Origin: Mytilus edulis
Lineage: Eukaryota
DNA length: 64,000 nucleotides
Direction of reading: 5' to 3'
Assembly (NCBI RefSeq): GCF_963676685.1
Contig: NC_092346.1
Coordinates: 99,448,001-99,512,000, forward strand
The notes beneath the pieces are model-generated. The model searched no databases, was not told the origin of the DNA, and worked only from the letters and a program-made list of their open reading frames with translations. Positions 1 through 64,000 of the stretch are shown here, one piece after another. Within the stretch, counting starts at the first letter, position 1; every line of letters starts with the position of its first letter. The position numbers and the translations under genes were made by a program.

Positions 1-129
1 ACCGAGTGTTTATTTTGGAACAAAAAAAACTGCTGGTTATTAAAATTATCAGTGTTGATTTTGGAACCAATGACACTGCTGGTGATTAATACAGGCAACC
101 GTATTATACTTCTGTTCAAAATTCATAAT

Positions 130-560
130 TCGATTGAGAAAAAAACAAATCCGGGTTACAAACTAAAACTGAGACAAACACATCAAATATAAGAGGAGAA
201 CTACGACACAACAGAAACACAACACTAAAATGTCACACACATAGAAACGAACTATAATATAACAATGGCCATTTTCCCCGACTTGGTACAGGACATTTTA
301 AGAAAAAAATGAGGGGTTGAACCTTGTTTTGTGGCTAGTCAAACCTCCCGCTTTTATGGCAATGTTAAATATATTATTAAAATGACAACATTACATGACA
401 GAACTACAATACAATAAATTTGAGAATATATAGGACAGAGAAACACACAAATTGTAGCTATCAAAATTTACCAGGATTATTATTTGTTTTAGCCAGACGC
501 GCGTTTCCTCTACACAAGACTAATCAGTGACGCTCAGATAAAATAAAGTTCGAAAGTTTA
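130..560 (-). mobile_element. Interspersed repeat carrying a degenerate hammerhead motif (Penelope-associated non-autonomous element, tentative)
   Basis: Shares the 'gacttggta..ggcatttt...ggttgaacct.gtttt..gcta..aaacctc' segment with 8680-8870 and, more weakly, 3120-3180. Contains a hammerhead-like core at 492-536. Confidence 0.45.
492..536 (-). ncRNA. Degenerate type I minimal hammerhead ribozyme
   Basis: Minus strand reads GAGCGTCA-CTGATTA-GTCT-TGTGT-AGAG-GAAA-CGCGCG-TC-TGGC: CUGAUGA-like core (one substitution), stem II, GAAA, palindromic stem III, GUC cleavage triplet, stem I partner. Confidence 0.55.
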
Positions 561-2200
561 TTTTAAAACAAATGACACAGCTGGTTTTTAAATTGATTGG
601 TGTTTCAGAGATTGTTTCGTGTTTGTTGTAGAAACCTATTTCACTGTGTCCCATTTGTTAATTAAACTTTTCTAACAGTTACATGATTTGGTTTACAAAT
701 TTTCTTTTCTCTTTCTTCCTTTACGGTTTTCCCCTTTACACCTGCAACATGCGATTGTTGAATTAGGAGCGATTTGTTGAAATGAATTTTACATGTTTTT
801 GATAAAACAAAGACTAGAGAAAATCCACACTCAATACTTTACCGTGTCTTCAGCCACTCTAAGCAAGTTTATCTTTAAAGCCCACGCTAATTTATGGAAG
901 GCTGAAGTAGAACCACTACCAGTAAAAATAGCTACGTCATTCTTGCCACAATTCACACATTCTTTAATTATATGCCTGGAAAAAATAACCCAGAAACACT
1001 TGTAAATGTAAATGACGAATGTTTGATTTGTACCCGTCCAACAGACACTGTTCCATTCCGAATCACTCCGACAGTTATCTGCTTGTATCTGGTCCTTTAA
1101 AACGTATCTTAAACAATGTTAAATATTCTTAAGGATTTCTTGGATGAAATTTATGTTTCAGTTCTCTACATTTACAAATTAACATGTGCATTGCTGTAAA
1201 AGGGAATTTCCTGAATGATAATGCTGTTATTTTATTTACAAGTTTTTAAATGAAACGTTGAGGACGAGAATTTTTATTACAACAGGGCTGTATTCTAATT
1301 TTTGATAACCCACAAGGTAAGATTAATTAATTCGTTTTCATAGTCGATTGTGGTGTAAACCAAGTAAGTATATGGCTTTATGGTGACAATTGTAATAATA
1401 TAAAATAAGGACATTTGTAATGATTGCAAGTGAGACAATATTCACCAGATTCTATTTGATGTGGATTCAAGCAACTAAAATTCACCGTAAGTCATTCCCC
1501 AAGTGCGATGTTATACAGTCAACCTCTTACCTGGCTTCTTCTCTAAGTTTAGTAGTCTGTAGAGCATTGTGACCAGTAGAAGAATGGGTATTAGCATATA
1601 CCGGTAATACATGCTGTCTAATTGTATCCTCTATAAATGCTAAGCATCTGAAATATTTAACAATTCGAAAAGAACAAAAAATAGACAAAAAAATGTACCA
1701 CAATCAAAGTGCTCGTAAGCACTAATTGGTAGAGATTTCTTTAATCTATAAGTGAAAATCAAAATTAAATATTGCATTGTATTTAGAATTGGTCGAAATT
1801 GATTTAAATACATTCTGGACAAAGGAAAATAACTCCAATTTTAAAGATAACTTTAAAAATGATATCATTGATATTTTTAGAAACATATGTTAGATTCGTG
1901 CACTTTGCAAAAAATACTTTCTTGGTCGTTTTGAATATATGAACATACATTTCATTGATAAGATTCTAGAAGTGTTCATGGATACGATTAGTTAACCAAG
2001 TCCGAACTAAGCAAACTTAAAACCTACCTTCCAGATGCTGTATAATCACAGTAAACAACTGAAAAATAACAGCAACTGCTATATAATTACTTTGTTGTAT
2101 AATGCAAATTGTATTTGTTTTTACTTTGAATCTTATAATCATTAAACTTCATGCCATAATTACACAAAATAGATATTTACAATTCCATAATCTATATATA

Positions 2201-3652
2201 TGTTGTGTACAAGTTATCATTTTGTACAAATTATGATTTGTACAAAAATATTGTACAAATTATAATTTGTATTTTGCCTTTGTACAAATTATAACTTGTA
2301 CAAAATATAATTTGTACAAAAAGTGCCTGTACAATTTGTACAAAATTTGACCAAAATTCACTTATAACTTGTACAACAGTTTTAAATATGAATTTTGGGT
2401 GAAAAATGCATTGATTCACAGTACAGAATTGTAATTTACTGACCACACATTAAACCTTATTAACAAAATACACCGTTTTCACACAACTACAAAAGGCAGA
2501 TTGACTTTCGAAATTTTTGAGAGACAAAAAGTAAACAAAAACGATTTTATCAAATTTTTAATACTTAAACCACTTTTCCTTTAGAAAAAAAGTATCATTC
2601 AATAGTACTGCATAATTAGTTCTTGTCGCTTTTTGGATTTTTTTTTTTTTTACTTCAGAAACTTTGCAAAAACGAGTAGGTATATTTGTAAAATTTGATA
2701 TTATGGCGTGAAAGATCGTGAAAAGGATCTCGAAAGATTTGTTGCCACTTATTCGTTATTTCAAAAATTCCAAGGAAACAATCAAAGATTTCTTTAAACA
2801 AGACTAGTGATGATTTATATTTGCAATTGGTACATCAAAAGATTGGATTTACATGACTTATTCCACTTCAATTTTGTTTGTGAAAAGATAAATGGTTCAA
2901 AGCCATTGGGTCTGGTGATTTTATAATACTACACCAACTAGTTTTCTTATAAAAATAAAAGCCCGTCTGTCTGTTCTGCATAAGTTGTATTTTGTTTTTA
3001 AAGTTTGTATTGCCTCAACTGATTTCCGTTAAGTTTTATGCACAGTCATAGATATTTATAAAACAAAGATCCTTGTTGAAAAAAAAATACATTGATAAAA
3101 AACAACAGAAAAACAACTGACATATTCCTGACTTTAGCAAAGTCATATTCCTAACCAAATCGTGGGTTTAATCTCGCTTTTTTTCTGGGATATCTATTTG
3201 TCTAAAGGCCTTACTGAGGCGGTGAAATACATATTTTTATCCGCAGCAACGGTTCATGAGCTTCAACGCTTGCTATGTGAAGCAGTTAAAATTTGCCTGT
3301 AAAACAGGTCGTCATCGATTTGAGAGTCAAACAATGTTGTGCAATACCCGATTCCATAAATCACTACATCACCTGCTTAAACGAATGATAAAGAACTACT
3401 TTTGAATTTTGAAACTTTGATGTACTGTGAGGTCATTTAATAGCAATTCAATAAAGTGTATCAATGCTTTTTTCACAAAAATCCATATGATAAATTATTG
3501 TACAAGTTATAAGTGATTTTTTGCCCGTTTTTGTTCAAATTGTAATTTGTACAAGCACTTACAATTTGTACAAAGTCAAAATGCAAATTATAATTTGTAC
3601 AATGTTTTTGTACAAATTATAATTTGTACAAAATGATAACTTGTACACAACA
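2201..3652. mobile_element. Non-autonomous foldback/TIR DNA element with long TGTACA-rich inverted repeats (TGTTG...CAACA termini)
   Basis: Left end tgttgtgtacaagttatcattttgtacaaattat is the reverse complement of right end ataatttgtacaaaatgataacttgtacacaaca. The inverted similarity runs ~150-200 bp. (TA)n on both sides. Confidence 0.8.
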
Positions 3653-4149
3653 TATATATATATAATGACTGAATAAATAGTCAACGATAAATTTTACGGG
3701 GCGATGGATCATATAAATATGATTCAGTACACTACCAAATATAATATATAACAAGTCAAAAAGGGTACAACATCACCAAAAACACAATAAAACGAACAAT
3801 GTTAGATATTTCGGATAACAGATATCCTTCCTCGGTAATAGCACCATGACAAATGAATCATGTCAATTCAAATTAAGACTCTATCAAAATCTTGAAATTT
3901 ATACAATTTAAGCGAACGCTGGAAATTTCCAAACACGGCGAAAAGACTAGACTTCAAAGATATGCCAAAATAAAATAGTTATTTACTATGTAAACCGGCA
4001 CAATTCTAAATTCCCAAAGGTGGTGACAGTTGAGATGTTAAACAACTGCATTGAAATACAGTCCCAATAAACAGTCCTGATCGATCTAAGCTGGTATAAT
4101 ATTTATTATCATATACTTAGACTAAATAACATATAATTTTTACTGTATG

Positions 4150-4875
4150 ATAATAGCACTAAATCAACGTAAATTCCATATTTTTCGAATTGGTGCTTAT
4201 CGGGCTGATATGAAAAGTTTATCACATGCTTCGAGTGTTATCACATGCCTTTCCGTAACGTTATCGCATGGCATTCCGGTGATACTCGGCAAATTCCGGA
4301 AAATATACCTCAATGCTACATTTTCACTAAAAAAAACTTACAAAGTAGTGTACAATCTCAATTTTATTAACAAAACAATTATTTGGATACTGGAAAGTAT
4401 ATTTTGAAAAATAATAATAATAAAATAAAAAAACATCAAATTATTAAATAAATGCGTTTTTTTTAAAGTTTCAAACATAAATTAGAAAGTTACGTTAAAA
4501 AAGTTTACTTTTTCAAACAGTGTTCATTATGTATATTTTTGAATCATTTCTTTTGTCGTTTCGTCCATATTTAAATGTTGAGGCATCTGATAGAAAGATT
4601 TCATATCGAATGTACTAAATTTAGGATCCGACGTCCGTGAACTTTTCACTCTTTGAACTTCTATTTGGGAACCACGTAAAAGGATCAATATATGAATATG
4701 TTATTTTTCTCCATTGTTGAAGCATATGATAAAAAGATCATAACATGTCATTTTTCATATCGCATGTATTATCACCCTTCAGTCAATATCAGCCCTCGAG
4801 CCATGCGGCTCTTGGGCTGATATTGAACCTAGGGCTGATAATACATGCGATATGAAAAATGCCATGTAATAATCT
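4150..4875. repeat. Interspersed element ending in a long imperfect hairpin (4740-4872)
   Basis: catttttcatatcgcatgtattatca...tcaatatcagccc pairs with gggctgatattga...tgataatacatgcgatatgaaaaatg. The 5' boundary is approximate. Confidence 0.55.
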
Positions 4876-6403
4876 GATAAAATATGACAACGGTAGAGCA
4901 ATTGCGACAGAGACTGCGTATTTAAACATCCCAAATATACAGTAATTTGATGATAAGAAAAGTGAGTAATAAATTTTTACTAAGGTTAAGTAATAGAACG
5001 TGGCTGCGTATTTACACATCCCTGCCAACTGTAATTAAAACTAGTATAATTCAAAAATTCCTGAAAAGTGTAAGAGTCCAGTACGGAAGCCGGAGTTACT
5101 GGACACAAGTGATGGCAGGAAATTAGTGATTGTAGTGAAAATGAGTGACTCTTCTATGTTTTTTCATTTATGCCCTCTGGGGAAACTGTCTACAATATAT
5201 CGTGTTAATTTCACCAAACATCCATATTTAGTGTAAACAACATTTTTATTATGAAAATACAAGTATATTTATAAACACATTCACATCCATATTTACGTAT
5301 CTATTTAAACCAACGTGTCCTGCAATGGACCATATTACTGTTCCATATATAAACGTAATTATAACAGACTGTACGATTTGTCTCTGGTACATTTAATGTA
5401 TACCAAAAAACATTCAAGCTTCTGTTGACGCCAGACTTCATGCTGAACGACTGAAAACTAATTTCAAAATTGACTGCTTCTTTTTGTTATTTTATTTGGG
5501 TGTTAAAGTGTTGACCGGAGAAAATTGTGTATGGAGCCAATAAAGTAGCGTATTGCCAGTAATATTTTACTTCAATAACAGTGGCTTATTCATTGTCAAA
5601 ATTTTCGAACTACAAGAAGTATTAGAATATTTATTATTCCAATCAAGGGCCCTTGATGGGAAGCATAACATGTACACATAAAACAATACATCATGATTCT
5701 GAAAGACAGACATGGCAGAAAACTCCGATCTGTTTTTTTTTTTTTTAGATAGATCTAGTTAGAATTTATCATAATACAAAATGTATGGCATGGTCAAATT
5801 TCCAACCAAAGAAAACCTTTAGGTCGTGTAAATGCAACTAACGATAGCATTTAAACTACTGGCTGAAAAATAACTAATAGAAACTATGATACTTTTATGT
5901 ATGGGTCATTATAAAAAAAAGTGCAAATTTCGACGAGGTAACATTTTGAAAAATGATGTCATTGTTTAAAATATTTAATTGTGTTCCGCTATTCTATAGT
6001 ATTGTAGCAACGATATTCAGAAATATGCAATGGGAAAAATGAAGAGTTCCTTCAATTTTAACAATTTTTGGTCATGCTTTGATAGAATCGTGTCAATGGT
6101 GTTACCAATTTAAAGCATACATTTAGCTACAAAATATTATTGTTTAAGTCACTTTAACATTAAACAACTGTTCCAATTTGTTGTTTAGGTTAAAATTACG
6201 ACTTATTGACATTATTCATATAGCTGTGCATTCTATTCAAAAACAATTCCAGAATACATTGTCGTAAAAAAGTTGGCCGTCCTAATCATGGCCGTTGTAA
6301 ATACTAAAATATGCACTTAAAATGAATATATGTGAATTGTGTAAGATTAAATGATAATAATATACCTAATCCTTCGTATACGACCTAAAAACACTTTTAT
6401 TTA

Positions 6404-8372
6404 TGCCCGCGTCACACTGTCCCGATTTTTATATACGATGGACACCCGAATGCGAAAATTGTAAGTTCGTACGAAGTTGGTCCCGATCTCGTTAAAATAC
6501 CAAAAAAGTGACCGAAGTAAGTACGATGAATAACGAAGTCTATACGATGGTGCCGAAATTATATACGATAGCAGAAGATGGACATACGGAGGTTAATCGA
6601 AGACGGGTATTTAAGCTTCATATCTCAGCCGAAGCCTACACGATTGATCACGAAGGCTACACGATGGATTACGATGGCTACACGATGGATTACGATGATG
6701 GTGCGATGGCCATACGATGTCTAAAAGATACGAACAGAATTTCGACAACATATCGTTTCTGTACAAGTCTGCCATGCATGGCGGGAAATCGATCTTTGTG
6801 TCTAATTCTTATAAAACTTAGTTTATTATCCCCTCGCCTACTACATGTAAGTTGCGTGTAGATAAAATTGTTATTGACACTCTAGAACCAAAATGCTCAA
6901 AACTTGGTATGGTGTTACTCGTTAAGAATATCTTAAGCGCTATTGACTTTAAAGTTCAAAGGTCAAGGTCACAGTGGTAGTTGTAATTCAAGGCAATATC
7001 ACCCTTGTGGACACTCTAAAACCAATATGCTTCAAAAGATTTTAACCACATTTGGTATATTGTTCCTCCTTGTAATGATCTGACATTTTTTACGTTCAAG
7101 GCCAAAGGTCAAGGTCATGCAGATGGACTTGTTTTTTCTCTTTGAAATAGCATAATACACAGGAAATTGGTTGCTCATTTTTTTTACCTGCTGGTTCTAA
7201 AGACAATATTAAAGGTATTTCCAGTTACTGAATGTTTTGGTTTAATTTAAAAAAAAAAAATAGTTTATGTATCAAATATGCATATTCAATTTACCATTTT
7301 CTGCATGCGTCATATACAAATATAGTGTCCATATTTGTCCCCAATATGTTACATACGAGGGGATGCCACGCTCGGCATTGCCTTATTTGAACTGTAAAAT
7401 GTGTGCACTAGTCTGAATAATCACCCTTAATTATGCCCATGTTTACTGATCTATCTTAAAAGGTGGCCATGGTTATCAGACAAAAGGAAGGATGTGGGGA
7501 AAACAACAAATGCGGCAAAATATGACATATAGAAAACAAAATGGTTATGGAGTAAACATTCGTGTGACAACAACTCAGACGTTACATAAAAAATCAGAAT
7601 AATGAAGAAAAAGTTGGTTTCCCTATATACATGTACATGTACCTGCAGTGTTGGTGTACGAGGCGCGTTTATGATTTTCATTATGTTACTTGATATGAAA
7701 AATTGACAAAAAATAATATTTTACTTGTAAAAGTAAATACGGAGCCTGTAATAGCTGCTCTTCTTGTTCCATTTGAATTAATAGAAACAACGCTGTCGCC
7801 TTTCTTGTTCTCATAGAATCATAGACTGACCAATGCATATCGCGCATGACACTTTAAATGTATTTTAGCGCGAAAATTAACTTACATTTAGCTGGATTTA
7901 TTGCCGTCGTAGTTCCATCTTGTCGCCTTCGTACTTTTATTCGATGGCAACACGACAGGATTACGAGGTCTTCACGAAGTCGTGTTGCCATCGGAAGACC
8001 TTCCGGTATCATCGTGATTCATTCGTGTAGACATCTTAATGTCAAAACTGCCCGATGGAAACGACGGAAACACGAATGCAATACGATGTGCAAAGATGCA
8101 TTCCCGGTGACATTACGATGGTGAGGATGGTGATACGAACTCAATACGAACCCTCAACATCGGACGCACCTTCGGGGATTTTTTAACATGTTAAAAAATT
8201 TAGAACTCTTCCCGAAGTTGTCCCCGAAGTCTAGAAAAAGTGGCCGATGATTCTACGATGGTTAAAGATGGCACTAAGAATAGCCCGATCTGGATACGAT
8301 CAGTCCCGATTTTGAAAATTTCCATTATCGTGTTGCCATCGGCGTAAAAATCGGGACAGTGTGACGCGGGCA
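6404..8372. mobile_element. Non-autonomous TIR DNA transposon (~2 kb), TA flanks
   Basis: Perfect TIR TGCCCGCGTCACACTGTCCCGATTTTTA / TAAAAATCGGGACAGTGTGACGCGGGCA with TA on both sides. Subterminal regions are rich in (T)ACGAT/ATCGT motifs. No transposase ORF. Confidence 0.85.
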
Positions 8373-11300
8373 TAATGAAAGAATAATAAAAAATGTCACA
8401 TTTTTATATAGTAACACCACTGACCCTTCACTAACTCCAATGACACAAAAGTATCACTATTGACATCACATTTCAAATTCTACCTTTATTTTAAAAGTTC
8501 TGAACACAGAGCAAAGAACACCGAGCAAAAGAAAAAGATAAAAAAAAATGATTCTTAGGCTAAAATATCTCAAATTATATAACATAATATCAATAACTAG
8601 AAATGTCAATAGTGTTACTAAATAGTGTCATTGGTGTTACCAGCATACATCAGTTTGTGAAAACTTTCTTTATGTAAAAAGTAAAAACACAAAAATACTG
8701 AACTCCGAGGAAAATTCAAAAAGGAAAGTTCAAAATCAAAAGGCAAAATCAAAAGTCCAAACACATCAAACGAATTGATAACAACTGTCATATTCCTGAC
8801 TTGGTAAAGGCATTTTCTAATGTACAAAATGGTGGATTGAACCTGGTTTTATAGCTAGCTAAACCTCTTAATACATGATATTGTTAAAACATTGTTAAAT
8901 AAGTATTGGTTTTCGTAAATAATATGATGTTTCGCTTGTTAAGCATGAAAGAAACACAAGACAATAATGATTGTCATGATATATTCAGTGGTGTTACTAA
9001 ACTGGTCAATGGAGTTATTTTATCAAAATGGTCTCGCCATTGACAGTAACACCAATGATTTAAGGTGTATTTTAAGATTTAGTTACGAAATAAGTGCTGC
9101 ATTACCCTGTTCTATATGTTGTTCCTGGTGCATGTTTACCATAATCAATATATTTCATAATTCAAAGTTCAGGAAATGTTTTCAAAAAAAGATTTGTATA
9201 AGGGTACACCATGGACACTATTTTCAATTATGATATAGCTTTTAATTACTTTTAAGATTTTTTCTAAGGGAGAAACTGTTGTAAATGCCCAAAACTTGCG
9301 AAAGATAACTCTTATCCTACTAAATTGTCCTTTGGTTACACCATTGACTTAAAAAATGTAACATTTCCTTTTGTTGATTTTTTTTATTATAAAACCAACA
9401 TACACCTCCTTAATCATTAAAAAAAATTGCATGTATCAAAATGCAATAAAAAGTGATAAATCAAAAAACAAATCATATAAATAATAGTCCTATTTCAAGT
9501 CTGAAAGGATTTATAGTAAAAAATAACAGTTAATTCTGGCTATGTTCAAGGGTTTAAGAAAACATTCAGGATGTTTTTATAACATTTCACACTGTAAACT
9601 GTATGTTGTGTATCACAAAACATTCATATATAACATATGCAAGTGTTATTTTGATATATTGTCTGTAACTTAAAAAGACCCAATAACATAGTTTTGCATG
9701 GGTTTTTTTTTTATAATGACCCGTATATCGATTAGAATAGTTATATATACCTTTCCGAGGTCCATATGGTCCGTGTACTATCAAATCATTTCCTATCACA
9801 TTTTCCTGAATTGTGCGTAAAATTGGATAGTCCTCATATTTATGTTCCTAAATACAAATACATCAGCATAACTAAACTTGATTGGTGAGATAAAATAAAA
9901 TACCTTGAAATAGTATAACTAATGTCAATCTTTCACCGTGTCTTATTTTTACTTTGTTCGTGGCAGTTAAAGAAACGCGAAAAATTTGACTCCGCGTAAA
10001 TTTCCCTGCACATTTCAAAATTTCTTGCTATTTATTTACTGTTAATTATTATTTATCGAGTTCAGTATACAAAAAATAGATATATGAAGCAATTTGTGAT
10101 ATGATAAAAAAATGTTGATTAGCGACAATCTAGTACTTGTAAATAAATCATTGTCCAAAATCCGAACATTTTGCATTAGTGTAAAAAATAAAAATCATAT
10201 TTACTCGGATACTTGCACAAATATATGCTAAAAATATTGTGTTATACCATCACAAAAAGGATAGAACTTTCAACTATTTACGTTTCTTCTAGGTGTATCT
10301 CAGTTGTCACTCATATTTGTTTGTTTGTTTGTAATGAGTATCTGTCATTCAATCAAGTTTATGCCGGTTTTAGCATATCTGCCAATACAAAACTGTGATT
10401 GTTTTCAAGTGTATTTTCTATTAAAGCGAAAATTATACACAGTGATTTAACTTGGGCTGCTCATTTTGTTAGACTGATTAAAATTCAGATCTATCGGAAC
10501 TCGCGTGCTTTCATATGAACATAACGAAATCACAGATTCGTATTGTAATAAGATTGTCCATTCTGTCATCAAATCACGGAAAATAGATAATATATGGAAC
10601 GCGTTCGATCCAGAAATTACCACAAAGAGTCAAACTTTGGATATGGAATATGAAGATCAGAAAATTAACTAAAGACATCAATAAAAGCATTGTTCCTATA
10701 CTGCAAGGTAAATGACGAAGACAAGCAAAAAACAGCGGTATTACTATGCAGGTGTTTATCGAAGACAAGTAATAAAAGCTCTGTTCTTCTACCAATAAAA
10801 TTTATTTGATTTGATTTGATATATACTGGTTTACGAAGAAGACAATCTATTTCATCGGTGTTCCTAAAATAGTGTTTACGATGAAAACAAACAATTAAAG
10901 CGATTTTACTATGGTAGTGCACATCGAAGACATGCAATTAAAGTGGTATTCATATACTGGTGTACTATGACGACTACATGTAGCAATACAAGTGATTTTC
11001 ATATGCTTGTGTGCAATGAAGAAAAGCAATATACTACAAATCCTTATTGTTCGTCCATAATAACACACAAAAACATTGAGATGTTACTAAAGCAAGGGAC
11101 CCGGATTTATGAAAGACACATGATTATATGTCGGTTTAAACTAGATTTTATATCTGAACTTTCCTCTGTTTAATCTCGACCAGAGAAATAATGCAGCAAA
11201 AAAAGTGCAGTGTTCCTTAACAATCCGTTCCAAAACTCTGTAAGTGGACGACCATTTGATTTTCTGGGGGACTAGGAAGATTTTAAAAATTAATGTCTTA

Positions 11301-12675
11301 TAAGGTCTGATGATAACTGACAAACTAAGCTTGTCCAATACTGAATAGTTTGGATGTCATTGTTAAATACGTTAATATAGTTTTACAAATAGACTTAAGA
11401 TACGAACAAAACATTTAGAAAACATTGTTTAAATGTATTTTAATCTACTAACCAAGCCCATGTGTCTTGGTAGTCACATCGTAGCATATGCTTTTCTTGA
11501 GTTCAATAGATCGAACGTGCATTCAACCAAGGCTGTGTTTCAACCAAAGATTTGAAAACAGTCACTTTCTGTTTCTCTGCTTAACATGTTGCGTTTATGA
11601 GTAAAAGTAAATGTTAGTCGTCTCGGAGTCAAAATAAGTGTGCTCGTGGCGAGTAACATATGTTCATATGCACGTAAAACCCCACTTGTAGGTTGATTTA
11701 GTTTTAAAAAAAGCGGTAATATAAACTTCATATGCATATTGCATTAACAAGTTTTCGTCCAGATAGGCGTTTAATGTTTGCCACTGTTTATTTATATCCT
11801 TCCACGTGTATTTTGTTATTTAAAATATAACAATTGTATAACTTACCTTTTCTTTGAGATTTTTGTCCGACATTATCAGAATAACTAAGAATATGTTTTG
11901 CGCCACTGTCTATATAAATATTTATTTAAAGAAGGGGGTAATCATATTATTTATCAATATGACCAGATGATCATAAATTGTCATATTTTAACGGGTATAG
12001 TTAATTAACTCTAAATAAACAATAACGCTATAAATCAATCGGACATATTATTAATTTGTAATCTTACAATGTCAGATAGAAACAAAAGATAAACAGAGAT
12101 AACAAATGCTGATATCTTGTCTAATAATTGTGGTTCTCTATATGGGACCTTTAACTGTGTTCTTTTATATACACACGACGAACGTACGTGCACAATATGC
12201 ACAAAAAAAAGAGATTTTTTTTACTGCTGCATAATTATTTTTGTTGCATTAACAAAGATTTTTTTATACTTTGTACCGGTTTGTCAAGTTGCAAAAAAAG
12301 TAATGTGTGCATTCAGCATTTTCAAGATGTTCATCCATAAATTAAGTCGCTCGACATTTAAAAGGGACTTAAGTACGTTACGAATTATATGAAGCAGAAC
12401 AATAAAGATTGATTATTTTGACATCCTCTGATTTAGAAGAATACAGACGTCGAAAATTTACCATTGGTAAAGCCAAAATAAACGCATCGTAGATAATACG
12501 ATTGAAACTTTGTATTTGCGCCAGATGCGCGTTTAATCTACAAAACTCGTCTACAAAACACTCATCGGTAACCCTGGAATAAAAAAAAAGTAATAAAGGC
12601 AAACTAAAGTACGAAGTTGAAGAGCACTGAGGACCGCAAATTCCAACAAAATTTTGCCAAATACAGCTAAAGGTC

Positions 12676-12989
12676 AATAATTTAATTTTGGATTAACGCG
12701 TCTTCTGATTGGCTAACGTTATTTTGTTATCAGCCCATAGACATGATTTAGTCATGTGATCGTGACGTCATCAACGTTTTTTCATGGTTTTCTACGAGTT
12801 AAAATGGAATTTAGAATTAAATTAAGAAATGACTGTAATATATTTTCTCTGTCTATTCGAAAATCAAATAACATAAAAAAAAATGTGGTACACACTGTTA
12901 AATAACCCGCTACGCGCGTTATTCAGTGTGCACCAATTTTTTTATGTTATTTCTTCATAGATAGAAAAAATGTTCCAGTCATTCCTTAA
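12676..12989. repeat. Short interspersed element with a long terminal hairpin (12822-12989)
   Basis: taagaaatgactg...ataacataaaaaa...ggtacacactg..aataac [ccgctacgcgc] gttattcagtgtgcacc...ttttatgttat...cagtcattcctta. Confidence 0.6.
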
Positions 12990-13433
12990 ATAATGACAAG
13001 TTGGAGAAAATAGTTATAGGCGGAAATGTATAAAAAAAAACCTTCAGTTGAGAAAAAAATTACATGGAAAAAGAAAAAACAAGAGTAGATAAACAACAGA
13101 CGTCCGGAAAACACTTCTTAGAAACTTACAAAGTTTGGGCCATACGCCTACATTAAAACGGGACTCGAGAAGAGCAGACAGTTCTTGCACTGCTCGTGGT
13201 TAAAGGCAAATGCAGTCTAATTAACATATATAACTCTCGTATGAAGTATAATTGAGCTCTATATTTTAATAAGAAAGAGGCAAAAAAAAATCTGGTGATG
13301 AATCGAAAATGGTGAGGTGACGATCGTAGAAAATAATTGATTGATTGATTGTTGGTTGCTTTGCGCCGCATTAGCACAAAAAGGCTATATCGCGGCGACG
13401 TAGAAAAGGAGGTTGAGATTGTAGGTACGATAA

Positions 13434-13735
13434 CAAAGAAAGTAAACCTCCATTCAGTGCAATATGTCTACAACCATTCGCAGCACACCAACCGCATAGG
13501 CGGAAAATACATAAAAGATTGTATATTTCATTGAATAGTTCTTATAAAGGTAATTTTCTTATACAATGACGTATATCGATGGTCATTTAAATCTGTTAAA
13601 GAAAGTAAACCACCATCCAGTGCAATTTGTCTACAACCATTCGCAGCACACCAACCGTATAGGCGGAAAATACATAAAAGATTGTATATTTTATTGAATA
13701 GTTCTTATTTAAAGTAATTTTCTTATACAATGACG
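13434..13735 (+). repeat. Local tandem duplication (~163 bp period)
   Basis: aaagaaagtaaac..cca..cagtgcaat.tgtctacaaccattcgcagcacaccaaccg.ataggcggaaaatacataaaagattgtatattt occurs at ~13434 and ~13597. Confidence 0.85.
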
Positions 13736-15246
13736 TCAATATATGAAGCAAACAAGCAAGCTCTGAACCAACGTAAAGATGTATATGTATGTGTCGGACG
13801 GTATTATGATTTTTGTCTTGGCGTTTTGTGTTTACATTGTATATGGTATCTGATTTGTTTTTAATTAAAGTATAACTAAACCTTCATCATCATTTTGCAA
13901 TCAATGACTGGATGTTTGTTTTATCACTTTGTTTAAATTATGCATGATAGTTGGTACTAATATGAATATGTCCTTAATGGACAAGGTTAATATTTTTCTC
14001 AAGCCGTCTTTAGACATTTAAGTTATTAAAAAAATGTATTTGTTATTTGAAATTGGGCTTTTGATTAACTGGAAATGCTCTGAGTTCGCTATTTTAAGTC
14101 TTTCTCACTTTTGGTTGTTTTTGTGCTTTGATTCCCAATTGAATGTGTCAAGCCCTTGCCAATTTATTTTAACCGTTTGTTCTTATGTTACATCAGAGGA
14201 ATGGGTGTTCACAAACCTCGTTACATTCTCTATGCGTCAGTCCTAGCTCTAAGTAAAGAGTAGTTCAATAAGTGCCTGCGTTTAGTGTCACGTGACTAGT
14301 GAGGTTTTTTTTAATTCAGCAGTAATTCGATATTGCAGCATACGAAAAGAAACAGAAAAAAACAAACAGCGATACAATATTAACACATGATTAAATAAGG
14401 CATAAAAATTGTTATTTGAAAAAAATAAAGAAGAATTTTAATCATTCTAATGTGTAATACCTGAGTATACATTTTCAAAGTGCCATTGAAAACATTTATG
14501 ATGTTTGAAAAGAGTAAAGAAATCAAAAGACAAAATCAAATTATATTAACCATAGGGGAACAAACAAGGAAAACTGGCAAGGATTTCATAAACTGATTCA
14601 TTTCTTTATGAAAACTGCAATATTCGCTAGACTGATTTACAAATGAGTTAATCAGTTTTTGTTATCTGATTTCCGTCAAGATTTTATCAGAGAGCTTCCT
14701 TATACAGGACACAATTCATACACTTAGATCAGATATTACGCTAGGGTTGAACGTACGTAGCATTATATTACATGTTATATACTTGTCAGTGTATTCCAAA
14801 GCCCACTTTATGTGTGAGTATGCACACGTTTGATGTTTAGATGATAGAAAACATGTTTTATACGTGTTATTGTCTTCCAATTCTTTGTAGCGGCACGTTA
14901 TTCGTTTGATATTATTACTTGTGAGATTTCTCAGGATAAGTATTATGGAATTCTATTCGTAAATTTTCTCTTTGATAAAGCGCTTTTATAGAAAATAATC
15001 TAGCAGCAGAATGCTTGTTGGTACAAATAATGAACGCCTGTTATGTTGACACATTAAAAATAAACAAAATATGATTTCTCAAGGGTTAGCTAGACATTTT
15101 GTAAAGTACCTTATTAATTTTTTTTAAGTTAAGTGAACATGTTGTCTCATTGGCACTCATACCACATCTTCTTATACCTATGTAGAGTTTTAATGAGAGT
15201 ACTCACAGTTACTGACAGCTAGTTCAAACCCAGTAACAACTAATAC

Positions 15247-15697
15247 ACAAGAATGTGTCCATAGTACACAGATGCCCCACTCGCACTATCATTTTCTATG
15301 TATAGTGGACTGTGAAATTGCGGTAAAAAATCTAATTTGGCATTAAAATTAGAAAGATCATATCATAGGGAACATGTATACTAAATTTAAGGTTGATTGG
15401 ACTTCATTTTCATCAAAAACTACCTTGACCAAAAACTTTAATCTGAAATTCACACTATCATTTTCAATGTTCAGAGAACCATGAAATTGAGGTCAAAACT
15501 CTCATTTCATAAAAAAAAAAAAAAAAAAAAATATCATATCATAGAGCACTTGTGTACTAAGTTTCAATTTGATTGGACTTCAACTTCATCAAAAATTACC
15601 TTGACCAAAAACTTTAACCTTAAGCGGGACAGACGGACGAACGGACGCACAGACCAGAAAACATAATGCCCCTCTACTATCGTAGGTGGGGACATAA
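15247..15697 (+). mobile_element. Helentron-associated/pearl-like non-autonomous element
   Basis: ACAAGAATGTGTCC 5' end, two ~170-bp core repeats, (GAC/GGAC)n microsatellite, 3' palindrome ataatgcccc...ggggacataa. Related copies at 50219-50502, 55105-55360 (-) and 56553-56828. Confidence 0.65.
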
Positions 15698-16535
15698 AAA
15701 TTTCATTCTCCTAGGACTAAATTATCAATCAGTACAAATATCCAATGGATTTGGTGTAAAGACGTCATATAAACAGTCAAAGAAACACATGACCTTGTGC
15801 AATGCCAAGATGCAGGTATCGACAGATTGTAGATATTTGAAAGTGCATATGTGTTTGACAATAATATGAAGTTTGCTTTTAATTTACTGATAACAAAATC
15901 AATGTGTAAACCATTAAACAATATTCAAAGACTTGCAGTGTTGAATTGGTAACCTTTTAGAATATGTGTATTGAAAGGATCGATTAACCAGGATCCAAAC
16001 TTCAAAACAAAATCTTTATATCTATGGAAGAACTTATATATCATAAAGGTATTAAGTAATTAGTGGTAACGAAATCACTGACTTAATACATTTAATTTAC
16101 CAGTAATGCATAGATTACGTTCTTAAAATATTAAATGCCACAACAGACACGGGCATAGAGAACAAGGTGTGAAATATAAATACCGTAAGATGGTGCCAAA
16201 GGAATATCGCCATCCCAAAAAGGAAAATTAACAATTGGGAACAAACAATCGTCACTTTTGTTGTAAATAATTTTGTTGAGTTTCCCGTGTAAAACTGGAA
16301 TATCTAAATCTAGGAAAGATACTTGAACTAATTAAATAGTGATAATAATAATAATGATAATTAAAAACCAATTCTTCAGAGAACAATTGAAGGTCTTTCC
16401 ACCTCGATAATAAGAATGAAATGTAAAAACGATGTTAGAAAATGTAACTTCTTGTTTATTTAATTTGGTACCTCTAACTGATATAAAAAAATAAGATTAA
16501 TATGTATATACAGAAGACTTAATTATTTTATAATG

Positions 16536-17522
16536 AACAAGAAAGCCGGAATTTTTAGCAATTGTCAAAATCTAGAACGTCAAATTGACCTTTGACCTTG
16601 ACCTCAATTTCAAAGGTCAAAGGTCAGTGATCTCAAATCAAAAGACCTCAGGTCAATCACTTGTATGATTGTGGAGAAATACCAATTTCAAATACAAAAG
16701 GGGAGAAAACTCCTATAAGGGTTGACCAAAACACTTCGACTTAAATGGGTTGAAGTTGCGCCTTATCGTAAACAGTAATTTGGAAAACACATCATATCAT
16801 TAACTGTTACCATTTGTATTGAATATAGATTACAAGCTAAATTCTAAATTTAGAATATGACCTTGACCTTCAACCTTGACCTTAATTTAAAGGTCATAGG
16901 TCAGTGGACTCAAATCGAAAGATCCGAGGTCAATCGTTTGTATGGTTGTGAAGAAATACTGATTTCAAATACTTAAGGGGAGAAAACTCCTATAAGGATA
17001 AACCAAAACACTTCGACTTAGATAGGTTGAAGTTGTGTCTTATTGTAAACAGTTATTTGGTAAACACATCATATCATTTACTGTTACAGATTCTTTTAAA
17101 TAACGATAACAAGCAAAATTCAAAATTTAGAACATGACCTTGACCTTTGACCTTGACCTCAATTTCCTTCAAATGGACCAAGGACTTCATATCAAAAGAC
17201 TAGGCCTTGACGACTTATAACGTATGAATTTATCCAACATATCGCCTATCTTAAATTTTCAAAGGGAAATAACTCCCATAAGATGTCTTCCGATCACTCC
17301 AGTTAATATTAACCAAATTATTCTTAAGAGTAGACGAACAATTTGGTGAAAACAAAAGGGGACGTGGGGAGATAACTCCTATAAGAATAAGTGTTTTGTC
17401 ACACATGGTGAGTTTTGAAATCCCCATTACTGTACAACATCATTGGCCAAAAATCCATTCGATATGTTATAAAACAAAAAAGCATCTCAGACGGCAGAAG
17501 AAAAAAAATAATCAGAAGAAAA
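16536..17522 (+). mobile_element. Helentron-like non-autonomous element with ~290-bp internal tandem repeats
   Basis: AACAAG 5' end; 'tgaccttgacctt' units at ~16587, 16858 and 17135; duplicated 'gggagaaaactcctataagg..accaaaacacttcgactta' blocks. Confidence 0.55.
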
Positions 17523-18427
17523 ACGTAAATCATAAATAATTATACAAAGAATTTTATATTGACATATATATAAACATACTTCAGACTCATTCAGATATCA
17601 TTTGCTATTTTATCAGGACTTAATTATGATTTAATAACTATACATTCTATTGAATAGTCGTTTATATCATACGATCTTTAATAAAGGTCAGATATTTCAA
17701 ATATCTTATTGCACAGTACAATAAGAAATGCGCGACAATCAACACGAATCTATGGTAATAAATTGTCTAGCGTAGTTAGCAAATGTATCAAAATCAGATC
17801 ATTTATTGACAAGAGATTTAACTTTTTGATTATTGTTGCAAATGTGTTTCATACGTTAATAAAACATGCGCATGAGTTGTATGTAGTCACGTCCAACATG
17901 AAAACAGGAATGGCAATAAATAGTCTTATTATCCAATCATATAGGCCAAACTGTGAGATATGTAATAGCCATAGCTAAAGCATTTTAAGCTTTTATTCAT
18001 ATACTGACCGAACATAGAATACAAGACGTAAACTCCAATGTATTAACCAAATGGAATACTAGATAAGTTCTTGTTGCATCATAATACTTTCTCATACTTT
18101 TGTAGTTTGATATTTAACACGACTTTAAAAATTCGCTTTTACAGATTTAATATGGGATGGATCTATAAAAAAAAAAGAAGTAATAACGAATTCGAAAAAA
18201 TAATAAGTCAGATATTATTACAATATCTAATATTTTCATTTTCAATATTAAATTGCTGAAAAACGTTTATAATGACTAATTTTAAAACTGAAAATCGTTG
18301 TCAATATCAAATCAAGTGGCATATGTGAAACAAACAATATAATTCGGTATAGATATTGATTTTGTTATCAATAAATTAAAAGCTAACTAAATATTACTAG
18401 TATGTTATATGCATATACATATTCATG

Positions 18428-19095
18428 GATCTACAATCTGTCGATACCTGTAACTTGGCATTGCACAAGGTCATGTTTTTCTCTGACTGTTTATGACGTC
18501 TTTACACTAAATCCATTGGATGTTGGATGTGTACGGATTGATAGTTTAGTCTTAGTTGCATGATTTTTTTATTAGTTGTTAGTGGCTTTGAACTAGCTGT
18601 ACTCTCAGATCTGTTTATTGTGTCTTTTGGTGTCGGGATGTATAAGTACCGGGCCACGTCCACTTGTATTTTTGTCCATCTGATGAGTTAAGCCTTTTTC
18701 AACTGATTTTTATAATTCGTTCTTATGTTGAACTGTTATACCACTGTCCCATGTTAGGGGGGGATCCCGCTAACATGTTTAACCCCGCCACATTATTTAT
18801 GTATGTGCCTGGTGCCTGTCCCAAGTCAGGAGCCTGTAATTCAGTGGTTGTCGTTTGTTTATGTGTTACATATTTGTTTTTCGTTCATTTTTTTTTACAT
18901 AAATAAGGCCGTTAGTTTTCTCGTTTGAATTGTTTTACATTGTCTTATCGGGGCCTTTTATAGCTGACTATGCGGTATGGACTTTGCTCATTGTTGAAGG
19001 CCGTACGGTGACCTATAGTTGTTAATGTCTGTGTCATTTTGGTCTTTTGTGGATAGTTGTCTCATTGGCAATCATACCACATCTTCTTTTTTATA
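18428..19095 (-). repeat. Abundant interspersed repeat (AAGAAGATGTGGTATGATTGCCAATGAGACAACT family), long copy
   Basis: Same family at 28966-29240 (+), 58414-58585 (+), 27398-27655 (-), 34545-34822 (-) and 47095-47255 (-), with fragments at 1405-1490, 23385-23500, 24510-24600 and 53280-53490. An inverted partial copy lies at 15200-15835. Confidence 0.75.
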
Positions 19096-20064
19096 TTACT
19101 TATATGATAATTTGACTGATTTTTTAAATATATATATTTCACTGATGTAATTGAATATTTGAAATATTTACATTCTCTAAGTTGTTTTGCGTACGAATAA
19201 AAGATTATTATTATTTAAAATGTACAACTAGTTCTCTAAATTGATATATCAAATAGTCTTAGTTTGTGATTAGAAAAGAAGAAAAGAAAACTTCCATAAA
19301 ATACCAAATATTTTATTCACAGGACGAGAACAAATTATCAATGAATCCATTTGTAGGTTCTGTTAAATAGATTTTCAGTATAAAAGGGATATTCAAACTC
19401 AGTAATCGACAACAAACAGATAATGTCATGGCAAACACACAAAAAAACTCAACAAACTACAAAAATAAAACATCAGTTGTATACTAAAGGCTGGGCAACA
19501 TAACGTAAGTTAACCGGTAAATTTGGACTGCTGCAGCATAGTTTATAAATCTTAAAAACAAATTCTCTGAATTAAATCAAAAGTTATAACATTGACGTAT
19601 CAGTGCAACTCACAAATTGTAGACAATTCGAAATCATTTTTTTTTTTAATTTGTCAAAATGAATTGCCATTTGTCATTATAACATTCTGTAATAATCGTT
19701 TTTAAACATTTAACAATAATATATGCAATCTCGTTGTTTACAGCAGTGAACACATATTCGAGGAATGCTGTGATTCCAAAATACATATTGTTGGGAATTC
19801 GTTATAACAGGGTGGTTTTTTTACATAACAAATGATTTTTTGTTATAGATTGAATTCGATTTGTCAAATCTCGAGGCGGAATTCATATGTAACAATTTCA
19901 AATAATCCATAAATCTCTCCGATGACGATTAAAATCCGATTTTACTTTTGATATAGGTTTCATCTGGGTGTTTGCTGTCTTTCTTAAGTTCATCAACACT
20001 GCGCAAAAGTGTATTGACCTGATCTTTTCCGCCATATTCATAATGGTCTAAATTTCCCCCAATT

Positions 20065-23000
20065 TTATCCTAATAGAAAGGCGCCCAATGCACCTAACAG
20101 TAAACCTTTTACGGCGCCTTTCTTTTTCTCTTTTTGTTGTTTCTTCTTACCCTCATACTTAGAGTTTAAATTACGTTTCTTCTCTCGAATTAATTTTCGT
20201 AATCTTCGATTTTCCCTTTTAATGTCTTGTAATGGGTTTCTGCCAGCTCCTACAATTGGTAAGGTATCATGTTTTATATGCATATCCTGTAATCGTCCGT
20301 TTAGCCTTGTGTTTATTTGGAGTTCTCTTTCAATAGGGTCAAATCCACTGTTAGGTGTATGCAACGAACCAACTGGTATGGCACCCGGAAAGTTATTTCT
20401 CATTGGTCCAGGTATGAAAGGACTTCCGTTGTCCATAAACGGTAAATCACCACGTCCACCTTCTAGTCTAGGTGGTGAGAGGTTTCTATCGAACGATAAA
20501 ACGCCAGGACCTGGACCTAAACGTGACTGACTAACACCAAAGCGTGAACTAAATGGTGATTCAGGTCCACCAGGTATTGTATCTGGGTTGAAAGGTGTTT
20601 GTGGTCCACCTTGTACAAAACCTGGACCTAAACGAGATTGACCAACACCAAAGCGCGAACTAAATGGTGAGTCTGGTTCACCAGGTATTCTATCTGGACT
20701 GAAAGGTGTTTGTTGTCCACCTTGTACAAAACCTGAACTAAAAGGCGTCTCAGACCTTCCGTTTACTCCAGTGAATGGAAATCTGCCTTGTTGTAGCCCA
20801 AATCCAGGTTGAGCGTTTTTGAAATTGTTTGTTTGTGGTAAGTTATTTGGTAAAGCTGTATTGGGTATACCTGTGATAGTACCGTCAGCAGATCCAATAG
20901 GATTTGTGGGCAATAGCTGATCTCGAGTAAAGGAACCAAATCGTTGGCTGAATCCGTCTGGAGAATTAAAGTTCTGTAGCTGTGACGTTGATCCCATGGT
21001 TTGAAGTACTTGTTGCGCCACTTGATTAAAAAGTTGTTGTCCCTGCTGTTCGTTTAACCCTAGAGGTTGAGCATTGATGATGTTCGCTACACGTTGCCCT
21101 TGTAGGTTTTGGTTGCTTTGGCCTGCACCCCATCTTCCAAAAGGATTTGTCAACCCAGGCCTAAACTGGCAATTAATTTCTGTAATAAGAAAATAAAATA
21201 TATAAACTTTTTTGGAAAAATAAACCTTCAATGTGGTGAGGAGGGTTAAACCAGTTGTTTGTTTAAGTCTTTGCCCTTTATTCCCTTATCACTAATTCTT
21301 TGAGTAAAGGTAAACGTTTATACTGTTGCTTTGTAGATTACACTAGAGCTTTTGATAGTGTCACACATTACAAATTATGGCAAAGATTAGTCAGATGTGG
21401 AGTAACTGGTAGACTTTTAAATGTATAGCAAATTAAAAACTTGTGTAAAACTTAATGGAAAATTTTCTGATTTTTTTGCATGTACTGTTGGTCTAATGCA
21501 AGGGGAATCCTTATCTCCTCTGTTGTACTCATTATATGTCAATGATATGGAGATAGAACTTATTACACAAAACTGTAAATCATATGAACTTAAAATGTTA
21601 AATCTGTACTTGTTAATGTACGCTGACGATATGGTTTTATTTAGTGAAAGTATTACTGATCTACAAAAGATGATCGATGATGTAAATGTTTATTCAAATA
21701 AGTATGATTTGTACATAAATTTGTCAAAAACCAAAATTGTAGTTTTTAATAACAGAGGGAAAATTAGACCAGAAGAGCAATGGTATATAAATGGAAAGGC
21801 TATTGATATATGTAACGAGTTTATGTATTTGGGAATTTTATTTTATTATACTGGTAAATTGCAAATACTCAAAAGAAACTATCAGAACAGGGTAAAAAGG
21901 CTGTGTTTAGTATATTCAATAAAATACATGATGATTATTATAATCCTGAAACTTTGTTGTCATTATTTGAAACTTATGTAGCAAGTATACTGAATTATTG
22001 CTCGGAAATATGGGGATTTCATATGGCACCTAATATCGAAAATGTTCATTTGTATTTTTTAAAACGTGTTCTTAAAGTCAAAATGAGTGCTGTAACTAAT
22101 ATGATTTATTGTGAATTAGGTAGATTGCCAATGTACATTGAAAGGCAGTATAGAATGGTCAAATACTGGTTAAAAATTTTGAGTACAGAAAATTGTATAT
22201 TAAAGAATTGCTATGATGAGATGTATGACAGAAGTTTTATTAAAAAGAAAGATAAACAAAACTGGTGTTGTAAAATTAGAGATATTTTGTTTAGATATGG
22301 ATTTAATTATGTTTGGTAAACCAAAGTGTAGTTTGTAAAGACATTTTTCTATCGCAATTAAAAAAAAGAATGCTTGGTGTATTCATTAGTGAAGTAACTG
22401 TTTTTTGAGAATTCAAATAAATGTCATTTATATAGATACATGAATAGTACACACACATTGCAATTTTATTTAGATAGACCTGTAAATTATATATACAAAC
22501 CATACATTTGTAAATATCGTATATCAGCTCATATATTAAGTATAGAAACAGGTAGATATTATAATGTTGATAAAAATAATAGACTATGTACAAATTGTAA
22601 TACTAGCTCTATTGAAGATGAATACCATTTTATACTTGAATGTAAAAAATATAGTCAAATTCGAGAAAAGTATATAAAAAAGTATTATTGGAGAAATCCT
22701 TCTACATACAAACTTATCCAGTTGTTATCTGTCAGAAATATTAAAGAATTGAATAACTTAGGTATATTTTTAAAATCTGCAGAAAAACTTAGAATTTAAT
22801 TGCAGTAAATAATATTTTTGTTCTAAGTTAAGTGTTATATCATTATATCATTCTCCGCTCGTATTTCGTATTTTGTATTATGTATTATGTATTATACGTT
22901 CTTTCATGCACACCTTATATTTATATATATTATATGTCTCTTGTAAAATTCTTATATTGGTGTAAAATTGTGTATATGTATCCTATAAGCTGTATTGCTT

Positions 23001-23599
23001 TCGGAATAAAGTATTATTATTATATAAGTTATCATGTCGTTAAACTAAAACACAATGAAACCTGCACAGCGCAGCTACCAAAAGAATGCTTATTTGTGGA
23101 ACAAGGAAATAAAATACGCACATAATTTGGAAAGCAAGATCAAAGTTGCCCACTCACACTGCATTTTTGTTATCTAATATTAAGTACTGGAAAGTAGCAT
23201 GTACGGCGGTTTTTGTTTTTAAATTTGATACTGGCGGAAATATTCAATTGGGGTCAACTGTTAAAGTTTGTTTTCATCTGTATGAGATACTACAAAATCA
23301 ACTTATGTTGACAATTCTATCATTCTTTTTGCCAACAATTAAGATCGTCACATGTCAGGCTAGGGCACTTGTATAGGTTGCTATATGCGGTATGGGTTTT
23401 GCTCAATATTGGAAGCCATACGGTGATCTTTAGTTGTCGAACTTAATTTGATCTATGATGATGGGATGTCTCATCGATAATCATACTTCATTTATTTTAT
23501 ATCGGTAGGTAAAACTTACCGTGAAAGTTATGATAACATCTAATAGTACCTACCAGAAACTAACAGGAATAGGAGTAGCAATCCTTTGGGTACTAACAT
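20065..23599 (-). CDS. Uncharacterised secreted Gly/Pro/Gln/Phe-rich protein (~386 aa) with basic helical C-terminal domain and hydrophobic tail (gene A)
   Basis: Coding exons 23599-23554 (MLVPKGLLLLFLLVS+G, donor gtaggt) and 21179-20065 (acceptor ttcttattacag, phase 1). The join gives signal-peptide-like MLVPKGLLLLFLLVSEINC|QFRPG. The 1115-nt exon is open. Candidate polyA signal (plus-strand tttatt) at ~19312. Confidence 0.85.
20510..20735 (-). repeat. 111-bp (37-aa) tandem coding repeat x2 in gene A
   Basis: GFVQGGQQTPFSPDRIPGEPDSPFSSRFGVGQSRLGP / GFVQGGPQTPFNPDTIPGGPESPFSSRFGVSQSRLGP. Confidence 0.9.
21270..23013 (+). mobile_element. 5'-truncated, frameshifted non-LTR retrotransposon (LINE) in intron 2 of gene A
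   Basis: RT motifs YCCFVDYTRAFDSV, GLMQGESLSPLLY and YADD. C-terminal ETGR...RLCTNC...EDEYHFILEC zinc-binding-like motif. Split across ORFs 21421, 21903 and 22440. AATAAA followed by a (TAT)n tail at ~23006. Confidence 0.9.
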
Positions 23600-23834
23600 A
23601 GTCCGGCTGCAAAGTTAATAACATTATTATTATCATCGCAGTCAATAGAATCTATTATTATTGTCGCAGACATTTCCTTCGTATTCAATATGATTTTAAA
23701 GAAGATAACTGATTAAATGCCAATGTAGTAACGGTATTTTCATATTTTGCGACAGATGTAGTATGCCTGCTGGCACGACCGTGTTATTATTAGTTGCTGA
23801 CGACGCTCTGAAATGTAGACATTTACGGATTTAA

Positions 23835-24451
23835 GGGCATACGATACAGTTTTGATCCTGTATTTACAGTTTGATGAAAATTTCCATATAGGCTATTTTT
23901 TGTCTGATTAAATCAAATATGTAATAAAAAATATACCTCCATGTGCTACTTTTTGAGTTAAATGAGGTCGAAATTATGTATATTTGCTCAAAATTTGGAT
24001 TTGTGGCCGTATTTTTCCTTTCGAAAGAAAGACATAACTTTTATGTTTTAAAAGATAAACCCAAATTGTTTTTTGTTAAATAATTTGTGATTTCTGTATT
24101 TTATAAGTGTCCTAAAAATTTACGCATTTTTTTTTCAGAAATAACTCAAATTTATCAAATGGTCATGAATTGAGAAAAAACGTCATTTTTTCTGTATATT
24201 TATCAAGATTAAAAAAGTTGCACTATTTACAGTTTTATAAAAATTGGTCCACATAATCTCCCTGGAAAATGAAACAAAATGTCGTTTTAAAAAATAGGGG
24301 TCCATGCACTTGTTTTCCAATTAAATCAGTTTGAATGATAAAAATCAGTCGAAAAATGCATCTTTTCCCGATATGTCACAGTTTGACGTCGCGAAAATAA
24401 CATTTTACGTTAGCAACGTCATTACCTCCCCTGTAACTGTATCGTATGCCC
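23835..24451. mobile_element. MITE with TTAA target-site duplication (Kolobok-like termini)
   Basis: ttaa|GGGCATACGATACAGTT ... AACTGTATCGTATGCCC|ttaa. Confidence 0.85.
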
Positions 24452-25003
24452 TTAATTAAAATTGACTGTATAATTCTGTTTCCAAGTGCTTTTGTTAAAA
24501 AAATATATGCAGGCCGTACGGTTGCTTAAATTCCGTATACACAGCATTTCAACTTTGGTGGGTAGTTGTCGTATTGGCAATCATTACACATCTCCTTATT
24601 TTTAAATGTATGTTATTTTCGAAGGATAGACTCATAACATTGACATGTACTTCGTATTCACATTCTGATCATATCATTTGATTTCTACTAATACGCATGT
24701 ATCTCTGTGTCATTTGTTCTCTTGTAGAGAGTTGTCTTGTATGCAATCATACATGTATCTTCTAATTTTTATATCAAAACTTATCTGTAATTTTAAATGT
24801 ATTTTCAAATTCGGTGTTAGTGTATGTATATCTTTACATGCTACTAGAAATAATGTTGCCTTTGTATGATTTTGTCATGGATTTATTGATGATGATCAAT
24901 ACCGTTTTAAATTACATAGAACGTATGATCGCGATTTAATCTTTTATTTGTTGAAGCGAATGATCGCACGGTATTTGGAAATGAACGAGTCATAAGAACT
25001 TAC

Positions 25004-25087
25004 TGTATAGTAGAATAGAGTCCTTTTCTATTGTATGTTTGTTATCATCAGTATTTCAATTGTATGTTCGGTATGATCAGTATATAA
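25004..25087 (-). promoter_or_regulatory. Putative TATA box and non-coding first exon of gene A
   Basis: TATATA at 25081-25086 and donor aca|gtaagt at 25003. An acceptor tttgcag at 23607 sits 7 nt upstream of the ATG. The exon resembles gene B exon 1. Confidence 0.5.
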
Positions 25088-25847
25088 GCATACCGATGAC
25101 CATTGTATTTTATCATTTGTCACCTAACCTGTCAAGTCTTAATTGACAAATATGTCAGACAAGATTAACTGACGTATGTAGTATTGACGTATGCTTGTAA
25201 CTTGCACATTAAATGGATAACTAGCTATATATATGTTTACATTTAATGCCGCCGGTCATACTGGGGGGAAATATATATATATATGGTACTGAAAAGTTTT
25301 ATTCAACAGATTTTAGAAGATACTAAGAATATAACATTACCCGGAATATGTAACACGGTTTATACGAGACTATACGTGTATACGCTTTTCATATGTCTCC
25401 CCTAATCAAAAATGCACATGAGATTCTGTTGACTTTACTGAGATGAATAACTTGTCAACATTATACTTTTTGTGTTAAGCACCGTAATATTCCCTGCGGC
25501 TTGCCACCAAACAGAATTTAATGATATTTCTAATGAAGTTTTCAGAACCTGGGGAATTGGATGTATCTTTGTATTCAATTGTATGTACTCAAGTACCATT
25601 GCGACAACATTCCAGAAAAGACTGAAGGACAATATGTTTATTTTTCTATATATAATGGCATCAAACATCTCAAAAATGTCAAATATAAAGCGTTTTTATT
25701 CCATTTTTACGTTTTTAATTGTGTAAAAAGTTTAATTATAAATTGTCTGTGTCTGTGTGTTTACAGTAGGGACTTTTTCATTAGTCTATTTTGTGCAAGT
25801 TCAAATCTGAACTTGTCTATATGTTAACACTTTGTTAAAAGCTTTTT

Positions 25848-28800
25848 TCAATGATTTCGTCGTATAGTTTTTTTAAGGGAAGCATTGTCTTTTCGTATTT
25901 CTTTCAGTGTTTTATTCTTCTTGATCTTTTGTTGTTGCTTCGCTTTATTAATTTGCCTCTTTAATAATACATTTGCCTTTCGTATTTCTTTCATAAGTTT
26001 TCTCTTTGAACCTTGAATGACTATGGAATCTTTCTCATTTTGAATGTCATAAAGCATTTTATTTAATCGGTCATTCTCAATTAATCCTTTTCCGATTTTA
26101 TGCTTACGCATTTCCAAAGATTCGCCGTGAACGACTAAAGTGTCGCCGCCATATTGAATATCATTCAATAATTTTGTTAATCGTTCATTCTCTGCTAAAC
26201 CTTTTCCTATGTTAGAAGAGTACTTATCTACAAAAGTAACAGGACCATTTATATTTGGATTAGGAACATTCAACTGAGTGTGTAGCTTTCTATTGTCTGC
26301 TAGTGCTAATCCAATCGGATGACTTTGGTCAATAACAAATGAAGATGGAACATAATTTTGCAGCTGAAGACTTGATTGTTGGATACTAATTGTATTTGTG
26401 TTATCTAATATGATCGGGATTTGTTGGTTTTTCTGTCGTTTTGCTTGAGCAATCTGTTTCCTAACCATGGCATTTTCCTGTTTTATCTGCTTCTTGGTCA
26501 TTGCTTTTGTTTTCCTCCTTTGAGTTTTGGATCTTACGATTTCTTTTTTTAGTGCAGTGTTGGATTTTCGTAGTTCTTTAATTGCCTTTCTCTTTGAACC
26601 TTGAACAAATAAGGAATCGTTATTAGTGTGGATATCATCAAGACGTTTACTGAGCCTACCATTTTTAGATAAGGCCTTTCCTATTGCATGATTGTTTATA
26701 TCTAATACCTCTCCATGGACCATTAATGTATCTCCGCCATTTTGTATATCACTTAGAGCTTTTGCTAGGCGTTCATTCTTTGCAAGTTTTTTTCCTATTT
26801 TAGATTTGTGTTTATGAACAAATGAGCCTACTCCGTTAACGTTATGGATTCCATTATCAAGTCCGTGTAGAGTTGTTCTTAAATGCTGGTTTTCTGCTAT
26901 AGCTGCGTCAATTTGATTCTTTTTCTGTATCACAGAAACATTTGGTAAAGCAAATCTCTTAACACGTTGTCCGTAACTATTCCATGCACCTAACGTCGAA
27001 CTATGTGGTCTGGCATGGACATTATTATTTGATGATCCTGCATATACTCCCCCTGGTATCACATTTGGTATTATTTGTTGTGATGTAAATCCTGAAGCAA
27101 ATCTTGATGTTACTGCAGGCACAGTAGAGTCATAATTGTCATGAATGTTCACCCTTTCTGCCGTTCGTTCAATATTATAGACGCTAGGAGTTTTCTGAAC
27201 TTGAGAAGTATGGAGAGGCCGAATAACTTGGTGTCTTGTTATTAATGATGGACGATTTACATTGTTGTAATTATTATTTCCATGTCCATTTACGGCTACA
27301 AAATAACAAAAAATAATATAAAACTTTTTAAAACTGAAGTTATTAAAACAAATAGTAGTAAGTAAAGTAACATATATAGAGATGTGATGTGATGTTCAAT
27401 GGTAGTCGTTTGTTGATGTAGTTCATATAAACTGTCTTTCGTTTCTCATTTTGTGTATAGATTATATCGTTGGTTTTCCCGTTTAAATCGTCTTACACTA
27501 GTAATTGTTGGTGTTGGGCCCTTTATAGCTTGCTGTTCGGTGTGAGCCATGGTTTCGTGTTGAAGACCGTACTTTGACCTATAATGGTTTACTTTTACAA
27601 ATTGTGACTTGGAAGGAAAGTTGTCTCACTGGCACTCATACCACTTCTTCTTCTATCTATATGTATTTTGTTTTTGTTACATTTATCACCACAGTTTCAT
27701 TTTTGTGTTTTTTCCTCTATCTTGAATTTATTGCACAATTCTTGTAAGTATGCATTTTTTTTTTCATTAAGAAGAGATGAGCTGTGCGTATTTACTGATA
27801 TTATTTAAATATTAATATTGAATGGTGTATCCCTTATCTCGGAAAAGGAGGCAAATATAAAGTTTTGTTACTCTGAGGTTGTATCCGACACAGTCAAGTG
27901 ACAATTAGTTCATAATTATTCAACAAGAATGAATTATCATTTGGTATAAATTGCACAAAACATGTCGGTGGAGAAGAGAGGACAATTTTTTAAAGAAACT
28001 AGAAAATGAAGATCTGATCTAAAAAGGACGGAAATCTAGCAGCTCAATAGGCCAATTTTAACAAATTCCTCAGATATATGTTGCAATGGTGTTATATAAT
28101 GAGGAGAGTGCGACACACTCGTCCTATATACACTGGGCATCAGATGTTATGTCAAAGATGGTATGGGAATTTCGCTTTATTCTGAATAAATTTTGATATT
28201 TGATCACAGAAAGGGTGTATTCCGTTTTAAACGTGAAAGGAAACAGCATTTTAATATAGTTGTTTTTATATTGTACTGGTATAGCTCTTTTAAGGGGACG
28301 AAATTGAATATACACTGTTGCTTTTTTTTTTTTAACTTTCGGTTGGATATAAGCATCATGACATGGGTACTTATTAAAAGTAAAATCCGTTTGAATATAT
28401 ATAAATGTTTATGAAAATCAAAGTAAAATGAAAACAAAAGCAAAAACGAAAGAAATAAGCAGTCCATGACCATAGTAAGATAAGAAAATTAAATAACATT
28501 TTGGTTTTGATATTTTAATTTCACAAATTGATCGATCGTTTTAGTTTTATTAACATGAATGTCCACACTTGACATATTATAATTATTTACCACTTTTATA
28601 GCTTTAAAAATGTGCCGTCAATAGTTTTTTCAAGCCAACAATCTAAAGGACGGTAATTAACTGTTTAATTCTATGATAATGGGATGGGCCATACTTATGA
28701 TGATTTTCTAAGAAGAAATTTTATACAAGAAAATATTCAATGGTTTGAAAAAACGGACTTTGTTTGTTATTATAAATTGTTGTAAACAAAATTATGAATT

Positions 28801-28920
28801 ATATTGAGAATATAGAAGAATATGCTATAACATATGAATAAAAGATTTCTAAAAACGTATATAATACTTACATGAAAATGTCAAATAAAGAAAAGCTATA
28901 AGTTGAACCGTAATAAACAT
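25848..28920 (-). CDS. Uncharacterised secreted Lys/Asn-rich basic protein (~498 aa) with internally duplicated helical-repeat domain (gene B)
   Basis: Coding exons 28920-28872 (MFITVQLIAFLYLTFS+T, donor gtaagt) and 27295-25848 (acceptor ttattttgtag, phase 1). The join gives signal-peptide-like MFITVQLIAFLYLTFSSVNG|HGNNN. The frame is open for 1448 nt. Contains an RVKR site and no Cys. Confidence 0.85.
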
Positions 28921-29488
28921 ATCTTTATAATATTCTGAAAAATGAAATAATAATAAACGTTATTATAAAAAGAAGATGTGGTATGATTGCCAATGAGACA
29001 ACTCTCCAGAACAGATCAAATGATACAGAAATTAACAACTATAGGTCACCGTACGGCCTTCAACAATGAGCAAAGCACATACCGAGCCCATATCGCATAG
29101 TCCGCTATAAAAGGCCCGGAAATGACAACGCAAAACAATTTAAACGAGAAAACTAACGGCTTAATTCATGTACAAAAAATGAACGAAGAACAAATATGTA
29201 ACTGACTAACACATAAACAAACGACAACCACTGAATAACATGCAAACAGTTCATTTGTGAACGAGTAGTCCCCCTTTCGAGGTAAGTTTAGAACCACTGA
29301 TTTGTGAATAAAGGTGAAAACTATATAATATTAAGTTAAAGCCATATTTTATATATTATACGAACTAAGGTTACTAAGTCTTTCACCATATTATAAAAAT
29401 CATAACTAAATAGCGGAGAGTTTGATCTTCCTGAAGTAAAGTGTTATTGTATTATAGTGTTTCTTTAACTCTCGTTTTAACACCTTAC

Positions 29489-29550
29489 CTTTCAGAATAG
29501 TTTCCTTTTACTAAGTGTGTTTTCTAATAAATCAAACATTTTATTTATAT
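29489..29550 (-). promoter_or_regulatory. TATA box and short non-coding first exon of gene B
   Basis: Minus strand TATAAATA at 29549-29542 and strong donor gaaag|gtaagg at 29488. Matching acceptor ttcatttttcag at 28935, 14 nt before the ATG. Confidence 0.6.
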
Positions 29551-31864
29551 GACCATGCTGTCAGATTAACAAATTGACCTCTGTTTTAGGCGACCGGACA
29601 TGAAGTGACGTATTGATTTTGCAACATAATTTGTTAAGCTTTGACAAGTCTTACAACATATTATATATTCTTGTCGAACGGGTACATAATACGACACGAC
29701 TATGTGATTCACTGAACAGAACGGGAAAATTTCTTGGATACTAATCCAACACAAAATATTAATCTTCTTCCGTCCCAGAACACCGTGCCCAGAATACTAG
29801 TTTTAGCGTTAGACCGATGACCTGCTACTTATTCGCTTACAATATGCTTGTTATAGGTCGCACCTTTTTTGTTCTTGTCTCTGATGCTATATTGGTTCTA
29901 AGAGATAAAATAACCCTATTCTAAGGCGTAAATACTCGTTTCAGTGATCGACTGATGCCCTGTTACTTATTCGTTCCATATTCTCTTACTATACGTGTGA
30001 TATTCGGTGCACCTTTTTAAAACAATATCTTTTCAATTGTATTCATTCAGTATTTTTTTTTCTGTAGATTACTCATCTTCAAACGAAATGAGCGTTATCA
30101 GTAATTTTTTTCTGACAATTTTTTTTTAATTACTTATGACGTGTTAATCAAATATAATATTAATAAATGCAGAAGCATATAATTATCTAATGAACCAAAT
30201 ATTTCCTTATTCAATTTTTTACGATTTTTTGTCAACGAAATAGTTAGGCTGATTATTTTAGATATGCAATGTATACTAAATGTAAACGCACAAGTTCGTT
30301 TAAAAAGATCGAAAACGCGAGATGCTCTTCAGAGATCGATTTTATTTCAATTCCGTGCAAGTGTTAACGGGGTCTAATTAACACCATTTCTGTTTTTATC
30401 ACTCATCCTTAGGCATCTATGAATATCGAAATATTCCGTAATGTTGCTAGAAACTCAGTCTAAGTATACTCGTATGAGGTTGAATAAAACCTAGTCCGAC
30501 CTTTTTTTCTCAAATCTCCTTTTAATTATTTTTTTCCCATATGCATTCCTCTGTAATTCTTCATTCCGACATCTTTTTAACACAGACACGATTATGTTTT
30601 TTTAAACAAAAAATGCACACCTTATACATAAATATCAAACAATCGGGACAAACTCGGAATGGTCATATAAAAAAACCTACAATGTTAGAAGATTATATGT
30701 TAACTTCTCTAGATGTACTTTGTTTTACATGTATGCGTCATTAGGTTACTGTTTTGTTGGTGTTTATTTGAAATCTAATTATCATATTCATGTAAAAATG
30801 TAAGTGCAGTACACATTCAAAATACGTCAGTGCAATTTGCCATATCCATACCTATTGCTAAAGATACAGTGAATTTTGAGTACATGATCAGAAAGATTGA
30901 TGATTTTCGTACTTTCTTAATGATTTGTAAAATATCGATGTAATTAAGAACCTACAAAAGTCTATACATGTAGAAAATTAAGGAAAAAAGTATTATATTA
31001 CAATTTGATTGGCTCATCTTGTTGTCGAGTATCCAGATTCTATTTCGTTTCTTTACGGCCATTTTTGTGTGTTTTTTGTTGTTAGATTGCTGTATAGTGG
31101 ACTCTCTTTTCATTCTCATATTTTATCCAATTCTGGAACATGTCTATTATTTAAAAACAATTTTCATTTTTTTCTCGTCAAATTAACCTATCAAAACGAT
31201 TGTCACTCTCTCCATCGGCTCAAAGAGGAATAACTCTAATAAACGTTTCCAGTTCGCGGAAACCGCGACGTCATAAACCACTAACGGCATAGTACTGTTG
31301 CGCTTGTAATTGCGCATAAACAATAGAGGGATTTGTCTTTAATTAAATGACCTGTGTGCCATCACGGCATCTGGAGAACAGCAATCCATATACGATATAC
31401 CAATACAGAAGAATAATCACCTTATAATATATTTTTAATTAATCAAATATTACTAGTACCAGGGAGCAATGTCCTTTGTTAGAACTTGGTATGAAAATTT
31501 CTCATGGTAGTTGTCAACCTAAATGTAATAATAAAATGGATGATCTCATGATTTCCCTATTCTGATGTTAATTTTACTTTTATTTTTCCAGAAAAAAATT
31601 ATATATTACCTTTTTTGCAAAGTAAAAAGGTCCCTCCTTTCAAACAATAGAAACATAATTGACTTGTACATGCAGTGCCCCAACCTGACCACTCTGCTGG
31701 GGTTAGTGATAAGTTCTTACAGTAACTTTCCAAGGAACGGCTTCACCTTCCATTGACACCCTTTATGACACAGGAGGGCGTAGAAAAAAACCCGCCAAAA
31801 TGACTTTCTTTGAATTCATATGATCTTTGTATCTGTGGTCAGCTTCGTTATTATGTTTAGTAGC

Positions 31865-32790
31865 TTTAAAAGAAGGGCGATAGATAACAGAGGGACAGTC
31901 AAACTCATCAATCGAAGATAAACTGACAACGCCATGGCAAAAATGAAAAAGACAAACAGAAAAATATTAGTACACAAGACACAACATAGAAAACTAAAGA
32001 TTAAGCAACACGAACCCCTTCAAAAACTTGGGGTGATGTCAGGTGCTCAGGGTGGGTAAGCAGATCTTGCTCCACATGTGGCACTCGTCTAGTTGCTTAT
32101 GTTATTACAAAGCCAGTAAATAGAATAATTTGGTAGTTACGACATATGTTACATATCCGATTTCATCTATGAAACGGTTATTCCATAACGATCAACCAAC
32201 TCGTTAATAGCTTCTTTGTGAGCAGCAAACCTCTATTATCAAGGAAATCATGATAGGAAATACATGCCCGGGAATATCGTATCAATTGGGAGACATGTGC
32301 TCCGTATGCAGACGCTGCTGGAATGTTGCTACATAAACATGGAAAGTTCACAATTGGGAAATCAAGCTGAACTCATCTGTTTTGTCGTATGGTTTTATTT
32401 TCAACCGACCCTTATTGTCAATTTTTGATGTAAGTCAATATATATGGCAGACTTAACTGTATATGTTGTTCCTTAAAAAATTTATCTCTAGTTCGATTGG
32501 ATAGATGCGTTCAACATAGTCACTAAATTTAGAATTGTTTAATGAGAGAACATCATGATATGTATAGCGGAAAGTGAAGTTAAAGAATATTTCTAACTTA
32601 GTTTGTTTTTTCCTAAGAAGTTCTTGCATAAAGTCAGCCTCATAAGATCTAAACGATCAAGTCGGCAAGAAGAGGGGCACAATTGGTTCCCACGGGAGTA
32701 TCAATAGTTTTTCAAACACGTCCTCCAAACAGAACAAATATTTTGTCAATCAAGAAATAAATCATTTTGACAATTCTTTATATGTTTTCG
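31865..32790 (-). mobile_element. Decayed Penelope-like retroelement (RT fragment)
   Basis: Minus-strand translation fragments PVGTNCAPLLADL, SYEADFMQELL, FNFTFRY..DVLSLNNSKFSDYVERIYPIELEI and FPIVNFPCLCSNIPAASAYGAHVSQLIRYSRAC, with frameshifts. Confidence 0.75.
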
Positions 32791-33160
32791 ACGGTTTAAT
32801 ACCTAGCTTAACATGCTTATAAAATCTGCTTACTTTTACCATTCTGGCTAGTATAGAAAGTCCCTGGTATAGAGCCTTTTTAAGACGGTCGCTGATGACA
32901 TAAATGTTTGATCTATTTACCTTCGCCTTGTATATCGGTTAAAATTTCGTGTATTTATTTTGTAAACTATATCGAGTCATAATAAAGCTTGCTTATCGTT
33001 GGGACTAAATTACTCTCAACACTGCAGCTGGGAAATGAATAAACATCTTAAGAGTCATTCTCTGTAGGCTCTGTAGGCATAAAAATATGCTGGAAATGGA
33101 TTTCACCCACATTATTTAGTATTGGTTTTAATGATTATTGTATTCCACATTTTTTTTATT

Positions 33161-33206
33161 CGAGCATCACTGGTGAGTCTTTTCAAGCGTAGACGAAACA
33201 GGCGTG
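33161..33206 (+). ncRNA. Degenerate hammerhead ribozyme motif
   Basis: GAGCATCA-CTGGTGA-GTCT-tttcaagcgt-AGAC-GAAA-CAGGCGT; homologous to the 492-536 motif. Confidence 0.45.
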
Positions 33207-33745
33207 ATTCACCGGGCCAGGAACATATATATATGGATATCCTTTAGATATACGAATGATGAATATTACCCAGTAGCAATGTCAACCCTTGCTGTTGTGC
33301 ATTAGTCATGACTCATGAGGAGAATCACTATTGGAGTAATCTCATGTATCTGTAGCTAGTTCTGAAGGATCTCCCCTTGATGACCTTTGCATTGTTGTGA
33401 TGTAAAAGTCCCCCCGGCACTGCGGTGCACTGGTCATGAGGAGAACTACTGCAGAATGAGATACTATATTCCTGGTTCTATTTTTACTTTTTTTTGTTTC
33501 CGTATTAATAAACTTTATATCATATTCTTTTAATATTAATTAAGTCGGTCTCATTACACTCAATGCAGGAGGCTCAGTCTTACCATAACTATATTCTACA
33601 TTGCTCATATTATCAATTTATTATTTGTGTATTACTTATTGTGTATTTCACTAAATGTTTATATAATCATTGTATTATGATGTTTTTGTATCTTGCCCGA
33701 CAAGGGCCCATGATTGGTATAATAAAATAATGTCTAATGTCTATA

Positions 33746-36590
33746 CCCTTACCGAAAAATAAGCCCTGCGGCAAACATGTAAGTTTGCAGCAAACATTGC
33801 CGCAACCATTTTACCATGCAAATGAAGTTTGCGGCAAGCTTGCGGCAAACATAATTATGCAAATTAGATTTGCCGCAAGCTTGCGGCAATTGTTTGCTGC
33901 AAGCTTGCGGCAATTGTTTGTTGCAAACTTGCGGCAAACTTGCAGGAACTACACATATATCAATGTCATGTGTGTAGACACATTCAATTTATCTCTTTCA
34001 AATTACACAGCACCATTTTTAAAAAGTCAATTCCTGTCGTTATACAAACAGTCATTGAAAGAATTCTTGCAAACTCATGAGATGTGAGGAAATACAAACA
34101 TGCATTTGAGTTTTGAAAAAGGGACAGGAGTCATTCTCAAATGACATAATATACCTGTATTAAAAACTGAAAAAGATAAAATCTCAAGATGTATTATAAT
34201 AGCATTACAGAATTTAACTTAATCTTAATTAGTACATTAGTAACAAATTCAAACTTATAATAGCTTAAGTTTTTCAATCACACATACATGTATATGTCGT
34301 GTACAAGTTGCGATTTTGTACAGGTTATAACATGTACAAAAATATTGTACATGTTATAATTTGTATAATGCAAAAATACAAGTTATAACATGTACAAAAG
34401 TACCCCATACATGTTATAACATGTACAAAATATTGCTTAAAAATGGTTTTAACTTGTACAAATTTGAAAAACTAAATATATGGTTCTATTATTGCAACAG
34501 ATGTTATTAACCTCAATATGTGCAAATGTTTGTACCTCAGTGTCCTAAGTTAGGAATCTGATGTACAGTAATTGTCGTTTGTTTATGTAATTTATACGTG
34601 TTTCTCGTTTCTCGTTTTTTTTTATATAGATTAGACCGTTGGTTTTCCCGTTTGAATGGTTTTACACTAGTAATTTTGGGGCCCCCTTATAACTTGTTGT
34701 TCGGTGTGAGCCAAGGCTCCGTGTTGAAGGCCGTACATTGACCTATAATGGTTTACTTTTTTTAAATTGTTGTTTGGATGGAGAGTTGTCTCATTGGCAC
34801 TCACACCACATCTTCCTATATCTATTAAAGGTGTCACTATATCGGTTATGATAAAGTTCAAGGTTGAAATGGTGCACCATTGCTTAAAATCAATACATTG
34901 AAGGGTTATTCTTGACAACTCATAATAATCCGGCAACCTACAAAGATTTAGCAGGAAAATGAAAGTTGATAAGATAATAAATGAGAATAATTTTTTGACT
35001 GTCCTAAGACCCTTATTAGACACCTCTCCTGTATTCCTTACTATGTGACCATTTTAAGAGGGGCATGACCTTTTTGGGACATCGGGATCAGGGTTTTTTA
35101 AGCTGATAGCCAGGGTAGATTTCTCTACAAATTAAATTGAGAATGGAAATAGGTAATGTGTGAAAGAGACAACAACCCGACCATAGAGCTGAAAACAGCA
35201 GAGGGCCACCAATACCTGCTTTCAAAGCAGAGGATATACATATCTAAAACATGAGAATGACATTCGCCTCATGCAATGAATAATAGTTTATAATTTATTA
35301 CAAAAAAAATAATTTGAGGTATAAATTTACACAAGTCATACTGAAGGTAAAAAATGTTGAAACGTAGATTCAAAGATAATTATAATGAAGCGTGGTCCAA
35401 TGAAAACAATTTCAGCTCTCTCTTGCTTTTACAGATTAATCATATGAGACATTAATTTAGTTGTTGCATACTATAAAAAGAGGAGTTTTAAGCAAAATGT
35501 TAAGGAATTGTTCTTAAAAATTTCAGATGAATTTAGTTACTAGTATCTAGTGTATTGTCATCTAGGAATAAAAGAGAAAAGAAATGTATGCTTTAAGTGT
35601 CGCACTAATGTAAGCCATGACGGATTGCATAAAACATACAATTACATGAAAACACATTATGCCAACATAAGTCATGAAGAATATATTTCTGAAACTTTGT
35701 GATCATTTTCCTGTAAAGAAAAAACACGTTCTGGCCTATTGATTGTTGAACTTGTTCTTTATTCATTAATAAATTTTAATGTCTATTTAACTTCCTTTAT
35801 ATTTATTTCAATTTTTGTACAAGTTAACACCATTTTTAAGCAATATTTTGTACATGTTATAACATGTATGGGGTACTTTTGTACATGTTATAACTTGTAT
35901 TTTTGCATTATACAAGTTATAACATGTACAATATTTTTGTACATGTTATAACCTGTACAAAATCGCAACATGTACACGACATATATATAAGTTGCTTACT
36001 TAATTATGTATGATGATAACATTAATTATTTTATTAAAACATGCAGTTTTATGAATCATTTGTACTTACACAATTATATACTGATTATCCCATATTATTG
36101 AATCAAAATGCCTCCTTGATCTCTTATATATGTGAAATGCATTTCCAAACACAACCAACATGACCAAGCCACAATTTCAAATTGTTAGCATCCAGGAAGT
36201 GCCAACTAGGCATGCCCAGTCAATATTGTGTAATTCCTGCAATGTTCTGGCAAACATATAGAATGGTCAAAGTTTTCTGCAATCTTGCGGCAAACATATT
36301 GAATGATCTAAGTTTTCTGCAATCTTGCGGCAAACATATTGAAAGATCTAAGTTTTCGGCAATCTTGCGGCAAACATTCTTTATTATTTTAAACTTTCTG
36401 GCAATCTTACGGCAAACATTGATGTTTCTGCAAACTTGCCGCAAGCTTGCAGCAATGTTTGCCGGAAGTTTGCAGCTAGCGGCAAACATCTGCAAACATT
36501 ATTTTCTGTGTTCCTGCAAACTTTTTGTTTGCCGCAAGCTTGCAGCAAGTCTGCTGCAAGTTTGCGGCAAATAATTCAGTTTCATAAGGG
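33746..36590. mobile_element. Non-autonomous DNA transposon with CCC...GGG termini, TA flanks and subterminal TTGCGGCAA/TTGCCGCAA arrays (CACTA/EnSpm-like, inferred)
   Basis: ta|CCCTTA ... TAAGGG|ta. Clusters of ttgcggcaa/ttgccgcaa at 33765-33945 and 36235-36575. Confidence 0.7.
34295..35981. mobile_element. Nested foldback/TIR element with ~170-bp TGTACA-rich inverted repeats (TGTCG...CGACA)
   Basis: 34295-34470 is the near-perfect reverse complement of 35805-35981. TATA flanks. Related to 2201-3652. Confidence 0.85.
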
Positions 36591-36839
36591 TACTGTTCCC
36601 AGACCGGGCTCGACTTTGAGTTGAGCAAATACGAAATTTCAATCTTTGTATCTATGATTTTATTGTTAAAGGATTTTACTATTTTTATGAATACTTTAAC
36701 ATTATAGTCTATGCTATATTTGAACAGAAAACCTGAGACACACGTTAAAGTAGATCATTATAATTTCCAACGGTTCGATAGTATAGTGGGAAATTATTGT
36801 AATAACGGTACTAGTGAATACTATTGATACGGGTACTTC

Positions 36840-37185
36840 TTATGTACACGTATATACATACATGTATCACGTGATACTGATATTTAGCGGGAATATTTTC
36901 CCTTGTTGGTCACTTCTAGCCAAGCATCAGACTGGACAACAGTGAAATAAATTTCATTTTCAATTGAATTGTTATTCTAATTTGTATTTAGTAGGGATTT
37001 ATAAAGTTACTTGATTTATTATGTATTCCATATAGTATATTTATTCAGTTATACACAGTCCAAGTGTACCTCTCGAGACGGTCTTCCGAGCATTTGGGTT
37101 TGGACACAGGTTTCCAAAATTGTCCACTTTATTTAAAATGTAGTCTTTTGACTGCAGTTTAAATGGAGTTTGAACCGAGGTAACT
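36840..37185 (+). promoter_or_regulatory. Possible promoter / non-coding first exon of RSRC1
   Basis: Locally CpG-richer unique sequence with GCGGGAA (E2F-like), CACGTG and TCTCGAGA, and donor-like ccgag|gtaact at ~37180. The acceptor at 41480 upstream of the RSRC1 ATG requires an upstream exon. Confidence 0.3.
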
Positions 37186-37953
37186 CGTTTTTGTTGGTTT
37201 TTCCTGGCCGGCGGGATCGTTTATGACAGAGCCCATATTTTTGAACACAATTTACTCGTTTTTTCTAAAGAATTCCTTATGAAAGTTTATTTATAGTGCA
37301 TTGATACTTATGCTTCATGTATATTGTGTATATATATATCTATTATATTTATATTAAAAAAATATGGGGTCCACTAGTATTGCTGGGCTATCGGCTATAT
37401 ATAGTATTTTAGTATTTATTGATATGCCTAGAAATAGTATTTAGTAAAGTTGATACTAGTAGTGAGTCTCAGTACAGAATCTATTTTATCTATACGGACT
37501 TTGCTCTTTTCTCTTCCGACATTGGTTTATATAATTTATATTTTTGGTCATTTAATATCACTTCAGCGTTTTTAATTTCTCACGAAACACAATTGTATGA
37601 AAACTTAAAAAAGTACATTGACGAAAACTTTTTTGTAAAATAATTTTATTTTTTACAAACAAAAAACGACAATTTAAACCTGACAAACTTAATGAGGTAA
37701 CTATTTAACACGACTTTGTGTAGTAAAATATAACAAATGTGACCGACAGTACAGCTTTTAACCAGATTGACATCAACCCAACATGTCTTTTGTGTGAGGA
37801 GGACTCTGAAACATATCATTTCATTCATTCATGTCCTGCTTAAATTTCTGATAGAAATCATCACATGCTTGAACTTTCGCACATTCTCAATCATAGTGAG
37901 CCCTGCTCAAAGTGTAGAACATTAGAAAAGCTAGAAATTAGTACACAACTAAT

Positions 37954-38117
37954 ATACACCTTATCGCTAATCCCGGCTGACCCGGCCGCTTGAACTTTTG
38001 ACGCATACAACAATCACTTTTCCATTGTGGCTTCAGATATTTTGTTTTATGACGTCAAAATTTTACGGGAACCTGTGTGATATCCAGTAATGGCGGACAA
38101 ATAGCGATAAGGTGTAT
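37954..38117. mobile_element. Short MITE (~165 bp)
   Basis: TIR ATACACCTTATCGCTA / TAGCGATAAGGTGTAT. Related interiors in opposite orientation at 38151-38358 (own TIR aata.acgtatttacactt) and at ~41085-41230. Confidence 0.75.
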
Positions 38118-38454
38118 TGGACAATGTTGGATGCTAGTGCCTTGCTCTGTAATAGACGTATTTACACTTGTATGTAAATTTGTCCGCCATTACTTAAAAT
38201 CACACAGGTTCCCGTAAACTTTGACATCATAATTTAAATTATTTGACGCCACAATTTAAAAGTGATTGTTGCTTGACGTCAAAAGGTGATTCGGAGTAGA
38301 TCTAAGGTCATTCGGAGGCAAGATTCAGCTAAATACCAAAAGTGTAAATACGTTTATTGTCAATGTAAATGTGGATTTACTGACTTTCTTCATCTTGTAG
38401 AGTACATTAGTAGAAAACTTTCCTTTGCATTGCATATAAAACTTAATACACTAC

Positions 38455-40452
38455 TAATATGAGGCAGGCATAACCTGTGAATGGGGACAAAGTCTGTAAT
38501 TATTATTTTATGTAACTAAAATATTTGTTAAAAGAAAGAAACGGAAATACCATAACGTTTCCGATTTTGGTTCTGTTGTTAGGGATTTTACTTGTGACGT
38601 TATTTAAGTTATGACGTCATGTTCAATGTAAACAATGAAACGCAATGCATCAGGTTACGTCAATTCATATCAAAGACAAAGAATTAATATGAGGCAGGCA
38701 TAACCTGTGAATGGGAACGAAGTCTGTATGTATTATTTATTGTGTATTATTTTTTTAATTCAATCACGTTGATAAAAGAAACCAAAATACCGTACGTAAC
38801 GTTCCCGATTTTTGATTCTGTTATTAGGGAATAAGCTGTGACGTTCTTTCAGTTATGACGTCATATTCGATGTAAACAAAAGAAACTCTTTCATCAGGTA
38901 ACGTTTTTTCATATCAAAAAATTATTAAAATTGAATTTGTATTGAGATCCAATTTTATTATTTTACTAGACTGATAAATATAAATTTTTTCAAAGTCTCA
39001 TGCAAACAAGACAGATATCTGCGCAAAAGCGGAGAAAACTGGAACAGGAAGTAGATCTGAAAAAAAAAGTTAACAATTTTGAGTTCATTAGTAGAATGAA
39101 ATTTCGGGAAATTTTCCGATTTTTTTTTTTTTTTTATTGATTTTTCTAACGTAATTGGGGACTTCGTCCCCATATTAAAAATGAAATATTGGTATTGTGT
39201 TTCATGAGGGGGGGTCTCATTGGGGGGTTCCAATCCTGGATCCTGCTTACTGTTTTGTCAGATTCCCGTATCTCGCTTATACTATGTACGTAAGCAATTC
39301 TTTTTTTTTTTGTTATTTCCCAGGTCCCGCAAGACCTCATTAACCGTTTTCACAACTCAATAATTTGACTTTCCCGTGTCACGCTTACAAAAAATCTGCA
39401 ATCCCGCGTCACACTTAGACCCCAATGAGACCAACCATGAGTTCCCTATATTTTATTAGACTACTCAAAGTCTCAAGACAACGGGACCAGAAGAAGGAAA
39501 TAGATTTCTAGGTTCTGCGCAAATGCGGGAATTAAAAAAAGCAACAAAAAAAAGTTTGAACGATTTTGCGTTCATTAGTATAATAAAAATTTTTGGAAAT
39601 TTCCCAATTTTTTTATTTTTTTATTTTTCTACTGTAATAGGGGTCGAAAATAGGGGACTTCGTGCCCATATTAACATTACCAACGAATAAATGTGAGAAA
39701 CATTTGTGGGTGTTATATACACCAATATATATATTCTACTCTGAAACCAGAGGTGTGCCTTTCAAAGGCAGGATATTCATACAAAACAAGACAAGACATG
39801 GCTAAGAATTCGTCACCTGCACACATTTTTAAAAATTATTTTTAAAGCTTTTATGGTTGTATTCTTATATACAAGCAACAAGGGGTTGAAAGATGAAGAC
39901 ATTTTTGTTTATTTAATTAATTGGTCGTAGTTTTGTCTTCAGTTGTTTTTGTTTTCTCTCCATGTGAACACATGACAAAATTAAATTAATATGAGGCAGG
40001 CATTACCTGTGAAAGGGGACGAAGTCTGTATGATTTTATTTTTTTTAAATTCAAACTTGTTAAAAAAAGAAATGGAAATACCGTATGTTTCCGATTTTTG
40101 TTCTGTTGTTAGGGATTTTAGTTGTGACGGTATTTAAGTTATGAAGGCATATTCAATGTAAACAAAGAATCAGGTAATGTTTTTTCATATCAAAGAATTA
40201 TTAAAAAATGAAATTGGTATTGTGTTCCTTTATCTATTTTACAAGACTGATAAATATATATTTTACTCAAAGTCTCATGACAACAAGACCGGAAGAAGGA
40301 AGTAGATTTCTGTGCAGATGGGGGAATTAAAAAAAGTTACACAAAAAAAGTTAATGAATTTGAGTTCATTAGTACAATGAAATTTAGGGAAATTTTCCCC
40401 GATTTAAAAAAAATTAAAAAATTATTGATTTTTCTACTGTAATAGGGGACTC
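38455..40452 (+). repeat. Cluster of ~3 degenerate copies of a ~450-bp element with subterminal inverted motif GGGGACGAAGTC/GACTTCGTCCCC
   Basis: aatatgaggcaggcat.acctgtgaa at ~38456, ~38686 and ~39989. 3' ggggact(tcg) at ~39157, ~39653 and ~40445. Confidence 0.7.
39208..39432. mobile_element. MITE (GGGGGTCTCATTGG...CCAATGAGACC), second copy at 60556-60777
   Basis: Terminal inverted repeats and a shared interior (cttactgttttgtcagattcc..., aataatttgactttcc.gtgtcacgcttacaaaaaatctgcaat) in both copies. Confidence 0.8.
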
Positions 40453-40586
40453 AGCAATATTTGTTTTACCAAATTTACATTGTCTGTATTTCATTACTGG
40501 ACTTCTGATCCATGTATTATCTTACGGTCTTTACTTTTCAATCATTAGAAATAAATTGTTTAAATATGTTAAAACATTTTATTTAA

Positions 40587-40848
40587 GGTGGTACCTAACA
40601 CAACAGGGAGATAACTCTGTAAAGTCAGCTTAACGTTTTAATTACGTGGTGTTGTAAAGGGAATTTTAAGCTTCTCAATGATCAAAATTGGTGTTTGTCA
40701 AACTGCTATATAACCAGTGTAGTTTTTCTGACAAAATGGTTGGTTCTAAATTTTTGAAATTTTTATATATTTGTTAAAGGGTCTTTGACAAAATTTTATG
40801 AAAATTAAACGAACCAAATTAATTTTAGTGAAAGTGTTGGGTTCCACC
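40587..40848. mobile_element. MITE with TTAA TSD
   Basis: ttaa|GGTGGTACCTAACAC ... GTGTTGGGTTCCACC|ttaa. Confidence 0.8.
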
Positions 40849-41532
40849 TTAATATGAAATTATCAAAGTAATTATATTTAAAAAAGTGTTAGACTTGAAA
40901 GTGTACTGTACTGACAATAGCCCTGAAAGACAGTTCTTATGGGCTCTCTTGTTATATTTTTTATTAGTTTGTGTATATATAGGTATAAATATATTCATCT
41001 TTGTTCAAATAAAGATGAAAACAATGTAATTAGGTGTGTTAGATGGTATTTTAATGTGTTCGGTGGTGAAAAGACCTACCACATATTTACACCTGTATGC
41101 AAATTTGTCCACCCCTTCTTATAATCACAGGTTCCCGTAAACTTTGACATCACAATAAAAAAAAAGGATTGTTGTTTGACGTCAGAAGGGTAAATACATC
41201 TTTAGGTCATTTCAAAGAAATTTCCCTAAACCAAAAAATATATATAATCATTGGTATAACATGTAAACAGTGTTTGGACAATAAAAATTTTCCAGGAAAC
41301 CAATTTGAAACTACTAGTCTATTTTATTGATGTTTAATTACATGTACGTGTATAAAGATTCCAAAACTTTTTGTTTCAGCTCTGATCAACATGGTGTTCA
41401 ACTTCTTTATCTACATTTTTATTTTCCTCTAGTACATGTATGTTACTACATGTATTAAATGTTAAGTATATCATTTACAGGGAATTCAGACAAACTGATT
41501 GCACTGCATGAAAAGATTAATAGACAATTAAA

Positions 41533-44500
41533 ATGGGTAAACACTCTGACAGTGACAGTGAAAAGAAGAAAAGAAAGAAGAAGAAAAAGAAAAGATCAAG
41601 GTCAAGGTAATCAAGAAACAATACATACATGTAATTGAATAAACATTCATTTGCAGATATATACACATACATAAATCTATAAAAACAAAACAAAAAAAAA
41701 CACAAAAATAAGAAATCAAAGTTACCCAAGACCAAAAAAACAAAAGTCAAATGATATATATGAAAATTAAATCCAAAAGTTATCAAAATGCTTTAACAAA
41801 GAAAACAAATGAACTGTAAATCTAAAGATTGAAAACAATATCCTGAAGACAAAAAATAAAACACTTATGAGAATTCCACATTTTTATGTCAAATAAAAGA
41901 AGATTATATGTATTCCATGCCTCAATGTTGATAATAAATATTTTAATCCGTTTTCAGATCAAGTAGTGAAAGTAGTCGATATTCTTCAAAAATAAAGAAA
42001 AATAAAAAGATTAAACACAAAAGAAAGTCAAGAAGTAGGTCACCTTCTCCTAGAATAAGGAGACGATCGAGGTCAGTAAGTTATTCTAGAAGGTCAAGGT
42101 CACCAAATATTGGTAGGAGATCTAGATCAAGAGGAAGATATTCCAGGTCAAAATCAAGGGATAGATATCAAAGGAGATCAAGGTCATTTAGCAGAGACAG
42201 AAGATTAAGGTCATTAAGTAGAGATAAAAGAAGGTCAAGGTCATTAAGTAGAAGTAGACGATATTCAAGATCATTAAGTAGAGACAGACGAAGGTCAAGT
42301 TCATACAGCAGAGACAAAAGAAGGTCATATAGTAGAGATAGAAAAAGATCAAGATCAAAGGAAAGATACAGAAAAAGATCACGGTCACATGATAGACATT
42401 CAAGGTCAAAAAGGTACATTTGTATATAACTTCAGCTAAGTACTTTGAAAATAATGATGAAAGGAGAAATGAAAGTTTTGTAAAACAGAATTTTCCTTCC
42501 TTTTTTGTGTTGAAAAATACGGCTTTTCTGATGTCTGTCCACGTAAAGACAAGTTTTGGGTTTTCAAAGCTCTTTATGCTTTATACATCATGAATATGTA
42601 GGATTGAAATCTATGTCGACCCTCAAATCGCTTCCTTTCATCAAAGCCAATTCCTATCTTTTTAATATGTGTCATATACTTCACAAATTCATGTTAAAGA
42701 ATCCCAGTCATCATTTAGGTACAGTGGTGAAAGATTGTAAAACTTAAATAATGTCATTTCTTCATCATGTTCATGAAATTTTACAAATAAAAGAAGTCAA
42801 ATTTCAACCATATTCAGAACTAAGAATACATGAATAGTGAAAAATTCTGTATTCTATACAGATATTAATGTTGACAGGATATAATCTACGGCAAGATATA
42901 ACACTCCACCCAAAGTCCTTATTTTATTCTGAGTCGAACAGTTTTTGATCAAACTCATTAAGTTTTCATTCTTGACAGCCAATACCAAATTTGAAGTCTT
43001 TCAGGTTTCACTATGCAGTGTATTCAGCCTTAACCTCCAGACTTTCCAATTCAAAGGTTGAAAGCAAAGCAACAATTTATATGTAAAGCACATAACATTA
43101 CTTATGCATGTTATGATAACTTTACACACATTTAAATCTAACGATATTGATGGCATATATGTTGTTGTATATATATTTTGAAACTTATTTGTCAAAAGAA
43201 GAGCCACATTGATAATCGTGGTGTTGTGTTATCTGTTTCAGAAGTATGTATCAAACATGTCAAAAGAAAGACAGATTTATAGTGCCATGATTAGATCAGA
43301 TTCACATATTTATATGCTTTATATTTATAGGTCTAGATCAAAAGATCGTTCACGGAGAAGAGATTCAAGAAGTTCTTCTAGAGATAAAGCTAAAGAGTAA
43401 GAAACTTTTTAATATGATTTATTAGATTGAAATAGTGACACAATAACAAAATATTAAATTTGAAAATTGACCTCTCTTTAGGTGGAATCTTGGATGTTTT
43501 GGTTGAGTCTGTAATTATATGTATTAACTTATTTTAAGTGTTTACAGCTGAACTTAGGTAATCACTATGAAATTTATTCACTTAACTTGTTAAGCCTAGG
43601 GGGGTCTAGATAAAGAATACTGTTTGGGACATATTAATGAGACAGCAACCAAGCAACAAAAACAAACACTTTGCATCTAGAGGGCAACATACAGTATTCA
43701 CCAATAGAAGGTGTATGCAATGTCAAGACCTAAATTGACCTGTCTTTTTTTTTAGTTGTTACATGTAAGTTATAAAAAATTACATTAAACTAATATCAAT
43801 AGAGATTTATAAAAACAAATTGTATATATACATTGTATGACCTAGTTATCAATTCAATAACATGAAGATTTATAGAGTCACATGACAATGTATGGAATAT
43901 TTCTCTGTTGTGTACTTTTCATAACTGTTTTATTAAGATTGTCTTTTTTTTTTACAGAGACCCATGTGCTAATATTCCTGGATTTGAAGATATGGTAATA
44001 CATAATGTTTACTATAACAGTTGTACAATAATTCATGATAAAAATCTGGTTTTCTATAACATAATATGATATACTTTCAAAGTATTTTTATTGGTTGATT
44101 TCATTTTTCATGGTTTGAGCAAAAGTAAAATATTGGTGGGGTCTTAAATTTTTGTGGATTTTAGTTTTCTGAAGAAAAGTCATGTGAAGAATTTGAAGCC
44201 AATAGACAATTTTCCAGCTTGTCTGTCACTGGAAAAAACTCGTCAATTATGCATGCCTTTTACCAGTTAGAGGGGATCACCTGTATCCCTGTACTATAAA
44301 CGTTCATCAAGCGACTCAGTGATTGTCATTGTGCAGGATAAACTAGAAATAATTTTTGTTCTGTAGGTACTTAATCACAATTCCCTAATGACAGCAGTGC
44401 TTAAAGACAATTATGACAATTTAATTTGCCGAATAATTCCTGCAATATAGCATTATAGTTTTCCCATCACATGCTCAACATTGGAACAGACGTCACGACG

Positions 44501-47500
44501 CCCCTAAATGCACGAATGATGTTCACTTAAGCCTTAGTTATATGATGGAAATGCATCGAACTCGAAAGTTGTCTATAGAAATGAAGATTGTTGATAATAA
44601 TCATATGCTGTATATATAATAATGATTTGTGGGACATTGCAAAATAATATAAAATTGAAAAAGGAAATGGTGAATATGTCAAAGCGACAACCACCCGACC
44701 ATAGAGCAAACAACAGCCGAAGGCAACCAATGGGTCTTCAATGTAGCGAGAATTCCCGCACCCGTAGGTGTCCTTCAGCTGGCCCCTAAAATATGCATAA
44801 TAGTACAGTGATAATGGACGTCATACTAAACTCCGAATTATACACAAGAAACTAAAATTTAAAATCATACAAGACTAACAAAGGCCAGAGGCTCCTGACT
44901 TGGGACAGGCGCAAAATTGCGGCGGTGTTAAACATGTTTATGAGATCTCAACCCTCCCCCTATACCTCTAGCCAATGTAGAAAAGTAAAAGAATAACAAT
45001 ACGCACATTAAAATTCAGTTCAAGAGAAGTCCGAGTCTGATGTCAAAAGATGTAACAAAAGAAAATAAATAAAATGACAATAATACATAAATAACAACAG
45101 ACTACTAGCAGTTAACTGACATGCCAGCTCCAGACCTCAATTAAACTGATTGAAAGATTATGTCTTCATCATATGAATATCAGGTACAATCCCTCCCGTT
45201 AGGGGTTTAGTATCATACTATCATAAAATATATGAGAAGAACATAACCCGTGTCATGCCAACAACTGTTTTTTTAGAAATAAATGTGTTTAGTTCCGATG
45301 CAAAGACCCTATCAGTGAATCAATGTTAAAGCCAAAATATGCAATCTTTAATGACCTGACAACAGTATCGTAACTATATCCCCTTTTAATAAGTCTATTT
45401 AAAGGTTTTGTTAGTTTCTGAGGAGAATACTGACATTTTTGTGCTTATAAATATGTTCATTTTTACTTTCTTGTTCATATTTCTTCATGTTCATTACTGA
45501 CAACATTCCTCAAATTTTTAATAAATACTTTCTGAAACAAGCTGATTCATCAATGCTTACACATTTTCTGGATTGAAGGAAATTGTACAGTAAATATTTT
45601 AAGTGTTGAACATGTCTAGTCAGATGGGATGACACTAATTAACTTGAGATGAATGATAAACAGATTATAAACGATCATCAAAGGTGTAAATTGAGCCATA
45701 ATCTTATCACTTAACGAAAATGGTTACATTAAAAAATGGAACACATGAACTTTGAATTGTAAAATTAATTCTTATGAAATAAAAAAGCAAGCTCTATATG
45801 AATTTTTTGGTGTATTAGAATCCTGTGGAGATTAAATGAACACTTCATTATCACTGGTACAACTTTTTTCTAGTCAAACTAATTTTTCATGCTAATTAAA
45901 AGGTTAGAAGTCGTATGTGGAATGTTTTTTTTTTAAAATTAATTTGGTAAATTCCTGTCTGAAGTTGTGTATATATAATAGTTGGGTTAGAGTGTGTTTG
46001 CTGATGTTCAATTTATTTTCTAGACTCTGCCTAAATCTTTGAAGTCAAACCTACATTAGAATATTTAAACCCTTTGATTTGGACAACAGATGTTATATTT
46101 TGTTGGACAATTTAATTGTTGGATAAACCATCCATGAAAAAAGAACAATATCAGTACCCAACAAATAAAAGTTCTTTTACAGTTGGTAGTGTCAAGACCT
46201 AGAGTGACACACAAGATATAAACACCAGCACACATTCACAAAGATATTTCCACCTTTAAAAACATGAATAAGAAAACATATTTATAGTGGTATGATCTCA
46301 TATATATATAGCACTTTGTCTTCCTTCACCAAAAAAATCACCGCCAGGAAATAGAAGACTAGTGGTGAAAGTGGTGTAAAACACTGATCAATCAATCATT
46401 TAAAACAGAGACTCTAAGAAGAAAACTTAATTTCAAGAGGTCTTTTAAATTTTCATGATCAAGTTTGAAATTCTTACATCAATAAGTAGGATATTTTTAA
46501 TAATCAAATCCTTCATATTAGACTTTACTTTAAACTTTTCAAAATATTTCATGATAAGATTAATCAAATTAAATCAGTTTGTTAAAGATTTCATAGTAAT
46601 ATTTATCCATTATTTTGTTAGACCCCATCAGAGAAGGGACAGATCAGAATGAAGATGGCTCTAAAGGCAGCAGGTATGTTTTACTGTTTATTGTTTTGGT
46701 CTGTTAGAATGAAATAACCAAATTGTCTAATTGTGTACTAAACCTACATCTGCAAATATAGAATATGAATACAATAGATTATAAATGTAAACTATTCAGT
46801 CAGTAAAATCAGTTTAAGATGGCCCATTTTGAGCTTCACAATTTTTGCTTCTATAGACAGTAAGCAAAAGTACTCAGGTTTCCTGAAAGTAATATCTATA
46901 AATACAATAGGCATATCTTGCGATAAAGGCTGAAGGGTAGGGAAATTTGAACTGCCACTGAAAAATGATGAGACCAGGTATATTGGTTTGGGACAGACAT
47001 TGTACCTTCCTACAGGAAAACTATAGACCTTCAAAGAGTTGTTGCATTGGTTCTTAGCATGCACAGAACATGACACTCTCTTGGAACAAGACATTTTACC
47101 GCTTGAATGGTTTTACACTAGTCATTTTGGGAACCTTTTATATCTTTCTGTACACTGTGAGCCAAGGCTCCGTGTTGAAGACTGTACTTTGACATATAAT
47201 GGTTTACTTTTACAAATTGTGACTTGAATGGGCAATTGTCTCATTGACAATCATGCCAAACTTAGTCCAGGATTCTACTGTTGGTTGGAAGTAGACCAAA
47301 GTGACCATATCTATATTCTCCAGTCATTCTTGGGGTTTACTGATAATGGAATACATGTACTTATTTTTACAGCTGCAGCAGATGAAAAGATAAAAAACCA
47401 GTCTAAGTCAGAAACCAGATCATTTGAGGATCAAGTGAAATTCAGACAGTCTGTTATGGATATAGACGATACCTCATTTGTACAGTCATCATTTGTTTCT

Positions 47501-50500
47501 AATAGAGGGGTATGTATGTACACTTTTATGTTGATCAAGCAAATAAAAATCAATAATGAGGTATATAGAATTTTACTACAATTTTGATTAACCCTTGCAT
47601 TCCAAAATTGGTTTCCCATCTCTAACATAAGTTGCCTCAATCAATGATTATGAAACTTATACGCAATACTAATTACTACCAAACACAAATCAAATCCAAA
47701 TTAGGGTGGCATAAACTTCACTATTCCTGAGTTATGATCCTTTATGAATGGAAAAAATGCAGTATTATAAGTTTATGCACTTTGAACTTACTTTGCCTCA
47801 ACCAAATGTTATAAAACTTAAACATGCTGCTTTTTACCACCAAAGAAACAGATCAATTTTGAATTTGGTTGGTGTCACTTGCACTGATCAAGTTATGTTC
47901 TTTATATATACATACATATATACATGGAAAATTGCCAAATTTGCCTTTTCCACAGTCTAACTTTACTTTGCCTTTAGAAAATATTATGAAACTTATATAC
48001 AATGCTTATAACTACCAAACAAAGATCAGGTTCGAAATAGGGTGGTGTCATTGTTGCCATTTTCTATTATTGTCCCTTTATTAATGAAAAAATGATGAAT
48101 TTGTCTTTATGCAATCTATCTTTACTTTGCCTCCACCAAATATTATGAACCTCATTCAAAATGCTTATTACCACCAAATATAAATCAAAAGAAAAATCAT
48201 ATGGTGGTGCTCTTCTTTTTTCACTACATTCCTTTGAAAGTACCCTATTTTTAATGATTTTCTCACACTCATCAATTGTAGTCATTTTTCGATTATCATA
48301 AAAATAAACCAAAAAAAACCAGTTACACAAGTAAACATCTATCTCTTTTTCAGTATTAGGTCATTTAATATTGTAATTAGATTTAATCTATCAATCTGTG
48401 TTATTTTTCCTTCCAGGACAAATATGACAACAAGGAGTCAGATAAGAAAGAAGAATTTTTATTTGGTACTGCAGCTGAATTTAAACCAGATTTGGTTCCA
48501 AAGAAAATACCTACATTTGATGATCCTAAATCTCTAGCAGATCCTAGTGTAAGTGACAGCTATTTAGCTTGTTGTAAAAAAAATCGCATTATTTCCCAAA
48601 ATCCATTGTGTTCTGTTATATTTTTCCTATCCTTTTTATACCGCTGCAAAAAACTTTGCAGTCGTATATTGGTATCACATCGTGGTCGTCTGCATCTTAT
48701 GAAGACACTTGGTTTCCGGCAATAACTTGAGTTTAAGTGAATAGAAATAATAAATTTAAACACAAGGTTTATAACCAATTCTTAGTTTTTTGACTTCAGT
48801 TATTCTGTGTCAGAAACCTATTATGTGTCAAATATTTAATTACAATTCAAACTCAGACCTGTATCAAGTGCGAATATTGTGTCCATTTTTGCCACAACTG
48901 TTCAGGGTTGACTTCTGCGGTTGTATCAAGCTGCACTCGCGAAGCAATTTATTAACTCATAGTGCAAAGTGAGCCACTCTTGTTACTTGGCATTATTGTC
49001 TGTCATTGTATGTTCAATTTTACAAAAATCTCCTCCCCAGAATCTACATGGCCAATTGGAACCAATCATGGCAACAATCATTCTTAAATAATAGAATATA
49101 TAATGCAAGTTTTTTAATTGTCCTGAAATACAAACCTTAAATCTGATGTGGCAAAAAAATTCAAAATGTTGATTTTTCATCAGAGGACTTCTAATTGGAG
49201 TTATTGTCCTTAAATGTAAAATATTTTCATATTAAAATATGTCCATCAGTACGTCTCAAAATTGATTTCTGTTCTCTAGCTATAGTTTACCTCAACCAAA
49301 TGTTATGAAAGTAGTAGGTCCGGTAAGGCCTGATTTTGGCCTCAAATTTCAGGTTCATCTGACAAAAGATTTGACCACTTTTTAAACACTGAAGTGTCTA
49401 TTTTATTTGAATTAATTAGTTTATGTGAAAGATTTTAACAGATTTAGTCATTAAAAACGATCCGATTCAAGCTCAAATATGAAAAATCTACCTAATATGC
49501 CGAAAAATGTCACTTTTCAGGTGGTTTTTGGTAAAAATGAAAGTGGCCGCATCCGTGTTCATCCTCAACCTTTATATATGTTATGTGTTATCATCAAATA
49601 CAACTTACATTTCAATATTAAGGATGAACACGAATGCGGCCACTTTCGTTTTACACGAAAACCGTCTTTAATTTAACTAAAATGCTAGAATTATGAGGAT
49701 TTCAGTAATTTAGCATGACTTAATGGTGCTACTACCGGATATATGTGCATTGTATTTTCAAAAACAGCCCATATTTATATAGCAGAAGCATTCTACTGTT
49801 CTATAAATAACTAAAGGTTTACATTTTAACAATTTTGTAAAACTGCTATATTTTGGGGCCAAAAAGAGGTCTTACTGAACCTACTCCTTTGTGCTGTTCA
49901 TGCCTATTACTACACAATATAGATTTTAATTTGGGTGGCATTACTTTTACTTTTCTAGAGTTATGCCCCTGTACAAATAAAAAACATTGCGGTCTTTTAG
50001 GTGTCTGTTCTTTAACTTAGGTTTGAATCAACCAAATGCTATGAAACTTATACACAATGTTTATTACAACACAACTTGATCAAGTATGAATTTGGGCAGC
50101 ATCACTTTTACTGTTCTTGTGTTATGTACCTTTATAACATTATATGCAATCAGGGGCATCATCTGTGTCCCATGGACACGTTTCCAATTAATTTCTCGAT
50201 GTTCAAAAATATTTTAAAAACAAGAATATGTCCCAAGTACACGGATGCCCCATCCGCACCATCATTTTCTATGTTCAGTGGACTTTGAAAATGGGATAAA
50301 ATCTCTAATTTGGCATTAAAATTAGAAAGATCATATCATAGGGAATATGTTTGCTAAGTTTCAAGTTGATCGGACTTCAACTTCATCAAAAACTACCTCG
50401 ACCAAAAACTTTAACCAAAACTTTAACCTGAAACGGGACAGATGGACGGACGAACAGACGAACGAACAGACCAGAAAACATAATGCCCATAAATGGGGTA

Positions 50501-51334
50501 TAATAATAGGTCACAGCGCATTTTCTCAAGCTACAGGTTGTGACAAAATGACACATTTTGTATTGTATGGATTCTAAAGGGAAAACATCATTATGTTTTA
50601 GATAAGAAACTAAACTAAATGATAGAATTGTAAAATAAAATAGGAGAAGATAGCTTTTAGAAAATGCATGCAGAATATCAAAGGAAAATATAGGGTCACC
50701 ATGTGTTTTTTTCTGGCTAAAATACAAAATAGCAAAATCCAATGTAGATTCCTTCAGAAATGCACTATTTCAGAGTAAACACCCCTTAAATTTCCAATTT
50801 AAAAAAAAAAAAAGAAATCAAGCAAAATTGATCTGTACTTGTAAAAATATTATTAATTAGTTCTCTTGAATGCAAATTTACATCAGTTGTCTGCATTCCT
50901 GCATCAAATTGTGCTAACTTTATTGAAAACCTAGACCTTATATTCTAGTTTTTTTAAAATGGCGAAAATCACCCATACCACCTTAAATTATGATTTTAAC
51001 CAATTTTATTTCATTTCTGCCCGTTTATTGAAAAAACTTATAGAAAGAAACATAATGGAGTAAAGATGATCAGCGAGACAAATTCTACAAATTATTCAGC
51101 ATGGCTTGAATTGTGATCCTTAAAAAGCTTACAGGAGGTATTGCCATTCAAAAAAATGTTGCATTTTAGAAGAAAAATATAACCGACATATTTATCATTC
51201 AATTTACTTAGCTTTTCTAAAGTTACCCTTTCATTTTTCAGTTATTTGTTGACCCAGCAGTAAAAATGGAGAGATGGATCGATAGATTGAATACATTAAG
51301 GAAGAAAAAATTAGAGGGAGAAGTGATCAGCTGA
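41533..51334 (+). CDS. RSRC1: Serine/arginine-related protein 53 (RS-rich coiled-coil splicing factor), ~348 aa
   Basis: Phase-consistent GT-AG exons: 41533-41606, 41958-42413, 43331-43396, 43958-43994, 46622-46673, 47373-47509, 48417-48548, 51242-51334. N-terminal RS domain. The C-terminal segments PSEKGQIRMKMALKAAAAADE, EDQVK, DTSFVQSSF and SLADPSLFVD...ERWIDRLNTLRKKKL match my recollection of vertebrate RSRC1. AATAAA at 51619. Confidence 0.85.
44650..45450 (+). repeat. Interspersed repeat (GGAAATGG.GAATGTGTCAAAG.GACAAC family) in RSRC1 intron
   Basis: Homologous partial copies at 35133-35215 and 59690-59915. Confidence 0.75.
49311..49888. mobile_element. MITE (~580 bp) with imperfect TIRs
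   Basis: AGTAGGTCCGGTAAG ... CTTACTGAACCTACT. Interrupts a degenerate 'tcaaccaaatgttatgaaa' repeat. Confidence 0.65.
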
Positions 51335-51641
51335 TATTTTCTTAATATTTAAGGGGTATATTGGATCAAAATGACTGTTTATAATTCAGAAATCATGGAA
51401 ATAGAAATATTCTATGTGCAGAATATGATGTTCTAAAACAATTAAATAAGAACAGTTTTTAAACTTGGTATACAAACTGAGTGATGAAATGAACACATGT
51501 TAATATTAAAAATGAAGAACTCCAAGGAAAATTAAAGTATATTCTTATATGTAAAATTGTTTTGTATTACCAATTTGTTACATCATCTCATAACAGACAT
51601 AATCACAAAAACTGAACCAATAAAAATGAGTTCACAGTTAG

Positions 51642-52791
51642 TTGAACCCTGCCAGAAACATGTAGACCATGCAATCAATCCATTGAACCCTGCCAGAAGC
51701 ATGTAGACCATGCAATCACTCCATTGAACCCTGCCAGAAACATGTAGACCACTCAATCACTCCATTGAACCCTGCCAGAAACATGTAGACCATGCAATCA
51801 CTCCATTGAACCCTGCCAGAAACATGTAGACCATGCAATCAATCCATTGAACCCTGCCAGAAGCATGTAGACCATGCAATCACTCCATTGAACCCTGCCA
51901 GAAACATGTAGACCATGCAATCACTCCATTGAACCCTGCCAGAAACATGTAGACCATGCAATCACTCCATTGAACCCTGCCAGAAACGTGTAGACCATGC
52001 AATCACTCCATTGAACCCTGCCAGAAACATATAGACCATGCAATCACTCCATTGAACCCTGCCAGAAACATGTAGACCATGCAATCACTCCATTGAACCC
52101 TGCCAGAAACATGTAGACCATGTAATCACTCCATTGAACTCTGCCAGAAACATGTAGACCATGCAATCAATCCATTGAACCCCGCCAGAAGCATGTAGAC
52201 CATGCAATCACTCCATTGAACCCTGCCAGAAACATGTAGACCATGCAATCACTCCATTGAACCCTGCCAGAAACATGTAGACCATGCAATCACTCCATTG
52301 AACCCCGCCAGAAACATGTAGACCATGTAATCACTCCATTGAACCTTGCCAGAAACATGTAGACCATGTAATCACTCCATTGAACTCTGCCAGAAACATG
52401 TAGACCATGCAATCACTCCATTGAACCCTGCCAGAAACATGTAGACCATGCAATCACTCCATTGAACCCTGCCAGAAACATGTAGACCATGCAATCACTC
52501 CATTGAACCCTGCCAGAAACATATAGACCATGCAATCACTCTATTGAACCCTGCCAGAAACATGTAGACCACTTAATCACTCCATTGAACCCTGCCAGAA
52601 ACATGTAGACCATGCAATCACTCCATTGAACCCTGCCAGAAACACGTAGACCATGCAATCACTCTATTGAACCCTGTCAGAAACATGTAGACCATGCAAT
52701 CACTCCATTGAACCCTGCCAGAAACATGTAGACCATGCAATCACTCCACTGAACCCTGCCAGAAACATGTAGACAATGCAGTCACTCCATT
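51642..52791. repeat. 41-bp minisatellite, ~28 copies
   Basis: Unit CCATTGAACCCTGCCAGAAACATGTAGACCATGCAATCACT at an exact 41-bp period (e.g. 51680, 51721), with few substitutions. Confidence 0.97.
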
Positions 52792-54028
52792 CACCAAATA
52801 TGATTAACCTAATACATGTACCTAGCAGGCATGGGGAGAATTGCATTGCAATGTAATGCATAACATTAAAATTACTTTGACAAAACCATGCATTAAATTA
52901 CAATTACATGCTATTATCTAAGTAATGCATTGAATTACGTCTGAGGTACCAACATATCCATGGAAATATCTGTCAGATGAACCCTATCAGACAGTTATGT
53001 ACACTCCATACACTACTTATAGTGGCCCTATTTCTTTAAGAATCTGAGAAATAGACAAAACTACAAAAACTTAACATTCTCCAATGAACAATTAAAAGAT
53101 GAAGGTCAGATGGAGAATAACAATTCCTATGTCTAGGATTCTGAGATTTAAGTGACGGGTAAGGCAAAACAGACAACATATAAAAACTAACACACCAGCA
53201 CATACAAAAAATGAATGTAGCTAAAAAAACATAAAATTGAAATGATTCTGAAGGCAGGAATTGAACATGCTATTTATATCATATTTGTTTTTCGCTTATT
53301 GTCTCGTACACAAATCAGGCCATTAGTGTTCTTGTTTGAAATGTATCACATGTCATTTTAGAGCCTTTTATAGCTTGCTGTGAAATATGGGTTATGCTCA
53401 TTATAGAAAGCAGTAAGGTGACATACAGTTGCTTATCATTTATATCTACATCATTTGGTCTTTGATGGAGAGTTGTCTCTTTGGTAAATATACAATATTT
53501 TACATTATGAAGGTAAAACTGGATTATTTGGATACAAAACTATTTTAAGACGATAGTTTTACCTAGATTTATAACCTCTATTTATATATATATATATATC
53601 ACACATTAGAATCTCCTCAGTCAGGTTATATTGTGTGTGTGGAGTCCATCTACACCATATTTCTATAACATGTAACAGGCTGTTATCCTTTTAGTTATTC
53701 CAAAGTATCTGTTTACTATAAAAAATATAGAAGGAATAACAGTACAAAAAGTACATACTATGTTTGAAGAGTTGCCACTATATCATTTATGGAGTTTTGG
53801 AGCAGAGAAGTTGGAAAGGGATATTTACAACCATCAAATCCTAATTGAAGTTGGCAATTCTGTACAGACAGTACTATTATTATATATTCTAGAAACGTTA
53901 GTTTCTCCATGTCAGTGTTAATGGCTGTAAATATTAACAATTATATTGATGACAAACATCCAACCTCAATGTCCTACATATGTCGCATTGTCATTGTTTC
54001 TTGACTAAGAAATTATTATCATGACATG

Positions 54029-57000
54029 TCACTGAAATCTATCCTGTCTTCTTTGTCGTAAATCATCCAAGTCTGGGTACAGTCTGTTGGTGTTTCCTGT
54101 AAAAAATAAATAAATTTTTGATATATACAAACATCAGCCTTATTTCACAATCTTAATAAGTGAACATTTTACTTTTAACCATCAAAGCTTTAAAAATCAC
54201 AAGATTGTCAAGGAAAACACTTTAGATTCAAAATGTAAAATGTGGTACATTTGTCTACAAGAAATCAGATGTGGCTAGGGGGGATAATCCAGTATATATT
54301 ATAACCTTGCAAGGTTATTTTCTAACCTTGATTTTTTTCTTTTTATATGAAAAGGATTTTGCCTATAAAAGTGTTTATTGTAGACAAAGAGCTTAGAATT
54401 TGTGACAAGCCATCAATTTGAATTTACACTATTTTGTTTTTTGTCAGATATTTACAGTCTTACAAATGATTTACTTTTAACAAATTCATAACACTATACA
54501 TGTAAAATGCATTGGTTAAACAAACACAGCATTATTTACATAATATGATTTGGAATTTATTTTTCAGCTCTCTAAAATCAAGCATAATACCAACCAGCTT
54601 CTCACTAAAAGATTTAAAATAAAATATAAAATAGTTTTAATTATCCCTAAATTGTCAGCATTTTTTAGGATGCAAAAACATTAATTTAACACCAAAGCAA
54701 CAGAACAATCCAAATACCCCAAAAGACATATAAAAGTTTTAATATGATCAATATGATTTTGATGTGTTACAATGGTTACAATTCTGATTAAAATGTCAAT
54801 ACAGGATACATTATATATTAATTGAATAATAAAACAAACTTCTGCTTTCTTCTTCTCTTAAGCTCTCTTCTCTAGCTCTTTGAACTTGTTCCTCTTCACT
54901 CAGTCCTGCCGTATAATTGTTAGATCTGGGTTCCTGTTGACTGGTACTACGAGTGTTGTAGCCTCTGTTAGATTCTAAAATATGCAAATCAAGGTTATAC
55001 TTTGAAATTACTCTTTCAGTTTGTATTTTACATTACATGTATTCATTAACATTTAAAGGAAGGGAGAGTAGTTTAAAAATAAATAAATATATTTTCATGC
55101 CTCACCTAGGGCATATGTTTTTTGGTCTGTTTGCCCAACATGACCCGCTTCAGGTTAAAGATTTTGGTCAAGGTAGTTTTTGATGAAATTGAAGTCCAAT
55201 CAAATTGAAACTTAGTACACATGTTCCCTATGGTATGATCTTTCTTATTATAATGCCAAATTAGATTTTTGACCCTAATTTCATAGTCCACTGAACATAG
55301 AAAATGAAAGTGCAAGTGGGGCATCCATGTAAAAAATGTACTATGGATACATTCTTGTTTTTAATTATTTGGAATTCTGTAAATATCACAAAATATTCTA
55401 AAACATCCATGTACATGAAAATTTAACATGATTTTTTGGGGATCTAATTTGGTGCCTGAGAAAATGAAACCACTGTTTAGTATTATCTTTAGCTGTTCTT
55501 TGTAAAATCTTGCAGTTGACATTATATTGTGAAATATAATCAATATTTCATAAAGAATTTGATAAGTGCATTTATTGATTAAACATCAGCCCCATTATAG
55601 CCAAAGGGAAAGAAAAATTCTCTAATCAAGCAAACAACAGTTCAGCTCACCCGGGCAAACAGAAAAATAAACATCTATTGTTCACACCAGATCCACCTGA
55701 AATCAATTCAATGGGGTACAAGTGATCTAAGACTGATATGTTTATATATATTGACTTTGTATTTGGGTACTACATGTAGCATTTTTGTTGACTCCTTGAT
55801 ATATTGGCCAGCATTCTAAACTTTTACTTTCTTCAATCTAAAAATAATCTGGCGGTACTAAATTGGATAAATCTTGTCACTTAACACTACTATGATGTTC
55901 ATTGGTAATGCTTACTGGTATATGAAATTTTCTGATATTAAAACCAAATAAATACCTGTATAACCTGTTCTGTAGCCTGTTGACTGTCTCTGATATGTGT
56001 AGGCTGGAGCTTAAATAACAATAACAAGATATCATTTCATATCAGATTGTTACTTACATGATTAACAAAAGTCACATAATTATATTTTAAAGGAATTTTA
56101 ACTAAGATAGCTTAAAATGACATTGATTGTCAAACTGTTGATGTAAAATAGTACTATACCAGTTACCAAATAATAGATATTTACATTTACTTCAGACCCT
56201 AACGTAACATGCAGTTCTTTCTTTACAGGAAAGATATTTTTAAAATTCATGATGGCTGAAATCTAAATAAAATTCTTTTAAAATAGCACCTTGAAGCTTA
56301 CATAACAAGATATTATAACTTACTACTTTATACAACTTGTAAATATACAAAAAGTTGTCCAAGCTGACCAAATATCCTATCCAAATAGCCTAACCTACCT
56401 GGAGCAATAAGACTGTCCATCAATGGTTTTAGTGGACCTTTTATGTATAGTAAACCTACTAATATCCCAGCCAAATGACCTGAAACGTAAGAAACTTAAA
56501 ATTTAATATCACAATACAAATGTACATGTACCTGCTCATTAAATTTCTAAAAAACAAGAATGTGTCCTTAGTAAACATGTACACAGACACACTATCATTT
56601 TCTATGTTCAGTGGACCGTGAAATTGGGGTAAAAACTCTTAATTTGGCATGAAAATTAGACGGAATTTATCATAAGGAACATGTGTACTAAGTTTTAAGT
56701 TGGTAGGACTTCAACTTCATCAAAAACTACCTTGACCAAAAACTTTGACCTGAAGTGGGACAGACGGACGGATGAAGGGTACAACGGACAACAGTATACC
56801 ATAATAAGTCCCTTAAACAGGCATAATAACAATGCGTTCAAGGCTAGATGAAACCTGCCAAACTGACATGTACATCTAACAAATATTCTACACAAAAAAA
56901 TAAAGTTAACCTATTGCTTATACTTTCTTACCCTATGTGCCATCAGGCAAAGCAAGGACTAAATATTATTAGTACTGCTAATAGAATTTGAGAAACAGAC

Positions 57001-59254
57001 CTAAACATGTTACTTTAACCTTGATTACTGATCCATGAAATGAGGTCTGACGGACATTTAGACCTTGTAATTTGTAACATAAAACTCAAGGATAACTGAC
57101 ATAACACAGATAGAAACATTGTCATCTGAAAACAAAGTATAAAGCCTACAGGTCTTCCACCCAATGAAATAAAAAGCTTAATACAAGTAGTTTATGGCAC
57201 AGCCATTGGATAGTAAATTCCCATGTCTGACATTCTGTGACTTTCACCACAGATGAGACAATCAATACGACAATAGGAATTATTAATCATTCCTTTGTGA
57301 CTTTAATATTTACATGTCAGCAGATGAAAACAGGAATCAATCTTTGAATGGTATCACGGTCAACTACTGTTCCATTTGGAAATGAGGTAACTTCCAAGAA
57401 TTTATAAATAAACAAAACCAATACCATGTCTGAACCTTCATTGCTTTCTGGACCTTGATTCATGACACATGTACAAAATATATACTAAAGCAGAACTGAT
57501 CATTCCCTTAAAACATGGATAACAAGAAACTTTTATTTTCCTATGTACAAATAGTGTTATCAGATTTCATACTACATTGTATCAACAAACTGGAATGGCT
57601 GCACAACAGATTTGAAAATTGCTTATTGAAAAAAGGTAACTAGTAACTAGGAATCAAACAATATTTTTACAGAAAAAGCTAATACACTTCACTCCAATTT
57701 TCAGACTTACTTAAAAAAGTGTTTTTTTAAACTTCATATTTTTTAGTGATGTTTTTGTGCAAAGGTGTATACTATCTTACCTGTAAATGAAACATGAGGT
57801 GTAATAAGTTGTATTATAACAAGCTCTGCCCAGAAAGCTATCTTGCTTGGTACAGGTATAAAACCTAAGATGTACTGAGTTCCTGCTGGACTATAGTGAC
57901 TCACTAACACCTTCAATGCAAATATCACACCTACAATTTAACAGAAGGCTTTGAATAAGTATCATAAGTAAATGTCCAAAGAAAATCTGTATATAAGAAA
58001 TTGCAAGCCCTATCTCTCACCAAGAAATATTTGCCTCCCCCTTCTTAGTTAGAATATAATTATGCTGACTCTAGCTGAATTGGGTCGTGTTGCTGAAATC
58101 CCGATCCTAAATGGTCCCTTTGGTGCTGAGTTCAATATGATTCATAGGAGATACATCAAAGGAATCGAGGGATTCCAAGAAAGTTGAAATCTAGGGAAAA
58201 TGTGAATGTTTTTCGTTGAGAAGTTAATGTGAAAACTGGATGTCAAACTGTGCGAGTTAGATTGAGTAAAAATATCAATTAGAATTTTTTTTTTTAATCC
58301 TAATAGTTTACCGGTAAGGGTCTGCCATATTCAGAGCTGAAGAATAAAACATATACTACAATGAACTAGATTTTTGTAAACCCTGACGTCTGTTTCTGTT
58401 AAGAAATATAGTATAAAAAAGAAGATGTGGTATGATTGCCAATGAGACAACTGTCCACAAGAGACCAAAATGACATAGACATTAACAACTATAGGTCACC
58501 GTACGGCCTTCAACAATGAGCAAAGCCCATATCGCATAGTCAGCTATAAAAGGCCCCGATTAGACAATGTAAAACAATGCAAAAGAGAGGTTTGATTATC
58601 TCTTATAATTTGCAAGATATATTTTTTTTTAAATTCCAATATATAAAGGTTAAATGAAATAAATTGCTAATGAGTTGGTGTGTTGAGTAACTTAAAAAAT
58701 CAAATGCTTTAATGTAATTTAGATGCTAATTATTATTTATATGTTTTCTGACCACATAGCTATTGATCATTTCAATATTTTATCATAAAGTTACCTGAAA
58801 ATCCCACTGCACATACAAGATCATACGATGAATCATCAAGTACTCTCTCCAGAGCTATGTTAAGTCCAAGATAAGTCAGACTAGTTAATACTGTAAATAC
58901 TGATAGTAAGTACAAAAAATATACACTTTTAAATTTACGCTCCAGTACTCTCCCTTTGTAAAGGAATGATGCCATGTTGTAATATAAATGAATGTCATTG
59001 GAATGGTACAATGCAGCTAATATCAACCTTCGCCATTCTTTACGATATAAAACATGATATACACTAAGACAAACTTTGCCTGCGTTGGGGAACCATTTCA
59101 TCAGATCACCAAATTGTAAAAAGATAGCTGATTGTAATACAACTGCTGCCAGTGTCACGGGAGGAATGTTATCTACACCAATGTTCATCATCTGTGCTCC
59201 AAGGAGTAAGACACCAAGTCCTCTCCCGCCAGATCTTCCTCCAAGATAAGGCAT
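54029..59254 (-). CDS. RHBDD1: Rhomboid-related protein 4 (RHBDL4), intramembrane serine protease, ~315 aa
   Basis: Exons 59254-58795, 57930-57781, 56479-56399, 56009-55956, 54974-54840 and 54096-54029, all joined by phase-1 introns. Motifs: IPPVTLA, WR, HLYYNM, catalytic GFSG, GHLAG, UIM-like AGLSEEEQVQRAREES, C-terminal p97-binding-like LRQRRQDRF. Confidence 0.93.
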
Positions 59255-60834
59255 TCTGATATTTTCTATTCACTTATCTTCTTTCCTCAATTAATGGTTA
59301 TTTGTAACTGTACAGTCTTTAAACCTGATTCACTACAATAATAAGTTTACAAGAAATAACAATTTATATAATTTTATACATTACTAGTACAAAATGATAT
59401 AACATTTTCAACTTGAATCTGTAACAAGAAAAAATAACTTAGATATAAAGTAAACATTCACAGAAGCACATGAATCAAGTCTATAATTGTTTATTGGTTT
59501 AACTTAATCTGGTGTACATGTTGTACAAATTTTTAGAGTATTTTTTAGATTAACATTATGCACATCATGCACATGTACATTTTTGCCTTGTGATCATGGT
59601 GATTGCGGCTATAATTAACATGGATCTGAATACTTTGTTTATGTTGTAGCAATAGTATCTAAAAATATTCCTCTGCAATCTTCATGTACAAAATAGAGAA
59701 TGGAAATTGGGAATGTGTCAAAGAGACAACAACCCTAGAGCAGACAACAGCCAAAGGCCACCAATGGGTCTTCAATGCAGCAAGAAACTCCCCCTGGAGA
59801 AGTCCTTCAGCTGGCCCCTAAACAAATATGTGATAATGGACGTCATACTAAACTCGGAATTATACACAAGAAACTAAAATCAAAAATCATACAAGACTAA
59901 CAAAGGCCAGAGGCAATGTACTAATGTTTACTTTCTGGCCCATGCCTGGTTATTAATGTTTCAAAAATAAATTGATATATGGAGAATCTAATATCAAAAC
60001 ATTGTAATGTATGTTATTATCATGATTATCAAAACATTGTATGTAAACAACTTTTAAATTTTATTAAATTACTTTAATTTTATTAGGGGGATCTGTACAA
60101 AAATATGTGCCTGAATGTTTAAGTATATAACCTTAAAAAAGCATTAAATGTAACTCTAGGGGATAGTTGTCAATCTATTGAAGTACATGTATGTCTGTAT
60201 GTACTGGTAAATGCCTCCGTTATCCGGAGACCCCTCAAAGCTGCGTGGGTACAGTGGCATCCATGTACATGTTCCCTATATTAAAGGATTAATGGAGATG
60301 TGTCACTAACGTATATTTTTACAACAATTATTTTTACAAGGACAATCAATCCCCACCCAACACAAAGGGAGTGCTAGGACACCAGGAATTCTTTTATTAT
60401 GTTGGAGGAAGCCAAAGTACTCAGAGAAAACCACCGGGCAAATCGGCAGAAAGAAGCAAACCTGCAGAGAGACATCAGAAGATTGATCTCCTGAGGTCAA
60501 AGTAAGGGACAACTTTGACCAACGGAGGCCCCCAAAGTACCCATTCTAGTTTAAAGGGGGTCTCATTGGAAGGTTCTGATCACGGATCCCACTTACTGTT
60601 TTGTCAGATTCCAGTATCCCGCTTACACTATATACATAAGCAATTCTCATCTTTTTGTAATTTCCTGTGTGCTGCTAGACTTCATTTCCTGTTTTCACGG
60701 CACAATAATTTGACTTTCCTGTGTCACGCTTACAAAAAATCTGCAATTTAAGTATGCTTAAACACCAATGAGACCCACTTTAAACTTCGGTCTGGGTACC
60801 TGGGTACCAAAAATGTGTGTGAGGGGGAAAATTA

Positions 60835-60927
60835 CCCTTCTGATGTACTGATATTTTTAGAACCCTGAGTTAAAATCGAACTCAGAACCTTCAGCACTGT
60901 AGCCATTAATCTTAACCACTACACCAC
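60835..60927 (-). mobile_element. tRNA-derived SINE head
   Basis: Minus strand gtggtgtagtggttaag...gaaggttctgagttcgatt shows Pol III A- and B-box-like motifs without a complete cloverleaf. SINE-body-like sequence at 60305-60520. Confidence 0.5.
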
Positions 60928-61089
60928 GAAAACATGTATTGTTATGTGATTTTACACTCATTCTCAGGATATAAATGCTATACTGTATACATCTCTGTAT
61001 TCTAAAATAATAATATGTATGTATAACATCTAAATCTGCACTTAAGTTACATTTCTTTCAATCTTGTTGACTTCAAATATGATTTTCGA

Positions 61090-61260
61090 TACCTTTAATA
61101 TGATGTGACACTCTATCATTATTCACAGTTGACATCTAACACAAAATGCAATATTTTTATGATTTCATAGCTTACAAAGGCAGCCATATTGTTATGTCTC
61201 AGCCAATCAATGTGAAGAGCAACGTGTACTTTCGGTTTGTTTTACATCACTAATGTTACT
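61090..61260 (-). promoter_or_regulatory. Possible RHBDD1 promoter / first exon
   Basis: AGCCAATCA (CCAAT box) at 61201, YY1-like AATATGGCTGC on the minus strand at ~61180-61190, donor-like aaag|gtatcg at ~61092. Confidence 0.3.
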
Positions 61261-61734
61261 GACTTTCTTGGGGTCGAAAAGGGTGATAAAACAACTTTTA
61301 ATTTTCTCTATCTAAAGATATGTGATGGAACCACTTCTATCTTTTTAAAGTCGAGATATGAATGATCGTTGCTAAAAATAAATTTGGAAATTTTTATTGT
61401 CTATTTTTAGAAACCTACAGAAAACCCTTCAACAGAGGGAAGTGCATTTCAGAACCTAGAATTTATATACATTAATTAACAGGATTGAGATTATCATTTT
61501 TTATTATAGCTTTTAATATGAAATTGTACATGCACTGATATAAGAGATGAGATTCTTTGTCGTGAAAGCAGCGAGATGACCGGATTCGAATAATCTACTT
61601 TCACTTTGCTGTTACATCAGTGGAATTTTTGAAAAAGCAGAAAACAGGTTAAAAATCTATGAAACTATTTGAACTGTTATATTTTGTTTGATTGATAGCG
61701 TTACAATCTATTTTTTGTAGCTTTGATAACATGA

Positions 61735-62790
61735 TAAAGCTACTCAGGTATCCCCACTTCTTAAAAATAATAACTCTTTAGATAAAGAAAACTATAGAAC
61801 TGTAAGTGTGTTACCATGTATTTCCAAAATTTATGAAAGAGCTATACATGATAAAATAATGGAATTCTTAAATAAACATTTGCATCCTCTTCTTTGTGCA
61901 TTTTGATCAGGTTTTGGTTGCCAATCTGCACTTATTAGAATAACAGAAGACTGGAAAAAAGATTTGGATGAGAACAAATTCATTGCTGCAATTTTGATGG
62001 ATCTGTCTAAAGCATTTTATTGTTTACCGATGATTTACTTAATTAAAATTGGAAGCATAAGTATGGCCTGTCTAAAAATTCTCTAAAATTTTTACATAGT
62101 TATTTGGAAAACTGAAAACAATTATAAAATTGGAAGTTCTTACAGTGAATTGGTTCGTATGTTTAAAGGTGTACCACAAGGGTCAATTCTTGGTCCAGTT
62201 CTTTTCAATATCTTCTTATTTTGTACAAAATAGCACCATTTATAATTATGCTGATGATAACACTGTATCATATAGTGATCATAATTTAGATAAAGTTGTT
62301 GAAAGTTAGAAACTGATAATTTTAATCTAATAAACTGGTTTTCTATAAATTTAATGAAGGCTAATCCTGACAAATTCCAGGCTATAGCCATTGAAAAAAT
62401 AAACAAATGAATATAATTTGATATTGAATCCAAATGGAAACAAAATTTCTTGTGAAGAAAATGTTAACTTCTAGGAATAACTATAGATTCAGACTTAAAC
62501 TTTAACAATCATATATCTGAATATGTAAAAAGGCATCAAGACAATTAAATATTTATTTTAAAACGTATGGGTAAATATTTAAACAGGCTATTCAATTTTA
62601 ACTATTGTCCAGTAATTTGGAACTACTGTAGCTAAAAAAATATCTTTTAAAATGGAAAAAATTAAAGAAAGATCTAGAGATCTTTGATTAATCTATGAAG
62701 ATTATGGTAGTTCCTATGAAAAACTGCTAGAAAAATCAAAATTACCGTCTTTAAAAATAAGAAGAATAAAAACTACTTTACAAAATAAAA
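61735..62790 (+). mobile_element. Decayed CR1/L2-group LINE RT fragment
   Basis: Plus-strand fragments NYRTVSVLPCISKIYE, ILMDLSKAF, GVPQGSILGPVLFNIF, YADDNT and NPDKFQ, with multiple stops and frameshifts. Confidence 0.85.
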
Positions 62791-63392
62791 AAAAAATCTA
62801 ACTTCATTTTGATGCATAGCATTATTTATAAAAAAAAATTATGCATTATTGGTTCTGTATCTGAATATATTAAATAAATTCTGCCGATATATAGGCACAA
62901 TATCTTGACAGAGTAAATGTTGTTCTACCACCAGTGAATTCCTACACCAGTGAGTAAATAACACCTCAAATAATATGTACACAGTTCAAGATTTCATATA
63001 AAATATCTATTTAAGTAGCAGGTGAGGAGAGTAACTATTTCAATTAATCTAATTTAATATAATTTTTTGTATATGTAATATGTCAGCTTTGGTCAAGTTT
63101 TCAATTATTCAGAACTTTTTTTTATTAAAGAGTTGCTGTTGGCTGCAACGGTCCCAATTTAGAAAGTTGTTGTGTCTATAGAGATTCAATGTACATCATG
63201 GCACCTTTTGGTTACAGAATATGTTTGATCTTAGGTTACCACCTCCTTAAGCTTATAGATCCTTATAGTTAAGAAAAATGCACAAAACACCTTTTTTTCA
63301 AATTTCCAAAATGGAGCCTGTAAATTGTAATGTACATGAACTTTAATGCAGTGATTTGTTTAACCAAACAATTAGGCTTTTGAAATGTTTCC

Positions 63393-64000
63393 TTTTTAGC
63401 TCACCTGGCCCAAAGGTCCAAGTGAGCTTTTCTCATCACTTGGCGACTGTCATCTGTCATCGTTAACTTTTACAAAAATCTTCTCCTCTGAAACTACTGG
63501 GCAAAATTCAACCAAAACTTGGCCACAATCATCATTGGGTATCTTTTTATTTTAAATGTGTCTGAAGCCCTTGCCAACCAACCAAGATGGCCGCCATGGC
63601 TAAAAATAGAACATAGGGGTAAAATGTAGATTTTGGCTTATATTTCTAACCAAAGCATTTAAAGCAATCTGACATGAGGTAGATTTGTTTATCAGGTCAA
63701 GATCTATCTGCCCTAAAATGTTCAGACAAATCAGACAATCTGTTGTTAGGTTGCTGCCCCTGAATTGGTAACTTTACATAATTTTGCAGTCTTTGGTTAT
63801 TATCTTAAATATTATTGTAGATACAGATATACTGTAAACAGCAATAATGTTCAGCAAAATAAGATCTACAAATAAGGAGTTATTGTCCTTCATAGTCAAT
63901 TTTTAACAATTTTTTGTAAATTTTTGTAATCTTACAAAAATCTTCTCCTATGAAACTACTTAGACAAATTCAACCAATCTTGGTCACAATCATTATAAGA
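63393..64000 (+). mobile_element. Helentron-like non-autonomous element with internal tandem repeats (runs off the window)
   Basis: ttttAGCTCACCTGGCCCAAAGGTCCAAGTGAGCT terminal palindrome. 'acaaaaatcttctcct.tgaaactact..caaattcaaccaa..ttgg.cacaatcat' at 63472 and 63934. A related fragment lies at 49020-49085. Confidence 0.65.

What the first reader, a model, noticed from the sequence alone, without database searches (positions are those of the whole stretch)
20065..29550. Tandem pair of orphan secreted proteins sharing an unrecognised helical repeat domain
Genes A and B look unrelated in composition (A is G/P/Q/F low-complexity, B is K/N-rich), yet they share an ungapped ~55-aa module. A: DPIERELQINTRLNGRLQDMHIKHDTLPIVGAGRNPLQDIKRENRRLRKLIREKK. 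B copy 1: HAIGKALSKNGRLSKRLDDIHTNNDSLFVQGSKRKAIKELRKSNTALKKEIVRSK. B copy 2: HKIGKGLIENDRLNKMLYDIQNEKDSIVIQGSKRKLMKEIRKANVLLKRQINKAK. Consensus: I-x3-L-x2-N-x-R-L-x3-L-x-D-[IM]-x4-D-[ST]-[LI]-x3-G-x2-R-x5-[IL]-[KR]-[KR]-x-N-x2-L-[KR]-[KR]-x-I. Both genes have signal peptides, the same orientation and the same exon layout (seen in sequence). I do not recognise the family. Inference: a lineage-specific, co-expressed pair of extracellular structural proteins (shell matrix, periostracum, byssus or egg coat) that may co-assemble through this module.
Basis: partly seen in the sequence, partly recalled or inferred. Interest (0 to 1): 0.85.

Follow-up and report, generated by a model that had tools for sequence, protein, structure and literature searches.

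The report
Mussel-only secreted paralogue pair, new module

Summary
The window is Mytilus edulis. Gene A (386 aa) and gene B (498 aa) lie in tandem on the minus strand. Both have three exons, with a signal-peptide exon that ends in a phase-1 intron.

**Shared module.** It is far above chance:
- BLASTP gives E 2e-7.
- The Smith-Waterman score of 100 compares with 37-47 ± 6 for shuffles.
- hhalign gives 95 % probability and E 3.5e-8.
- A B-family profile finds only A elsewhere in the 1.37-Gb genome. In 1.84 billion proteins it finds only B-like proteins and one A-like protein.

**Architecture.** The module is one ~37-aa unit (a helix with a conserved Asn in its hydrophobic seam, then a strand) followed by a polybasic helix.
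- B carries six such units in two duplicated halves, after a conserved RxKR site.
- A carries one unit, a conserved Gln-rich N-domain, fast-changing G/P/Q/F repeats and an invariant C-terminal Gly-zipper tail.

**Known relatives.** No Pfam family, PDB sequence or specific fold matches. Both genes are already in public annotation as "uncharacterized protein", and they are adjacent in four Mytilus species.

**Not tested.** Co-expression, tissue and co-assembly could not be tested. The structural-matrix reading is plausible but unproven.

The parts
20065..21179 (-). Gene A exon 3 (phase-1 acceptor to stop): residues 16/17-386
   Evidence: Acceptor ttattacag at 21180; translation of 20068-21177 is identical to P0006 residues 17-386
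20896..21093 (-). A: conserved Gln-rich N-domain (aa 45-110), ending in the motif NFxSPxGFSQRFGSFxxDQLLP, which is also seen in B
   Evidence: 65-78 % identical even in distant A-like proteins; motif versus B by hhalign gives E 2.9e-4, probability 41 %
20341..20895 (-). A: fast-evolving G/P/Q/F low-complexity region; includes a 111-bp (37-aa) tandem repeat at 20509-20742
   Evidence: TRF finds 2.1 copies, 89 % matches; 22-34 % identity and many gaps in distant homologues, and the repeat number differs between Mytilus species; AF2 pLDDT is below 50
20170..20340 (-). A: the shared module (aa 296-352): helix, strand, polybasic helix
   Evidence: AF2 helices at 297-320 and 331-385
20068..20118 (-). 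A: C-terminal hydrophobic Gly-zipper tail GAVKGLLLGALGAFLLG, which ends the protein
   Evidence: G374, G378, G381 and G386 are invariant in all 7 A-family sequences; hydropathy peak
23554..23599 (-). Gene A exon 2 coding part: MLVPKGLLLLFLLVS plus 1 base, donor GTAGGT
25004..25050 (-). Gene A putative non-coding exon 1 (the 5' limit is a guess), donor GTAAGT at 25003
   Evidence: Sequence inspection; 16-nt block AAAAGGACTCTATTCT resembles the end of B exon 1. Weak
25848..27295 (-). Gene B exon 3 (phase-1 acceptor to stop): residues 17/18-498
   Evidence: Acceptor ttttgtag at 27296; translation of 25851-27293 is identical to P0015 (XP_071165641.1) residues 18-498
26955..26966 (-). B: RVKR (aa 127-130), a candidate proprotein-convertase site before the repeat domain
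   Evidence: K129 and R130 are invariant; RVKR, KKR and RMKR occur across B-family members; the only RxK/RR site in B
26415..26924 (-).
   Evidence: Halves align with SW 378; units shown; AF2 pLDDT 63-91 for aa 171-310
25851..26324 (-).
   Evidence: this is the best-conserved part of B (54-58 % in distant homologues)
28872..28920 (-). Gene B exon 2 coding part: MFITVQLIAFLYLTFS plus 1 base, donor GTAAGT
29489..29549 (-). Gene B putative TATA box (TATAAAT at 29549) and non-coding exon 1, donor GTAAGG at 29488
   Evidence: Sequence inspection. Not verified with transcripts

Best explanation
A and B are diverged tandem duplicates of one ancestral gene that is restricted to mussels (Mytilidae as far as can be seen). 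Both encode proteins that enter the secretory pathway, have no cysteine once the signal peptide is removed, and are strongly basic (pI 10.4-10.9). The shared element is a new sequence module. It consists of a ~20-residue amphipathic helix (h-x3-hh-x-N-x2-h-x2-hh-x2-h) whose conserved Asn sits in the hydrophobic seam, then a short strand (D-[ST]-[LI]-x-[VI]-x-G), then a polybasic helix that carries a second N-x2-L motif. B is a pro-protein. It has a ~110-aa disordered N-region that ends at a conserved RxKR site, followed by two duplicated halves. In each half three units pack into a small helical bundle capped by their strands, and a 50-57-residue basic helix follows. A keeps one unit and one basic helix. 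It adds a conserved Gln-rich N-domain, an expandable G/P/Q/F elastomer-like repeat region, and an invariant C-terminal Gly-zipper hydrophobic tail. The inferred mechanism is as follows. Both proteins are exported. The basic helices bind polyanions such as acidic or sulphated glycans, acidic matrix proteins or membranes. The helix units mediate self-association or A-B association. A's tail anchors it in a membrane or in a hydrophobic assembly. On this reading they are components of a mussel-specific extracellular or secretory-granule material. Shown: the gene models, the paralogy, the restricted distribution, the repeat hierarchy and the predicted secondary structure. Inferred: secretion, cleavage, binding partners, tissue and role.
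For: Gene models match the public proteins exon by exon. Open frames of 481 and 370 codons in 32 % GC DNA are kept intact in four Mytilus species and in more distant homologues at 40-50 % identity. Paralogy. A B-family profile hits only B and the A module in the 1.37-Gb genome (E 1e-3). In 1.84 billion proteins it hits only B-like proteins and the A-like P0013 (E 5.8e-5). There is a collinear second shared motif, and the exon layout and intron phase are identical. A and B lie on the same contig with consecutive accession numbers in M. edulis, M. galloprovincialis, M. trossulus and M. californianus. Architecture. Charge, absence of Cys and low Tyr. Lineage-restricted secreted proteins with rapidly changing repetitive low-complexity domains are a documented feature of mollusc secretomes (PMC5400390).
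Against: The signal peptides were judged by eye only. A's polybasic stretch lies on the N-terminal (exoplasmic) side of the hydrophobic tail, which is unusual for a stop-transfer anchor, and the tail of 17 aa is short for a transmembrane helix or a GPI signal. The AF2 models rest on only 6-7 sequences; mean pLDDT is 59 for B and 44 for A. The A-B complex prediction gave no verdict.
Confidence: 0.5

Rival explanations
1. A is a cell-surface protein held in the membrane by its C-terminal Gly-zipper helix (or by a lipid anchor that replaces it), and B is its soluble secreted paralogue. On this reading they form a membrane-plus-ligand or scaffold pair rather than a bulk structural material.
For: The GxxxGxxGxxxxG tail at the very C-terminus is invariant in all A-family members, while B has none. 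The tail is the only hydrophobic segment besides the signal peptide. AF2 makes it the end of a continuous helix, 331-385.
Against: The tail is only 17 residues and contains a Lys in Mytilus. There is no cytoplasmic residue after it, the basic cluster is on the wrong side for the positive-inside rule, and there is no spacer for a canonical GPI signal (sequence inspection). No binding evidence (one search gave no verdict).
Confidence: 0.2
2. The pair are host-defence or membrane-active proteins: cationic amphipathic helices released by convertase cleavage. A's Gly-ended hydrophobic C-terminal peptide would be released and possibly amidated.
For: Net charge is +48 (B) and +17 (A), and the mature parts have no Cys. 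B has a conserved RxKR site. A has an invariant terminal Gly preceded by KKK. Mussels are rich in lineage-specific antimicrobial peptide families (general knowledge).
Against: The proteins are far larger than known mussel antimicrobial peptides and have folded bundle domains. The basic helices are only weakly amphipathic and are rich in Q/K/R. No similarity to any antimicrobial peptide family was found in Pfam. The Foldseek rows for alpha-pore-forming toxins have E 0.2-2.5 and TM below 0.2, so they are not significant.
Confidence: 0.12
3. The A-B similarity is a by-product of similar K/R/N-rich coiled-coil composition, that is convergence and not common descent.
For: The matched region is compositionally biased, and identity is only 29 %.
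Against: Composition-preserving shuffles, including shuffles restricted to the biased segment and block shuffles, never approach the score (z 8-12). BLASTP with composition adjustment gives E 2e-7. hhalign gives 95 %. The profile finds the A family and nothing else in 1.84 billion proteins. The alignment is ungapped and keeps non-compositional positions (I, N-x-R-L, D-[IM], D-[ST]-[LI], G). Exon phase and the second collinear motif are also shared.
Confidence: 0.03
4. The open frames are annotation artefacts or decaying pseudogenes with no function.
Against: Long intact frames are conserved across species at 76-94 % identity within Mytilus and 40-50 % beyond. Conservation is uneven along the proteins: the module, tail and N-domain are far better conserved than the low-complexity region. 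Canonical splice sites and phases are present.
Confidence: 0.03

Closest known systems
Lineage-restricted mollusc secretome proteins with repetitive low-complexity domains (RLCD proteins; Aguilera et al. 2017, PMC5400390)
   Same: Signal peptide, restriction to one lineage, a rapidly expanding and contracting low-complexity repeat (A's 37-aa G/P/Q/F repeat), tandem gene arrangement, and no recognisable domains.
   Different: That class is defined by mantle expression, which was not tested here. B is not low-complexity: it has a hierarchically duplicated, predicted-folded helix-strand repeat. The A/B module is not among described shell-matrix or byssal motifs as far as my searches reach.
Generic three-helix bundles and spectrin/plakin-like repeats
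   Same: AF2 packs the three helices of each B half into an antiparallel bundle followed by a long helix. The best structural rows are such bundles (8p4y Z 8.5; plectin, desmoplakin and spectrin Z 5.4-5.7).
   Different: The Z values are within the range the tool itself calls non-specific for helical models. There is no sequence similarity, the B units add short strands, and the conserved Asn lies in the seam.
Pfam DUF6671 (PF20376)
   Same: All six B-family proteins give their most consistent Pfam hit here, always to profile positions ~57-148 and in either half.
   Different: Scores of 13-21.3 bits are below the 23.8-bit cut-off. The six proteins are homologues, so the hits are not independent. 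The family did not match the B locus in a whole-genome search. No literature was found. Treated as not related.
SNARE-type tail-anchored coiled-coil proteins
   Same: A's C-terminus reads coiled-coil helix, then polybasic linker, then a hydrophobic segment that ends the protein.
   Different: A has an N-terminal signal-peptide-like segment, which tail-anchored proteins lack. No SNARE or synaptobrevin Pfam match. The tail is 17 aa and Gly-rich. The resemblance is in layout only.
Mussel foot and byssal proteins (mfp, TMP)
   Same: Secreted, very basic, repeat-containing and mussel-specific.
   Different: The Tyr/DOPA-rich composition that defines them is absent (Tyr 0.3 % and 1.9 %). No sequence match.

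Membership tests
Any Pfam-A family | Score at or above the family's gathering cut-off | tested here: not met
   the best hits were Carb_kinase 21.1 bits (cut-off 27) and DUF6671 21.3 bits (cut-off 23.8); for A, only Mso1_C at 14.8 bits (cut-off 20.5)
DUF6671 (PF20376) | At least 23.8 bits against the profile | tested here: not met
   13-21.3 bits in six homologues; no hit at the B locus in the whole-genome search
Mollusc RLCD secretome proteins | N-terminal signal peptide | tested here: inconclusive
   Hydrophobic cores of 9-14 residues with small residues at -1/-3 (MLVPKGLLLLFLLVSEINC|Q; MFITVQLIAFLYLTFSSVNG|H), judged by eye and by hydropathy; no dedicated predictor was available
Mollusc RLCD secretome proteins | Lineage restriction | tested here: met
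   The only named hits are from four Mytilus species; the few unnamed contigs carry the same architecture
Mollusc RLCD secretome proteins | Repetitive low-complexity domain that changes copy number | tested here: met
   111-bp repeat in 2.1 copies in A; M. edulis A has one 37-aa copy more than the other three Mytilus species
Mollusc RLCD secretome proteins | Expression in the mantle, or presence in the shell matrix | not testable with these tools
Mussel foot proteins (DOPA adhesives) | High Tyr content (about 10 mol % or more; from general knowledge of mfps) | tested here: not met
   Tyr is 0.3 % in A and 1.9 % in B
Tail-anchored / SNARE proteins | No signal peptide; a SNARE motif; a transmembrane segment at the extreme C-terminus | tested here: not met
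   A signal-peptide-like N-terminus is present and there is no SNARE Pfam hit; only the terminal hydrophobic segment is met
GPI-anchored proteins | Small omega/omega+2 residues, a polar spacer, then a hydrophobic tail (about 20-30 aa in all) | tested here: inconclusive
   Only 17-18 residues follow the basic cluster and there is no spacer; no GPI predictor was available
Spectrin-like three-helix repeats | A specific structural match well above background | tested here: inconclusive
   Best Z is 8.5, and plakin/spectrin rows are at Z 5.4-5.7, inside the tool's stated non-specific range for helical models; Foldseek found nothing at E <= 0.001

The most novel reading that the evidence does not exclude
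The ~37-aa 'helix with a core Asn plus strand' unit defines a new extracellular protein domain that arose within mussels. A (with its hydrophobic tail and elastomer-like region) and B (soluble, with a double bundle) would form a dedicated two-component assembly, anchor plus cross-linker, in a mussel-specific material or secretory granule, with the core Asn layers setting the register or oligomer state of the assembly.
Probability: 0.15. Interest if true: 0.6.

Novelty: new variant of a known kind. Interest (0 to 1): 0.35.

Why it matters
Mussels make several unusual extracellular materials, and much of their secretome consists of lineage-specific proteins with no annotation. This pair is a clean case. 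It is a two-gene family with clear paralogy, a defined repeat hierarchy, a conserved processing site and a conserved terminal hydrophobic tail. That gives concrete handles for experiments: antibodies, in situ probes and recombinant modules. If it proves to be a component of byssus, periostracum, shell or a secretory granule, it would add a new building block. It would also give an example of how a small helix-strand unit was multiplied six-fold in one paralogue and replaced by disordered repeats in the other. As it stands it is an uncharacterised but already catalogued gene pair, of moderate interest mainly to mollusc biologists.

Tried and rejected
**Family, sequence and fold searches**
- Pfam on both exons and on all B homologues found only sub-threshold hits. 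DUF6671 was followed up and dropped.
- PDB sequence profiles found nothing.
- Foldseek against the PDB found nothing at E <= 0.001.
- VIA wide search gave only generic helical bundles, Z <= 8.5.
- ESM Atlas gave no usable hit for either protein.

**Homologue and paralogue searches**
- The third homologue search, with an A-family profile, found no new members.
- The JGI metagenome scan with the B profile found 596 pattern matches, none confirmed.
- A tblastn of A and B against the window found no further paralogue. The own-genome search also found none.

**Complex prediction**
- Complex prediction with B 341-498 and A 290-369 scored 0.24 and 0.02 against a mark of 0.34. The verdict was "no answer", so it is evidence neither for nor against binding.

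I did not resend it, so read laying was not used and there is no expression evidence.

**Literature**
- Full-text searches for all accession numbers and LOC ids found 0 papers.
- A search by UniProt accession prefix found 13 papers. I checked two Mytilus papers for supplements: the one file held for the first did not contain the accessions, and none is held as text for the second.

**Other**
- Promoter comparison of A and B gave only short collinear 7-16-nt blocks, which is not significant.
- I made no joined (spliced) sequence of my own. Searches used exon references and the public protein ids returned by the tools.

Full report
**What is in the sequence**

The window is AT-rich animal DNA at about 32 % GC. 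Protein searches identify it as Mytilus edulis. The two long minus-strand open frames, at 20065-21231 and 25848-27152, are the last exons of two genes annotated as "uncharacterized protein": XP_071165640.1 (386 aa) and XP_071165641.1 (498 aa).

Reading the minus strand and locating the pieces gives identical layouts.
- **Gene B:** ATG at 28920; 16 codons of signal-peptide-like sequence (MFITVQLIAFLYLTFS) plus one base; donor GTAAGT; acceptor at 27296; exon 3 at 27295-25848.
- **Gene A:** ATG at 23599; 15 codons (MLVPKGLLLLFLLVS) plus one base; donor GTAGGT; acceptor at 21180; exon 3 at 21179-20065.

Both coding exons 2 begin just after an acceptor site, so each gene should also have a non-coding exon 1. 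Candidates end at 29489 (B) and 25004 (A), by inspection only. The exon translations equal the public proteins residue for residue. I did not build a joined sequence. All searches used exon references or the protein ids that the tools returned.

**Is the shared module real?**

Yes.
- BLASTP with composition adjustment gives E 2e-7 over 71 residues.
- The Smith-Waterman score is 100. Shuffling all of A gives 36.9 ± 5.3. Shuffling only A's K/R-rich C-terminus gives 39.7 ± 5.7. Shuffling B in 20-residue blocks gives 46.6 ± 6.5. None of 500 shuffles reached 100 in the two sets that were counted, and the highest whole-A shuffle was 62.
- Profile-profile comparison of the two family alignments gives 95 % probability, E 3.5e-8, 63 columns.
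- Independently, a B-family profile searched over the whole 1.37-Gb genome finds only B itself and the A module (E 1e-3).
- The same profile, searched exhaustively against 1.84 billion representative proteins, finds five proteins. Four are B-like and one (P0013) is an A-like protein from a more distant species (E 5.8e-5).

The refutation criterion "not significant against composition-shuffled controls" is therefore not met.

**More than a shared module**

- **Paralogy beyond the module.** A second, collinear motif lies about 200 residues upstream of the module in both families: NFxSP-GFSQRFGS-FxxDQLLP in A and N[YF]DSxxxAV[ST]SRFxSGFxSxQ[LI][LI]P in B. hhalign gives E 2.9e-4 and probability 41 %, which is suggestive only. 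With the identical exon structure and intron phase, this indicates duplication of the whole gene rather than a shuffled domain. No DNA-level similarity remains between the two loci apart from interspersed repeats, and both types occur in the distant homologues, so the duplication is old.
It is about 37 aa: x-I-G-K-x-L-x-x-N-x-R-L-x-x-x-L-x-D-I-x4-D-[ST]-[LI]-x-[VI]-x-G. It is followed by one or two basic helices of the type K-x-[IL]-K-[ED]-I-[RK]-K-x-N-x2-L-[KR]-[KR]-x-I.
- **B's hierarchy.** B has three units plus two basic helices in each of two halves, which align with SW 378.
- **A's single copy.** A has one unit and one basic helix.
- **The conserved Asn.** In every helix it falls at the seventh position of a 0/4/7/10-11/14/17 hydrophobic pattern, that is in the seam. 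The position is my inference from the pattern.

**Predicted structure**

AlphaFold2 on the six-sequence B alignment gives mean pLDDT 59. The two halves reach about 61-92 (aa 171-310 and 371-498), while aa 1-170 and the linker are below 50. Each half reads helix, strand, helix, hairpin, helix, strand and then a 50-57-residue helix.
- Foldseek finds no PDB match at E <= 0.001.
- The exhaustive VIA search gives only generic bundles, best Z 8.5 (a designed coiled-coil), with spectrin and plakin repeats at Z 5.4-5.7. The tool itself describes this range as non-specific for helical models.

A is predicted disordered (mean pLDDT 44) except for helices at 297-320 and 331-385. The second helix runs into the hydrophobic tail.

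**Family features**

B family:
- A basic pair is invariant at aa 129-130. It appears as RVKR, KKR or RMKR just before the first unit, a proprotein-convertase-type site and the only RxK/RR site in B.
- The second half is the best-conserved part, at 54-58 % identity in distant homologues.

A family:
- The Gln-rich N-domain (aa 45-110) is the best-conserved part, at 65-78 % identity.
- The G/P/Q/F region is the worst, at 22-34 % identity with many gaps. It contains a 111-bp tandem repeat, and M. edulis has one more copy than the other Mytilus species.
- RENRRLRKLIRQKK is almost invariant.
- The protein always ends in G-L-x-L-G-A-L-G-A-x3-G.

The predicted mature proteins:

| Protein | Size | pI | Cys | Tyr |
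|---|---|---|---|---|
| A | 39.8 kDa | 10.9 | none | 0.3 % |
| B | 53.8 kDa | 10.4 | none | 1.9 % |

(Values.)

**Distribution**

Named hits come only from M. edulis, M. galloprovincialis, M. trossulus and M. californianus. In each species A and B are on the same contig with consecutive accession or LOC numbers, so the tandem arrangement is conserved. The adjacency is inferred from the numbering and the shared contig length. More distant members, at 40-50 % identity, come from unnamed Logan, ENA and JGI contigs. That they are other mytilids is my guess. No other paralogue exists in the window or the genome.

**What it most likely is**

It is a Mytilidae-restricted, tandemly duplicated pair of secreted, polycationic proteins. 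B is a processed protein with a double bundle. A combines a conserved N-domain, an elastomer-like disordered repeat, one module and a terminal hydrophobic Gly-zipper.

Such lineage-restricted secreted proteins with quickly changing low-complexity repeats are common in mollusc secretomes (PMC5400390). My confidence is about 0.85 that the two are real, secreted paralogues. The low Tyr content argues against classical DOPA adhesives.

Alternatives that remain open:
- A as a membrane-anchored partner of soluble B.
- A host-defence role for the cationic helices.

**What could not be tested**

- **Expression, co-expression and splice confirmation.** I did not resend any part of it.
- **Co-assembly.** One complex prediction, B 341-498 with A 290-369, scored 0.24 and 0.02 against a mark of 0.34. 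That is no verdict and is not evidence either way.
- **Literature and proteomes.** No paper in the library cites any of the accessions. Of two Mytilus papers checked for supplements, the one file held for the first lacked them and none is held as text for the second.

**Verdict**

The genes are already catalogued as uncharacterised proteins, whereas the module and the A-B relationship appear undescribed. Interest is moderate.

Noticed in passing
window 21300-22800 (+), inside intron 2 of gene A: A 5'-truncated reverse-transcriptase fragment lies on the opposite strand. The ORF at 21421-21978 matches the C-terminal half of Pfam RVT_1 (E 4.4e-18, profile positions 103-203 of 205), and further broken frames follow it. 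It looks like a dead non-LTR retroelement insertion and is not part of the genes.
   Followed up: partly
window ~23390-23500 and ~24545-24775 (gene A locus) versus ~28950-29085 (gene B intron 1): Interspersed repeat copies of ~70-117 bp at 72-77 % identity, in inverted orientation, occur in non-coding parts of both genes (blastn). They are probably a common mussel MITE- or SINE-like element. They are the only DNA similarity between the two loci.
   Followed up: no
window 25025-25083: A 29-bp tandem duplication (2.0 copies, 86 % matches) overlaps the putative exon 1 of gene A and the sequence just upstream. Its effect is unknown.
   Followed up: no
window 24995-25215 (-) versus 29480-29640 (-): The putative promoter and exon-1 regions of A and B share short collinear blocks: GTTAATCT..TGACA, GTCAATT, ATGGTCAT, and AAAAGGA-CTATTCT just before the donor. 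Each block alone is not significant. They may be a remnant of the duplication or a shared control element.
   Followed up: partly
window 58772-59254 (-): An exon encoding a rhomboid domain (Pfam PF01694, E 6.6e-11). It is an unrelated neighbouring gene.
   Followed up: partly
B-family proteins P0001-P0005 and P0032: All six give weak but consistent sub-threshold hits to Pfam DUF6671 (13-21 bits against a cut-off of 23.8), always to profile positions ~57-148. Three members in the alignment scan (P0003, P0005, P0032), plus the fragment P0059, also hit the same stretch of Carb_kinase. This is probably a pattern coincidence of I-G-K-G-L...D-x-L-V-x-G.
   Followed up: partly
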